DNA of 63,084 nt, counting the filler, from Octopus bimaculoides (taxonomy: Eukaryota): the NCBI RefSeq assembly GCF_001194135.2. It is 4 parts of 4 records of this genome, joined end to end, with 100 filler letters (N's around TTAATTAATTAA, not from the genome) between each part and the next. Parts side by side here need not be neighbours in the genome. Positions count along the whole stretch, not along the records: positions 54,236 to 63,084 come from NC_069007.1; 3 more parts are not named here. The stretch is one strand, 5' to 3'. A model generated the notes under the pieces. The model did not search any database, was not told where the DNA came from, and saw only the letters and a program-made list of their open reading frames with translations. Below, one piece after another: positions 1 to 63,084 of the stretch. Positions within the stretch are counted from its first letter, which is position 1, and every line of letters begins with the position of its first letter. Both the position numbers and the translations under genes were made by a program.

Positions 1-182
1 TAAAGCAAACACATAATTTTCTTATGGTTTCTTAAACATTCACTTGAACAAAACTGTACAAATCCAAATATATGGTACCCGAGGCATAACACCTACATGA
101 ACTTCTAACTTGTTGTCTCTTGAGGTCTCTGGGTGAGACTTGGATCCAACTTGTACAAATGCAAAACAAAAGTCAAACATAA
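1..182 (+). mobile_element. Probable 3' UTR end of a non-LTR retrotransposon running into a (TAA)n tail
   Basis: Unique sequence ends ...GTCAAACATAAA directly in an (AAT)n array, the same layout as the R4/Dong-like 3' ends elsewhere in the window. No coding motif is visible. Confidence 0.35.
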
Positions 183-345
<163 letters not shown>

Positions 346-540
346 ATCCTAAATATATGAACAGATGGATACAGGAAATAGGCATAAAATGCAGTTTAGT
401 GCAGTTCCAGAAGACATTATTATTATTATTAGGGACAGCTCGAATACTTACGAAGGTTCTTGACATATAAGGTTATTTGTTGTAGCCCTATGTTAGGATT
501 TTTGTTTTCCAACACTCTAATCTGTTGTGCGTATTTGAAA
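346..540 (+). mobile_element. 5'-truncated 3' end of an R4/Dong-like non-LTR retrotransposon
   Basis: Translates as PKYMNRWIQEIGIKCSLVQFQKTLLLLLGTARILTKVLDI* (stop 468-470), the C-terminal QKxxLLGTARILRxVL motif of RLE-type elements. A short UTR and decayed (ATG)n follow. Confidence 0.75.
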
Positions 541-1303
541 TGATGATAATGATAACGATGATGTTAAATTAACGAGAGCCGAATGATCGAGCTAGAAACT
601 GTGTGTCAGCTTCTTCTGGCACATCCAAGGCTTGTAGAGCACTAGCTGTAGAAGAATAATCGATAATCAATCAACAAAGTTTATTATTCTATGTATCCAA
701 TACACTTGGTCTGCTATGGAAATTAGACAGAATTTCTGGTAAGATAACAGCAAGTACACAACTCCAGTATATAGCATCGAATGATGCATGTTATGCCATG
801 AATAAGTCTGTAAATAAAACAAAGGATATACCTAATTATGTACTCCATGTCTTTCAAAATAAGCGCCTATCGCAAATAATGTAACTGTAAGGTTTTCTAT
901 AATTATTTAGTATTCTTTCCCATCAGGTACTTTTCACCTAATTGGTTTGAGAATCTTTGCCGTAATTCATTCGCCAAGATGGACCAGAGAAAAATTTATA
1001 CGTTTCAGCATTGGAAAGCAGAGTGGAAATAGGAATTGGTCAAATAACAAAGTGTGTGCCACTGCTGCAAATAACTTCAGCGTGGACAAAGAATTCCTAA
1101 CTGACAGGTGGAAAGTACCGGAAGAGAGAGAACACTGGAAAATTATGTAAACACTTAAAGGTTTGTAATACGCATTTGCTTCCCCATTTGAAGCACGTAG
1201 AGTACATAACAATCTACTCTATTCCTTTCTTTCACAGACGATATCTTTTATCTCTTACTTACTTACGGCCTTGCTGCTGCGCTGCTTTAAAAATTTACTC
1301 ATG

Positions 1304-1430
1304 GGCACAGGCGTCGCACATGTTTCTGGGTTCAGTTTCATTGAGTAGTACCTTGGGCGAGTGTCTTCTACTATAGCCTTGGAGTGACCAATGCCTTGCG
1401 AGTGGATTTGGTAGAAACAAACTGAAAGAA
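1304..1430 (+). mobile_element. tRNA-derived SINE family A, partial and diverged
   Basis: CCTTGGGCGAGTGTCTTCTACTATAGCC...GTGGATTTGGTAGA...AACTGAAAGAA matches the full copy at 49615-50068. Confidence 0.8.
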
Positions 1431-2573
1431 TCACAGCTCTTCGACAAATGGAGATCGTTAAATAAGTACCAGATTGAAGTAAGTATTAGTATATATGGTC
1501 ATTATTCAATGTATGAAAGCAATAATAAACTGCAAGAATACATGTGTGTGTGTGTGTTTATATACATACATATATATATATATATATATGCGTATGTGTG
1601 TATGTGTGCGTACGTGTACATACACATATACAAATAGACAGAGAGGGAAAGAGAGACGGTGAGTAAGTTTTACTTAACACGAGGAAAAGAAGAAAATACA
1701 TAGGTGTTTTCAATTCCTGCTGCAAAGGCATTAGCGATGTAAATGAATTGAATGGCTTTAAGTTACTATCTTGAGATATGCTTCTTTACAAACCACCAGA
1801 AACATGTTTACTTCCAAAATGTAATATATACATATATACACACGCACGCGCACACACGTACACACACATTCATACATACATATATACATATATACACACA
1901 TATGCACATACAAAGCTCTAGTTATACATACATTCACATATACCCGAATGCACAAAGTGCATGCATTAGCACTAATAGCTCAGATTTTCCAATATAAACT
2001 ATTAATCGGCATAGCAATGTATATTTACGAGTAAAAAGTAAGAAGTAAAAGAAAGAAAAAACGTTGTAATGTTATTCACTTTACATTCTGTTCGACGGGA
2101 AAATTTTTGGACATCGATATTTGCATACTGAAAGTGAAAGTATAAATCGTTCCCCCGCTTGGCGTACATTTACCCGATCCTAGTTATATCTCAAGCCTAT
2201 CACGCCACCACTGTAGGAAACTGAACGTTGGATACCTTAAGTGGAGTTCACTCTGTTGCAAGTGTTCGTGTCTTAACTTCACCTCTTCCTGTTCCCACGT
2301 TGCCCAATTTTTTAATGCATAGATTAACCTGCAAATGTTGAGGATCGATATTGGTTGCATCAGTCTCACAATTCTGGAAGAGGCTGAAACGGTTATGGTT
2401 TCTGCTCCCTTTCTCCTAAGCATTAATAAAAAAAAAAGATTGATACATTTAGCTTCAGTCGCCGTACTTTTGCGTAAAGTGAACAACGCAAACACACAGA
2501 GAGACCTACAAAATATATAAACACATGTAAATGTAAACTTACATACACACAGGTACAAACATATTTGTGTACG

Positions 2574-2604
<31 letters not shown>

Positions 2605-4686
2605 GGTGGGGGGCATTTATAACTTTCTCACTCTCTCTCTATATATATATACCCACACGCACGCATACATACAAACATGCGTTTATTTGTGTGTGTCTGT
2701 ATGTGCGTGTATGTGTGTGCAACAAAACAAATATAGACAGATGTTGAATCAATGGATAAATGGTGGGAAGAAGGGATAGAAAACAGGTGGATGGCATCGC
2801 GATGCTCTCAGTTTCCGCTTTAGACAGACAGAAAACAAAACAGATTAAGGGAATTAATGTGGCGTACCGATTCCTCGTATACGAAAAGAGGATAAACGTT
2901 AGAGATAAAAATGGAAATTCCATTGATGTTATGTTGCACGAAACAGCGTGTGGAGATTAATAAGACCAGATCAAAAGGTTGTTATAGAGGTAAGCTGTTC
3001 AGCTAGTTAGAGGTCGTTTTGATTTCGAAATCTGTTGGACTGTTCGGAGGAATTTAATTAATCCAACTGTTAATTTTGGACTATCGTACGTATATGCATA
3101 CATTGTTCTATCTTAAACACATAATTTTTGTTTCATAGAACTCTTGGACATCTTGCGTCGAGGAGAATTAAATTAGAGTTAAGCATCGAAATTTGCTGTA
3201 AAGGAAACGATTTCATACTCACTGATAATATATTGTAAATATATTATTGTAAATATTACATAACTTCCTTAACTAATGATTGGGTATTTAACACACATGA
3301 AACTTTGAGACATTAGTATATGGAGAAATCATGTACACATGTATGTATATACAACTGCCGTTCAAATATGCGTGTATATATATAATGTATGTATGTGTGT
3401 ATGTATCAATATAGATTTAAATACATACATATGTAGGTACATGTGTATATATATAAATACGTGAATATATATATATACATATACATATACATATACATAT
3501 ATATATATANNNNNNNNNNNNNNNNNNNNNNNNNNNNNNNNNNNNNNNNNNNNNNNNNNNNNNNNNNNNNNNNNNNNNNNNNNNNNNNNNNNNNNNNNNN
3601 NNNNNNNNNNNNNNNNNNNNNNNNNNNNNNNNNNNNNNNNNNNNNNNNNNNNNNNNNNNNNNNNNNNNNNNNNNNNNNNNNNNNNNNNNNNNNNNNNNNN
3701 NNNNNNNNNNNNNNNNNNNNNNNNNNNNNNNNNNNNNNNNNNNNNNNNNNNNNNNNNNNNNNNNNNNNNNNNNNNNNNNNNNNNNNNNNNNNNNNNNNNN
3801 NNNNNNNNNNNNNNNNNNNNNNNNNNNNNNNNNNNNNNNNNNNNNNNNNNNNNNNNNNNNNNNNNNNNNNNNNNNNNNNNNNNNNNNNNNNNNNNNNNNN
3901 NNNNNNNNNNNNNNNNNNNNNNNNNNNNNNNNNNNNNNNNNNNNNNNNNNNNNNNNNNNNNNNNNNNNNNNNNNNNNNNNNNNTATATATATATATATGT
4001 AAACATATTAATATGTATATATGCATATGCATATATACACATGCGCATATTTGTATGCATATATACACATACACGCACATTATATATTGGAACACAAATA
4101 TAATGCGTATACCTATATTTAGATGCATACAGTAGCAGAAATTAGTATATTCCTACGTTAGGTACTAATTGTTATTTTCATTATTATTTGTTATATGTAA
4201 ATTTCTTACAACTTAAATATCGTAGATATCTTATTACAGCTACATTCGTATACGAATAACTAAATCTGCAGTAGGTATGGTGTAATAAATAGATCTGGCA
4301 GCGTTAACATTTACATGGTTCCAAAAAAAATATTACACCTCTTAAAAATCCACGTTAAATTATCGCTATTGCTCTCTTAACTGCATTTAAATCTCTCCAA
4401 CACATATTAAACTACTCGTCAAGCATTTGCATACTATTAGTGCACGCTCTTGTGAACTGGACTCCTGGAATATACGTGTTACGAAAAGTAAAAGTTTGCC
4501 GAATTAAAACAACTACCCTTCCCTTGTATCATTCATTTCAAGAAAAAATATTTATTAGCAACCGAGGAAGTATTAATATCGAGAGATAATATTTATCCCC
4601 ACTTAAACGTGGGTGTTCTATTAGATCAAGCTATACTTCGGTATTTACTATTAGAGAAGCTCTCCTACTGGCCTTTCTAGCAAAAT

Positions 4687-4855
4687 GTACTGCTGCTTAT
4701 ATCGCTAGCGGGGAGATAAATCCCCGTCAGTTCAAGCGGCGAAGCAGCCAGATCACATGATTTCGACCTTTCTTGGTTTTGTCAATGATGGACACTTGTC
4801 CACTAGAGGTAGCATCGATTTATCTTTCCGCTAGCGATATATAAAATGTCAGTAC
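4687..4855. mobile_element. Small MITE-like element with imperfect terminal inverted repeats
   Basis: TATATCGCTAGCGGGAGATAAATC (4698-4721) pairs with GATTTATCTTTCCGCTAGCGATATA (4817-4841); outer GTACTG/CAGTAC also pair. Confidence 0.5.
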
Positions 4856-4998
4856 CATAATAAGCGCTGGAATCGAGCTTCGACAGTGAGCTTGTTAAGA
4901 AATATATATTAGTGACAGACGCAACATTAATACCGACGTAAAAAGCAACTCCAGTTATCAAACAGTGTTGGAACGCAAACACACGCATATAAACATGT

Positions 4999-5071
<73 letters not shown>

Positions 5072-6563
5072 TATATATATATAATACCATTCCTTCTTAT
5101 AATTATTTATAACTAATTTTACGCATTTCGCTTGTTTAAATAGTGTTTGGTTGCTTCAAATGAACTTTTGCAGGCATGGTGGGGGAAAGTTTTAGTAGGT
5201 TGCTGGTAGACATTGGCTGAAGAGAAACAGGCACCTATTTGTCGCTAATTTCGAAACCGGTACCAAGTTGACCTGTATTACTCGTGCTGACCTGGCAGGA
5301 GTAAGACGTTTTTAACGTTCACTGGAATTGTTCCTTACCATCCCTGTAGTAGACTTGTGACGAGTCTGTGGCACAGAAGTACTTTTGACTTCAATTTTTA
5401 GCGATATAGGTGTTCATGTATTTCCCTCGTGTTTGTGTGTGTGGATGTGTGTGTGTGTGTGCGCGCGCGCGCGTGTGTGGGTGTGTATGTGCGTGTGTGT
5501 GAGAGAGAGAGAGTACATATCTTATAGTGTATGTATGTATTTTATTAGCTTGTCTGCACGGCTGATCATTTGCTTGCCACCCGTGATGATATTTTAATAA
5601 TGCCTCCCTTCTTATATTTATTTAAATATATATATATATATATATATATATGATAAATAATAAATAATATATAATATAATACATACATGCATATATGGGT
5701 ACAGGACGTCGACAATGGTGCAAATAGCATGAAATACGTAAACAAACCAGGGAAAAGTGAGTGAAATACGTAAACGAGAAAGAAGATGGAAAACGGGACA
5801 AGATAACACAGAAAAAGGACCCTTCATCAGTTGTTGGCTGTCTATCTACTCATNNNNNNNNNNNNNNNNNNNNNNNNNNNNNNNNNNNNNNNNNNNNNNN
5901 NNNNNNNNNNNNNNNNNNNNNNNNNNNNNNNNNNNNNNNNNNNNNNNNNNNNNNNNNNNNNNNNNNNNNNNNNNNNNNNNNNNNNNNNNNNNNNNNNNNN
6001 NNNNNNNNNNNNNNNNNNNNNNNNNNNNNNNNNNNNNNNNNNNNNNNNNNNNNNNNNNNNNNNNNNNNNNNNNNNNNNNNNNNNNNNNNNNNNNNNNNNN
6101 NNNNNNNNNNNNNNNNNNNNNNNNNNNNNNNNNNNNNNNNNNNNNNNNNNNNNNNNNNNNNNNNNNNNNNNNNNNNNNNNNNNNNNGCTTGCTTACCAAT
6201 GACATGGTTCTGGGTTCAGTCCCACTGCACTTTCTTTTTGAATAACCTTGTATATATGTATATGTTTGTGTATCTGTGTATATAGGTAAATGATAGGATT
6301 GCTTCAATATTTCAGGGGTAGTCTGAAGAATCCAAGCAACCAGGGGATGTTTAAATCCGGAGGCACTCCTGGGAATTACTTGTGTGGGTACCCTCTTCGT
6401 TAGAAGGTATCTAGAGGCAGGTAATTTATTGTTTAAACCGCAGTTTATAACTATAGTTATGTGGAGAATGGAGAAACAAACACAAGAAGAAGCAATTCAA
6501 CTGGGTTAGTTAGCCATTGATTTAATTCTCCACATAACTATATATATATATATATATATATAT

Positions 6564-6728
6564 ACGTCGGGCTTCTTTTCGGTTTCCGTCTATCAAATCC
6601 ACACGCAAACATTTGATCAGCCCTGGTCTACAGCAAAAGACTCTCTCGCTAAAAATGCCACACAGTGGGACTGAACGCAATACTACGTGATTGAAAAGCA
6701 AACTTTTTATCACACAGCCATAACTGCA
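6564..6728 (-). mobile_element. SINE family A, 5' half, diverged
   Basis: Reverse complement matches the head and body of 49615-49775 (CAGTGGGACTGAAC, CACACAGCCA). Confidence 0.75.
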
Positions 6729-7412
6729 GCAAAGGCTTTATTTGTAATATTGTAATATTTTTCTGAAAAATGGACTAAATATAATTTAATTATTATATGA
6801 AGCCTGATTCTATATGAAGATAATCAACTCCGGTAATAACTAAATAATTATCTACAATATTTTAATTGAATAACAAAATACTTACACTATATTTCATACT
6901 ATTTTCGACGGAAATAAATTACGTAATAGAGCTCGAATACTGAATATTTAATACATAGTTAAGGAAATCTCTATATTATGCATAGTTATGGAAATCTCCG
7001 TACAATTTTAGTTCAGATTCCAAGAGCTGCATTATATATGTATTTTGCAAATTTAAATATTCACACATTTACATAAAAACACATATGCTTACAAGAATAA
7101 ATGTATTTAAGGCATATATGTATACATGCGTGAATGTAACTTAACGTGGATAACTTATTAAGTCATCGAATACTGCGTTACTAGCCTTGAGAGAACCTTC
7201 TATAAAGGTGTTTCGAGCATAAAAGCATTTCTCATCTACTACGATCAATGTGAGTGCTTTTATGCACCTTAGCACCTATGTGAGAGGTTCTCTAGAGGTT
7301 AATAACGCGCAGTATTCGGTGTTCTAACCAGACGACCACGCTTAACTGGATATAAAGATTGCCTTTTTGTACTAATATTGTTTCCATCACTCTTAATAAG
7401 TGCATGTGTGTG

Positions 7413-7458
<46 letters not shown>

Positions 7459-7572
7459 NNNNNNNNNNNNNNNNNNNNNNNNNNNNNNNNNNNNNNNNNN
7501 NNNNNNNNNNNNNNNNNNNNNNNNNNNNNNNNNNNNNNNNNNNNNNNNNNNNNNNNNNNNNNNNNNNNNNNN

Positions 7573-7635
<63 letters not shown>

Positions 7636-8029
7636 ACATACAGAAACACACACACATATGTATGTATGCTGTATTTTGTGTGTACCTGTATAAGAGCACG
7701 AACAGGAAAATTAATTATAAACAATTTTAGTAGGGCTTATGCATTCGATGCAGATAATTCATTCTTGCTCATTACTCAGAGGTTTTCGGTCCGTGTGAGA
7801 CTCTTGGGAGGAAAGAAGACATCACCTGAACAGCATTCTATTATACCGCGATGCAAAGAAAATCTAAAGTATGTGGATTGTTGGAGCTAGTGAAATAAAA
7901 ACCTCATCTGGTTTACCTATAAGCATTAGCGATTAACGTAATTTATCCGGAAAATTCTTTGGCTTTATTCGAGATCTTTTTATGAAAATAACTGAAGCTG
8001 AACTGTTCACATCGCGATATTTACCCCCA

Positions 8030-8170
8030 CAAAAGCGCATGTGCAGAGGAATGATATAATATACAGATGTTAACAAAATGGCTTGCGTAAGCCTCACGGA
8101 AAATCGATTTAAACGAATATACATATATCATACTCACACCTTCAGGTACAGAAATAGAATCAACTTCGTT
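8030..8170 (+). mobile_element. Decayed Penelope-like GIY-YIG endonuclease fragment
   Basis: Frames give DIIYRC and ACVSLTENRFKRIYIYHTHTFRYRNRIN, resembling the xIYxC...YIGxTExxFKxRxxxHxxxF pattern of Penelope endonucleases. Confidence 0.4.
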
Positions 8171-8219
8171 CTTGATTCCGATGCGTCTAAAAGCTGAATA
8201 GCAATGGAAATGTCAACAT

Positions 8220-8930
8220 TACTCTAAACTGAATCATCGCTGAAACTGCAATCCACTATCTTGTTTTTATTTATGAGTACTCCTGCTCTCAACTTGTATG
8301 CTTTCGGTGTAACACTGACCCTTTTTTGGTATTCGATACCATCATGTTGATGTCCATGTATAGATATAACGAGCTCTTGTCTCCCAGTCGGTTTACCTCT
8401 CCCAGCTTATCTCCCTATACTGTGAGTTCAGTTCTCCACGTTGTCATTGAGTTTCGTATTATCGTCAGGATATTGTGGGAGACCTTAAGCAGTTTAAGGC
8501 ATTCAATAATCTATGATTGTGGGACCATGGCATATGCTTTCCTGTAGTTCGCCCATGCCATCGCCAAATTTGTGCGTCTTTTCTTGCAGTCAGCCAGGAT
8601 AGTCTTATCGGTCAATAATTGATCTTTATTTCCTCTACTCTTACGTCTACACCGCTTTTGTTCCACAGGAAGTAGGTCGTTCTCATCTAGATACTTATTG
8701 ATACTATAAGCTTCCACATCAGTAGCAAACAAGATATTGGTCTAAAATTTCCAACCGCAGTCTCTTTAATTGGATCCTTCTGGCATAGTACGTCACTACT
8801 CAGTATTTCGTCCACCTGTCTCTCAATTCTCCTGTGTCAAGATTTTTAAGCCAAAAGCCCTAAACCCAGTCTGGGCCAGGCGCTTTCCAGTTAGGAATTC
8901 TCCTGCACTGTTCTCTAATCATCTTCTCGG
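8220..8930 (-). mobile_element. R4/Dong-like RT fragment, internally deleted, with frameshifts
   Basis: [63 protein letters not shown] and a YLYMD remnant are RT motifs of RLE-type non-LTR elements. Confidence 0.85.

Positions 8931-9354
<424 letters not shown>

Positions 9355-9432
<78 letters not shown>
9355..9432. repeat. (TTA)n microsatellite
   Basis: Directly visible. Confidence 0.97.
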
Positions 9433-11236
9433 TAGAGGAGACCAGTACCGACGCAAGCTCAAGTTTGAAACCGAAAAAATAGATTCGGTTCTTGGGCTAT
9501 TTCAGACGAGAAGTATACCTGAAACTAGCAAGATTATTTGGGCGGCCGATATGGTTGCTGCAGATAGAGATGAATACAAAAGAAAAGAACAAACAGAAGG
9601 TAAAGAACCATACTGGCGTAGACGAATTTGTGAGAAACAAAGAACGTTAAAAAGACATTTAGGACAAGTTGATAGATTGAGAAGAAGGGAATTGCAGAAC
9701 GAAAGCATAAGAATTATGCTGGAAAGAACATATAGAATAAGAGATAAAGGTTATGATGTGATATTGGAAGAATTGAAACAAAGAGTAGTAGCAAACAAAG
9801 CCAAACTGGAAAGAAATGAGAATAGAAAAAGACAGTTCAGGCAAAGCAGATTGTTTGAAGTTAATCAGAAGAAACTGTTTCAGGAACTAGATGCGCAAAT
9901 ACACGTAACAATGATACCAGATACAGAAGAAAACAAGGCATTCTGGAGAGGGATCTGAGAAGAACTTGTAGAGCATAATGATTAAGCGGAGTGGCAGCAT
10001 GAAATCCAAGTTAGGTTAAAAAATATAGAAGTCCAAGAAGACATAAAGATAACTACAAAAATGATAAAAAAAAGTAGATAAGAAAATTCCCAAATTGGAA
10101 GAGCCCAGGACCAGATGGGGTCCAAGTGTACAGGATGAAGAAGCTGAGAGGGATCCACGAAAGGATAGCACAACAGCTAGATGAGTGCTGGCAGAAAGGC
10201 GTAATACGGAGCTGGATGACAAAGGGAAAGACATTGTTATGTGCTAAGGAGCCTGAAAAGGGAAATGTTGCATCCAACTTTAGACAACATGCATTCTGCT
10301 AATATAGAAATTAATGTTTGGTTCTTTGCCCGGTGAATTGTGCAGATAGTTGAAAAAAATTGGACTGCTACCCATTGAAGAGAAAAGGGTGTTGAAAAAG
10401 GAGCCGGGGAACGAAGGGTCAGCTCTTAATTGATGATCTAATTATCAGGAACTGCAAGAGAAGGCATGCAAACCTCAGCATGGTATGGATTGACTATCGC
10501 AAAGCATACGATATGCTACCACACTACCTGATAATAAGAACAATGGGAATGTATGGAGTAGCAGAGAATACGAGAAGTCTTATATTGAATAATATGAAAT
10601 GCTGGAGAACGGAATTGATAGCAGCGAAGTAAATACTAGAAGAGGTGAAAATCAAGAGAAGTTATGTGAAATGTACGACCTGGACAGAGCACGGAAATGG
10701 TACGAACATGAACCAGAAGGAGTCATCGAGAACAAGGATACCGGTGGGATTTAACAATCCAATCTGACTCCCTAATCTATGCTCGGAGACCAGATATTGT
10801 TGTGGTAGATAAAGGATAAAAAGAAATTAAGATTATAGATATTGCAATACCCGAGGATGCCTGAATATATGACAACGAACTTCAAATGATTGCGAAGTAC
10901 AAGACAACTAAAAGAGGAAATTGAAAGAATGTAAACTATGAAGAGAGTGTCTGTCATTCCAGTAATTGTAGGAGCACTCGGAGCACTAACAATCAAGTTC
11001 TAGAAATATATTAGAGACATAAGAATTGATTCGAAAGCATAGCAAGCCCCCAAACCTACTCTACTGGAGAGAGCTAGGATTTGGGGATTGGTACTTGGAT
11101 GCAGAATGTCTCCCACGATAATTAACAACCATGTACCAAAGCTTAAATGTGCGGAAAGAGACTATGTGAGGCACCTGACAGCAGGTTGCTGTCCGCTCTC
11201 ACATAATCTACCAGAGCAAACAAGACCGGGCGCCCC
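9433..11236 (+). mobile_element. R4/Dong-like non-LTR retrotransposon, 5'-truncated, RT core deleted
   Basis: [75 protein letters not shown]. Near 10660 it jumps from EVKIKR to LCEMYDLDRARKWYEHEPEGVIENK, then RRPDIVVVDK..KIIDIAIPED (RLE) and VIPVIVGALG. A (GAT)n(AAT)n tail follows. Confidence 0.9.
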
Positions 11237-11578
<342 letters not shown>

Positions 11579-12919
11579 TTGATGGTAGTGTGCGGAAAAA
11601 ATACTGAAGAAAATATGAAGTGAAATTAACAAAGCAAGAGACTTAATGCAATTTATCTAAAGCTCTAAGTATCTCATGAAGTTTATATCGATTTATAGTA
11701 TATCGATGCAGAGAAACCAATGTATTTACACATGTGACTCACTGGTTGATTAATACTCGGTTTCGTTTCAGAGTTTTCAATGAAATCTGAGTAACTTTTC
11801 AATTTTCTAAAGCAATCATATCATTATATTCAAGGAAGTGTGTACAGCATAGGATTTTATTTTCAATTCATTCTGCATCATAGAAACGAAAAACAAACGT
11901 GTGAAGACGCCCCCAAATACTTACAGTAATTAAACAAAGGATTTATATAATAATCGGTTTGCGAATATATTATATAAGCTTGAAATTATTCGTATTTTAG
12001 ATACCGTCCGTGAAAAGACGATATCAGAAATGAGAATTATTTCAGCTTTATACACATATGATGTATTAACCAACTGCTTATTAGTCGAATCTTGTGTTTA
12101 ATTACTGGAAATCAACCAAAAATTAATTGTTCCATTGTTTATTAATCTTTGTCCAAAGTGTGTAATCTAATGGTATTTCTAGCATCAAATTTTATTCATT
12201 TTTCATTTCGTATTGTTCAAAATCGGCTCCTTAATCAATAGGAATAGCTTAAAGTACTAACAGAATAGCGTTTTGTTTTTATTAATTGGAAAATTTACAT
12301 AATTGTAACGTGTTCGTGTGAATTCCGGTAGTTAGATTTGTTTAGTTCTGCCTGATAAAGCTATCTGGTCGTAAAAATGTGACTGGTGGTGGTGGGCTAG
12401 AAGGGCAATCTGATATTTTTCGTCTGATTATATTTACCGTTCTCATAAAACGATAATTGTTCTGCTGCCATTTTAATTTACTGGATATCATTAAACACAC
12501 AACGGTTGCTGTCAATTAACCTTTTTCGAACATTTCTAGGAATCTTTCTTCTTCCCTCGTTCCCTGCCCATCCTCTATCTATTGGAAGAATTGAAAGAAT
12601 GAAAGAATTGATTTGGTTTTACCATTCGATAACTGGTCAAGGAAAACAAATATAATTGCTCATATATATATGTATATATATATATATATATNNNNNNNNN
12701 NNNNNNNNNNNNNNNNNNNNNNNNNNNNNNNNNNNNNNNNNNNNNNNNNNNNNNNNNNNNNNNNNNNNNNNNNNNNNNNNNNNNNNNNNNNNNNNNNNNN
12801 NNNNNNNNNNNNNNNNNNNNNNNNNNNNNNNNNNNNNNNNNNNNNNNNNNNNNNNNNNNNNNNNNNNNNNNNNNNNNNNNNNNNNNNNNNNNNTATATAT
12901 ATATACATTCATACATATA

Positions 12920-12950
<31 letters not shown>

Positions 12951-13893
12951 CATATGCACATATGCACATACACGAACAGACAGACAGGCACATATATGTA
13001 AAGTTACTTTAGAAGAAGTAAATTACACACAAAACAACGAAAATACACACACAGACACGCGCATACACCTACATACACATGCATTAACTACATAAATATA
13101 GGGAAGGCGTTTCGATAGTCGATTGAATGAAATAATACATTGACAGACGAAGTTTCAGTTACTGTATCGATTGGTTTGACTATAATGTCTTGGAAGCTGC
13201 GGTATTTCACGAAATGTGAGTGTGCTTAAGAAACAACCGCATTTTTTCTATACTGTCAATTCAGTCACACAAAATTTAACGATTTCCTGGGCAAAGGGTA
13301 AAGAAATAAAAACTAAAATCGCAGAAACTATGAAGATAATGCAATTGAAAACCCTATAATGTTACAGCCAAGCTATCGATGACTCAGCCAAAGCTAATTA
13401 AGATAGACTCGAATCCTATATTGGAAAATACTTCGTTCTTGGTTCCGTTCACTATCTTTCTACCGATTTTTTTTTCTGTAGTGTTTCTAGCAGTAAGTCT
13501 GCTGTAAGGATATAGTTACCCGTGTTATTTAACTAACTATGATATATATTTTATGTATTGCAACGGTGATCTACTTATCAGTTTTCTGTCTGTCAGAATA
13601 GAGAAGTAGTAAACAACCTCTGAAGAGTTTTCAAGCTTAGGCTGAAAACCAACTAAAATAATGATGGAGCATAAATATAAATATAGCGTTATCACATAAC
13701 ATAATGTGAAAGGCAATGATGCAATCGATGGTTCGCCGCTGTATGATGTTATAGACGCCTAGTAAAAAGTTGCACGTCTAAATCCGGTTAGTGATGGTGT
13801 CTCAATATATATATATTTCTTCTTCTTACCCCCACACCCTCTCTTTATTCCTCTCACTGCTTCTTACCACATTAAGCATGCAAAAAATATCCA

Positions 13894-13967
<74 letters not shown>

Positions 13968-13988
13968 ACGAGAGCAAGGGAGGGTGTG

Positions 13989-14058
<70 letters not shown>

Positions 14059-15394
14059 CACATTACAGTTCAATGAGAAGGAATGTCCAATCAAGCTTTC
14101 GAATGGAAGTGTGCCAAATACAAGGAAACGTTTGCAAAATTGCAGGGCGAAGGGATGGTAGGCATGGTTATCCCTAGTCGAGTTCAGCTGTAGAGGATTC
14201 CCTGTCCAGTTGAAATGGAGAATGTTTACAATCATTGGATTGACAGGAAAGAGAGAGAAATAAAAGGGGAGGCAGCAAAAAGAAAAAAAAAGACGGCAAA
14301 AGAAAGCTTCTTATTGATTATAGAGTAAGAGAAGGAAATAGCTTAAGCCAGAACAACAGAGGAGAAAAATTGGTTGCTTGAGGAAAACTGAAGTCGATTC
14401 ACCAACTGGAGAGTGTTACAGTTCAGGATCGAAAACTCTGTGAGCATAAAACGCCATCTGATCACATTAACTTCTGCTGGACAATGCTACAATCGCCTTC
14501 GGTGAGTGGAGGGAAAGCATCTTCTCTAAGATGGAATCATTCTTTTATTATATGTATACGCATTCAAAGTTGATGCTGATGATACTTTTATCTGACCAGA
14601 AGAGAATAGAACAAGAAAATGAAGACGAGAGGCACGTCGAGTTATTCGATTTTTATTAGTCACCTTTGTAAAGGTGATAAGGCGTACGGCAACAAATGAT
14701 TTGCTGGCTGTTGAGCAGGTCGGATCATTATAGAAATGATAGGATTTTAGAGATTTAAATATAAAGAAGCTGGTGGTAAAGAAGTATTCGGTATAGAATT
14801 ATATTACTCTATAGTATAGTTAGTTGTATATATCAAATGATATATAGAAGTGTTAGTACGAGTAGATGATCGACAGTAGTTGACATTAATTAAGAATGAT
14901 TTATTCATATGTCCACATGGAAACAAAGCATTCGACCCTCTCGATTAAAATATTGCAGAGGGACTCAAAATGTATTTCACTGCCAAACAATAATAGTATT
15001 GACTTTTAAGAAGATGGTATCTGTTCAGGTAATCTGCCCAGTCCTACCATACAGATCAGAAACTTGTGGTTTGTGACGGTAACTAACTTACGTTGTGAAG
15101 GTCCAATGATCTCTCTGTCCGATGTTCGCATAAAAACTCTAAATACGCAAAAAAATACCCGCTATAGATACACCAAATTCATTGATTCATTGGATGATCA
15201 ATTCGTATCTGGTAGAGGAATAAAAAAAAATTGAAGGAAATTCCCTTTATACTAACCTCTTCTGTCAGCTTCTACGCAAACTCATCTTGCGTCTAGAAAG
15301 CAATTCCGATCACACAGAAATATTAACGGATGGAATCACTGTAGGAGAGTTTTCAGACCACTGAAGAATTTTGGCTGAGTGGCCTTTGCATTTA

Positions 15395-15746
15395 CAGGTC
15401 GTCATTGACTTACGACCTACCTGACTTACGACCGATCGACTTTACGACGATTGGCGAGCCAGCTGCCGGCAGCAATAATAAATAGTTCAGTTGAAATCTA
15501 ATGGCTTTAATATCCTAAAAATTAACCCGTCTACGAGTGATGTCAGCTAACAACAGCTAACAAACGCTTCCCCTATGTTTGGTTATTGATCGCCACTATG
15601 GTTATCCCAAGTGGTAGATGAATATCTTGTCGCAAAGACATTGAGGCAACCTCGTATTTATTTATAAGACGACTACTTGAGACTCGACGATTATTGACTA
15701 ACGCCAGTATAATCGTATAATACAAAATGCTGTGTGTGACGACCCG
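15395..15746. mobile_element. Possible Tigger/pogo-like non-autonomous DNA transposon
   Basis: TA|CAGGTCGTCATTGACTTACGACC resembles Tigger-type ends. The candidate right end TGACGACCCG|TA matches over only about 10 bp. Confidence 0.3.
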
Positions 15747-17039
15747 TACAGCTAAATATTTCTGGAGCCATCGATGTACCATCTGTATATAGAGACCTGA
15801 AGAGTTTGGAACATGGTCACAGCGTGATAACATTCAACGGTATGTGGTATAACTCTTTTAGTCACTCAAAAGAACTAGGACTGCATGCGCCGTAGAAACT
15901 AATGGTTTAGCGAACTGCCTGGTGAACTGAGATCATTCAGGAGGTAATCCAGCTTCCAGATAACTCCAGGCTAAAAAACACATACAATAATCTTCCACTT
16001 ATCTCACAGTTTGGATTTTTAGATTTACACGTCTCATGTCCTCAGGATCACATAAGACCACAAATTGATCCCGGAGCCTTGTAAAGTGTGTTCAATGAGA
16101 GATTTAACAATTGGTTTTCTGGAGCAGAAAAACGACTACTACACGTATGGAATTAATGGTCTTTTACGCACTTAACGCCCAGAAAAGCTAGAAGGAAAAG
16201 AAGTGACAGAGCAACAACAATAGCAGGCTATAGGGGTAGCGATTCCTTGGATGTCATGACCAGAGACAACTCCGGAAACAGCGAAAGAGATCGCATCCTC
16301 TTTCGTTCAAAGCATTAATCAGAAATTTGAAGCACTCCATTCTCAACAATGACTAACAGTATCATCTCGTCGTTTAATAACAATGAAGAGGAGACGGAAA
16401 CTGAAAGGAAGTAGTAAACAGAAAGAGAAATGAGCAGGAAAAGCAAAATAGAATACGGTTGAATATAAGGCAAACAAAAAGTGAGGAGAAACCGATCTTA
16501 CTCTATGTTACATTGGAATTTATTGTGTACTTCGCACAACACAAACATGATGGAAGATTGAAAGCCTATTTCGGGACTAGCTCAGTCTAGATAGGTGATA
16601 ATAAGAGTTCTCATTTATTGGTGCTCGCGAATGACAGGTATTTAGCAACTCATAAATCATAACACAGAACGTTAGCATTTTTGTTGTCGGCGCACAAATT
16701 TACGCGTGGGCAATTTTGGATCCGGTAAGTTGAAAACGAGATGTGACTAGACAAAAATGTGTCAGAAAGAAAGATTTTGAAATGTTGGGTTCCCTAATCT
16801 TACTCAGTTGGATAGTTTTTATACGTTTATGGATAGATTAAACAATTTTGTTTCACAATTTTGTATTTAATTATTGTACGTGTTTTATAATCCTATATGT
16901 ATTCTGCATTTTTAAGGTGTATCAAAGTTTTAGTATGTTCGTTGGGTAGCACTCACATTCATCATGAAATATTTCTTGCAATTCCACTGTAAAACAACAA
17001 TTTGTGTGTTTGATCATTTGTAGCTAATAAAGAAAGTAT

Positions 17040-18555
17040 TATTATTACTATTTTGGATGCTGTGTCCTATAGGATTTATGTTATTCCAGAATATTGACTT
17101 ATACATCGTTAATATACTTGGTAGTATATTCTGTTTGCAAAACGAAATACGGTGTTCCTACCAGAAATTAATATTAGATAATAGGAAGGCGGGTTTCTCT
17201 CGTTTGTGGAGACCTGATCAATGTGAATCAGTCGAAAGTTTTCAGCAGGGTCATATCAATGTGGAGGCATGATTTTTGTCTTAAGTCTTTCAATATAACG
17301 TCTGGCCTATTCGTATCTATCTTTCTGTCAGTTTGAATGGTGAAGTTCCAGGGTAGTGAGATGTGATAATTTTCAAGCATGGGAGGTGGTTTGTGTTCTC
17401 ACCAGTTTTTATCATGGGACAGGTTCAGGTTAGCACATTACCCAGTGAACATATTGTGCTGCTCTATCATGCCTGTTGAAATATTCTGTAGGCGCAAGAA
17501 GACTGCACATGGAGACAGCATGATCAATGGTTTCATTTTGTTTACATACACGACATGTTGGGCAGCTGCCGTTTTTTAATATGTTGGCCTGGTAGTTTCT
17601 TGTAGGTAGGCATTGATCTTGGACTGCTATGATAAACCCCTTTGTTTCTGATTTTAAGCCAGAAGCCACTAATCATTGATGGATAGGGGCTTTGTCAACA
17701 TCGGCACTATTAGCTCTCTTCGGGTATTTGCAATTGAGAGGTTTTTCTTGCCATTTATCAGTAAGAATATCTAATGCAGCAGTTTAGCACTGGTTTTCAT
17801 ACGCTTAGCCTTTTCTGTGCTTGTTTCTAATACGTCTAATTCTGTAATTTGTTGTATTTGGAATTCACTTAGATCTTCCTTTGCCAGTTTTGTTACTGAG
17901 TATGATGCTTTCTCGTTTTCGTGTTTTGAGACAAGTTTTAACATCCAGTCATCACAATTTTTACGTAGGTGTCAAGGCCAATTGTGGCAATCTTCCTTGT
18001 TAATTCCAGTTGTAAAAGTCCACGGCTTCCCTTTTTTCTTGGGAGATAAAGTCGCTCTATATCTGTATTAGGGTGGTGCATTCTATGCATTATCAACAAT
18101 TTTCGTATTTTTCTATCAAGATAACATAAATGACCAGTTAATGATATTGAAACTGTAAGTCGCAACTGGCATGGCTAAAGAATTGTTCGCTTCGATCCTG
18201 TTTCTTGCATTCAGCTCTGTCTTCAGTATTGCTCTTACCCTGTGATAACATTCTCTTCATATCCTTTCCTTCATCACTGAATGTTTGATTCCGTCTCCTT
18301 CAATTTCCCCTAGGTATTTGTAGCTCTCCGCTGGTTCTTATTCCTTTATCACAGCCTGCTGGTCAAGATTAACGTTGGATGTTTCTGTCATTTTCCCTCT
18401 GATAAAGGTAGCTTTTGCACATTTATTGAGGCCAGATTGCATCCTGATGTCACCACTGAATTATTTAACAATCGCTAGTAAGCCCTGTAGTTGTTGGTCA
18501 TTTTTTGCAAAGAGCTTTAAATCATCCATGTAAATGAGATGATTTATATTTTTTT
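17040..18555 (-). mobile_element. Second R4/Dong-like family, 5'-truncated at the RT catalytic motif
   Basis: INHLIYMDDLKLFAKNDQQLQGLL, IERLYLPRKKGSRGLLQLE, GLKSETKGFIIAVQDQCLPTRNY, CPTCRVCKQNETIDHAVSMC (CCHC-type finger) and RPDVILKD (RLE). A short TAA remnant lies near 17040. Confidence 0.88.
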
Positions 18556-21500
18556 ATCAAATAGCAGTGCTGTTTTCTCCAAGTGCTCCACCCTTATTGC
18601 AGCCCCTATTTGTTCCATGTACTTCTCAATGTTCCCATGGTTCCGACAATTATTGGTACTACTACCAACTTCTTCATCAACCACAAGTGATTAACCTCCC
18701 AAGCTGACCTATCATATCTATCGACTTTTCTTTTTTCCGTATCGCATACATTGTTGTGAGTTGGACATGTTATATCTATGATCCAGCATAGTTTGCTTTC
18801 TTTCTCAATTGGGACTATGTCTGACTTTCTATTCTCTATCTCATGGTCACACTGAATCGTAAAATCCCATAGGATCTTTGCTTTATCATTTTCGACGATG
18901 CCTTCGAGTTTATGGTCGTACCAATTTTTTGATCTATCAACTCCATACTTGTTGCGAAGTGTCCAATGGACAATCATTGCTATATTGTCGTGGCGTCTCT
19001 TATATTCCTTCTAGGCTAGTGGCGTGCATTAACTGGTAATATGCCATTCGGTTTCACCATTTTGTCCACAAACTCTGCACTTATCACTTTCTGATGTGTT
19101 ATCTATTCTGTATTTTATGTAATTTGTTCTTAGTGCTTTCTCTTGGGCAGCACAGATTAGAACCTCCGTTTCCGGTTTTAAATCTCTTTTCTTCATCCAC
19201 AGCCATCTTTTTTCTCTTTCAGTCTTATTTTCAACATTCATATGAAATTGTCCATGCATTCTTTTCTTTACCCACCTATTTTCAGTTTTATTCGTTTTCA
19301 GTTGCTTGTACAACGCTTTAACTTTGCAATCTTCCATCTTACACAATCCTGACCTTCTTACTTCTAATAATAGCGGTTTTGTGGCACTTTATACATACCA
19401 TGTTTTCTTCTGCTCTAATGCTGTGTTCGCATCCAAAAAGTCCTCTTCTCCCTCTTTTTCTTGGGTAATACATTTTGGGGGTAGAGTGTCCCATATCTAG
19501 TTAGCAACTTACTTGTCTTTCTGTCTAAGCTGTCTAGTTCATCTCCTGTCCATACGAGTACCCCTGCTCCATATCTAAGGAGTGAAACCGCCCTGGTGTT
19601 GATAGCTTCGATCTTATTCCGTCCATTTAATTTCGACATAAGGATCAGTCTCAGTCTGCGCAAGTACTCCACCTTAAATTTTTCTGTCATTTCTTTCTCC
19701 ACCAATTTATCCATTTCCAAAGTCCCCAAGTACTTATAGCCCGTGTCTTCTATCTGCTTCATAACCTCTCCCGACGGTATCGTTAGCGCGTCCATACATT
19801 TGATTTTGCCTCTCTTCAAGTCTAACACACCACACTTTCTCAGTCCGAACTCCATTCTGATGTCAGCATTGAAAGTATACGACGTATCAACGAGGTCATC
19901 AATGAGGTCATCCATAAATAACAAATGTCTGAATTTTTTTGGCGGCTTTTGAATACATACCCAGCTTTTGCTTTCCTCAGAATTAGTGTTAGTGGTATGA
20001 AGCATAGTACAAAAATCAGTGGGGACAGGTAGTCTCCTTGGAAGATGTCCCTCCTAATTTCTACTGTCCCTAAACGTCTTCTGTATGCTGTCAGGTCCAT
20101 CCTCCAATTCGCCATACTTTTTCCAAACAATCGCTCAATATTCGATGCAATACCAAATAGGTTCTAGAATCTAAGAATGTGATACCATATTATACGATAG
20201 TCGATCTATGACATGGCTAAGTTACTTTTCCCCCTCTTGCAGTCTCTAAGTACAGTTTTGTCTACCAGGAGTTGATCCTTGGCAGCTCTGCACTTACGTT
20301 TGCAACCCTTCTGCTCATGTGGCCGTACTGATGTTTGTACATTGACTCTGCGTATATTCCATTCAATAATTTCGATTTAAGTGGCAAACAGGATATCAGC
20401 CTGTAATTATCTACTGTATTGCTTTTCCGATGTTTTTCAAACACAGCAATGTCAAACATTCTGATGTTATTTGGTCGGCATTTAACAAGGTGTTGAGTTG
20501 CACAGGTATTCGTGCATGACATTCAACAGATCTTTTCATCTAGTAGCCTTGAATTCCATCTGGTCCGGGGGCCTTCCAGTTGCTCATTTTTTTTTTTTTT
20601 TTTTGCTGATTTCCTTCACTTCCCTAACTGAAATGACTAGTTCTGCTTGTTTTGGACAGACTACTGTTTGTTTCAGTTCTTGCAACCATTCAGCATCCTT
20701 CTTGTGCTCTTTGTCTTTGCTCCACATGTCACTCCAGAACCTTTGACTTTCATTGTTATCTGGTATCAACTTTTGATCTGTACACTCTGCATTTATTTCT
20801 TTATAGAATCTCTTCTAATCTACTCTGAATTATTCATTCTGCTGGTAACCCTTTATTCTTTGGTCGTATCTTACCATCTTTGCTTTCTTTGCAACGAGGC
20901 GCTGTTTCAGTTCCTCCATTATCACTTTCAGGCCCTTTCTTTCAATATTATAATTCCTTTTCAATGCCCTGTTTTTTGTTCGCTTTTAAGCTCCTCTTTC
21001 TCTTTTCGGTCTAACACAGAAATATCCTTCGAGAGCATGTCTAACCCTGCCTGTATTCTTCTTTTCCACCATGGATGTTTTCTTTTGTCACTCTCATTAT
21101 ATTTCTTTTTCTTGACATCAACACCCATGTTTTCTGCTACAATATTTCTGCCTTGATGAAATTATTTGTTTCTGTGGTGTTGTTTGTTCTGATGTATTTG
21201 AGAATGTCCTTGACATTTTTCGTTTCCTGGTTCAATTTCCATCTATCAACCTTTTTTAGGTTGGAAATAATGTCGCTATCGTTCTCCTGTAGTCTTACCT
21301 TCATTCTACCGTAGATTGCCTTTTGTTCATCTATCATGTGGCCATTAGTTTTATTGTCTTCTTTCAGATCATCTATATGTCTATCATCAAGTAAACTACC
21401 ACTGCTCCTTTCCTGTGCTACGAGATTACTTTTATTAGTAAGAACTGTATTTCCATCGTTATCTCTGCTGCTATTTTCCAATACCTATCTTTTGATAGCT

Positions 21501-21890
21501 TTGAGCTCTACTTCTGTGAACCAATGATTTTTTCTTATTGCTCTAGCGTGATCACATATTCTCTATTCCGTGATTTGAAACAATCTCTTTTCTCTCCAAT
21601 GATCATACATGCGTTGTCGGTAGCCCCTAATTTGCGCTCCATTTTCATCTAAAGGGTTGCTCAGGTAGTAACACTCCATGGCCACAGCGTTAATTTGCTT
21701 GCTCCATCTACGCCGTGTGTGGTGGTCCCTTTTTGGATATCAACAGGCTTCAGTTTCATTACCATCGTTATTCACAATATTTTGTTTTTTCATTATCACT
21801 CATATGAGGTAGCGATTATAAGGTTGCGCAATTACCAGCGTTTTTATTGTGACACCATCACTAGATGTATCATTAATCAGGACACGGGGA
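18556..21890 (-). mobile_element. Near-full-length, decayed R4/Dong-like non-LTR retrotransposon (single-ORF layout: N-terminal Myb-like region, RT, CCHC finger, RLE)
   Basis: In order: RWSKQINAVAMECYYLS..GYRQRMYDHW; SQRFWSDMWSK; RRDIFQGDYLSPLIFVLC; HLLFMDDL; GYKYLG; DLKPETEVLICAAQEKALRTN; DKCRVCGQNGETEWHITS; ILWDFTIQCDHEIENRKSDIV..IIDITCP; VVPIIVGTMG. Many stops and frameshifts; the 5' end abuts a (TAA)n array. Confidence 0.93.
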
Positions 21891-21891
21891 G

Positions 21892-21969
<78 letters not shown>

Positions 21970-22037
21970 GCTGCTGCTGCTGCTGCTGCTGTTCTTGTTG
22001 TTATTATTATTATTATTGTGGCCAATAAAACGAATTA

Positions 22038-22126
<89 letters not shown>
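21891..22126. repeat. Compound (TTA)/(TTG)/(CTG) microsatellite plus a second (TTA)n array
   Basis: Directly visible. Confidence 0.95.
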
Positions 22127-22340
22127 GGCGGAGTGCTGGTAGAATCCTTAGCACACCAGACGAAATGCATAGCGGTATTTGTCTGCCGCTACGTTCTGAG
22201 TTCAAATTCTGCCTATGTCGACTATGAGTTCCATATTTTCAAGGTCGATGAATCAAGTATCAGCTAAGTACTGGGCTCAATGTATTCGACTTTCCCCTTC
22301 ACCCAAATTTCAAGTTTTGTGCCTATACTAGAAGGGATTA
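22127..22340 (+). mobile_element. tRNA-derived SINE family B (Deu/Nin-like central domain), diverged
   Basis: GGCGGAGTGCTGGTAGAATC..GAGTTCAAATTC (B box)..GTCGAC..AAGTACTGGG; homologous to 44581-44775 and 61972-62186. Confidence 0.8.
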
Positions 22341-23387
22341 TTTTAATTGTTGTTGTGGCTGTTATTATTATTGATATAATTCATAATCTGATCCTTCTAG
22401 GCGCTAGGAGGAGATTATCTTATAATTAAAAGTATATAGGTTCTATTTTGTTTATTTTTTATTTTTTCCTTTTTGCTCCATTATCAAGTTGCAAGTTTTC
22501 ATCACATTACTAAATGCTGGACTGCTATGTTCTTAATGAACTTCTCATTCCAATATTTGAATCATCTTACATATCATTTTACTCGAAGAATATAGTATTT
22601 CGAAGGATCGGTTTTATATGGAAGGTTGATATTACTTTTTTAATTTCTTACTTTTTTATTATTACTATTATTATTTTTGCTCGAAATGAAAATAACTTCC
22701 TGAATGTATTCCATAATTATTCGGAAATATATTCTGTTCAATCTGATCCATTTTCCGAAAATAATTTATTTATTCGATAGAATAGTATCAATAACCAATA
22801 TTTCTTGATCTTTATTTATTTTTTATTAATAAGAGCAACGAAAAATTTTATGTTATCTACATGAAACATTATATCAGCGAAAACACATTAAATAGTTCCA
22901 GTTGACTGTTATGTTCTGGGAGCCATTGATCTCAACGTTAAATGTGATGGTAACGGAAGAGACAACTGGTAATTTCTGAAAATTTTTGTTCCATACTAAA
23001 TAAGTTGGAATGGATTTTGCTAACGTTATTTTATAAACACAGCTGTGCTTTTAGATGTTAAAGTCGAAGGAGCGTATAATACTGGCAAGTAAGATCAGTT
23101 TGAGTGTGCTCAACAGACCAGCGCAAAAAATGATTACCTACACATTACTGCTTACTATATTGCAGGCAAAGGACTGTTTATGTTTATTGTGACTCAAAAC
23201 AATGAAGTGTATACACATTTACGCACTCATGGAATTGTTCACGCAGTATAAATAAACAGATTTTATATAACTATCACAGCCTCACATACTCTGTCTCTTG
23301 CTTTCAATCTGTCTGTCTGTCTCTCTTTCTCTCTCTTTATAAATATATATATATATATATATATATAGATAGATAGATAAATAGATA

Positions 23388-23435
<48 letters not shown>

Positions 23436-24462
23436 TATATACATAGACATAAATATATAGATATGTGTGTGTAAATATGTTTGTATACATACACACACAC
23501 TCACAAACATATTTACATTTATATTTTTATGTGTGTATGTATGTGCGTGGGTGTTTACATAGTTATATATATACATGCAAATAAGTTTATTAATATATAT
23601 GTGTATATGCGTATTCGAAAGCAAATCCTGTACTTTTCCTGGATACTTTGGCCCGCTTCGGAGCAGTGCCTACTCTGAGTTCCACCGCCACTGGAACGAA
23701 ATCTATCTCTCCGTGGCTCTCTTCGAAGGAGTCGATGGACTATGAGAACTTTCTGAACAAGGGACCAGGAAAATATGCTTGCTCTATGGGGTACATTCGT
23801 CTTCAGCTGTCTGGACTACTGCTCACAACTATAATTGCCCTATAATGTGAATTTAATAGCGAAGCATTTCAGTGGTGCTGCCCAAAGTAGATTGTGTCAA
23901 TGAAAACATTTGAGCTACTGGAGAGACTGAGAGAAATAAGGCTCAATGCTCTGAAGCGAGCACCTTAAAGATATGTAGCGAAATCCCTTTGGAAGATGTT
24001 TGAGGAACTGGCAAAAGACCTTAGCACTGTCAATTATACCACTCCCCGAGTAAGATTGTTCCAAAGATTTCACCCACCCCATCTAGAATACAGCAATAGC
24101 GTGAGATTCAAAGGCCTACATCAATTTAATATCTTGCTCCCCCAAAATCAAAGAGAGCCCCATGGAGTGAGGATAAATTGTATTCAAGAAGCACGTTGGC
24201 CGTCTGTTGTCCAAGGCGACAGACAAACCTACATCATTGCAAAAGACTCAACCGAGGGCATGAGTATCAAACTCTCTCATTCAATACAATCCAACTGATT
24301 GAAAATAGCAATTGAAAAGGTGATTATACTGACGGTGCACCAGCATGGCCACGGGTTGTGGCTGAAACTCATAAAACAATAAAAATTGAAGGCACGCACA
24401 CACACACACATACACACACACTTACACATACACACACATACACACACACACACACACACACG

Positions 24463-24514
<52 letters not shown>

Positions 24515-24922
24515 NNNNNNNNNNNNNNNNNNNNNNNNNNNNNNNNNNNNNNNNNNNNNNNNNNNNNNNNNNNNNNNNNNNNNNNNNNNNNNNNNNNNNN
24601 NNNNNNNNNNNNNNNNNNNNNNNNNNNNNNNNNNNNNNNNNNNNNNNNNNNNNNNNNNNNNNNNNNNNNNNNNNNNNNNNNNNNNNNNNNNNNNNNNNNN
24701 NNNNNNNNNNNNNNNNNNNNNNNNNNNNNNNNNNNNNNNNNNNNNNNNNNNNNNNNNNNNNNNNNNNNNNNNNNNNNNNNNNNNNNNNNNNNNNNNNNNN
24801 NNNNNNNNNNNNNNNNNNNNNNNNNNNNNNNNNNNNNNNNNNNNNNNNNNNNNNNNNNNNNNNNNNNNNNNNNNNNNNNNNNNNNNNNNNNNNNNNNNNN
24901 NNNNNNNNNNNNNNNNNNNNNN

Positions 24923-24969
<47 letters not shown>

Positions 24970-25029
24970 ATATATACACATGTATGTACATGTATATGTA
25001 TATATGTATATGTATTTAAGTTGTTTGTT

Positions 25030-25311
25030 GTTGTTTGTTCCTTCTCGAACAACGCCTGGCTCGTAAGGGCCAGCTTTCCGGCTTCATTAGCATATAGGTT
25101 CCCGACCTGGACGGGACAACAGTCCGTCGCAGGTGAACTGCTAGATGCAGGAGGAAAGAGTAAGAGAGGGTTGTGGCGCAAGTGTCAGGAGAAGTTCGCC
25201 ATGACCTTCTGCCGGAGCCACGTGGAGCTTCAATATTTCGCTCATTAACACACACATCGCCCGGTCTGAGATTCGAACCCGCGAGTCCACTGCTCTAACC
25301 ACTGGGCCATG
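25030..25311 (-). mobile_element. SINE with family E head and a V-domain-like tail
   Basis: Head TGGCCCAGTGGTTAGAGCAGTGGACTCGCGGGTTCGAATCTC (A and B boxes); tail CCTGCGACGGACTGTTGTCCCGTCCAGG. Confidence 0.75.
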
Positions 25312-25624
25312 TATGTATATATGATAATAATAACAATAATAATAATATTTCGTATGTGTATTTCGTGTGCAAGATTCTTGATGTGGATACGTGTGTTGAA
25401 AGAAATACAATTAAACCTTGGGAGAGGCATTATGCCCTTAATAAACACACGCACTGGTTCAGTCCTTTATTAATTTATATAGTTTTTTGTTAAATTATTT
25501 CATTGCACTCATGCAATCTCTTCAGTAACTTGTCTCTCCACTTCCATTTATTTTGAATATATGATCTGGCGTTGTTTTGGCGTTGTTTCGAAACTGTTTG
25601 GTATGAGCATGTGAGTGTGTGCAA

Positions 25625-25724
25625 NNNNNNNNNNNNNNNNNNNNNNNNNNNNNNNNNNNNNNNNNNNNTTAATTAATTAANNNNNNNNNNNNNNNNNNNN
25701 NNNNNNNNNNNNNNNNNNNNNNNN
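25625..25724. other. Artificial 100-bp scaffold spacer N44-TTAATTAATTAA-N44
   Basis: Identical construct at 48636-48735 and 54136-54235; the palindromic 12-mer puts a stop in all six frames. Confidence 0.95.
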
Positions 25725-26007
25725 ATTAAGTGTTTTCGCCTCTGGCATTAGGAGCGGGAAGTCGGCCTCGTTGAAAACCTTAGCCATATTCGTTTTAAAG
25801 AATATGGCTAGGAACGAGGAAGATATGTTTGAATTTTTGGAAATAAGGCTCTAAATAGAGCTATTTCCGATTTGAAAAATATATGTTCACGAAGTATTTT
25901 GTGTTATACACAACTTATACAAAATTTTTTTAAAAAATAGGTCTTTTAAGAGGTGAAAAATGCAACTTACATGGGAGCCGATGTGTCTACCGTCCGTCCA
26001 GATAGAT

Positions 26008-26089
<82 letters not shown>

Positions 26090-26354
26090 GTAGATAGATA
26101 GATAAATAGATAGATATTTAGTCTTTGCGAGCGTGGGTATAATTATTCGAGATTTTGCACGTGTGTGCGTGCTCGTGTGTATGTTAGTCTATGTATGCGT
26201 TTGTGACTGCATTTATTTGTGTGCGTTTGTATGTGTGAGTGATTCTCAATGTGTATGTATGAATACATAGACCTGAAACTAAACTCGAAGCCTAAACAAT
26301 ACAGAGTTGTCTGTTACTTGATACTCTTTGCTTGTGATAATTATTTGTTACCAT

Positions 26355-26400
<46 letters not shown>

Positions 26401-26455
26401 ACTATCTCTCTGCCACACTCTCTCTCTATCTCTTTCTCTCTATCTCTATCTCTCT

Positions 26456-26491
<36 letters not shown>

Positions 26492-27205
26492 TTATCTATC
26501 TATTTATCTATTTCTCTATGTCGCCTCATGCACTAGCTGCACTCCCTATCAATCTCAGCTAGTCCGATCATCTTCGTTGTTATCGACATCGCCTTGGCAA
26601 ACAATCTCCACAGAACTGCGGTCATTAATATGTCTTGCCATGAGATTTCCGAGCAATAAAATGCAAGAAAGCTTTGTATATGTTTGAAATTATTAATACC
26701 CAGCAGTAAAACGCATTCATTCATCATACTTTCGTCTTTAAATAAACAATTTACTGGGAAAGAAAAACAAGAAACGGATTCATGGCGGTAGCATAAACAG
26801 TTAGAAACACTACCAATTGTGGCTGAGTGAATTTTAGTAATTATAAGAATCTCAGTTTATAGATTCTGTGATTACATTTGACAATTTTTTATATTTTATT
26901 TTTCAGCCTGTAAAGCGAATAGGAAGATCATCATTCCGGAAGAAAACTAATTTGAAATGGCCACACACGGGCTAATCCGGGAAATTTGAAGCGACTCATC
27001 TTTTCGTAATGAAGAAGGAACATGAAAATGCCAATCTGATATTTTATATTCTTTGCGTAGACAGAAGATTTGATTAGATGTGTGTATATAACTTCGCACA
27101 GATATACATACATACAGATATATGTGTGAGCATGTGTACAAACATATACATATATAAATATATGAATACATCTAAAATAAATTTAATATATATACATATA
27201 TATAC

Positions 27206-27284
<79 letters not shown>

Positions 27285-28499
27285 CATACGTACGTACAAA
27301 TATATGTGTGTGTGTGTGTAAAGCTGTATGTTTGAGTGTAGAATACGAGTTAATACGTGGGAGGACAGAGTATAAGTAGGTGTGGTTTAGGGTGTAGGTA
27401 CGTATGTATATGTGTGTGTGTGTATGTGTAAATGTGTTTATACGTCCTACGTCATGAAGTGTATTTAAGAGGGTGTGAGTGCATGTGAGAATGGAAACGA
27501 AGGAGAGAGGTGGGCAGGTAAGGAGAGTAAGCGAGCATTTTTATAATGAATGTGTGGGTGAGAGAGTATCTGCTTACGAGTAAGGTAGGTGAGATAGTGA
27601 GAGAGTATTGGAGTAAGTATGTGTGTGAAAAGGAGATACAGGCCTCGTGCATGTGCAGAGTATATGTATAGGAGTATATAAGTTAAAGAGTATATTCGTG
27701 TGTGAGAGGGAGGAGGAATTATGTGTGAAAGTGAAAGTAAAAGTAGCTGTGTGTTTTAAAGAGAGATATGAGTGTGCAAGAAAGAATGTAGGAGTGTGTA
27801 CGAGTGAAAGAAGGTGTTAATGTACAACGGAGAAATAAAGTGTATATAATAGAGGGTGCATGTGTGTGCGTGTGATAGAAGGAGTATAATTGTATGTGAT
27901 TATATGTGACTGTGTGTGTTTTGTATTATATATGTATAAATGGTTTAATCTCTTTCTGTATGAGTGTATTTACGTTAGCATATCCCAGTGTGTATCTCTA
28001 TGTTTCCCATGTTTGTCTGCGCTTGTATATGTCTGAATGGATTACCTTACCTGCGCATATGTTGAATATGTGTATGTGTGTCAGTATGTATTGCTTGCGT
28101 GTGTCTGTTGTGTGTGTGTGTGTATGTCAGTGTGTGTGTGTGTATGCCAATGTGTGTATGTGTCAGTGTCTCTGCATGGATGTCGATCTCTGAGAATTTG
28201 ATTGCCATACTATTTGAGTCTCTGATTGCATGGGCGTTTGCGTACATGTCAGTGTGTCTGCCTTCTTGTGTGAGTTCCTGTTTAACTGTTTAACTGGCCG
28301 ACTGTCTAATTGCTTGAGTTATTTTCTGACTGCTTCACAGTGTGACAGGCTACCTTCCCGAGTAATCACGTGACAGCTTGATTATCTGACCCTCTAACTG
28401 CTTAGTATTCTCGCGATTGTTTAATTGTATAACTCTCTAACTGTCTGAGTGTTCACGTGACTGTTTCACTACATTACTGACTTTCTGTTGACTTTTGTT

Positions 28500-28860
28500 T
28501 AACTACTTGTCTTTCTAACCGACAAACACAGTCTACACGACTCCTATTTGCCTGACTTCTTTACACTTCAACAGACTAAGTCAGACTGTCTAACAGACCG
28601 TATGTCTCACAATCCAATTAACTGCATGTATATTTGTCAAATTGCTTATCAAAATGGGACATGTGTCTATCTAACCAATTAATACAGTCTGCAGGACTTC
28701 CTGTTTGTTTGACTGCTTAACACTTCATAACACTTCAACGGTCTAAGTATGTATGTCTAACAGACCGTATGTCTCACTGTAAAATTAATTGCAAGTATAT
28801 TTGTTTGTCCGTCTAATTGTTTAGCTAAATGATATACCTGTCTATCTCAATTATCCTCAG
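28500..28860. repeat. Degenerate ~167-bp tandem duplication in a CT/CTGA-rich low-complexity block
   Basis: TCTAACAGACCGTATGTCTCAC at 28589 and 28756, with similar flanks. Confidence 0.6.
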
Positions 28861-29727
28861 TCTAGTCATTACTGGCCTTAATATTTCTTTCACCACTTTG
28901 TATTCTGCCTGTGTCTGACTGTCTAACCAGCAAATTGACAGTCTGCCTATCTGTTCAATTGACTGACAGCTAACTTGTCTGACGCTGCTTGTTTGTCTCT
29001 CACTATTGTGCTATCCTCACCCACAGCTTCGCTGCCTTTCTAACCTCTTCACTATCTAACAAACAATCTGAATGTTTCCCTCTCTATGTTTTCATATACG
29101 GCTACAACCTCAGTCACTCTAACTCTCTGTCTGACCACTTGACTATAACTGGCATTCTGTGTAACAGCTAATCTTTTTAACCATTCCCTGTCTGTTTATC
29201 TGTCTCTCTCTGTTTGTCTGTCTGTCATTCTGTCATACAACCGGTTTCATTCACTCTCGCACTCACTCTCGATTCTTGTCCGCTTACCTTCCTACCAGTC
29301 TTTCTGGCCGCCTCACTTTCTCACTGTCTAGCCATCCTTCTATCCACCTTACACTCTATCTCGTTGTTTGGATGTCCGACTCTCTGATTGGCCGACTATC
29401 TGTTGAAACAAGAAGGCGTGGGGGAGGCTAAGTTCTTATCAGAATGCTATGATTAGTAGCTACAGCGAAAGTGAAAGTAGAAGAGAGAGAGAGAAAGGGG
29501 TAGTCGTTGGTCAGATACGGCAACGGAAAACGTAATAACGCTAAATATTATCTCAGGATATTTAATGTGTGTCTACCGTATATAAAGCTTGCTTGCGTTT
29601 ATTGACCACAGTTATTGAGTGAGATAGCTTTATGTATCTCTCACTATCTGGACAAATTGATGACCGAAGGGAGAACAAATATTTGTGAGAGATATTTTTG
29701 TCAGGTGAACAGTTATTAATAAAACAA

Positions 29728-29808
<81 letters not shown>

Positions 29809-30250
29809 TAATAATAATAATAATAACAATAATAATAATACTAATAATAATAATAAAAGCGGACCCAAGCAACAAGGAAACAAAGTAAAAAAAAAGAAAG
29901 TATATAAAAATATATAAAACAGACATTGAAGACGTTTTCAGATAATGTCTTTATTGTTCCTATTCTTGTTGTTGTTGTTATTATCATAATTGTTGTTGCT
30001 GTTGCCTTTGTCATTGATGTTGTGACCTATGCTATTGTTACTGTTGTTGTTGTTGTTGTTGTTGTTCGTGATGGTGGTGGCGGTGGTTTCGTCGTCATTG
30101 TTATTCTAGACGTTCTTGCTGTTGTTGATGTTTCACTTGTTCTCTTTGGCTATGTGTTGTTGTTGTTGTTGCTTTTGCTGTTGCTGTTGTTGTTTTTGCT
30201 GCTATTGTAAAGTCAGAGAATTGGTAAAAAAAAAAAAATCAAAAAAAAAT

Positions 30251-30400
30251 CATTAGAGCGTCAGACGGAAATTCTTGAGGTATTCCTTTCGGCCCTCTGC
30301 TCTTTGAGTTCAAATCCGGTGGAGGTCAACTTTTCCTCTCATATGTTTTCGGGGTCGATAAATTAAAAAAAAAAAAAGGCATCCAGTACTAGGTCGCTCC
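30251..30400 (+). mobile_element. SINE family B fragment
   Basis: GAGTTCAAATCC..GAGGTCAACTTT..TTTCGGGGTCGATAAATT. Confidence 0.65.
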
Positions 30401-30679
30401 TTCTCAGATTTCCTTCCTTTTCTATCGTACCTGTAATTCAAACGTCTAGTCATATAAAATCGGGTCACAAACATTCGATGACAAGATTACATTAAGGAAA
30501 GTACATGGGTCTGTGGAACACCCAGCCCCTCACAAATTCATTTCACAAGTAGGAATGACCAAACAACTAAACCTTTATCGTTGGCACCGACGGAGAATTC
30601 ACCAAAATCATTCCTGTTATTGGCAATAATTATTGGTAGATCTCTTACTCGGTGTTGCTGTTTTTATTGTCGTTGCTAG

Positions 30680-30921
30680 TGTTTCTCTTGATGATGATGA
30701 TGATGATGGTGGTGATGCTGGTGATGATGATGATGATGATGAGGATGATGATGATCATGATCATGATCATGATCATGATCATGATGGTGATGATGATGAT
30801 GATGATGATGATGGTGATGATGATGGTGACGCTGGTGATGATGATGATGATGATGAGGATGAGGATGATGATGATGATGATGATGGTGATGATGATGGTG
30901 ATGATGATGTTGATGTTGGAG

Positions 30922-30953
<32 letters not shown>

Positions 30954-30973
30954 GGTGATGATGTGATGATGAC

Positions 30974-31016
<43 letters not shown>

Positions 31017-31107
31017 GTGATGATGATGGTGATGATGATGATGATGATGAGGAGGAGGAGGATGATGATGATGATGATGATGGTGATGATGATGGTGATG
31101 ATGATGG

Positions 31108-31149
<42 letters not shown>

Positions 31150-31157
31150 GGATGATG

Positions 31158-31213
<56 letters not shown>

Positions 31214-31215
31214 GG

Positions 31216-31247
<32 letters not shown>

Positions 31248-31379
31248 GTGATGATGGTGATGATGATGAGGATGAGGATGATGATGATGATGGTGATGAT
31301 GATGATGAGGAGGAAGAGGATGATGGTGATGAGGATGAGGATGAGGATGATGATGATGATGATGATGATGATTTTGTTG

Positions 31380-31411
<32 letters not shown>

Positions 31412-31420
31412 GGTGGTGGT
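30680..31420. repeat. Long degenerate (GAT/GGT/GAG)n microsatellite followed by (GTT)n(GGT)n
   Basis: Directly visible; explains the poly-D/poly-M ORFs. Confidence 0.95.
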
Positions 31421-31800
31421 GGTGTGCGTGTGTGTGAAGGGGGTGATGTTTTTGCTGCTACAGTTGTAGTTGTTGTTGGGACAACTTCTTAATCCTGCTG
31501 CTGCTGTTCTTATATTTGTGCTTGCTATTATTGTTGTTGTTGTTGCTACAGTTTTTGTTCATAATTGTTATTCCTACAGCTGTTCAATCAATTGTTCTTG
31601 CTGCTGTTAACGTCGCTATTGAATCGGTGTTACGCAGTGTCATAAACAACGGTTACAGACCAGCGAAAGCTGTTTATAGACGAAACATCTAAGCGGGGAT
31701 CCTCATGTTAGAAACAGAGAACACGAAAATCCAAATAACGACCGTCACCACCAACCACGCCGACACGAGCTGGGGAGCTTCCACGCGCGCGTGTATGTGT

Positions 31801-31842
<42 letters not shown>

Positions 31843-32363
31843 ACGCGCGTGTTTGTGATTGTGCATGTGCGCGCACGTGCGCATGTCATGTCGCAACATG
31901 TATACATAACACGAGCTTAAGTAAATGAAATGACACAAAGCTACGAAAGAACGAAGACGAATCTTTCCAACAAAATGGCTATTTCATTCGATTAAGTAAA
32001 TTGTTGGTAAAGAATAAGTTTATACAAACCACTCGGAATGCTTAATANNNNNNNNNNNNNNNNNNNNNNNNNNNNNNNNNNNNNNNNNNNNNNNNNNNNN
32101 NNNNNNNNNNNNNNNNNNNNNNNNNNNNNNNNNNNNNNNNNNNNNNNNNNNNNNTATATATATATATATATATATATATATTACAGTAAGAAGATTGCAA
32201 ATGACAAAACAAACTATAAAATATAATTACTACTTTTTTATGTTGTAATGTTGCATTTGGTGAGATGCAACGCAGTAAAAATTTCGTAATCATATTTTGG
32301 TAAGTTACTATGCAGGTGTATGTGACAATAGTTTAAAAGTTCTTATACAGAAGTTCTTATATA

Positions 32364-32485
32364 GGCGCAGGTGTGGCTGTGTGGTAAGTAGCTTGCTTAT
32401 CAACCACATGGTTCCGGGTTCATTCCCACTGCGTGGCACCTTGGGCAAGTGTCTTCTACTATAGCCTCGGGCCAACCAAACCCTT
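32364..32485 (+). mobile_element. SINE family A, 5' part
   Basis: GGCGCAGGTGTGGCTGTGTGGTAAG (A box), GGTTCATTCCC (B box), CCTTGGGCAAGTGTC (CORE-like). Confidence 0.88.
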
Positions 32486-32488
32486 ACA

Positions 32489-32531
<43 letters not shown>

Positions 32532-33539
32532 CTGTGTTTGTGTGTATATATACATATACATATAGACACACTCACACACGCATATATGTATGTGTGTGCA
32601 TGTGTGTGTGTGTGTGAGTGAGTGTGCGCACACGCATACATATATATTAGCTTTGATCAAGTTTTCTGAAGGCAGCTTGGTTGCTATATCTAGTCGATGG
32701 AGCGGGCAGATGAAGATTCCCTCATTGGCTTGTGGTGGAAATATTAATGACGGTGCTGGAAGGGGTGGACTTGTCATTGTTGTTGTTGTTGTTGTTGACT
32801 TTGTTGCGGTGGTGATGCTGCTGGCGCTGCTGGTGGTGGCGGCGGCGGCAGTAGTGCTGGTAAATTATATAAAATGAATGTTAGTGATGATTGTGATAAC
32901 GACGACGATGATAATGATAGTGATGATGATGATGATATAGATGACGACGACGACGACGACGACGACGGTGGTGAGGATGACGATGATGATTATGACGATG
33001 ACGATGACGACGATGAAGATGATGATGAAGTTAGACATATAAAGGAAAATACAGTCCAGCCATTCGTTGCTTCATTCTAATAGCGTCTAATCTAGATAAA
33101 GTGCCGCCATTTTAGCGCACTTTCTCAACTGTCCTTCTACCAAAACACTACAAAAATCAAAACAAAAACAAAAAACAAAAACATAAAATGCACAAACAAA
33201 ACTGGACTGAGTGGTCCTATTTTTAACAACCCCGTGGGTCAGTGTAGAATGTTTTCATGAAACATGATGTGTTTTAGATATAAAACTCAATCTATTTAAC
33301 CGACCAATAATATTGGTTTTATAACCAAAAATCACTTAGCATGATCACATTAGATATTCTATAGTTTCTTAATGACTTCTCTCAATGTGATTCTTACGTT
33401 TTTATATCGTTGGGAGGCCACTTTATTCTGTCCACTCCAGTCTCACCAATTTCGGGAATATTTTTGCGTCTTACAACCAACATCATTATTTCTTACGGAA
33501 TTAGCTTTAGTCGTCTCTGCCTCTTCGTCCCTCTCCAAT

Positions 33540-33860
33540 GAATATTACTTTTATTCTTTCTTCTTTACATTTTTTTTTTCGTTCTCTTTTCATCTTTTCT
33601 TTCTTGCTATCTCTCTCATCCTACCCTTCATTTACTATCTCTCTTTCTTTCTCCCTCCTTCACTTTTCATATCTATCTATTCACCTCTAGTCCTCGTTCT
33701 TTCCTTTGGCCTTCCGTCTTTTCATTCTATATTTTCTTTCTCTCTTTTTGCCCTTTATATCTTTCTTCGTTTTTTTTTCTTTCCTTCGTTTTCCATTCCT
33801 TCTTTCTCCCTTTCTTTTTTCTCTTTTCCTTTCATCTTTTGTCCACTGTATCCTTCACTG

Positions 33861-33943
<83 letters not shown>

Positions 33944-34307
33944 TTTATGTGTCTCTATTTCACTGATTCTCATTCGTACATCTGTTTTCCTCTTAATCTC
34001 ATTAACCATTCCCAACAACTCTGCTTTCCTCAAAAATCTTGTTTCTATCTTTGTGCCGATTCACATCATCACCGCTGCCACCAACACACAGTATCATCCA
34101 CCAAGAATAACAACCGCCAACTCCAAATGTCGATCAAAACGCCAATCAGTCACCAACACCACCACCACCATGGCACCAATAATATTTCCATCGTCTCGCT
34201 ATTTCGTGCCGCTGAATCCTGCCTCTATTCCCTTCATTTATACCTCTAGTTTAGCTTTCACTCACAAGGAACCTCTAAACACTGAAACAACTTTCAGCTG
34301 CATTACA

Positions 34308-34370
<63 letters not shown>

Positions 34371-34500
34371 TTGTCTATATATCTATTTCTCTTTCTCTCT
34401 CTCTCTTTCTCCCTCTCTCAATCTATCTGTCTCTCTATCTTACTATCTGTCTTTCTTTCTCCCTCTCATTTTCTTCCTCCTTCTCTAGCCCTCTCTCTTA
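33540..34500. repeat. ~1-kb polypyrimidine tract containing (CT)n and (CTAT)n arrays
   Basis: Strong strand asymmetry; explains the 387-aa F/L/S-rich ORF. Confidence 0.85.
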
Positions 34501-34592
34501 TATATATATATATATGTATATATTTATCTATATAAATGTATGCATGCATATTTATATGTGTATATACAAAGATATCTGTATATATGTGTATA

Positions 34593-34985
34593 GGCGCGGG
34601 CGTGGTTGTGTAGTAAGAAGCTGGCTTTCCAACCACATGGTTCTGGGTTCAATCCTACTACATGGCACCTACTATAGTCTCGATCAGACCAAAGCCATGT
34701 GAGTGGATTTGGTAGACGGAAACTGAAAGAAACCCGTCCTGTATGCGTGTGTGTATGTGAGAGAGAGACAGAGAGAGAAAGAGTGTGTGTATGCGCGCGC
34801 GGGCATCTTTGTATCTGTGTTTGTCCCATCATCACCGCTTGACAAACGGTGGTGTGTTTACGTCCCCGTATCTTAGCGGTTCGACAATTTGACCGAGAGA
34901 ATAAGTACTAAACTTTAATAATACGTCCTGGGGTTCATTTGTTCGACTAAAACCCCTGAAAGTGGTGCTCCAGTATGGCTGCAGT
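34593..34985 (+). mobile_element. SINE family A, near full length, diverged
   Basis: Colinear with 49615-50068; its internal simple repeat is (GT)/(GA)-type. Confidence 0.88.
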
Positions 34986-35077
34986 TCTCTATTTTTTCTG
35001 GTGAAGAACTAATATCCGAAATGTTAAGGCAAATTCTATATCTGTCAAGGCGTTAAGCTTGTATTTATGTTAAACAT

Positions 35078-35123
<46 letters not shown>

Positions 35124-35305
35124 GTATATATGTGTGTACGTCCGTAAACATGTATGTATATATTTATGTAAATGTATACACACACACACACACATACGCA
35201 CACACACACACAAACACACACACACACACANNNNNNNNNNNNNNNNNNNNNNNNNNNNNNNNNNNNNNNNNNNNNNNNNNNNNNNNNNNNNNNNNNNNNN
35301 NNNNN

Positions 35306-35342
<37 letters not shown>

Positions 35343-36482
35343 CATACATACACTTAGTAACTTCAAATACATAACTGGTTTAGTACTTACAGGGGTTAAT
35401 TAATTGGAATATGAAAAAGTGTCAACATTAAATAATCAGTACATCGCTTTGACTTATTAGGTTCCACTTACATCAAATGTTTTCTGAGTTGCTGATATAC
35501 ATTACTCACATCTTCCGCCACTAACTCTATCAGGCTGTGCTGTGCGTATAACTGACCAAGTATTGGGGTAATTTATATTTCTATCTGTGAGCTTCCCGAA
35601 AGCTTTATTTAGCGAGGTTACAACTAACTTTATTTCTCTTCCTACAAATGGTTACTCCAGAGGGATTTAAATTTAGAATAGGTTACCTCTATATAAATAG
35701 CACCTTATCGAGTGCAAGTACAGACCATATAAATATTCCACCTATGATACTGGTTACTCAGCGAACGAACTTTGTTACGTATCTCACTATGCTTTGTTGA
35801 CATCCGTGTGAGTAGGATTGTCAGATATTGCTATATCTCCGTTTGTAGGGTTGCTACTAGAATTTGATTTATCGACGGAGTTGCTGTTTAAACTAGAGAG
35901 GAATTTAGAGTGATCTGGTAGGTTGGTGATATGATTAATGTCACGGTAGTCCGGGACATTAATATCACTCGAAACACGATTTATTTTCATACTATTAAAG
36001 GCTGCTGTATTTTTCCAGTAGGTGAAGAGTGTTAGAGTAGGCCAGTTTGACATTGAGGCAATTTATGTTTTGGGGAGTGCGTTAAATTAACAGATATTAA
36101 CCTCTCCTCCTGACTCCAAGAAAGCTAACATTGGCGTGTCTGCACGCTGTACTTTGAAAAACAGCCGCAAGAGAGATAAGCCCTAAGAATTCTAAGTTTT
36201 TGTAAAACCGAATGAATCTCTTTCTACATTTGTCGTAGCTAACTTCATTTTTGGGAAGCGAATAATGCACTGTCCCTATATAGACCGACTTCAATGTTCT
36301 GAAATACACTCTTAATGAAATGAAAAATATTTATACGCAAAAGATCTTTATATTAGGTTATTTCTCTATCCTTACGGCCCCAAATCTTGTTATTGAATCT
36401 AATACCCAATCACCAGGCGACTAGGCTTTTATTCACATCATGCCTAGAATACAAGGGCTTTATTTAGAAGGACTGGTAAGAA

Positions 36483-36686
36483 ACGAAGGGGTACTGAAAA
36501 GTTCTTGGCTTTAAGGGTATCGTGAAAGGCCTTGTAAGAGGCCCAACCTTCTGCGTTCATTTACAGGGCTTAGAAAAACTGAAGGACCGCTGCAATAAGT
36601 GCGTGAATCTGAATAAATTCATAATTAACTGATCTGCCTTTATTTTCTTTTACCCAAAGGCCAGGAACTTTTCAGCACCCCCTCGT
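36483..36686 (+). mobile_element. 204-bp internally deleted mariner derivative
   Basis: ~30-bp TIRs ACGAAGGGGTACTGAAAAGTTCTTGGCTTT and AAAGGCCAGGAACTTTTCAGCACCCCCTCGT. The interior encodes LQGLEKLKDRCNKCVNL, like a mariner transposase C-terminus. TA TSDs are not preserved. Confidence 0.8.
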
Positions 36687-36988
36687 TGAAGAGTAATCGT
36701 TTGCTATATCTAATTGTAAAAATTTAACATCTATTTTATGCACACCTAAAAACAATTAATTAACTTAAAATTATTCGACCACGAATGGAGGAGATTTTCT
36801 CTTTTTTTTTTTTTTTTTCCTTTTTTTAGAGTGGGTACAATTCTTTTTATCCCTACAAAAGTGGGCTGAAAAGTTCATAAGATGACTGTGAAGGAGTGAC
36901 GCTAGAGCCGTGAAATCTTGCATGCCATTAATTTTTTCCTGTCGGGGAACAGATGGTAGTCAGATGGAGCCAAATCAGGAGAATAGAG

Positions 36989-37043
<55 letters not shown>

Positions 37044-37786
37044 ACACATGCATGCTATAATTTACGCACTCTTCATGCACACACACGTGCACAAATACAT
37101 ATACCTGCACATATACACACAGATAGAAACGAACTCAACACTCACACAAACACAAACACGAAAATTTAGATTACACCTACATCTACACACAAAACATACC
37201 CTATACACACCTACCACTTTACACACACACACACACAACACATGCAATAGATACACATTGTGTATACACATACGCATTCACCCACTACACGTTCATTCAA
37301 AAACACGCATACAGATATACATGCATGTATACACACATACACTCACAACACAGACACACATTTCACTTTCCACACATATTATATATCAAACACACACAGT
37401 ACAGTACAGTCTACACCACCATACACATACGCACACATTTAAACACACACAGATAATACACAACATGCACGATCGTAAACACCCACATGTTCATACACAA
37501 ATTAAACTGTCCATCCATTATCTCCCTTTACAATTGATCTCGTGCTCTTTTTTACTTCCCTTCGCCATTTTCAGTCGGCCATTCATTTTACATCATGCCA
37601 TCATTTTAAATACACATGTTTATTTTTTCGTTCCTTTTTTTTTCTTTTTGTTTGTTAGTTTTTCTCTACCTTACTTTGAAGTGGCAATCCTCTTTTTTTG
37701 CTCCTTTTTCTTCGTCCAGCTTTAAACTAATATTATAGATAATCCATTTCAATTTTCTTGGTTTGTTTTCTCCCTAAAAGCTTTTA

Positions 37787-37833
<47 letters not shown>

Positions 37834-38389
37834 GCACACACCTTCTCAAGTTATGTTGTACTGATGTGCCCAGAATAAGGGTGAAATAGTGCTATCTACA
37901 ACTACGAAAACTACAGGAATATGCAATAAATGGATATTAGAGAAATATGGAAACAACCTACACTCTTTCACTCATAGGAAAAAGACCTCTCTGGATAAGG
38001 AAAGAAACAATAGGTAAGATACAAACCGTAAAGCGATTCTCACTCCTTAAAGAAAATATTCACCCTCTATGTCATCTCGCAAAATGTGATACTCAAGCAG
38101 ATGTTACGTATATTATCTAATAGCAGTTTGGATCGGTTCAATACAACGAACTCATCTCTACAAGCTTGATGAGATAGGTTCGTCTGGCGGGCCTAGGAAA
38201 CTGTAAGTTGCATTGAACCGAGTCAGTAACTAAATAATATTAAATAATATAAATGTATACATACATATATATATATATACATATATACTTATATATGTTT
38301 GTGTATGTATGTTTGCATATATTTATATATGTTTGTGTATGTATGTTTGCATATATTTATACATGTAAATGGATGTACTTGTATGTGTG

Positions 38390-38464
<75 letters not shown>

Positions 38465-40103
38465 TATATATACAAATATATATACATACGTACGTGCATA
38501 TGTCTGTGTGTGTGTGTGTCTCAGTATAAACTTGTGCGTGAGAGAGAGAGAGAGAACGAGAGAAAAGGTGAGAGCTAGAAGCAAGAGATATCGTGACAGA
38601 TTTAGACAAAGAAATTTATATAAATATATCCGCTATACACGTTTGTGTGTGTGTCTTTGTGTGTACGTGTGTGTGTGGGTGTGTGTGTGTGTATGTGTGT
38701 GTTTGTATATATACACACACACACGCACACACATATATATATATGTATACATTCGTACAAGAGACAGACGAAAAGAGAGGAGGGAACTAGGGACATCGAA
38801 AGTCAGGCAGGCAAACAGACAGAAAGTTTTTGATCAAAGAGACAAAGAAAGTAAATAAACAGTACAATGGTGAGTAGAAAGAAATAGAATGTGGGTCGAA
38901 GGTAGAGGTGGTGTTGGGATGGGGTGGAAGGTGTAGGGTTAATTATCTAATTAATAAAAATGAGAATCTTTCCTTTTGTCTCTAATCATATTAGTGTTAC
39001 AAGTCATCCTTAAATTTCCTAGAGGGATTCTTGATTCCCTGCATCACCATCACCAATGCCACCAACCACTATACCACATGCTTTCGTCAAAAGTAACAGT
39101 ACAACCGCCACCACTACCACCACTACCACCACCACCACCACCACCACCNNNNNNNNNNNNNNNNNNNNNNNNNNNNNNNNNNNNNNNNNNNNNNNNNNNN
39201 NNNNNNNNNNNNNNNNNNNNNNNNNNNNNNNNNNNNNNNNNNNNNNNNNNNNNNNNNNNNNNNNNNNNNNNNNNNNNNNNNNNNNNNNNNNNNNNNNNNN
39301 NNNNNNNNNNNNNNNNNNNNNNNNNNNNNNNNNNNNNNNNNNNNNNNNNNNNNNNNNNNNNNNNNNNNNNNNNNNNNNNNNNNNNNNNNNNNNNNNNNNN
39401 NNNNNNNNNNNNNNNNNNNNNNNNNNNNNNNNNNNNNNNNNNNNNNNNNNNNNNNNNNNNNNNNNNNNNNNNNNNNNNNNNNNNNNNNNNNNNNNNNNNN
39501 NNNNNNNNNNNNNNNNNNNNNNNNNNNNNNNNNNNNNNNNNNNNNNNNNNNNNNNNNNNNNNNNNNNNNNNNNNNNNNNNNNNNNNNNNNNNNNNNNNNN
39601 NNNNNNNNNNNNNNNNNNNNNNNNNNNNNNNNNNNNNNNNNNNNNNNNNNNNNNNNNNNNNNNNNNNNNNNNNNNNNNNNNNNNNNNNNNNNNNNNNNNN
39701 NNNNNNNNNNNNNNNNNNNNNNNNNNNNNNNNNNNNNNNNNNNNNNNNNNNNNNNNNNNNNNNNNNNNNNNNNNNNNNNNNNNNNNNNNNNNNNNNNNNN
39801 NNNNNNNNNNNNNNNNNNNNNNNNNNNNNNNNNNNNNNNNNNNNNNNNNNNNNNNNNNNNNNNNNNNNNNNNNNNNNNNNNNNNNNNNNNNNNNNNNNNN
39901 NNNNNNNNNNNNNNNNNNNNNNNNNNNNNNNNNNNNNNNNNNNNNNNNNNNNNNNNNNNNNNNNNNNNNNNNNNNNNNNNNNNNNNNNNNNNNNNNNNNN
40001 NNNNNNNNNNNNNNNNNNNNNNNNNNNNNNNNNNNNNNNNNNNNNNNNNNNNNNNNNNNNNNNNNNNNNNNNNNNNNNNNNNNNNNNNNNNNNNNNNNNN
40101 NNT

Positions 40104-40222
40104 CAGTTTCCGTCTACCAAACCCACTCACAAGGCTTTGGTCGGCCCGAGGCTACAGTGGGACTGAACCCGGAACCATGTGGTTTGTAAGCAAGCTACTT
40201 ACCACACAGTCACTCCTATGCC
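40104..40222 (-). mobile_element. SINE family A, 5' part with an internal deletion
   Basis: Reverse complement matches the head of family A. Confidence 0.85.
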
Positions 40223-40912
40223 TACTACAATTTTATCCAGCAACACCACCACTACCAACGCCAACACTACTACACATAAACCAACAGCAACATCACAATT
40301 ACCATCACCGATGCCACCAGTACCTCTACCACCACCAACACTACCACTACAACCACTAACGCCACTACCACTACCACACGAACACGAAAACTAGCACCAC
40401 CACCACCACTAATAATCTCTAAGGCCAATACTACTACCGCTACAACTACAACTACCCCCATCCTCACCACCATTACTATCACCGACACCATCAGTACTTC
40501 TACCAACACCGGCGAGACTACCTCCAACACGAACACTACCACCACCACCAACAACAACACTACAACCACCAGTACAAACACTACAATCACAGCTCACCAC
40601 TCTTCTCCTTTCTTTCCCACAATGCATCAGTGGAGTTTCTCCCTCTTTACCATTCTGCCTTGTTATGGCTGCTACCACTTCCAAGTCAGCATTGTGCCAG
40701 ATAAAGAACGACTTCCTGCAAAACCCTGATGTTTCTAACAATACATCTAACACCAGCCGACTTCGACAACAACGGAACCAATATATTTCTGAAAATGGTT
40801 ACTTCCGTTTTGACAAAATATTAAAATACATCTATATCGATATCAGTTTGTTTTTGTATGTATATGTATATATATACATGTATTTGAGTGTACATATGTA
40901 TGCATATATATG

Positions 40913-40947
<35 letters not shown>

Positions 40948-41651
40948 NNNNNNNNNNNNNNNNNNNNNNNNNNNNNNNNNNNNNNNNNNNNNNNNNNNNN
41001 NNNNNNNNNNNNNNNNNNNNNNNNNNNNNNNNNNNNNNNNNNNNNNNNNNNNNNNNNNNNNNNNNNNNNNNNNNNNNNNNNNNNNNNNNNNNNNNNNNNN
41101 NNNNNNNNNNNNNNNNNNNNNNNNNNNNNNNNNNNNNNNNNNNNNNNNNNNNNNNNNNNNNNNNNNNNNNNNNNNNNNNNNNNNNNNNNNNNNNNNNNNN
41201 NNNNNNNNNNNNNNNNNNNNNNNNNNTATATATATATATATATATATATATATGCGTATGTATATGTATATATATATTGTATACACAAGCATCTTACACG
41301 TGTATATTTATATACACATGCATGCATCAAGAATACATATGTATTAATATAAAATACACTCTTATCTCAATTAATTAATACAAGTCTACGCATGCGTACT
41401 ACAGTTTTGCTCTGTGTGTGTGTGTATGTGTGTACATAGAGGCAGGTGTAGCTGTATGCGATTGTGTGTGCGTGTATATGAGTGCGATTTAGTGTTTAGG
41501 TGAGTGTGTGCGCGCACATGTGTGTGTGTGTGTGTGTGTGTGTGCTTCCCTTGTTGATTAGTTAGGTAACAGTTGCCATAAATTTAATATGGTTCACCTT
41601 TAGTTTACGCTATTGACAGTAACATAAACGCCCACGCTTTCTATCTCTACT

Positions 41652-41703
<52 letters not shown>

Positions 41704-42874
41704 TGTATGCATATCATTTACATACATGAACTCTAAGGGGAAACACCCTTTATCAGCTGCCGACTGGTGGCGACGACGATTTTGAAACTATCACGACTAT
41801 CGCTTCCTTCCCGCCATCTTTGTTGCACAGAATTTATGCTACCAGAAATTGTCGCTCCAGATACTTTCAGTACATATCGTAGCACACTTTTAGCTCAGTA
41901 TTTTGGCGCCTCGTTGTGTGGGGGAGTTCCAGTCTCTTGTATTTTCTCATGCTTCACTTTTTACCTCCTCTTTCATTTTTACAGTTTCCAGCAACTCTTT
42001 CATCCCATTCTTCGATCTTCAACCCTTCTCCATCACAACATAGGAGCGAGATAGTACTATTGCTTGGAATCTCTGGGTGGCCTTGTGCTGGCGGAGAATT
42101 TCGGCTTCCTTCTCAACATCAGTCCCTGATGAACTTTCACCGATTGTTCTCGACTCAAGAAACAGCGGTAACAGCAGCTGTGATCTCCATCTTTGGTGTC
42201 TGCTACAGTTTACCTTTCGCTATATCTTAATTACTTTTTCTTCTTTTCTATGTAGAAGAATTTCTAGTGATGTTTACTACAATACCTTTTACAACTGGGC
42301 TTTTTGTACCACACCATCAGCCTGGTTTGTTCCATCGCTGCACCTTCAATGAGGCACAGCTCTAGAAAACCTTGCAATATTTGAGGGACATTTGCATTCA
42401 GTTGTTTATATAGTCCCCATCCGACCACATGTTGTCAGTTATCTCTGCTCTCGCAACATGCTTATACTCTCTCACACAGGTGACAGTAAGTCACTGATAC
42501 ATTCAGCTTTGATCTCAAATCGCTATCTAACCCAAAGTTATTACTGATCGAGAGCGAGCAAACTTAAATACCACTCGTTTCTAGGGAAGAAGTGACCATA
42601 GTCGTTTGAATCGTCCCATTTATTTGAGTAATATATTAATCTCTCAGTATTTAGCCGATATTCATTTTATTCGGGGGTAACAAAAGGTAAGCATCGTCTG
42701 TCTGTAGGAGGAATTGAGTATGGAAGCTTGAATTAATACTAATATATGACTGGTATTTTATCAATGGTGATCATAACGTAAATGGCCATAACTAAATAGC
42801 TTAAGTCTATTTATTCCGGTACTCTGCATTTTTTGCTACGTCTATCACCGTATTTAACAATGAATAGGGGTTTC

Positions 42875-43278
42875 AAATTTTTACACAAGGCCAACAATTT
42901 TAGATGGGGGGGGAGTTAGCCGATTAATATCTACGCCAATGATCCACTTATACTTATTTTGTCGACCCCGAAAGGATAAAAGGCGAATTTGACCGAGTTG
43001 GGATGAATACCAGTAAGTATTTTCTCTAATACGCTAACGATTTAACCAGCTAGCTACTTTATTTAACTATGAATAATCCTTTCTACTGTTGGCACAAGAT
43101 CAGAAATGTTAGGAGAGGAGATAATCGATTAGATCGACCCCAGTGATCAATTGGCACTTATTTTAATCGGTGAAAAGCAATGCCGATCTCGGTGGAATTT
43201 GAACATAGAACGTAAAACCGGAAAAATGCCGCGAAGCCTTTTGCCTGGCTTGCTAACGATTCTACCAGCTCACCACCT
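42875..43278 (-). mobile_element. Two tandem diverged SINE family B copies
   Basis: GTCGACCCCGAAAGGATAAAAGGC (42961) and GATCGACCCCAG..CTCGGTGGAATTTGAAC..GCTAACGATTCTACCAGCTCACCACC (43135-43278). Confidence 0.75.
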
Positions 43279-44332
43279 TTTATTTTGTTATGAATAATAA
43301 AATACTACTAAACTATTCGACTGGCTGTCCAGCACTTTATAGCCTCGGAGAGTCCAGCGAGGTTAACTTCGACTTTCTTTGACAAAATATCAGTGTTATA
43401 ATGGGGTTGACTACAACATATATACTTCCTAGACCTCCAACAAATGTAAAATAAAACAGACGCTTTGAATAATATAGTTCTAGATACACTCTCTGAATAA
43501 AATAATAGATGTTTGAAACGAATTATGTGAATGAGTAACTAAGCGTATGAGTAACTGAATGATGGAATACACGTTCGTTATTAAACTAAATGCCTACCTA
43601 TTGACTAAGCAACACTTCACAAAACTAAATGGAAGTGATAGACTCCATAGTGAAATAAAACAATGTTATTCACGTAGAAATTAACGTTGAACTTTTCTGA
43701 AATGTATTGTCAAACTATTCAAATATTGATGGAAGAACATGATGACTTTATGAGTTGCAGATAAATCCAACAGCAGACGATCATCCGGGTCATGACATTG
43801 AGGTCATCTAATACAGGCATTTACTTGATAAAATATTTTGTCAGCCATAGAACATTTGATTGCAAACAACCCGCCTCTCTCTAGCCCACTCCGATACACT
43901 CTTGGCCCAATCCGGCACAGTCCAGTTGTTTCAGTTGATATTGTAACTGACTACAACTACGTGTTTTTAGCAATTGGTATTTAATATTGATGAGATGCTG
44001 ACTGAAGATGCAGAGGATGTAGCAGACGACGACGACGACGACGACGACAACGGCGCTGATGATGGTGATGATGATGATGATGACTATGACCATGTTTTCC
44101 GATAACTACAGCAGCGTATACATAATATACGAGAATCTGAAATACTGCCTTTTCCTGTTGAAGAAGAAACACTATTGTTAAAATGAGAACTGAAGTGTAA
44201 GTCCGGGTAATTCCACACAAACACACGCGCGCACACCCACACACGCGCGCGTACACACATGTACATATATATATATATACATGTATATATATATATACAA
44301 ATATGTACATACACACATATATATATATACAG

Positions 44333-44366
<34 letters not shown>

Positions 44367-44580
44367 ATGTATGTATGTATGTATATATGTATGTATGTAT
44401 GTCTGTATTACACGCACACACGTAGTAAGTGGGTGAAAGCAAAATAAGCTTAACAGCTTTAACTTAGCACATGTAACACAGATTAGTGCTCGAATGGGTG
44501 GGAACTCCAACCACTTCATCCAGGACCGGCCTTCTGCATCGAAAGTTAGCTATTAATGTATGATAAACAGTACTTAATAT

Positions 44581-44775
44581 TTTTTTCTGCTCTAGGCACA
44601 AGGCCCGAAATTTTGGGGGAGGAGACCAGTCGATTAGATCGACTCCAGTACGAAACTGGTACTTAATTTATCAACTTCGAAAGGATGAAAGGCAAAGTCG
44701 ACCTCGGTAGAATTTGAACTCAGAACGTAAAGACCGACGAAATACCGCTAGGCATTCCACCCAGCATGCTAAGCC
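44581..44775 (-). mobile_element. SINE family B
   Basis: GAAAGGATGAAAGGCAAAGTCGACCTCGG..AATTTGAACTCAGAACGTA; the TTTCATCCTTTCG motif resembles the Deu/Nin domain. Confidence 0.85.
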
Positions 44776-44984
44776 TTTCTTTTATATTGACAACTTAATA
44801 ACGGATTGCGAACGATCCTGAACACTTATAAATAACCACATTTGACCAGGATCTGAACCCGAAACTACAAGGTTGCAAAGCTAGCTTCTTAACCACACAG
44901 CCATAATAAAGTTGCGATTTTAGAGACTTGGGATTTGTTTTGTAAGAATTTTTACTTGAAACCGTGTTTGAAATCAATAATGTC

Positions 44985-45417
44985 ATATTGGGGAATAGTC
45001 ATAATTTATAAAGCCTATAAACACACACCACCCGTTATTGTTTGCGTAGATTTTAGTTCATTTTCTTTTGCTGAAGTAGTTGTTTTTTTTATGTCCCACC
45101 CCCATCCCTCCAATATATGTTTCACTACACCGATCTATAACATTCTCAATGGGTGTACATTTTTTTTTCTTTTGAAAGAACACATAGCATAGAGATATAT
45201 CAACGGTAAAATCAGTTGAAAACTAAAATTAAAAAGCATTTAAAAGAAAAAATATATACACACTCAATGAGAAGACTATAGATGGTTGTAGTGAAACATA
45301 TTTTGGAAGAACATAAACAAATATCTACTCAGAAAAAGAAAAAGAAGTGAGGTATAGACAAGCAACAACCGTTGAGTGTGTTTGTAGGCTTTATTAATAA
45401 TGACTCTTCCCAAATAT
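44985..45417. mobile_element. Old foldback/MITE with ~150-bp diverged inverted arms
   Basis: 44985-45138 aligns to the reverse complement of 45277-45417 (AAAGCCTAyAAACACAC; ATATGTTTCACTACA..ATCTATA). Confidence 0.7.
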
Positions 45418-47184
45418 AATAAAAATGCTATTTTAATCGCAGTGTGAAAGTAAACAAAATAGTTACACAAATTTGTTTACATTTCAGAGCATCACAAAGT
45501 TAAACCATGGCTGTGAACGCTGTTTATTTTTTTCAGCGACGCCATTCAAGCAACACTTGTGTACAAGCCTTGTGTTAGAGCCAAGCGGGGTTATACCAGA
45601 CCTTTCAATGTACCCACCTCTAATTGGTTGCTCCATCTCCTTGAAAACAGAGGGCAAATCTTTGTTTAAAAGAAAGGACACTGTATAACATAGGCTCTGA
45701 TATACAAAAAGACGGGATAGTCATATGTGGAAAGCATTTGATCATCGGTCTGCTTGGTCATAGTTGATATTGGGCTACACAGTAACAAGAAGAACGAACT
45801 ACTACAGATTTGAAGGAACCCAAACCAGCATCGTTGTACGATAACATCTGGATATAACATACAATAAACGAAATACTTAAAACAACCAATGACTACATAG
45901 ACAGCCAAGTGGAACTGATCTTTTGCTGCAGAAATCTCCAAATCCAAGTACACCCCACAAACACCATCTTAAGAACGCTGTTTTTGCGGACAAACGAGAA
46001 AACAAGGCATGCAAATATAAATGGATGTAACCGCATCAATAACTTTATTAGCCCCAAATATGTATCATATAATGCTGGGTATGTAATATTAACAATACCT
46101 ATTACTCACTACAGGGTTATGTATCTATGTTTATGAAACAATGCAAGTAATTTATTGTGTGGTCTATCATTCGTTTCACGGTTTCACTCTTCTGTCTTTA
46201 ATTAACTGTACGTGATATGTAACATTATAGGAAATATTTCAAAAATATATATTTTTCATTTTGTATTTTCTGCTTTCGGCAAGGTGAATAATGCAATCGA
46301 AGGCTGCATGAGGTATTTCTCTTCAATATTTCTGTTGTAGTATTGAAGCCGCTGGAAAAACCATATATCTGTTTGAAATTGAGATGGAATCAAAATAGTT
46401 CAGCGTGATAAAGTATGGGAGAGAACATAATAACGTGTGAGATTGGGAAGATAGTTGTAGGAAAGAGAAATAAAATAGGTAAAGGATAGATGAAAAGTTA
46501 GAAAAGAAAAACAAGTAAAGAAGCTCTCGGAGAAAGAAATATCAAATTTCTGTACATATATATGTTTCCTGTCGAGTGAAAGTGGTGTTTTCCAGTTGCG
46601 CTATAAGTGCTTTTTCATGACAAAGCGTCAGCATTTCCCAAATATATCTGATTTCGTGTTCCAATAAAGATCATTTTTCTGAATGTTTCTGAGGACTTTC
46701 CTGTTTTATACTGTGCACTGATGACNNNNNNNNNNNNNNNNNNNNNNNNNNNNNNNNNNNNNNNNNNNNNNNNNNNNNNNNNNNNNNNNNNNNNNNNNNN
46801 NNNNNNNNNNNNNNNNNNNNNNNNNNNNNNNNNNNNNNNNNNNNNNNNNNNNNNNNNNNNNNNNNNNNNNNNNNNNNNNNNNNNNNNNNNNNNNNNNNNN
46901 NNNNNNNNNNNNNNNNNNNNNNNNNNNNNNNNNNNNNNNNNNNNNNNNNNNNNNNNNNNNNNNNNNNNNTATACATATATATATATATATATCATTATTT
47001 TTAATAGGCAACAGTAACAAAGTCACTCAGAGTTCAAGAGTTTTATGCATGGTTCTCACCAAACTGTTTCAGAATCTGGGAGTTTGTCTTTCTCTCAGAT
47101 TTTGAAAGATATCGATAAGTGCCACGCACAAAACTCTCAACACTGGAATCACTTTCTGACATTCACCGATTTTGGTCCACTAGT

Positions 47185-47440
47185 TAAAGTGTTGCGCTCA
47201 CGATTGTGAGATCGTGGGATCGATTCGATTTCAGGATCAGGCAGTACTTTGTGTTCTTGAGCAAAACACTGCCTCTCACACTGCTCTGCGATGACATCGA
47301 CACCTGACGTGTGACGCACAGGGCACACGCACAGGCAGCGTCGATTTCATGAATGGGGTGAGCCAATGTACAGCACAAGCATTTGATTGCTATAAACAAA
47401 TCATCTGTGCAAGCAGTTCAGCGTGTATTTGCAAAACCCT
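47185..47440 (+). mobile_element. tRNA-derived SINE family D, diverged
   Basis: tRNA-like head (GCGCTCACGATTGTGAGATCGTG..GATTCGATTTC) and CORE-like TGTGTTCTTGAGCAAAACACT shared with 52056-52304. Confidence 0.6.
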
Positions 47441-48237
47441 CATTTGTGGTCTACGAGTGGACAGCTGGACACCGACAAATACGAACCATTTGATTAAAGT
47501 CTCTACGTGGTTGATTGACCTACAAGATGTAATAGCCAAATTTTCGTCAAATCACTCCACAGTCTTAAAATATGATGTGGAAAACATTTGGTCGTGTAGT
47601 ACTAAATTCACTACGTCTGAAAAGAAAACGGTCGGGTAGTCACAGTTAGAACTCATTTGATCGCAGTTTTGCATTTATCTGGACTGACCTGCAGCGCACA
47701 AAACACCACCAACAGCAGCAACAACCACAACATCGATAACAACAACAGCAATAACATGAGCAAAAATTACCATAACGCATCATCTAAGTGACACGATCTC
47801 AGGTCACGACCAACTTAAACTGCCATCGACAATTCGTTAATTGAAACTTCTCGAGGTGATAAAGTTTAACTTACTTTACCTTCAATTCCATGAATAATAA
47901 CATGTATCTTTATATATTTTTCATTTTATTTTTCAACTATTTAAATATTTGATAATACACTTTCTGGCTTCATTTTCATGATTTTCTCTGCGAACCTTTA
48001 TTGTCTCTGACTTGCTGGAAACTGCGTTATCCGGTATTTAGAAAATGAAAATAAAATTCAATTACCTTATCAATATATCTTGGTTTTGCAGAAAGCATCT
48101 CCGCTGTTGTGTGATATAGCATTTTTAATCTATTTATCAAAATGGAAAACTGTCTTCGGATAAATCAGATACTGGCTCTATTAATCGATTTCAACTCGAA
48201 AAGAAGAATACTCCATGTAGCATTTTCTCTCTCAATG

Positions 48238-48268
<31 letters not shown>

Positions 48269-48547
48269 CTATCTGTGTCTCTTTTGTCTATGTCTCGCTC
48301 CCTTTACCTCTCACCCTGTGCCGTTACCTCTTCCAGCATACACACAAACACACATGCATATGTGTGTGTATATGCGTGTGTGTGTATGCATATATACATA
48401 TTCTATATATCCAAATACACTTAAATGTGGATATATATGTATATATAAATATGTATAGGTATCTATATAAACACACAGATGGGTACGTATATACGTACAT
48501 ATATATACATTTATATACATCTGTAGTGATATTTAAGTATGCATGTT

Positions 48548-48613
<66 letters not shown>

Positions 48614-48735
48614 TACATATATACATATATATATANNNNNNNNNNNNNNNNNNNNNNNNNNNNNNNNNNNNNNNNNNNNTTAATTAATTAANNNNNNNNN
48701 NNNNNNNNNNNNNNNNNNNNNNNNNNNNNNNNNNN

Positions 48736-48799
<64 letters not shown>

Positions 48800-48800
<1 letters not shown>

Positions 48801-48922
48801 CCTACGCAAAACACTTTCAATACAGCAACCATAAGAGCATCACAGCAAACCACAGCACATACCCAAGGCACATAAAGCTGCGCTCGGTAGTGAAGTGAAA
48901 ACACGTTATAAAAATAAAACTA

Positions 48923-48926
<4 letters not shown>
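48800..48926 (+). mobile_element. ~127-bp extreme 3' end of an R4/Dong-like element inside a (TAA)n array
   Basis: LRKTLSIQ plus a UTR nearly identical to the reverse complement of 9068-9195; (AAT)n on both sides. Confidence 0.9.
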
Positions 48927-48980
<54 letters not shown>

Positions 48981-49171
48981 TATAAATACATTTGGGCGTG
49001 TGTATGTGTGTATGTGTGTATGTCTATCAGCTAGTCCAACGACTTATTTGCTCATGGCTCGTAGAACCATGAGCTGGTAGGCCTGGAAATTGTATACCTA
49101 AGGGAAAATTCACTTATGAAGTAAAAGCAGCTCTAGCATAATAAATATTGTTAAATATATATACTAAGATA

Positions 49172-49390
49172 CAGTGCCTTGCAAAAGTCTACACCCCCTT
49201 TGAAAATTTATATATTTTGTATAATTTAACAGGGAAAAACACATTTTTTCAATTCCAATGATTGTTAAATAACAAGCAGATCCATTACACTTTCCTTTGA
49301 TATAAAAATTACATTTTAAAAATTTCACATTGATTCTTAAAATCATATAACTTAGAAAAATGTCTTTGCAAATGTCTACACCGCCAGGTA
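49172..49390 (+). mobile_element. Left IR/DR end of a Tc1-like DNA transposon
   Basis: TA|CAGTGCCTTGCAAAAGTCTACACCCCCTTTGAAA; the direct repeat TTGCAAAwGTCTACACC occurs at 49179 and 49366. The right end is not seen. Confidence 0.6.
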
Positions 49391-49614
49391 TTATACTGTG
49401 TTATCAGGTAGTTTGTCATTGATGTATACAATCCAAAACTGTCCATGCATCTTAAGATATTCGCACCTCTACCGAAGGGATTACAAAAACTTCCATGAGA
49501 CGGACTTATGATTTAGTAACCATCAAGTAAATAGGAGGTGCCCGAGTTTACATGGCAAATGTCAGTGTAGTATTTGGTTTGGCTTTCGAGTAGAAATCTA
49601 AAAAATTCACAGTA

Positions 49615-49779
49615 GGCGCAGGAGTGGCTGTGTGGTAAGTAGCTTGCTTACCAACCATATGGTTCTGGGCTCAGTCCCACTGCGTGGCACCTTGGGCAAG
49701 TGTCTTCTACTATAGCCTCGGGCCGACCAAAGCCTTGTGAGTGGATTTGGTAGACGGAAACTGAAAGAAGCCCGTCGTA

Positions 49780-49810
<31 letters not shown>

Positions 49811-49811
49811 C

Positions 49812-49847
<36 letters not shown>

Positions 49848-50068
49848 AGTATATGTTTGTGTGTCTGTGTTTGTCCGCCCAGCTTCGCTTGACGACCGAT
49901 GCTGGTGTGTTTGCGTCCCCATAACCTGGCGGTTCGGCAAAAAGAGACCGATAGAATAAGTACTAGGCTTACAAAGAATAAGTCATGGGGTCGATTTGCT
50001 CGACTAAAGGCGGTGCTCCAGCATGGCCACAGTCAAATGACTGAAACAAGTGAAAGAATAAAAGAATA
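49615..50068 (+). mobile_element. Full-length tRNA-derived SINE family A (CORE-like; probably one of the described octopus OK/OR SINE families)
   Basis: A box TGGCTGTGTGG, B box GGGCTCAGTCCC, CORE-like CCTTGGGCAAGTGTC, internal (AT)n and AAAGAAT tail; about ten homologous copies in the window. Confidence 0.92.
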
Positions 50069-50336
50069 GTACGACTAAATTGCATTTCATCTAAAAGTTG
50101 ATTTATAAAAGAACAAACTCCGAATTGACCTCAGAAATAAATTCTTCATGTCACGTACATTTAGTAACATCTGATTTAAAAACCAGTAGTTACATTCACT
50201 ATCTGAAGGTCACTAATTCATAATTCACCTAAGGCTAGAATTCTAATGAAGATACTGTGATTTAATTAAAGGTGTAATATTCTCATTTCAAACCTCAACT
50301 CTAATTTCAGGATGAGGCCAACCTTATAGCAGTTCA

Positions 50337-50459
50337 TAAGAAGCTTGCTTCCCAACCACATGTTTCCGGGTTCAGTCCCACTGCGCCGCACCTTGGGCAA
50401 GTGTCTTCTACTATAGCCTCGGGCCGACCAAAGCCTTGTGAGTGGATTTGGTAGACGGA
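50337..50459 (+). mobile_element. SINE family A fragment ending in a (CA)n array
   Basis: Matches 49640-49760. Confidence 0.88.
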
Positions 50460-50491
50460 TACACACACACACACACACACACGCACGCATG

Positions 50492-50543
<52 letters not shown>

Positions 50544-51076
50544 GACGGTCTGGAAAACCGTCAACTGGAACAGCAACAATTCTGTCTCTGGAAAAAGAGA
50601 ATCACAACTCAAGGGAGAGAATAATTGTAATGGATTCTTTATTAACAGGTAACACTTGACCTATGTTGATCACTAGTGGTGGTCAGCTGGATTGGATGGA
50701 CGTTAACAACAGCAATAGTATCAATGGGTATCATGTGCTGGGTTAGTTCTACTCCCTTAGGCGGATGAATACAGCGAAGGAATCTGCTATTGCATAACCT
50801 GGAAGCAACAATAACAACATCAACAACAAAAGGAATTGAAATATACCGTGGAAAGTCTTTATACATGGTCACTCGAATTGCTAGAAATGGCAGACAAATC
50901 TCCGCATAGTTTAGTAGGAAACATACTGGCGGGTCAGGGTCGGAACGCCTTTAACCATACGTCAGCTGAATCAAGGTTGATTGGACGCTGGACAATGAGT
51001 AGAGAAACAAATTCTGCAACTACTACTCACTGTGACACACGCACACAAACTCACGCACATACACACAAGCACACAT

Positions 51077-51137
<61 letters not shown>

Positions 51138-51148
51138 CGCATGCACGC

Positions 51149-51182
<34 letters not shown>

Positions 51183-52055
51183 GCTCACGCACATACACAC
51201 ACACATACATAGAAGATACATCACTTACCGTTGTGCCATACAACTCTCGATTTTGTATTAGAATAACGAATTGAAGGGTAGTGATCTGTTTGATCATATG
51301 CACAGTGAATTTCACCTTCATTAATGGTCAACCAGCCACTCTCTTCTGTACATGTATGGCGTGCCGTTATATAGAAGCGGCGAGAATTCCTGTGGAGTTA
51401 ATAAAACTTGGTTGGGTGACAGGCTATAACAATCTAAATATCTAGTAAATACATCATTATGATCGCCATCTGTGTATCATACTTAATGTATATACACACT
51501 GTCGATAGGCTAATTACTGTAGTATTTTTCCTGAGATAACATATCTTATGGATTTGCTGCGCTACGGACACAATAAATATCGGAGACACGCGTAGATTCG
51601 TTCCAGCAGCGGCCAGTGAATGCAATAAATGTTATCTCAAGACAAACATTGTAGTAACTTGTCTGTCGAGAGTGTGTATACGTTATGTATGGTACATAGA
51701 TGGCTATACTAGTCTGTGTTAAAATAAGCAATGACATCTTCAAAAGCTGTCTATAGATTGCCTTGATCGGACTAAAGGTGACTTCACAAAGAGATCTAAC
51801 TTACACCAAAGATGCGTGTACACACACACACACACACACACATATGCATGCACTTACATGCACACAGACAAACACGCAGAAATGCGCAAATGGTAAATAT
51901 GCAAAGACGAAAGTACACACAAGGGATACACTTTAGTAAAATGGTCGCAAAATACAGCAAACGTATAAACGATAATATTTTCTTGTGTTGAACTTCTTAA
52001 GAAAGGGGAAAATAAACATGAAATGAATTTTGGTCAAGAGAAATAAGATAAGTAG

Positions 52056-52304
52056 AGGCACGTGGCTTATTGGTTAGGGTGTCAGCACCATGATCGTAAG
52101 ATTGCGGTTTCGATTCCTGGACCGGACGACGCGTTGTGCTCTTGAGCAAAACACTTCGTTTCACGTTGCTCCAGTCCACTCGGCTGGCACAAAATGAGTA
52201 GCGCTGCGATGGACTGGCGTCCCGTCCAGCTGGGGAACACATACGCCATTGAAACCGGGAAAACCAGGCCCATGAGCCTGGCTAGGCTTTAAAAGGGCAC
52301 ATTT
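52056..52304 (+). mobile_element. tRNA-derived SINE family C (CORE-like body, V-domain-like tail)
   Basis: TGGCTTATTGG, GTTTCGATTCC, TGTGCTCTTGAGCAAAACACT and GCGATGGACTGGCGTCCCGTCCAG. Confidence 0.85.
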
Positions 52305-52339
52305 ATTTTTATCTTTAAATAAGATAAATCGATGATAAT

Positions 52340-52783
52340 AATATCTGAAACAAACAAGCACAAGTAAATATAATTATAGCATACACATTAAGGGAATATG
52401 TAATTTCGTGCTTCTCAATTTAGGACAAGCTACTTAAGAGGTTTTGTCATCGGCTTACTATCTTACTATCTTCGATTTTTACTCTCTCCTAACTGTTTCT
52501 GCCCTTATTCTTGTAGGACTTATACCCTTTTCTATCAGTAATTATTTTCTCTCTATATTTGTTTATTTCCATGTTAATATTGTTACTATTATCATAATTT
52601 AAGTCTGGCCCATATGATTCTAATTTCTGCTTATAACCGACTTTACCTAGTGCGATCTCATAATAATCCACATTCTAGTTAAAGATTTACTCATTCGCCG
52701 AGAGATTTGAAATTCTTTTTGAAATATTTTCAACTAATTTATGTGTAATAATTTTTGGGTGGTTACAATTTATGTTAACGTAC
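52340..52783 (-). mobile_element. Penelope-like retroelement fragment (RT thumb/linker)
   Basis: YVNINCNHPKIITHKLVENISKRISNLSANE*IFN*NVDYYEIALGKVGYKQKL matches the YxxxxSNHP...RLSxLSS..IF...Y..AL..SGY pattern. Cut off by the gap. Confidence 0.75.
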
Positions 52784-53030
52784 NNNNNNNNNNNNNNNNN
52801 NNNNNNNNNNNNNNNNNNNNNNNNNNNNNNNNNNNNNNNNNNNNNNNNNNNNNNNNNNNNNNNNNNNNNNNNNNNNNNNNNNNNNNNNNNNNNNNNNNNN
52901 NNNNNNNNNNNNNNNNNNNNNNNNNNNNNNNNNNNNNNNNNNNNNNNNNNNNNNNNNNNNNNNNNNNNNNNNNNNNNNNNNNNNNNNNNNNNNNNNNNNN
53001 NNNNNNNNNNNNNNNNNNNNNNNNNNNNNN

Positions 53031-53062
<32 letters not shown>

Positions 53063-53149
53063 GTATATATATAAAGCATGTTGAAAGCTTCAAAACAAAA
53101 CTTACTTTTGTTCAGGTAGAATGATGACAGCTCCTATCTATTAATTCCA

Positions 53150-53690
53150 GGCTGTTTCCAAATGCTTGCAATCTCCAGAGATACCACTGCTGTAGACAGA
53201 GGGCAGCACCTATCTATTACGTACTTAACTCAGAAGGAAGGTAACTGATGCCTAGACTGTTCACTGTTAACAATTATATCCACAACTGTCCTTACACCTA
53301 ATAATTGCCAGGATAGTTCACAAACTTTTATTCTATTTAGAGACACCGCCACTGTTGTGGACAGAGAGCAGCACCTATCTTTTAAGTGGTTAACTGTGAA
53401 TGGGGATAACTTATTCTCGTCTGGCCAACGTTAACAGTAATATCCACGGGTGCTAGGATTGCTGACACATGGCAAAGCCTTTCTCAAATGCCTGTAATAT
53501 CCAGAGATACAATCGCTTGTGTGGATAGAGAACGGTATCTCTCTATTTGGCACCTAAGTCTGAAGGAAGAAATCGTATATCTGGACTGCCTACTATCAAC
53601 AGAAATATTCACAACTGTTAGCACGGCTTATAAATGTTCGGACTGCTTATAAATGCTTGTAATATCAAGAGATGTCAATGCTTTTGTTAT
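53150..53690. repeat. Degenerate ~164-bp tandem repeat, about 3.5 units
   Basis: The AGAGAyA anchor recurs at 53177, 53339, 53503 and 53668 (steps 162, 164, 165); AATGCyTGyAAT at 53161, 53487 and 53652. Confidence 0.7.
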
Positions 53691-54235
53691 TGTCCACTGC
53701 TACAGGTAATGTCCAGGGCTATCAGAAGTGTCCATAAAAAACACCAGCAATGTCCATAAACGCCAGTAATGTCCACCACAGATAATTTTCAGTAGTGTTT
53801 ATTGAGATCAAATTTTATTGATTAATGCCAATATTTCTATGCTTGAAGCTTAATTAATGGAAGCAATTACACGTCACTTGATAGGAAGAAAAGACTTTAT
53901 TGAATAGTGGTGAAACACAATCAATACAAAGGAAATAGGANNNNNNNNNNCTTTATTGAATAGTGGTGAAACACAATCAATACAAAGGAAATAGGATTAG
54001 TGAATAGAATGAGTGGTGGTGGTGGTGGTGGTGGTGGTGGTGGTGGTTATTATTGTAGTTTTTGGTGGTGACGATGTTGATTGTTGTCGTTGTGGTTGTG
54101 GTCGTGGTGGTGATGTTGATGGTGTTGCTGCTATTNNNNNNNNNNNNNNNNNNNNNNNNNNNNNNNNNNNNNNNNNNNNTTAATTAATTAANNNNNNNNN
54201 NNNNNNNNNNNNNNNNNNNNNNNNNNNNNNNNNNN

Positions 54236-54543
54236 CAGTTTAAAAAACCTTTGACAATGTAAATATGTTAATAGTTACCATGGGTAGCAAAAAACACACA
54301 AAAACCAGGATATCACAGCCGTCTTATAGGTAGAGATACTAAGTTGACGTGAACTCTTATTTATATGTGTTTTGCTCCATTTATTATTATTATTATTATT
54401 CATATCTACTCAAAATGCATCGCTTTAACTTGGTATCTCTACCTATAAAACGGGTGTGATATCCTGGTTTTTTTTTTGTGTGTTTTTTGCTACCCATGGT
54501 AACTATTAACATATTTACATTGTCAAAGGTTTTTTTAAAACTG
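54236..54543. mobile_element. Foldback/MITE with ~110-bp nearly identical inverted arms
   Basis: 54236-54345 pairs with 54427-54543 around an ~80-bp spacer; starts CAGT. The left flank is lost in a gap. Confidence 0.85.
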
Positions 54544-54813
54544 AGATAATATTAATATATACATAAACTTATATATATCTATATATCTATATATATACAC
54601 ACATATATATGTATATTTGTGTATATATATATATATGTTGGTGTTGTGAAAGGTATCTTGTCTTAGAAAATCTGCCTCAACGAATTCTACCTGGATTGTG
54701 CAAGCATGGAAAGGTACGAAGATAAATAAAAGAATAAAGAAAATTAGAGTTACGTCCCCTTTGGCTGTAGGAGCAATATATGAGGGTGCACACGCAGTCA
54801 CATGTTATATAAA

Positions 54814-54844
<31 letters not shown>

Positions 54845-54861
54845 TTATATTATCTGTATCG

Positions 54862-55243
54862 GTCATTTGACTGCGGCCATGCTGGAGCACCGCCTTTTTT
54901 GTCGAACAAACCGACCCCAGGACTTATTCTTTGGAAGCCTAGTACTTTATTCTATCGTTCTGTTTTGCAGAACTGCTAAGTTACGGGGACGTAAACACAC
55001 CGACATCGGTTGTCAGTGCGATGAGGGTGAGAATAAACACAAACACAAACTTATGCATGCAAATATATATATATACATATACGACGGGCTTCTTTCAGTT
55101 TCCATCTCCTGAGTCCACTCACAAGGCTTTGGTCGCCCCGAGGCTATAACAGAAACACTTGCCCAAGGTCCCATACAGTGGGACTGAACCTGGAACCATG
55201 TGGTTGGCAAGCAAGCTACTTACCACACAGCCACTCCTGCACC
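54862..55243 (-). mobile_element. SINE family A, near full length
   Basis: Reverse complement is colinear with 49615-50045. Confidence 0.9.
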
Positions 55244-55246
55244 TAT

Positions 55247-55300
<54 letters not shown>

Positions 55301-55456
55301 GATGGGCTTTTTTCTGTTTCCGTCTACCAAATCCACTAACAAGGCTTTTGTCGGCCCAAGGCTATAGTATCTTGCTCAAGGGCATAACGCTTTACCAGGA
55401 ATTGAACTCATGACCTTACGATTGTGAGTTGACTACCTTACATGCATAACATACAT

Positions 55457-55690
55457 TGTCATCATTTAACATCCATTTTCCCACACTTGGATCAGACAAT
55501 TCGTTGAAGCAGATTTTCTACAGCTGGATACATTTCCTGATGCCAACTCTCACCTGTCTCTAAACAAATGAATATGTCTCCATGGCAGAACATGTTCTTC
55601 CCCGAAAGACTCGAAATGAACAACACTGCGTGTGTGACAGGGATGCTCGTTTACAGCCACTATATGAGGTGAAGACAAGGCTACACACAG
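55457..55690 (-). mobile_element. SINE-like fragment with the CATCCAGCTGTAGAAA...GTTAAATGATGA tail
   Basis: Tail homologous to 56250-56392 in the opposite orientation. Confidence 0.6.
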
Positions 55691-55809
55691 GTGTGTGTAT
55701 ATATATAGTAAGGATGGCTTGTTTGCAGTTTTTCGACTGAAGGGGAAAATATTTATGTCACTAAAGTGACCAACGGTGCTATTCAGCAAAATTATTGTTA
55801 GAAACAAGA

Positions 55810-56392
55810 GACCTGGCTCGCGTACCAGTGGCCCGTAAAAATCACTATCCGAACGTGATCGATGCCAGGGTCGTCTGATTAGTGCTGGTGGCACATAAAA
55901 AGTACTATCCAAACGTGATCGATGCCAGGGCTGCCTGACTGGCTCCCGTGGCAGTCGCATGTAAAAAAGCACTATCCAAGCGTGGCCGATGCCAGTACCC
56001 CCTGACTGGTTCTCATGCTGGTGACACATAAAAAGCACTATTTGAACGTGATCAATGCCAGGGCCGCCTGATTAGCTCCTGTGCCGGTGGTATGTAAAAA
56101 AAAAATCACTCCGAACGTGATCGATGCCAGGGTCGTCTGATTAGTGCTGGTGGCACATAAAAAGTACGATCCAAACGTGATCGATGCCAGGGCCACCTAA
56201 CTGGCTCCTGTATCGGTGGCACGTAAAAGGCACTCGCTACACTCTCGGAGTGATTGGCGTTAAGAGGGCATCCAGCTGTAGAAACATTGCCAGATCAAAT
56301 TAGAGCCTGGTGCAGCGCTGGCTTTCCAGACCTCAATCAAACCGTCCAACCCATGCCAGCGTGGAAAACGGACGTTAAATGATGATGATGAT
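55810..56392 (+). mobile_element. Retroposon with an internal 58-71-bp tandem array and a (GAT)n-ending tail
   Basis: Six units of CACTATCCrAACGTGATCGATGCCAGGG... starting at 55843, 55903, 55970, 56036, 56107 and 56165, then GGCATCCAGCTGTAGAAA..GGAAAACGGACGTTAAATGATGATGATGAT. Confidence 0.8.
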
Positions 56393-56520
56393 TAAGAGTG
56401 AAAACAATTTACAGCCACAATAAGCTCCATCTTCTTGACTGACAAGGGGAGGAAAGCTCCCTACTATAAGATGCTGCTTATTGTGGATATGAGTTGTTTT
56501 GACTGTTATTTCTAGTAATT

Positions 56521-56811
56521 TATTTATGTGCCCTTTCAAGCTTAGCCAGGCTCATGGGCCCGGTTTCTATGGCGTATGCGTCCCCTCCTTCCAGCTGGAC
56601 GGGACGCCAGTCCATCACAGCGTTGCTCAAGAAACAGGAAGAAAGAGTGAGAGAAAGTTGGAGCGAAAGAGTACAACAGGGGTCGCTACCAACCCCTGCC
56701 GGAGCCTCGTGGAGCTTTTAGGTGTTTTCGCTCAATAAACACACACAACGCCCGGTCTGGGAATCGAAACCGCGATCGTGCGGTCGCGAGTCCGCTGCCC
56801 TAACCACTGGG
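56521..56811 (-). mobile_element. SINE with family E head and body joined to the family C (V-like) tail
   Basis: 56631-56811 matches 57040-57205; 56521-56625 matches the reverse complement of 52200-52304. Confidence 0.85.
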
Positions 56812-56846
56812 TTAAATTCAAAGTCATCTAAGATAATGCTTCTAAT

Positions 56847-57222
56847 TTTTTTGTTGGCACTCCGTCGCTTACGACGTCAAAGGTTCCAGTTGATCCGATC
56901 AACGGAACAGCCTGCTCGTGAAATTAACGTGCAAGTGGCTGAGCACTCCACAAACACGTGTACCCTTAACGTAGTTCTCGGGGAGATTCAGCGCGACATA
57001 GTGTGACAAGACTGACCGTTTGAATTCCAGGCACAACGGAAACAGGAAGTGAGAGTGAGTGAAAGTTGTGGTGAAAGTACAGCAGGGTTCGCTGCCGGAG
57101 CCTCGTGGAGCTTTTAAGTGCTTTCGCTCAATAAACACTCACAACGCCCGTTCTGGGAATCGAAACCGCGATCCTATGACAGCGAGTCTGCTGCCCTAAC
57201 CACTGGGCCATTGCGCCACCAC
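56847..57222 (-). mobile_element. Full-length SINE family E with a 12-bp target-site duplication
   Basis: AATGCTTCTAAT at 56835-56846 and 57223-57234; A box TGGCCCAGTGG, B box GTTTCGATTCC; second copy at 61077. Confidence 0.92.
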
Positions 57223-57254
57223 AATGCTTCTAATAGACGAACCTATATTCACAT

Positions 57255-57740
57255 ACAGAAAATATCGGTCAAATTAATATAACTGAAAATACGTTAACAA
57301 GGTTATAAAGGCAATCCAAGAGAGGCTAAATTCAAAGTGAAGTGAGTAAATATCTCTAATAGACGAATGCATGCAAAAAGAACGTTCAGAAGAAATATAA
57401 TATTCTAAGAAAAACTAGCTTAGTATTTAAGTTTTAATGACGTCAGTAGATAACGAAAGAATGAAAAAAAAACAACATAGGTATTCTAGAATAGGATAAT
57501 TAGAAACATTGAAGTTCTATGTCACGACAATTAGTTATCTATCAATTAAATATGTATCATTCTGTAATCTAGATTTCCAAATTGTAGCAGATAATACTTA
57601 CGATCCCCTGTTATTATCTTACGTTGATAAACTATATTCTTTCTTAGACACTGATTTTCTAAAGGACAGATAAATTCGTTTTTGAAATTACAAAAGCATT
57701 TATCCACTTGTATGTGCTACTCATGGTTGAAAGAATTATT
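57255..57740 (+). repeat. Unclassified interspersed repeat, copy 1
   Basis: Aligns with indels to the reverse complement of 60340-60810 (e.g. TAATCTAGATTTCCAAATTGTAGCAG). Confidence 0.8.
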
Positions 57741-57796
57741 GCTAATCCTCCTCAAGGCAGGATTGTTATTAATATTATAATCAATATTAACTTACA

Positions 57797-58185
57797 TCCC
57801 CAGAACAACCCAGAATTAAATTAAAGGACCATAAACCTAATTTTGACACCGATCCATAAGTTAGACTAATTTGCCCGAATATTGGTAAAATATATAAATT
57901 TATTATCGATAAGTATATTCCTAAGCTTCGACAAAATATTAGTTAATGTTTTTGGTCTAATTCATTGGAAATAGTTGACTGATTCATTAATATCAAGGAT
58001 AAATAATTATCGGGTTGGTCACGGTGCCTTTTCTAAGTACGTTTTCTACTTTCCTAACTAGGTGCCCTCTACTCTAGACTTTTCTCTCGCTATTTTTTTT
58101 TTTACTAAGCTTTAAAGCCTCTACTCTAATCGCCCTTTTCAGCGCTATTCACCATAAGTTGTTGACAACAGATGATGGATAGCAA
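57797..58185 (+). mobile_element. Penelope-like RT N-terminal fragment plus a probable pseudo-LTR remnant
   Basis: 57797-58003 reads SPEQPRIKLKDHKPNFDTDP*VRLICPNIGKIYKFIIDKYIPKLRQNIS*CFWSNSLEIVD*FINIKDK, matching the Penelope KDHKxNF..PxxRLIxP..IGKI.K.ILD...W.N...V..WF motif. Confidence 0.75.
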
Positions 58186-58249
58186 GTTAGTCGAGCAGTA
58201 GTTGACATCCGTCAACATCCGCTGAAATAACTTGCTAACCCGGTCTCTG

Positions 58250-58590
58250 AAAATCTGGCACGTTTAGAGAGAGAGCCACAACAAACAGTAGTGCCGGTAC
58301 AGTTCCCCGAGGAACTTCGTTGTGTATTGATGTCTCCACAGAGAGAGCACCATTGGCTGCAACTGTCCGACTTCTGTCATCTAAAAAGTCGTGCAGCCAC
58401 TCTCGCAGTTTTCCAGTGATACCAAGGTCGCGTAGTTTGTGACATATCATCCCATAATCAACTTTGTCGAAGGCTTTGGCAAAGTCCAGGTATATCGCAT
58501 CCACATTTGAGTAGTTGAACCTGTTTGAGTATTCAATCATAATGTAGTAGCTGTGTGAGGCAGCCCCTTCCTAGGCGGAAACCCACACAG
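58250..58590 (-). mobile_element. CR1-clade LINE reverse transcriptase fragment
   Basis: GFRLGRGCLTQLL and VDAIYLDFAKAFDKVDYGMICHKLRDLGITGKLREWLHDFL..EVPRGTV. Confidence 0.85.
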
Positions 58591-59239
58591 TCCTTCCGAG
58601 CGTCCAAAATACTATTCCTGTCCTCCACTAGTATTAAAGTGATAGACGTTCCCAAGAAGGTTTCTAGAAACCTGAAGAAATCTGGCTTTCCAGCACTGTT
58701 GGAGCATAATCCGTCCTCAGTCTAAAAGCGCCACCTTCACTGCCATTCACGTCCAGGGCCATCCCTCGACCACCCGGGTCCAGAAAGATAGCCTGTACTT
58801 GGAGATCTAAGGATTTCCGGGGTAGCATTGCTACACTGCCACCAGCTTCCGGTAGACCACAAGATGAGAATACCTCGTAGTCCTCGAAAATGGATGCTAG
58901 AGCGTGTTTTCCGTTGATCCTTGTTTCACTAATAGCAACCATATCTAAATCAAGCCACCTGAGATCATTAAGCAAGTGACCTTACTTCCAAGCTAATCCC
59001 AGGCCCCGCACATTCACACATCCCATTCTCAACACAGTCATGCTAGTCGGAGAAAGAAAAAAAGGAGAAGTTACTCACCTTGAATTTCGAGAAGCCCGGA
59101 AGTTCTGGGCCTCTCTACTAACGAAAAATTATTAAAAGCCCCTTCTAACTGCCTTTTATCAACTGATTTTTAAAATATCTCCGCACTACATGGGAATTTT
59201 TCTCTTATAGTTTTATAAACGTCTGACGACGTTTTAATT
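58591..59239 (-). mobile_element. L1/Tx1-like LINE remnant: probable end of ORF1 and start of ORF2 (APE endonuclease)
   Basis: ATG at 59041: MTVLRMGCVNVRGL..DMVAISETR..GGSVAML..FLDPGGR..LDV..FRLRTDYAPT..LILVEDRNSILD, the APE motif series. Confidence 0.75.
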
Positions 59240-60339
59240 NNNNNNNNNNNNNNNNNNNNNNNNNNNNNNNNNNNNNNNNNNNNNNNNNNNNNNNNNNNNN
59301 NNNNNNNNNNNNNNNNNNNNNNNNNNNNNNNNNNNNNNNNNNNNNNNNNNNNNNNNNNNNNNNNNNNNNNNNNNNNNNNNNNNNNNNNNNNNNNNNNNNN
59401 NNNNNNNNNNNNNNNNNNNNNNNNNNNNNNNNNNNNNNNNNNNNNNNNNNNNNNNNNNNNNNNNNNNNNNNNNNNNNNNNNNNNNNNNNNNNNNNNNNNN
59501 NNNNNNNNNNNNNNNNNNNNNNNNNNNNNNNNNNNNNNNNNNNNNNNNNNNNNNNNNNNNNNNNNNNNNNNNNNNNNNNNNNNNNNNNNNNNNNNNNNNN
59601 NNNNNNNNNNNNNNNNNNNNNNNNNNNNNNNNNNNNNNNNNNNNNNNNNNNNNNNNNNNNNNNNNNNNNNNNNNNNNNNNNNNNNNNNNNNNNNNNNNNN
59701 NNNNNNNNNNNNNNNNNNNNNNNNNNNNNNNNNNNNNNNNNNNNNNNNNNNNNNNNNNNNNNNNNNNNNNNNNNNNNNNNNNNNNNNNNNNNNNNNNNNN
59801 NNNNNNNNNNNNNNNNNNNNNNNNNNNNNNNNNNNNNNNNNNNNNNNNNNNNNNNNNNNNNNNNNNNNNNNNNNNNNNNNNNNNNNNNNNNNNNNNNNNN
59901 NNNNNNNNNNNNNNNNNNNNNNNNNNNNNNNNNNNNNNNNNNNNNNNNNNNNNNNNNNNNNNNNNNNNNNNNNNNNNNNNNNNNNNNNNNNNNNNNNNNN
60001 NNNNNNNNNNNNNNNNNNNNNNNNNNNNNNNNNNNNNNNNNNNNNNNNNNNNNNNNNNNNNNNNNNNNNNNNNNNNNNNNNNNNNNNNNNNNNNNNNNNN
60101 NNNNNNNNNNNNNNNNNNNNNNNNNNNNNNNNNNNNNNNNNNNNNNNNNNNNNNNNNNNACGCGCCCAAGACAATTTTGTTTTTTGTCTCTCAGGAACAT
60201 TTTCTACCTGGTGTGATTTAACTTCGTTGCAGCGGTATGGGACCCTGCATCTCAAAATATTCCGATGGAGGCTTTAGGGCTACCCTTCTCCCATTCCTTT
60301 TAACGATTTTCCTTGCTATTTTAAAATCCCCATCTATGC

Positions 60340-60810
60340 TAATTCTTTTAATCATGAGTACCACAAACGAGTATACAAATGCTTTTGTAATTCCAAAAAC
60401 GAATCTATCTGTCCTTTTGGAAATCAGTGCTTAAGGAAGAATATAGTGTATCAATGTAAGATAATAACAGGGGGGGGGGGTCACAAGTATTATTACATCG
60501 GTGTACCTGCTACAATTTGGAAATCTAGATTACATAATCGAGCACATTTAATAGATAAATTAATTGTCGTGACATAGAATTTCAATGTTTCTAATTGTCC
60601 TAACCTAGAATTCCTATGTTATTTCACTGTTTCGTTATCTACTGACGCCATTAAAAGTTAAATACTAAACTGTTTTTCCTAAGAATATATTTCTTCTCAA
60701 CGTTCTTTTTGTGTGCGTTCTTCTATTAGAAACATTATTTTGGATTGCCTTGATAACCTTGTGTTAACATGCATTTCCAGCTATATGAATTTGACTGATA
60801 TTTTCTGTAT
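60340..60810 (-). repeat. Unclassified interspersed repeat, copy 2
   Basis: Inverted homolog of 57255-57740. Confidence 0.8.
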
Positions 60811-60829
60811 CTAAATACGTTGAATGCAA

Positions 60830-61076
60830 TGTCGCTATCGGTTCAAATATGCTTGTGGCACGTTTGGACTAATAAACTAGCCAATCACTGTTTTGCCATG
60901 GAGAAAATTTCGGAGCATTTTGCAGCGTTTCAAAGTAGCTATCTCCTCTTCGGTGAGTAGTCCAAAGTAGTGATAGTCGGAAGGGGAGAGAACTGGACTG
61001 TATGCAGAGTGTTCCAGCAACTGGAAACCCATCTTTTCTATGGTTTCAACAGTATGAGCGACAGTATGCAGAATGT
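60830..61076 (-). mobile_element. mariner transposase C-terminal fragment, interrupted by a SINE
   Basis: HTVETIEKMGFQLLEHSAYSPVLSPSDYHYFG corresponds to the mariner HPPYSPDLAPSDYHLF motif. Confidence 0.85.
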
Positions 61077-61355
61077 GGAGGCGCAATGGCCCAGTGGTTA
61101 GGACAGCGGACTCGCGGTCATAGGATCGCGGTTTCGATTCCCAGACTGGGCGTTGTGAGCGTTTATTGAGCGAAAACACCTAAAAGCTCCACGAGTCTCC
61201 GGCAGGAGATGGTGGCGAACCCTGCTGTACTCTTTCACCACAACTTTCTCTCACTCTTACTTCCTGTTTCTGTTGTGCCTGTAATTCAAAGGGTCAGCCT
61301 TGTCACGCTGTGTCACGCTGAATATCCCCCGAGAACTACGTTAAGGGTACATGTG
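61077..61355 (+). mobile_element. SINE family E, cut off by a gap
   Basis: GGAGGCGCAATGGCCCAGTGGTTAGG..; colinear with the reverse complement of 56960-57222. Confidence 0.92.
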
Positions 61356-61971
61356 NNNNNNNNNNNNNNNNNNNNNNNNNNNNNNNNNNNNNNNNNNNNN
61401 NNNNNNNNNNNNNNNNNNNNNNNNNNNNNNNNNNNNNNNNNNNNNNNNNNNNNNNNNNNNNNNNNNNNNNNNNNNNNNNNNNNNNNNNNNNNNNNNNNNN
61501 NNNNNNNNNNNNNNNNNNNNNNNNNNNNNNNNNNNNNNNNNNNNNNNNNNNNNNNNNNNNNNNNNNNNNNNNNNNNNNNNNNNNNNNNNNNNNNNNNNNN
61601 NNNNNNNNNNNNNNNNNNNNNNNNNNNNNNNNNNNNNNNNNNNNNNNNNNNNNNNNNNNNNNNNNNNNNNNNNNNNNNNNNNNNNNNNNNNNNNNNNNNN
61701 NNNNNNNNNNNNNNNNNNNNNNNNNNNNNNNNNNNNNNNNNNNNNNNNNNNNNNNNNNNNNNNNNNNNNNNNNNNNNNNNNNNNNNNNNNNNNNNNNNNN
61801 NNNNNNNNNNNNNNNNNNNNNNNNNNNNNNNNNNNNNNNNNNNNNNNNNNNNNNNNNNNNNNNNNNNNNNNNNNNNNNNNNNNNNNNNNNNNNNNNNNNN
61901 NNNNNNNNNNNNNNNNNNNNNNNNNNNNNNNNNNNNNNNCCGGTATATATTGTCTGCGTGTGCGTGCGTGT

Positions 61972-62186
61972 ATTATTTCGTTATTGCCCACAAGGGGCTA
62001 CACACAGAGGGGACAAACAAAGACAGACAAACGGATTAAGTCGATTACATCGACCCCAGTGCGTAACTGGTACTTATTTAATCGACCCCGAAAGGATGAA
62101 AGGCAAAGTCGACCTCGGCGGAATTTGAACTCAGAACGTAGCGGCAGACGAAATACCGCTAAGCATTTCGCCCGGCGTGCTGACGC
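61972..62186 (-). mobile_element. SINE family B with an alternative 3' tail
   Basis: ATCGACCCCGAAAGGATGAAAGGCAAAGTCGACCTCGGCGGAATTTGAACTCAG; its tail differs from 44581-44630. Confidence 0.88.
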
Positions 62187-62441
62187 GTATGTGTGTATGT
62201 GTGCATGTGTGTGCTCATGGGTGGGTGTGTAAGATGTGATAGTGCATACATTTGCATAATGTATGTTAATAGAAAACTAATTCATGTTGTTGTCAGCCTA
62301 TATTTGGTTACGTTATATCTTTGAGAAAAGTCTTTATATAATGATATGAAACTCAGAAAAGATTGTCACACGATTTGTTTTTAGGTCGCGAGCTGTTGTC
62401 TGAGTTTTATCATTTAAAAAGAAACCAGAACGTTTCCAACA

Positions 62442-62669
62442 ATGTCCATCAGATATCTTCTGTTTGTGGGCATTTGTCTTGGCATTGCCAGAGATGTTTA
62501 CACGGAGGATTTGACCCTGAAATCTGGTGAGACCAGCAACGCTGCCGTCGAGGCAACCATAAGAAAAATCAGAACAAAATGTGTTCTGGCACAAGACTAT
62601 TATTTCCTGAGACGGTTAGCAGAGGCCCAGATGAACTCTACCTCAGCGACAACGGGTGGAATATGGAGG
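62442..62669 (+). CDS. First coding exon (76 aa, partial CDS) of a secreted protein with a probable lysozyme-like N-terminal domain
   Basis: Acceptor ATTTGTTTTTAG|62385; in-frame TAA at 62415-62417; ACAATG Kozak context; MSIRYLLFVGICLGIARDVYT signal-like peptide; then EDLTLKSGETSNAAVEATIRKIRTKCVLAQDYYFLRRLAEAQMNSTSATTGGIWR; phase-0 donor AGG|GTAAGT at 62670. Confidence 0.85.
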
Positions 62670-62781
62670 GTAAGTACAAGATATGCTAATATACACACAG
62701 GCGAACACAATCATGCAGTTTATGCATAAATACATCATGCATACATACATATATCATATATACGTACAAACGTGTTTGTGT

Positions 62782-63084
62782 ATTCTTTTATTCTTTTATT
62801 CTTTTACTTGTTTCAGTCATTTGACTGCGGCCATGCTGGAGCACCGCCTTTAGTCGAGAAAATCTACCCCAGGACTTATTCTTTGTAAGCCTAGTACTTA
62901 TTCTATCAGCCTCCTTTTGCCGAACCGCTAAGTTACGTGGACATAAACACACCAGCATCGGTTGTCAAGCGATGTTGGGGGGACAAACACAGATACACAA
63001 ACACACACACACATACATATATATATATACATATATACGACGGGCTTCTTTCAGTTTCCATCTACCAAATCCACTCACAAGGCT
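62782..63084 (-). mobile_element. SINE family A in the intron, running off the window end
   Basis: Reverse complement matches 49735-50068. Confidence 0.92.

What the first reader, a model, noticed from the sequence alone, without database searches (positions are those of the whole stretch)
62385..62675. Secreted lysozyme-like domain that appears to lack its catalytic Glu (possible pseudoenzyme)
The sequence shows a clean exon with signal peptide, good splice sites and an upstream in-frame stop. From recall, not a search, DLTL..G...AAVEATI.KI...C....DY.FLRRLA......GGIW.V is the start of a poorly characterised invertebrate lysozyme-like domain, often fused to vWA or other extracellular domains. 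That family typically reads RRxAYVES..G....GGIWQV. Here it reads RRLAEAQMNS...GGIWR: Q replaces the Glu of the ES motif, R replaces the GxxQ Gln, and the loop between them is shorter. Inference: a non-catalytic glycan- or peptidoglycan-binding derivative, possibly lineage-specific, in secretion, matrix or immunity.
Basis: partly seen in the sequence, partly recalled or inferred. Interest (0 to 1): 0.75.

Follow-up and report, generated by a model that had tools for sequence, protein, structure and literature searches.

The report
Octopus dead lysozyme-like domain exon
This is the first coding exon of a secreted octopus protein whose N-terminal domain belongs to an unnamed family, shared by marine invertebrates and bacteriophages, that looks like a very divergent lysozyme; the octopus copies have lost the family's conserved glutamate and so are probably non-enzymatic.

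Summary
ATG 62442 to the GTAAGT donor at 62670 encodes 76 residues with a signal peptide, preceded by an in-frame TAA. The same exon with the same boundary occurs in Octopus bimaculoides, O. sinensis and O. vulgaris (72-83% identity).

The recalled family is real. It is a ~150-residue all-alpha domain (FLRRxAxVE[ST]xDG...GGIWxV...PLYSALA...QAxxW) found in octopus, echinoderms, a mite record and unnamed eukaryotic contigs. It is often followed by a vWA domain. It has no Pfam, NCBIfam or PDB sequence match.

The window's Q63 lies in a column that is Glu in 102 of 106 non-octopus members. All seven octopus sequences carry Gln there and share further losses and a shorter loop.

"Lysozyme-like" rests on convergent but individually weak evidence:
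- Two confident AlphaFold models find only GH23/lytic-transglycosylase/endolysin folds as consistent Foldseek matches (TM 0.45-0.54, E > 0.1).
- hhalign places the family Glu on the MltE catalytic Glu (P = 0.0027).
- The family matches PHROG 3108 (E = 2.6e-19), an unknown-function phage family that sits in the endolysin slot of lysis cassettes.

Verdict: probably a catalytically dead lysozyme-like module in a secreted, probably vWA-containing protein. Activity and binding are untested.

The parts
62335..62341 (+). TATA-like element (TATATAA) about 100 nt upstream of the ATG; candidate core promoter
   Evidence: Conserved as TTATATAA in the aligned upstream region of O. sinensis LOC115227331. 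Function is inferred, not tested.
62385..62441 (+).
   Evidence: The AG at 62383-62384, which would make this an internal exon, is not conserved in O. sinensis.
62442..62669 (+). Coding part of exon 1: 76 codons, phase 0 at the 3' end
   Evidence: 83% identical to O. bimaculoides XP_014780714.1. Same exon boundary in O. sinensis. dN/dS 0.31.
62442..62492 (+). Predicted signal peptide (about residues 1-17, MSIRYLLFVGICLGIAR)
   Evidence: Hydrophobic core at residues 5-16. Conserved in all octopus paralogues. The cleavage site was not predicted with a dedicated tool.
62493..62669 (+). N-terminal ~40% of the ~150-residue all-alpha domain (helices 1-2, degenerate active-site motif, GGIW)
   Evidence: phmmer of this stretch gives E = 3e-22 to 7e-04 against canonical family members. 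Alignments A1 and A2. The AlphaFold model of the O. sinensis relative has pLDDT 90.4.
62604..62642 (+). Degenerate motif FLRRLAEAQMNST, corresponding to family FLRRxAxVE[TS]xDG
   Evidence: Column counts: E 102/106 becomes Q; T/S 106/108 becomes M; D 82/108 becomes S; G 102/106 becomes T.
62628..62630 (+). Codon CAG = Gln63, in the column of the family's conserved (putatively catalytic) Glu; one base away from GAG
   Evidence: hhalign puts this column on MltE catalytic Glu64.
62655..62669 (+). GGIWR, the counterpart of SLT motif II (GLMQ); GGIW is retained
   Evidence: G72, G73, I74 and W75 are near-invariant or invariant in the family. Aligned to GLMQ of the E. coli transglycosylases.
62670..62675 (+). 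Splice donor GTAAGT
   Evidence: An identical donor lies at the same codon in O. sinensis, whose annotated model splices to an exon starting VTNTQL.... The acceptor and downstream exons lie beyond the end of the piece.

Best explanation
The finding is the first coding exon of an octopod gene for a secreted protein. The exon encodes a signal peptide and the first ~59 residues of a ~150-residue all-alpha domain. The rest of the domain, and in the closest full-length relatives a vWA domain with an intact DxSxS metal site plus an uncharacterised C-terminal region, lie on exons beyond the end of the piece.

The domain belongs to an unnamed family present in metazoans (octopus, starfish, a brittle star, a mite record, and unnamed invertebrate-like contigs) and in tailed phages (PHROG 3108). 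I infer that the family is a very divergent member of the lysozyme-like superfamily, nearest to GH23 lytic transglycosylases and goose-type lysozymes. I further infer that the near-invariant Glu at the C-terminal end of helix 2, followed by a short hairpin carrying G-[GL]-[IL]-[WT]-x-V, is the catalytic acid.

In the Octopus clade that Glu is Gln. E->Q is the classical inactivating mutation used in the MltE and GH23 chitinase crystal structures. The adjacent T/S, D and G, a conserved Trp (W108->V) and three other near-invariant positions are also replaced, and the following loop is shortened. The structural core is kept (L56, R58, A60, GGIW, PLYS.L, Q..W) and the exon is under purifying selection.

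The octopus domain is therefore most likely not a glycosidase. It is a retained scaffold that either still binds a glycan (peptidoglycan or chitin fragments) or has been recruited as a protein-interaction module. It would present the vWA domain in an extracellular matrix, adhesion or immune-recognition role.

Shown: exon structure, family membership, the E->Q column, clade-wide fixation, and vWA fusion in relatives. Inferred: the lysozyme-like fold, the catalytic role of the Glu, loss of activity, and any binding function.
For: - Exon and orthology.
- Family: 14 hits in the exhaustive HMMER scan, and 152 proteins with a profile of 17 domain copies. A 108-protein alignment has A60, W75, P119, L120 and S122 invariant, and E63 at 90% or more.
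- Glu column: E 102, Q 5, V 1 of 108. All 7 octopus sequences have Q, plus the shared changes G32S, F49L, G67T/I, W108V and A123G.
- Fold, octopus relative: AlphaFold of the O. sinensis relative has pLDDT 90.4 and pTM 0.82, all-alpha, with Q63 near the C-terminal end of helix 53-65. Every Foldseek PDB match with TM of about 0.3 or more is a lysozyme-superfamily enzyme: MltE (prob 0.77, TM 0.45), GH23 chitinase, MltC, GH73, Tge2.
- Fold, phage relative: pLDDT 94.9, pTM 0.91. Top matches are GH23 chitinase (prob 0.85-0.89, TM 0.47-0.54), phi6 lysin P5 (prob 0.85), MltE, endolysins and GH19. BFVD returns unnamed family members and then 'putative endolysin', LT_GEWL and SLT proteins.
- Profile-profile: the single local alignment lays the family ...ET..G...G.GI.QV on SLT ...ES...A.GLMQI, with the Glu on MltE E64; P = 0.0027.
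- Phage link: PHROG 3108 matches 61/108 metazoan members, best E = 2.6e-19, over nearly the full length. tblastn finds 14 phages.
- Gene context: in PMBT28, K21lambda1 and PSA28 the order is homologue, 3-TMD holin (phrog_785, E = 1e-25), N-terminal-TMD i-spanin-like ORF; in PMBT28 and K21lambda1 an overlapped small ORF follows, which in K21lambda1 has a signal sequence and LLVNC Cys (o-spanin-like). K21lambda1 has no other annotated endolysin. In phiKO2 the homologue follows a 3-TMD protein downstream of the late promoter.
- vWA: PF00092 at E = 1e-86 and 4e-39 in the O. vulgaris relatives. A canonical-Glu domain exon is spliced to a vWA exon in an unnamed metazoan contig.
- Selection: dN/dS 0.31.
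Against: - No sequence profile of any lysozyme, SLT, GH19, GH23 or GH73 family matches any member. There is no PDB sequence match.
- All Foldseek E-values against the PDB are above 0.1, and TM-scores of about 0.5 are borderline.
- The hhalign probability is only 11%. It uses a thin 4-sequence SLT profile that was chosen after seeing the fold hits.
- A column-shuffle null for that score could not be completed because the script machine was lost.
- The Gln of GLMQ is already absent from most metazoan members that keep the Glu, so even the canonical metazoan proteins may not be ordinary transglycosylases.
- The endolysin role of PHROG 3108 is contextual only. One phage context, B8b, is uninformative.
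- The window contains only exon 1, so the rest of this particular gene, its vWA domain and its expression are unseen.
- dN/dS was computed over only 76 codons.
Confidence: 0.6

Rival explanations
1. The family is not a glycoside hydrolase. It is an all-alpha domain with some other role (a different enzyme chemistry, a lysis accessory in phages, or a binding module in animals). The conserved Glu would then be structural or ligand-binding, and E->Q in octopus would be a change of specificity rather than the death of an enzyme.
For: There are no lysozyme-family profile hits in 108 members and none in the PDB by sequence. Foldseek E-values are all above 0.1 and the hhalign probability is 11%. The GLMQ Gln is lost in most metazoan members. 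Every database name is 'hypothetical' or 'uncharacterized'.
Against: Two independently built, confident models both return only lysozyme-superfamily enzymes as consistent matches. The one hhalign alignment found is the catalytic motif in register. Phage homologues sit exactly where a soluble endolysin is expected, in genomes with no other recognisable endolysin. The single near-invariant acidic residue lies at a helix C-terminus before a hairpin, as in GH23.
Confidence: 0.25
2. The octopus domain is still an active enzyme that uses another acidic residue (for example E61, E30 or D52 in the window) or a substrate-assisted mechanism that tolerates Gln.
For: The core of the fold and GGIW are retained, and the exon is under purifying selection. 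The window has a Glu two residues upstream of Q63.
Against: E61 is Val in three octopus paralogues (P0002, P0005, P0048), so it is not conserved. The alignment between FLRR and Q63 is ungapped. Two residues upstream on a helix points to another face. Four to six other near-invariant positions around the presumed cleft are also replaced and the loop is shortened. E->Q at this position is described as inactive in MltE (title of PDB 6ghy).
Confidence: 0.07
3. This particular locus is a decaying or non-expressed paralogue: an orphan first exon amid transposons whose downstream exons are missing or broken.
For: Only exon 1 is visible. The piece is dense in SINE, LINE and other repeated fragments and has assembly gaps. 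The family is multi-copy in Octopus. Several gene models built on this exon are truncated or chimeric: O. bimaculoides 101 aa, and P0006 fused to an OSGIN2-like protein.
Against: The ORF, the start context, the donor and the TATA-like element are all intact. dN/dS is 0.31 against an annotated O. sinensis gene. Relatives with the same exon have complete domain+vWA models.
Confidence: 0.08

Closest known systems
Family-1 lytic transglycosylases / GH23 (E. coli MltE, MltC, MltD, Slt70; goose-type lysozyme; Ralstonia GH23 chitinase; phage phi6 lysin P5; Pfam SLT PF01464, CDD LT_GEWL)
   Same: Size (~150 residues) and mostly helical fold. A single conserved Glu lies at the end of a helix and is followed by Ser/Thr. 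About 10-17 residues later comes a hairpin motif, G-L-M-Q-[IV] in SLT and G-[GL]-[IL]-[WT]-x-V here; MltD itself reads GIWQI. A later YN..G-like motif is also present (QAxxWxxxYN..G). These are the best and only consistent fold matches, and the motifs align in register.
   Different: There is no significant sequence-profile match. TM is only 0.45-0.54. The Gln of GLMQ is not conserved in the metazoan branch. The N-terminal D.TL..G..G.DVV.A helix and the PLYSALA helix are family-specific. The window's protein has Gln instead of the Glu.
PHROG 3108 (Klebsiella phage phiKO2 Gp54, Salmonella phage PMBT28 AUZ95556, Pseudomonas phage PSA28 QVJ13210, Klebsiella phage K21lambda1 LOCUS2; annotated 'unknown function')
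   Same: True homologues of the metazoan family: E = 2.6e-19, full-length alignment, and shared E-[TS]..G, G.G..QVD, L..PL.S....RL, IP and A.YWKK.YN motifs.
   Different: The phage proteins are stand-alone, have no signal peptide, and carry a second conserved Glu (ETAAAET). They sit in lysis cassettes. The octopus proteins are secreted, fused to vWA, and lack the Glu. The direct match of the octopus proteins to the PHROG is not significant (E = 0.3), so the link is transitive through canonical metazoan members.
Catalytically dead relatives of lysozymes and chitinases (alpha-lactalbumin, sperm lysozyme-like protein SLLP1/SPACA3, chi-lectins such as YKL-40/Ym1, non-amidase PGRPs). From established knowledge; not tested here.
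   Same: The same evolutionary pattern: a secreted glycosidase scaffold kept under selection after replacement of the catalytic acid (Glu to Gln, Leu or Thr), then reused for binding or regulation.
   Different: These belong to GH22, GH18 or amidase folds, not to this family. Their ligand binding is demonstrated experimentally, whereas nothing is known for the octopus domain, and additional cleft residues (for example W108V) are also lost here.
Antibacterial genes shared between bacteria or phages and eukaryotes by horizontal transfer (GH25 muramidases; Tae/Dae amidases). From established knowledge; not tested here.
   Same: A patchy distribution: tailed phages of Gammaproteobacteria plus scattered metazoan lineages, with intron-containing copies on chromosome-scale metazoan contigs.
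   Different: No phylogeny was made here. Direction and number of transfers, or ancient vertical descent, are all open.

Membership tests
Unnamed metazoan/phage domain family (FLRRxAxVE[ST]xDG...GGIWxV...PLYSALA...QAxxW; PHROG 3108 relatives) | Significant sequence similarity of the window's mature exon to family members | tested here: met
   phmmer against 1.84 billion representatives: P0003 at 3.1e-22, P0007 at 4.5e-11, P0009 at 1.5e-08, plus octopus paralogues at 1e-18 to 1e-23.
Unnamed metazoan/phage domain family (FLRRxAxVE[ST]xDG...GGIWxV...PLYSALA...QAxxW; PHROG 3108 relatives) | Near-invariant core residues of the N-terminal half (L56, R58, A60, G72, G73, I74, W75) | tested here: met
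   All are present in the window.
Unnamed metazoan/phage domain family (FLRRxAxVE[ST]xDG...GGIWxV...PLYSALA...QAxxW; PHROG 3108 relatives) | Conserved Glu followed by Thr/Ser, then x-D-G | tested here: not met
   The window reads Q-M-N-S-T. The family is E 102/106, T/S 106/108, D 82/108 and G 102/106.
Unnamed metazoan/phage domain family (FLRRxAxVE[ST]xDG...GGIWxV...PLYSALA...QAxxW; PHROG 3108 relatives) | C-terminal half of the domain (I.W, PLYSAL, Q..W, F) | not testable with these tools
   The piece ends 415 nt after the donor. The C-terminal half is present on exon 2 of O. sinensis LOC115227331 and in the O. vulgaris relatives.
GH23 / SLT lytic transglycosylase / goose-type lysozyme | Match to the Pfam SLT (PF01464) or another lysozyme-family sequence profile | tested here: not met
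   0 of 108 members match, even at E <= 10, in Pfam and NCBIfam. There are no lysozyme-family chains among the PDB sequences.
GH23 / SLT lytic transglycosylase / goose-type lysozyme | Lysozyme-like fold | tested here: inconclusive
   Confident models (pLDDT 90 and 95). The best Foldseek matches are GH23, lytic transglycosylase, endolysin and GH19 enzymes with prob up to 0.89 and TM 0.45-0.54, but E >= 0.3.
GH23 / SLT lytic transglycosylase / goose-type lysozyme | E-S ... G-L-M-Q motifs in register | tested here: inconclusive
   hhalign of 115 family sequences against 4 E. coli SLT domains: 38-43 columns, P = 0.0027, probability 11%, with the family Glu on MltE E64. The shuffle control was not obtained.
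GH23 / SLT lytic transglycosylase / goose-type lysozyme | Catalytic Glu present | tested here: not met
   Gln63 (CAG, 62628-62630) in the window, and in all 7 octopus sequences.
GH23 / SLT lytic transglycosylase / goose-type lysozyme | Cleavage of peptidoglycan or chitin | not testable with these tools
   Needs a biochemical assay.
Phage endolysins (functional class; applies to the phage homologues only) | Soluble protein encoded next to the holin and spanins in a lysis cassette, in a genome with no other endolysin | tested here: met
   PMBT28, K21lambda1 and PSA28: homologue, holin (phrog_785, 1e-25), i-spanin-like ORF, with an overlapped o-spanin-like ORF seen in K21lambda1. K21lambda1 has no other annotated endolysin. 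This is context only; lytic activity is untested.
Secreted vWA-domain proteins | vWA domain (PF00092) downstream of the N-terminal domain | not testable with these tools
   It would lie outside the piece. It is present in O. vulgaris CAI9741682 and CAI9741735 (E = 1e-86 and 4e-39), the closest full-length relatives (78% and 72% identity in exon 1).
Pseudoenzyme (dead-enzyme derivative) | Catalytic residue replaced while the scaffold is kept under purifying selection | tested here: met
   E->Q is fixed in 7/7 octopus sequences from at least 3 named species plus the window. The core residues are retained. dN/dS is 0.31 over 76 codons. This is conditional on the Glu being catalytic.
Pseudoenzyme (dead-enzyme derivative) | Demonstrated absence of activity | not testable with these tools
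   Needs recombinant protein.

The most novel reading that the evidence does not exclude
The domain defines a previously unrecognised lysozyme-like (GH23-like) enzyme family. Under this reading it serves as the endolysin of a set of Gammaproteobacteria phages that currently have no known lysin. It was acquired, or anciently shared, by marine invertebrates, where it expanded into tandem arrays and domain+vWA proteins. Octopods then converted it into a catalytically dead glycan-recognition or matrix module, giving a new class of invertebrate pattern-recognition or adhesion protein.
Probability: 0.3. Interest if true: 0.75.

Novelty: new variant of a known kind. Interest (0 to 1): 0.55.

Why it matters
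If the reading is right, three things follow.

1. An unnamed domain family would receive a fold and a mechanism. It has no Pfam model, and every database name seen here is 'hypothetical' or 'uncharacterized'.

2. A group of Klebsiella, Salmonella, Pseudomonas and Shewanella phages and plasmid-prophages whose endolysin is unidentified would get a candidate lysin. That is directly testable and relevant to lysin discovery.

3. The animal branch offers a natural series: Glu-bearing stand-alone proteins, Glu-bearing domain+vWA proteins, and Gln-bearing octopus domain+vWA proteins, plus an independent E->Q lineage. This series could show how an antibacterial enzyme scaffold is converted into a non-catalytic extracellular module.

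For the window itself the gain is modest. It holds one well-supported exon of an uncharacterised, lineage-specific octopus gene family.

Tried and rejected
- Pfam on the exon alone returned nothing, and phmmer against PDB sequences returned nothing.
- The word-index protein search with the exon found only one protein. The exhaustive HMMER scan was needed to find the family.
- Two hits in that scan are spurious: P0008, a bacterial repeat protein, and P0011, a low-complexity repeat. Both were discarded after reading them.
- The look-up of the O. bimaculoides contig failed.
- The O. bimaculoides 101-aa model's second exon has no counterpart in the piece.
- Pfam and NCBIfam scans of all 108 members at E <= 10 gave no lysozyme family. 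The recurrent weak CobT hits (13 members, best 1.7e-4, below the cut-off) were treated as noise.
- Profiles A1 and A3 against PDB sequences gave only chance-level hits at E > 1.
- hhalign of the metazoan-only alignment against SLT gave P = 0.049. In global mode it was uninformative.
- A column-shuffle null distribution for the hhalign score was attempted twice, and the script machine was lost. No empirical P-value is available.
- Literature searches found nothing on this family. Terms tried: the motif GGIWQV; octopus + lysozyme-like + vWF; phrog_3108; and the LOC/XP identifiers.
- The spanin survey (PMC6139136) lists phiKO2 spanins only as singletons without coordinates in the main text. The PMBT28 genome note (PMC6025938) names a holin and no endolysin.
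- The Pseudoalteromonas phage B8b context shows no adjacent membrane protein, so it adds nothing.
- I considered and rejected E61 as the catalytic-column residue, because the alignment is ungapped and E61 is not conserved among paralogues.
- I considered and rejected R76 as a meaningful loss, because that column is variable across the family.
Full report
**1. What is in the sequence**

The piece (54236-63084) is AT-rich eukaryotic DNA. It is full of SINE-like and other repeats, has a weak reverse-transcriptase fragment, and has two assembly gaps.

At the finding's coordinates the plus strand reads as follows:
- an in-frame TAA at 62415-62417;
- ATG at 62442, with A at -3;
- 76 codons: MSIRYLLFVGICLGIARDVYTEDLTLKSGETSNAAVEATIRKIRTKCVLAQDYYFLRRLAEAQMNSTSATTGGIWR;
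- GTAAGT at 62670.

Residues 5-16 form a signal-peptide-like hydrophobic core.

The exon is real. It is 83% identical to O. bimaculoides XP_014780714.1 (E = 8e-34). It is 72-80% identical to proteins of O. sinensis, O. vulgaris and a further O. bimaculoides model.

On the O. sinensis contig the homologous exon ends at the same GGIWR|GTAAGT. A 5.3-kb intron leads to an exon that completes the domain. Window and O. sinensis align from about 150 nt upstream of the ATG to about 30 nt into the intron.

Over the 76 codons, dN/dS is 0.31 and dS is 0.33. A TATA-like TATATAA at 62335-62341 is conserved. I therefore read this as a first exon. The source is an octopod, either a species other than the three named or an unannotated paralogue.

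**2. The family**

An exhaustive HMMER scan with the mature 59 residues found the octopus paralogues. It also found distant proteins that carry one to three copies of a ~150-residue domain (domain boundaries).

A profile of 17 copies retrieved 152 proteins. The named ones are from O. sinensis, O. bimaculoides, the starfish Patiria and Acanthaster, and the brittle star Amphiura. One further hit is from a mite record. The rest come from unnamed ENA and Logan assemblies, on contigs up to megabases long. The two such contigs whose neighbourhoods I read also carry fn3, Calx-beta and reverse-transcriptase genes, and one has short spliceosomal introns.

The consensus is D.TL..GA.G.DVV.ATV..I..S.IF.DD..FLRRxAxVE[TS]xDG......GGIWxV ... 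I.W ... PLYSALA ... IP ...

None of 108 members matches any Pfam or NCBIfam lysozyme model, even at E <= 10. Profiles of the family hit nothing meaningful among PDB sequences. Every source name is 'uncharacterized' or 'hypothetical'.

**3. Architecture**

O. vulgaris CAI9741735 (533 aa) and CAI9741682 (837 aa) are signal peptide + domain + vWA (PF00092, E = 4e-39 and 1e-86) + an unassigned C-terminal region. The vWA domain has an intact DxSxS site.

The mite record has the same domain+vWA unit twice. On an unnamed metazoan contig, a Glu-bearing domain exon ends ...IEEEG|GTAAT. About 60 nt later, after TTTCAG, comes DCEIKGVDMVFVMDVSGS, the start of a vWA domain. The same pairing occurs twice on that contig.

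The domain+vWA architecture therefore predates the octopus E->Q change. The window shares 'IRTKC.LAQD.YFLRRLAEAQM' with CAI9741682 and with the O. bimaculoides 101-aa model. Its full product is thus probably of the domain+vWA type, but the piece ends before this can be seen.

**4. The Glu column**

Between the near-invariant L56, R58 and A60 and the motif there is no gap, so the column assignment is unambiguous. Window Q63 (CAG, 62628-62630, one base from GAG) lies where 102 of 106 non-octopus members have Glu.

The following positions are changed as well:
- T/S (106/108) becomes M;
- D (82/108) becomes S;
- G (102/106) becomes T.

The loop before GGIW is about 6-9 residues shorter.

All seven octopus sequences share Q63 together with G32S, F49L, G67T/I and, where exon 2 is known, W108V and A123G. 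They keep L56, R58, GGIW, PLYS.L, Q144, W148 and F161 (A60 in six of the seven).

E61 is Val in three paralogues, so it is not a conserved replacement. R76 is not informative: that column is A 43, Q 19, R 15 of 108, including R in Glu-bearing members. Three unrelated sequences (AAVQTNDG) show an independent E->Q change that retains T, D and G.

**5. Is it lysozyme-like?**

Four lines of evidence converge. None is decisive alone.

(a) Octopus-relative model. AlphaFold of the O. sinensis relative, with the 108-sequence alignment, gives pLDDT 90.4 and pTM 0.82. The model is all-alpha, with Q63 near the C-terminal end of helix 53-65. Foldseek against the PDB finds nothing at E < 0.1. However, every match with TM of about 0.3 or more is a lysozyme-superfamily enzyme: MltE (prob 0.77, TM 0.45), GH23 chitinase, MltC, a GH73 glucosaminidase and the T6SS muramidase Tge2.

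(b) Phage-homologue model. A second model, of a phage homologue, gives pLDDT 94.9 and pTM 0.91. The Glu lies at the end of helix 30-42, and a small bridge flanks GLTQ. The top matches are GH23 chitinase (prob 0.85-0.89, TM 0.47-0.54), phi6 lysin P5 (0.85), MltE, phage endolysins, GH19 chitinases and Slt70. Against BFVD it finds six unnamed viral relatives (E 8e-06 to 6e-04), followed by 'putative endolysin', LT_GEWL and SLT proteins.

(c) Profile-profile comparison. hhalign of the 115-sequence phage+metazoan alignment against four E. coli SLT domains (MltE, Slt70, MltC, MltD) gives one alignment of 38-43 columns. It lays LL.etAaaET..G......g.GI.QVD on l..ai..ES..nP.a.S...A.GlmQi. The family Glu falls on MltE Glu64 and G-I-x-Q-V on G-L-M-Q-I. 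P = 0.0027 and the probability is 11%. MltD itself reads VES...AAGIWQI.

(d) Phage link and gene context. The metazoan family is homologous to PHROG 3108, annotated 'unknown function'. It matches 61 of 108 members, best E = 2.6e-19, over positions about 30-154 of 160. tblastn finds 14 phages.

In Salmonella phage PMBT28 and Klebsiella phage K21lambda1 the gene order is:
- small terminase;
- the homologue (165 aa, no TM segment);
- a holin with 3 TMDs (annotated as holin in both records; the syntenic PSA28 protein matches phrog_785 at E = 1e-25);
- a 156-aa protein with an N-terminal TMD (i-spanin-like);
- an overlapped small ORF, in K21lambda1 with a signal sequence and Cys (o-spanin-like);
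- large terminase.

Pseudomonas phage PSA28 shows the same TerS-sized ORF, homologue, holin and i-spanin-like ORF.

K21lambda1 has no other annotated endolysin. The PMBT28 genome note names only the holin (PMC6025938). In phiKO2 the homologue Gp54 follows a 3-TMD protein just downstream of the late promoter. A soluble protein in that slot is, by established phage biology, the endolysin.

Against this stands the complete absence of sequence-profile hits, the non-significant Foldseek E-values, and a thin SLT profile chosen after the fact. My shuffle control was also lost. I put the lysozyme-like assignment at about 0.65-0.7.

**6. Mechanism proposed**

In GH23 enzymes a single Glu at a helix C-terminus protonates the glycosidic oxygen. 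E->Q at that site gives inactive proteins. MltE E64Q is titled an inactive mutant, and the GH23 chitinase E141Q and E162Q mutants were crystallised with saccharide bound (PDB titles of 6ghy, 3w6d and 3w6f).

If the family Glu plays that role, the octopus domain cannot hydrolyse or trans-glycosylate. Several other conserved residues near the motif, and Trp108, are also replaced. The cleft is therefore remodelled rather than merely switched off.

Retention of the hydrophobic and structural core, purifying selection, secretion and the fusion to vWA all argue for a functional non-catalytic module. Either it still recognises a glycan, or it acts as a protein-interaction surface in an extracellular adhesive, matrix or immune protein. 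That last step is inference only.

**7. Comparison and novelty**

The domain works like, and is probably distantly related to, GH23/SLT enzymes. It fails the sequence-profile membership test, so I do not file it as a member of PF01464.

It is a member of an unnamed family that includes PHROG 3108. I found no paper that describes either branch.

The dead-enzyme pattern is well known from alpha-lactalbumin, SLLP1, the chi-lectins and non-catalytic PGRPs (from my own knowledge). The phage-animal distribution recalls GH25 and Tae/Dae transfers (also from my own knowledge), but no phylogeny was made here.

I rate it a new variant of a known kind, with interest 0.55. It is a solid, lineage-specific pseudoenzyme candidate in an undescribed family. 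A by-product, a candidate new endolysin family, is arguably more testable than the octopus gene itself.

Noticed in passing
L009 2357-2854 (PMBT28); L012 611-1108 (K21lambda1); L008 3857-4354 (PSA28); L007 3890-4381 (phiKO2 Gp54): PHROG 3108, annotated 'unknown function', occupies the endolysin position of lysis cassettes (next to the holin and spanin-like genes) in phages that have no other recognisable endolysin. It is a candidate unrecognised endolysin family.
   Followed up: partly
P0006 (O. bimaculoides XP_014784849.1, 338 aa): This gene model joins the family's exon 1 (signal peptide to GGIWR) to an OSGIN2-like pyridine-nucleotide oxidoreductase (PF13738, PF07992). It is probably a chimeric prediction. 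The 101-aa O. bimaculoides model (P0001) also has a dubious second exon.
   Followed up: no
P0033, P0041, P0050 (ENA ERZ25074053; L013/L014 10001-10642): An independent Glu->Gln change (FLRRMAAVQTNDG) in a non-octopus lineage that keeps the neighbouring T, D and G. This is a second, less degenerate putative dead form.
   Followed up: no
L002 (ENA ERZ25067264 ctg836304, 1.46 Mb) and table: At least 14 distinct family members map to one 1.46-Mb contig of an unnamed eukaryote, as single-exon ORFs of ~190-200 aa. This is a large tandem or clustered expansion. The taxon was not identified.
   Followed up: no
L015 1837-4577 and 10001-11714: Twice on one contig, Glu-bearing domain exon(s) (one a triple repeat of 518 aa) are followed by a vWA exon and a further ~160-aa ORF. 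A ~60-nt GT...AG intron at 10570-10629 joins the domain to the vWA exon.
   Followed up: partly
P0133 (289 aa, Logan assembly): A family member carries a precomputed CARD domain (PF00619). That would place the domain in an intracellular death-fold signalling protein rather than a secreted one.
   Followed up: no
P0093, P0095, P0124; L016 10001-13844: The echinoderm members start MAGKIKVA.../MATDIRQ... with no signal peptide and are the closest to the phage proteins (E about 1e-15 to 1e-17 against the PHROG). The Patiria gene spans 3.8 kb (spliced) beside a START-domain gene on a 17.5-Mb contig, so it is not contamination.
   Followed up: partly
window 54830-55246, 55249-55369, 62789-63084: Copies of one SINE-like element (76-91% alike), also present several times in the O. 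sinensis contig L001. One copy lies in the intron about 120 nt after the donor.
   Followed up: no
window 56630-57738 versus 60340-61329: A series of collinear inverted repeats (82-92% complementary, about 1.1 kb per arm) flanks a weak reverse-transcriptase fragment (58235-58975, minus strand) and the N gap at 59240-60159. This is either a large palindromic element or a scaffolding artefact. The arms include a second short repeat also found at 61969-62185.
   Followed up: no
window 55837-56228: Three tandem copies of a ~130-nt unit (64-88% identity).
   Followed up: no
L012 31779-34429 (K21lambda1): The Klebsiella phage that carries the homologue also encodes proteins annotated as a PurZ-like adenylosuccinate synthetase and a dATP triphosphohydrolase, which suggests a 2-aminoadenine (Z) genome. 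This is unrelated to the finding.
   Followed up: no
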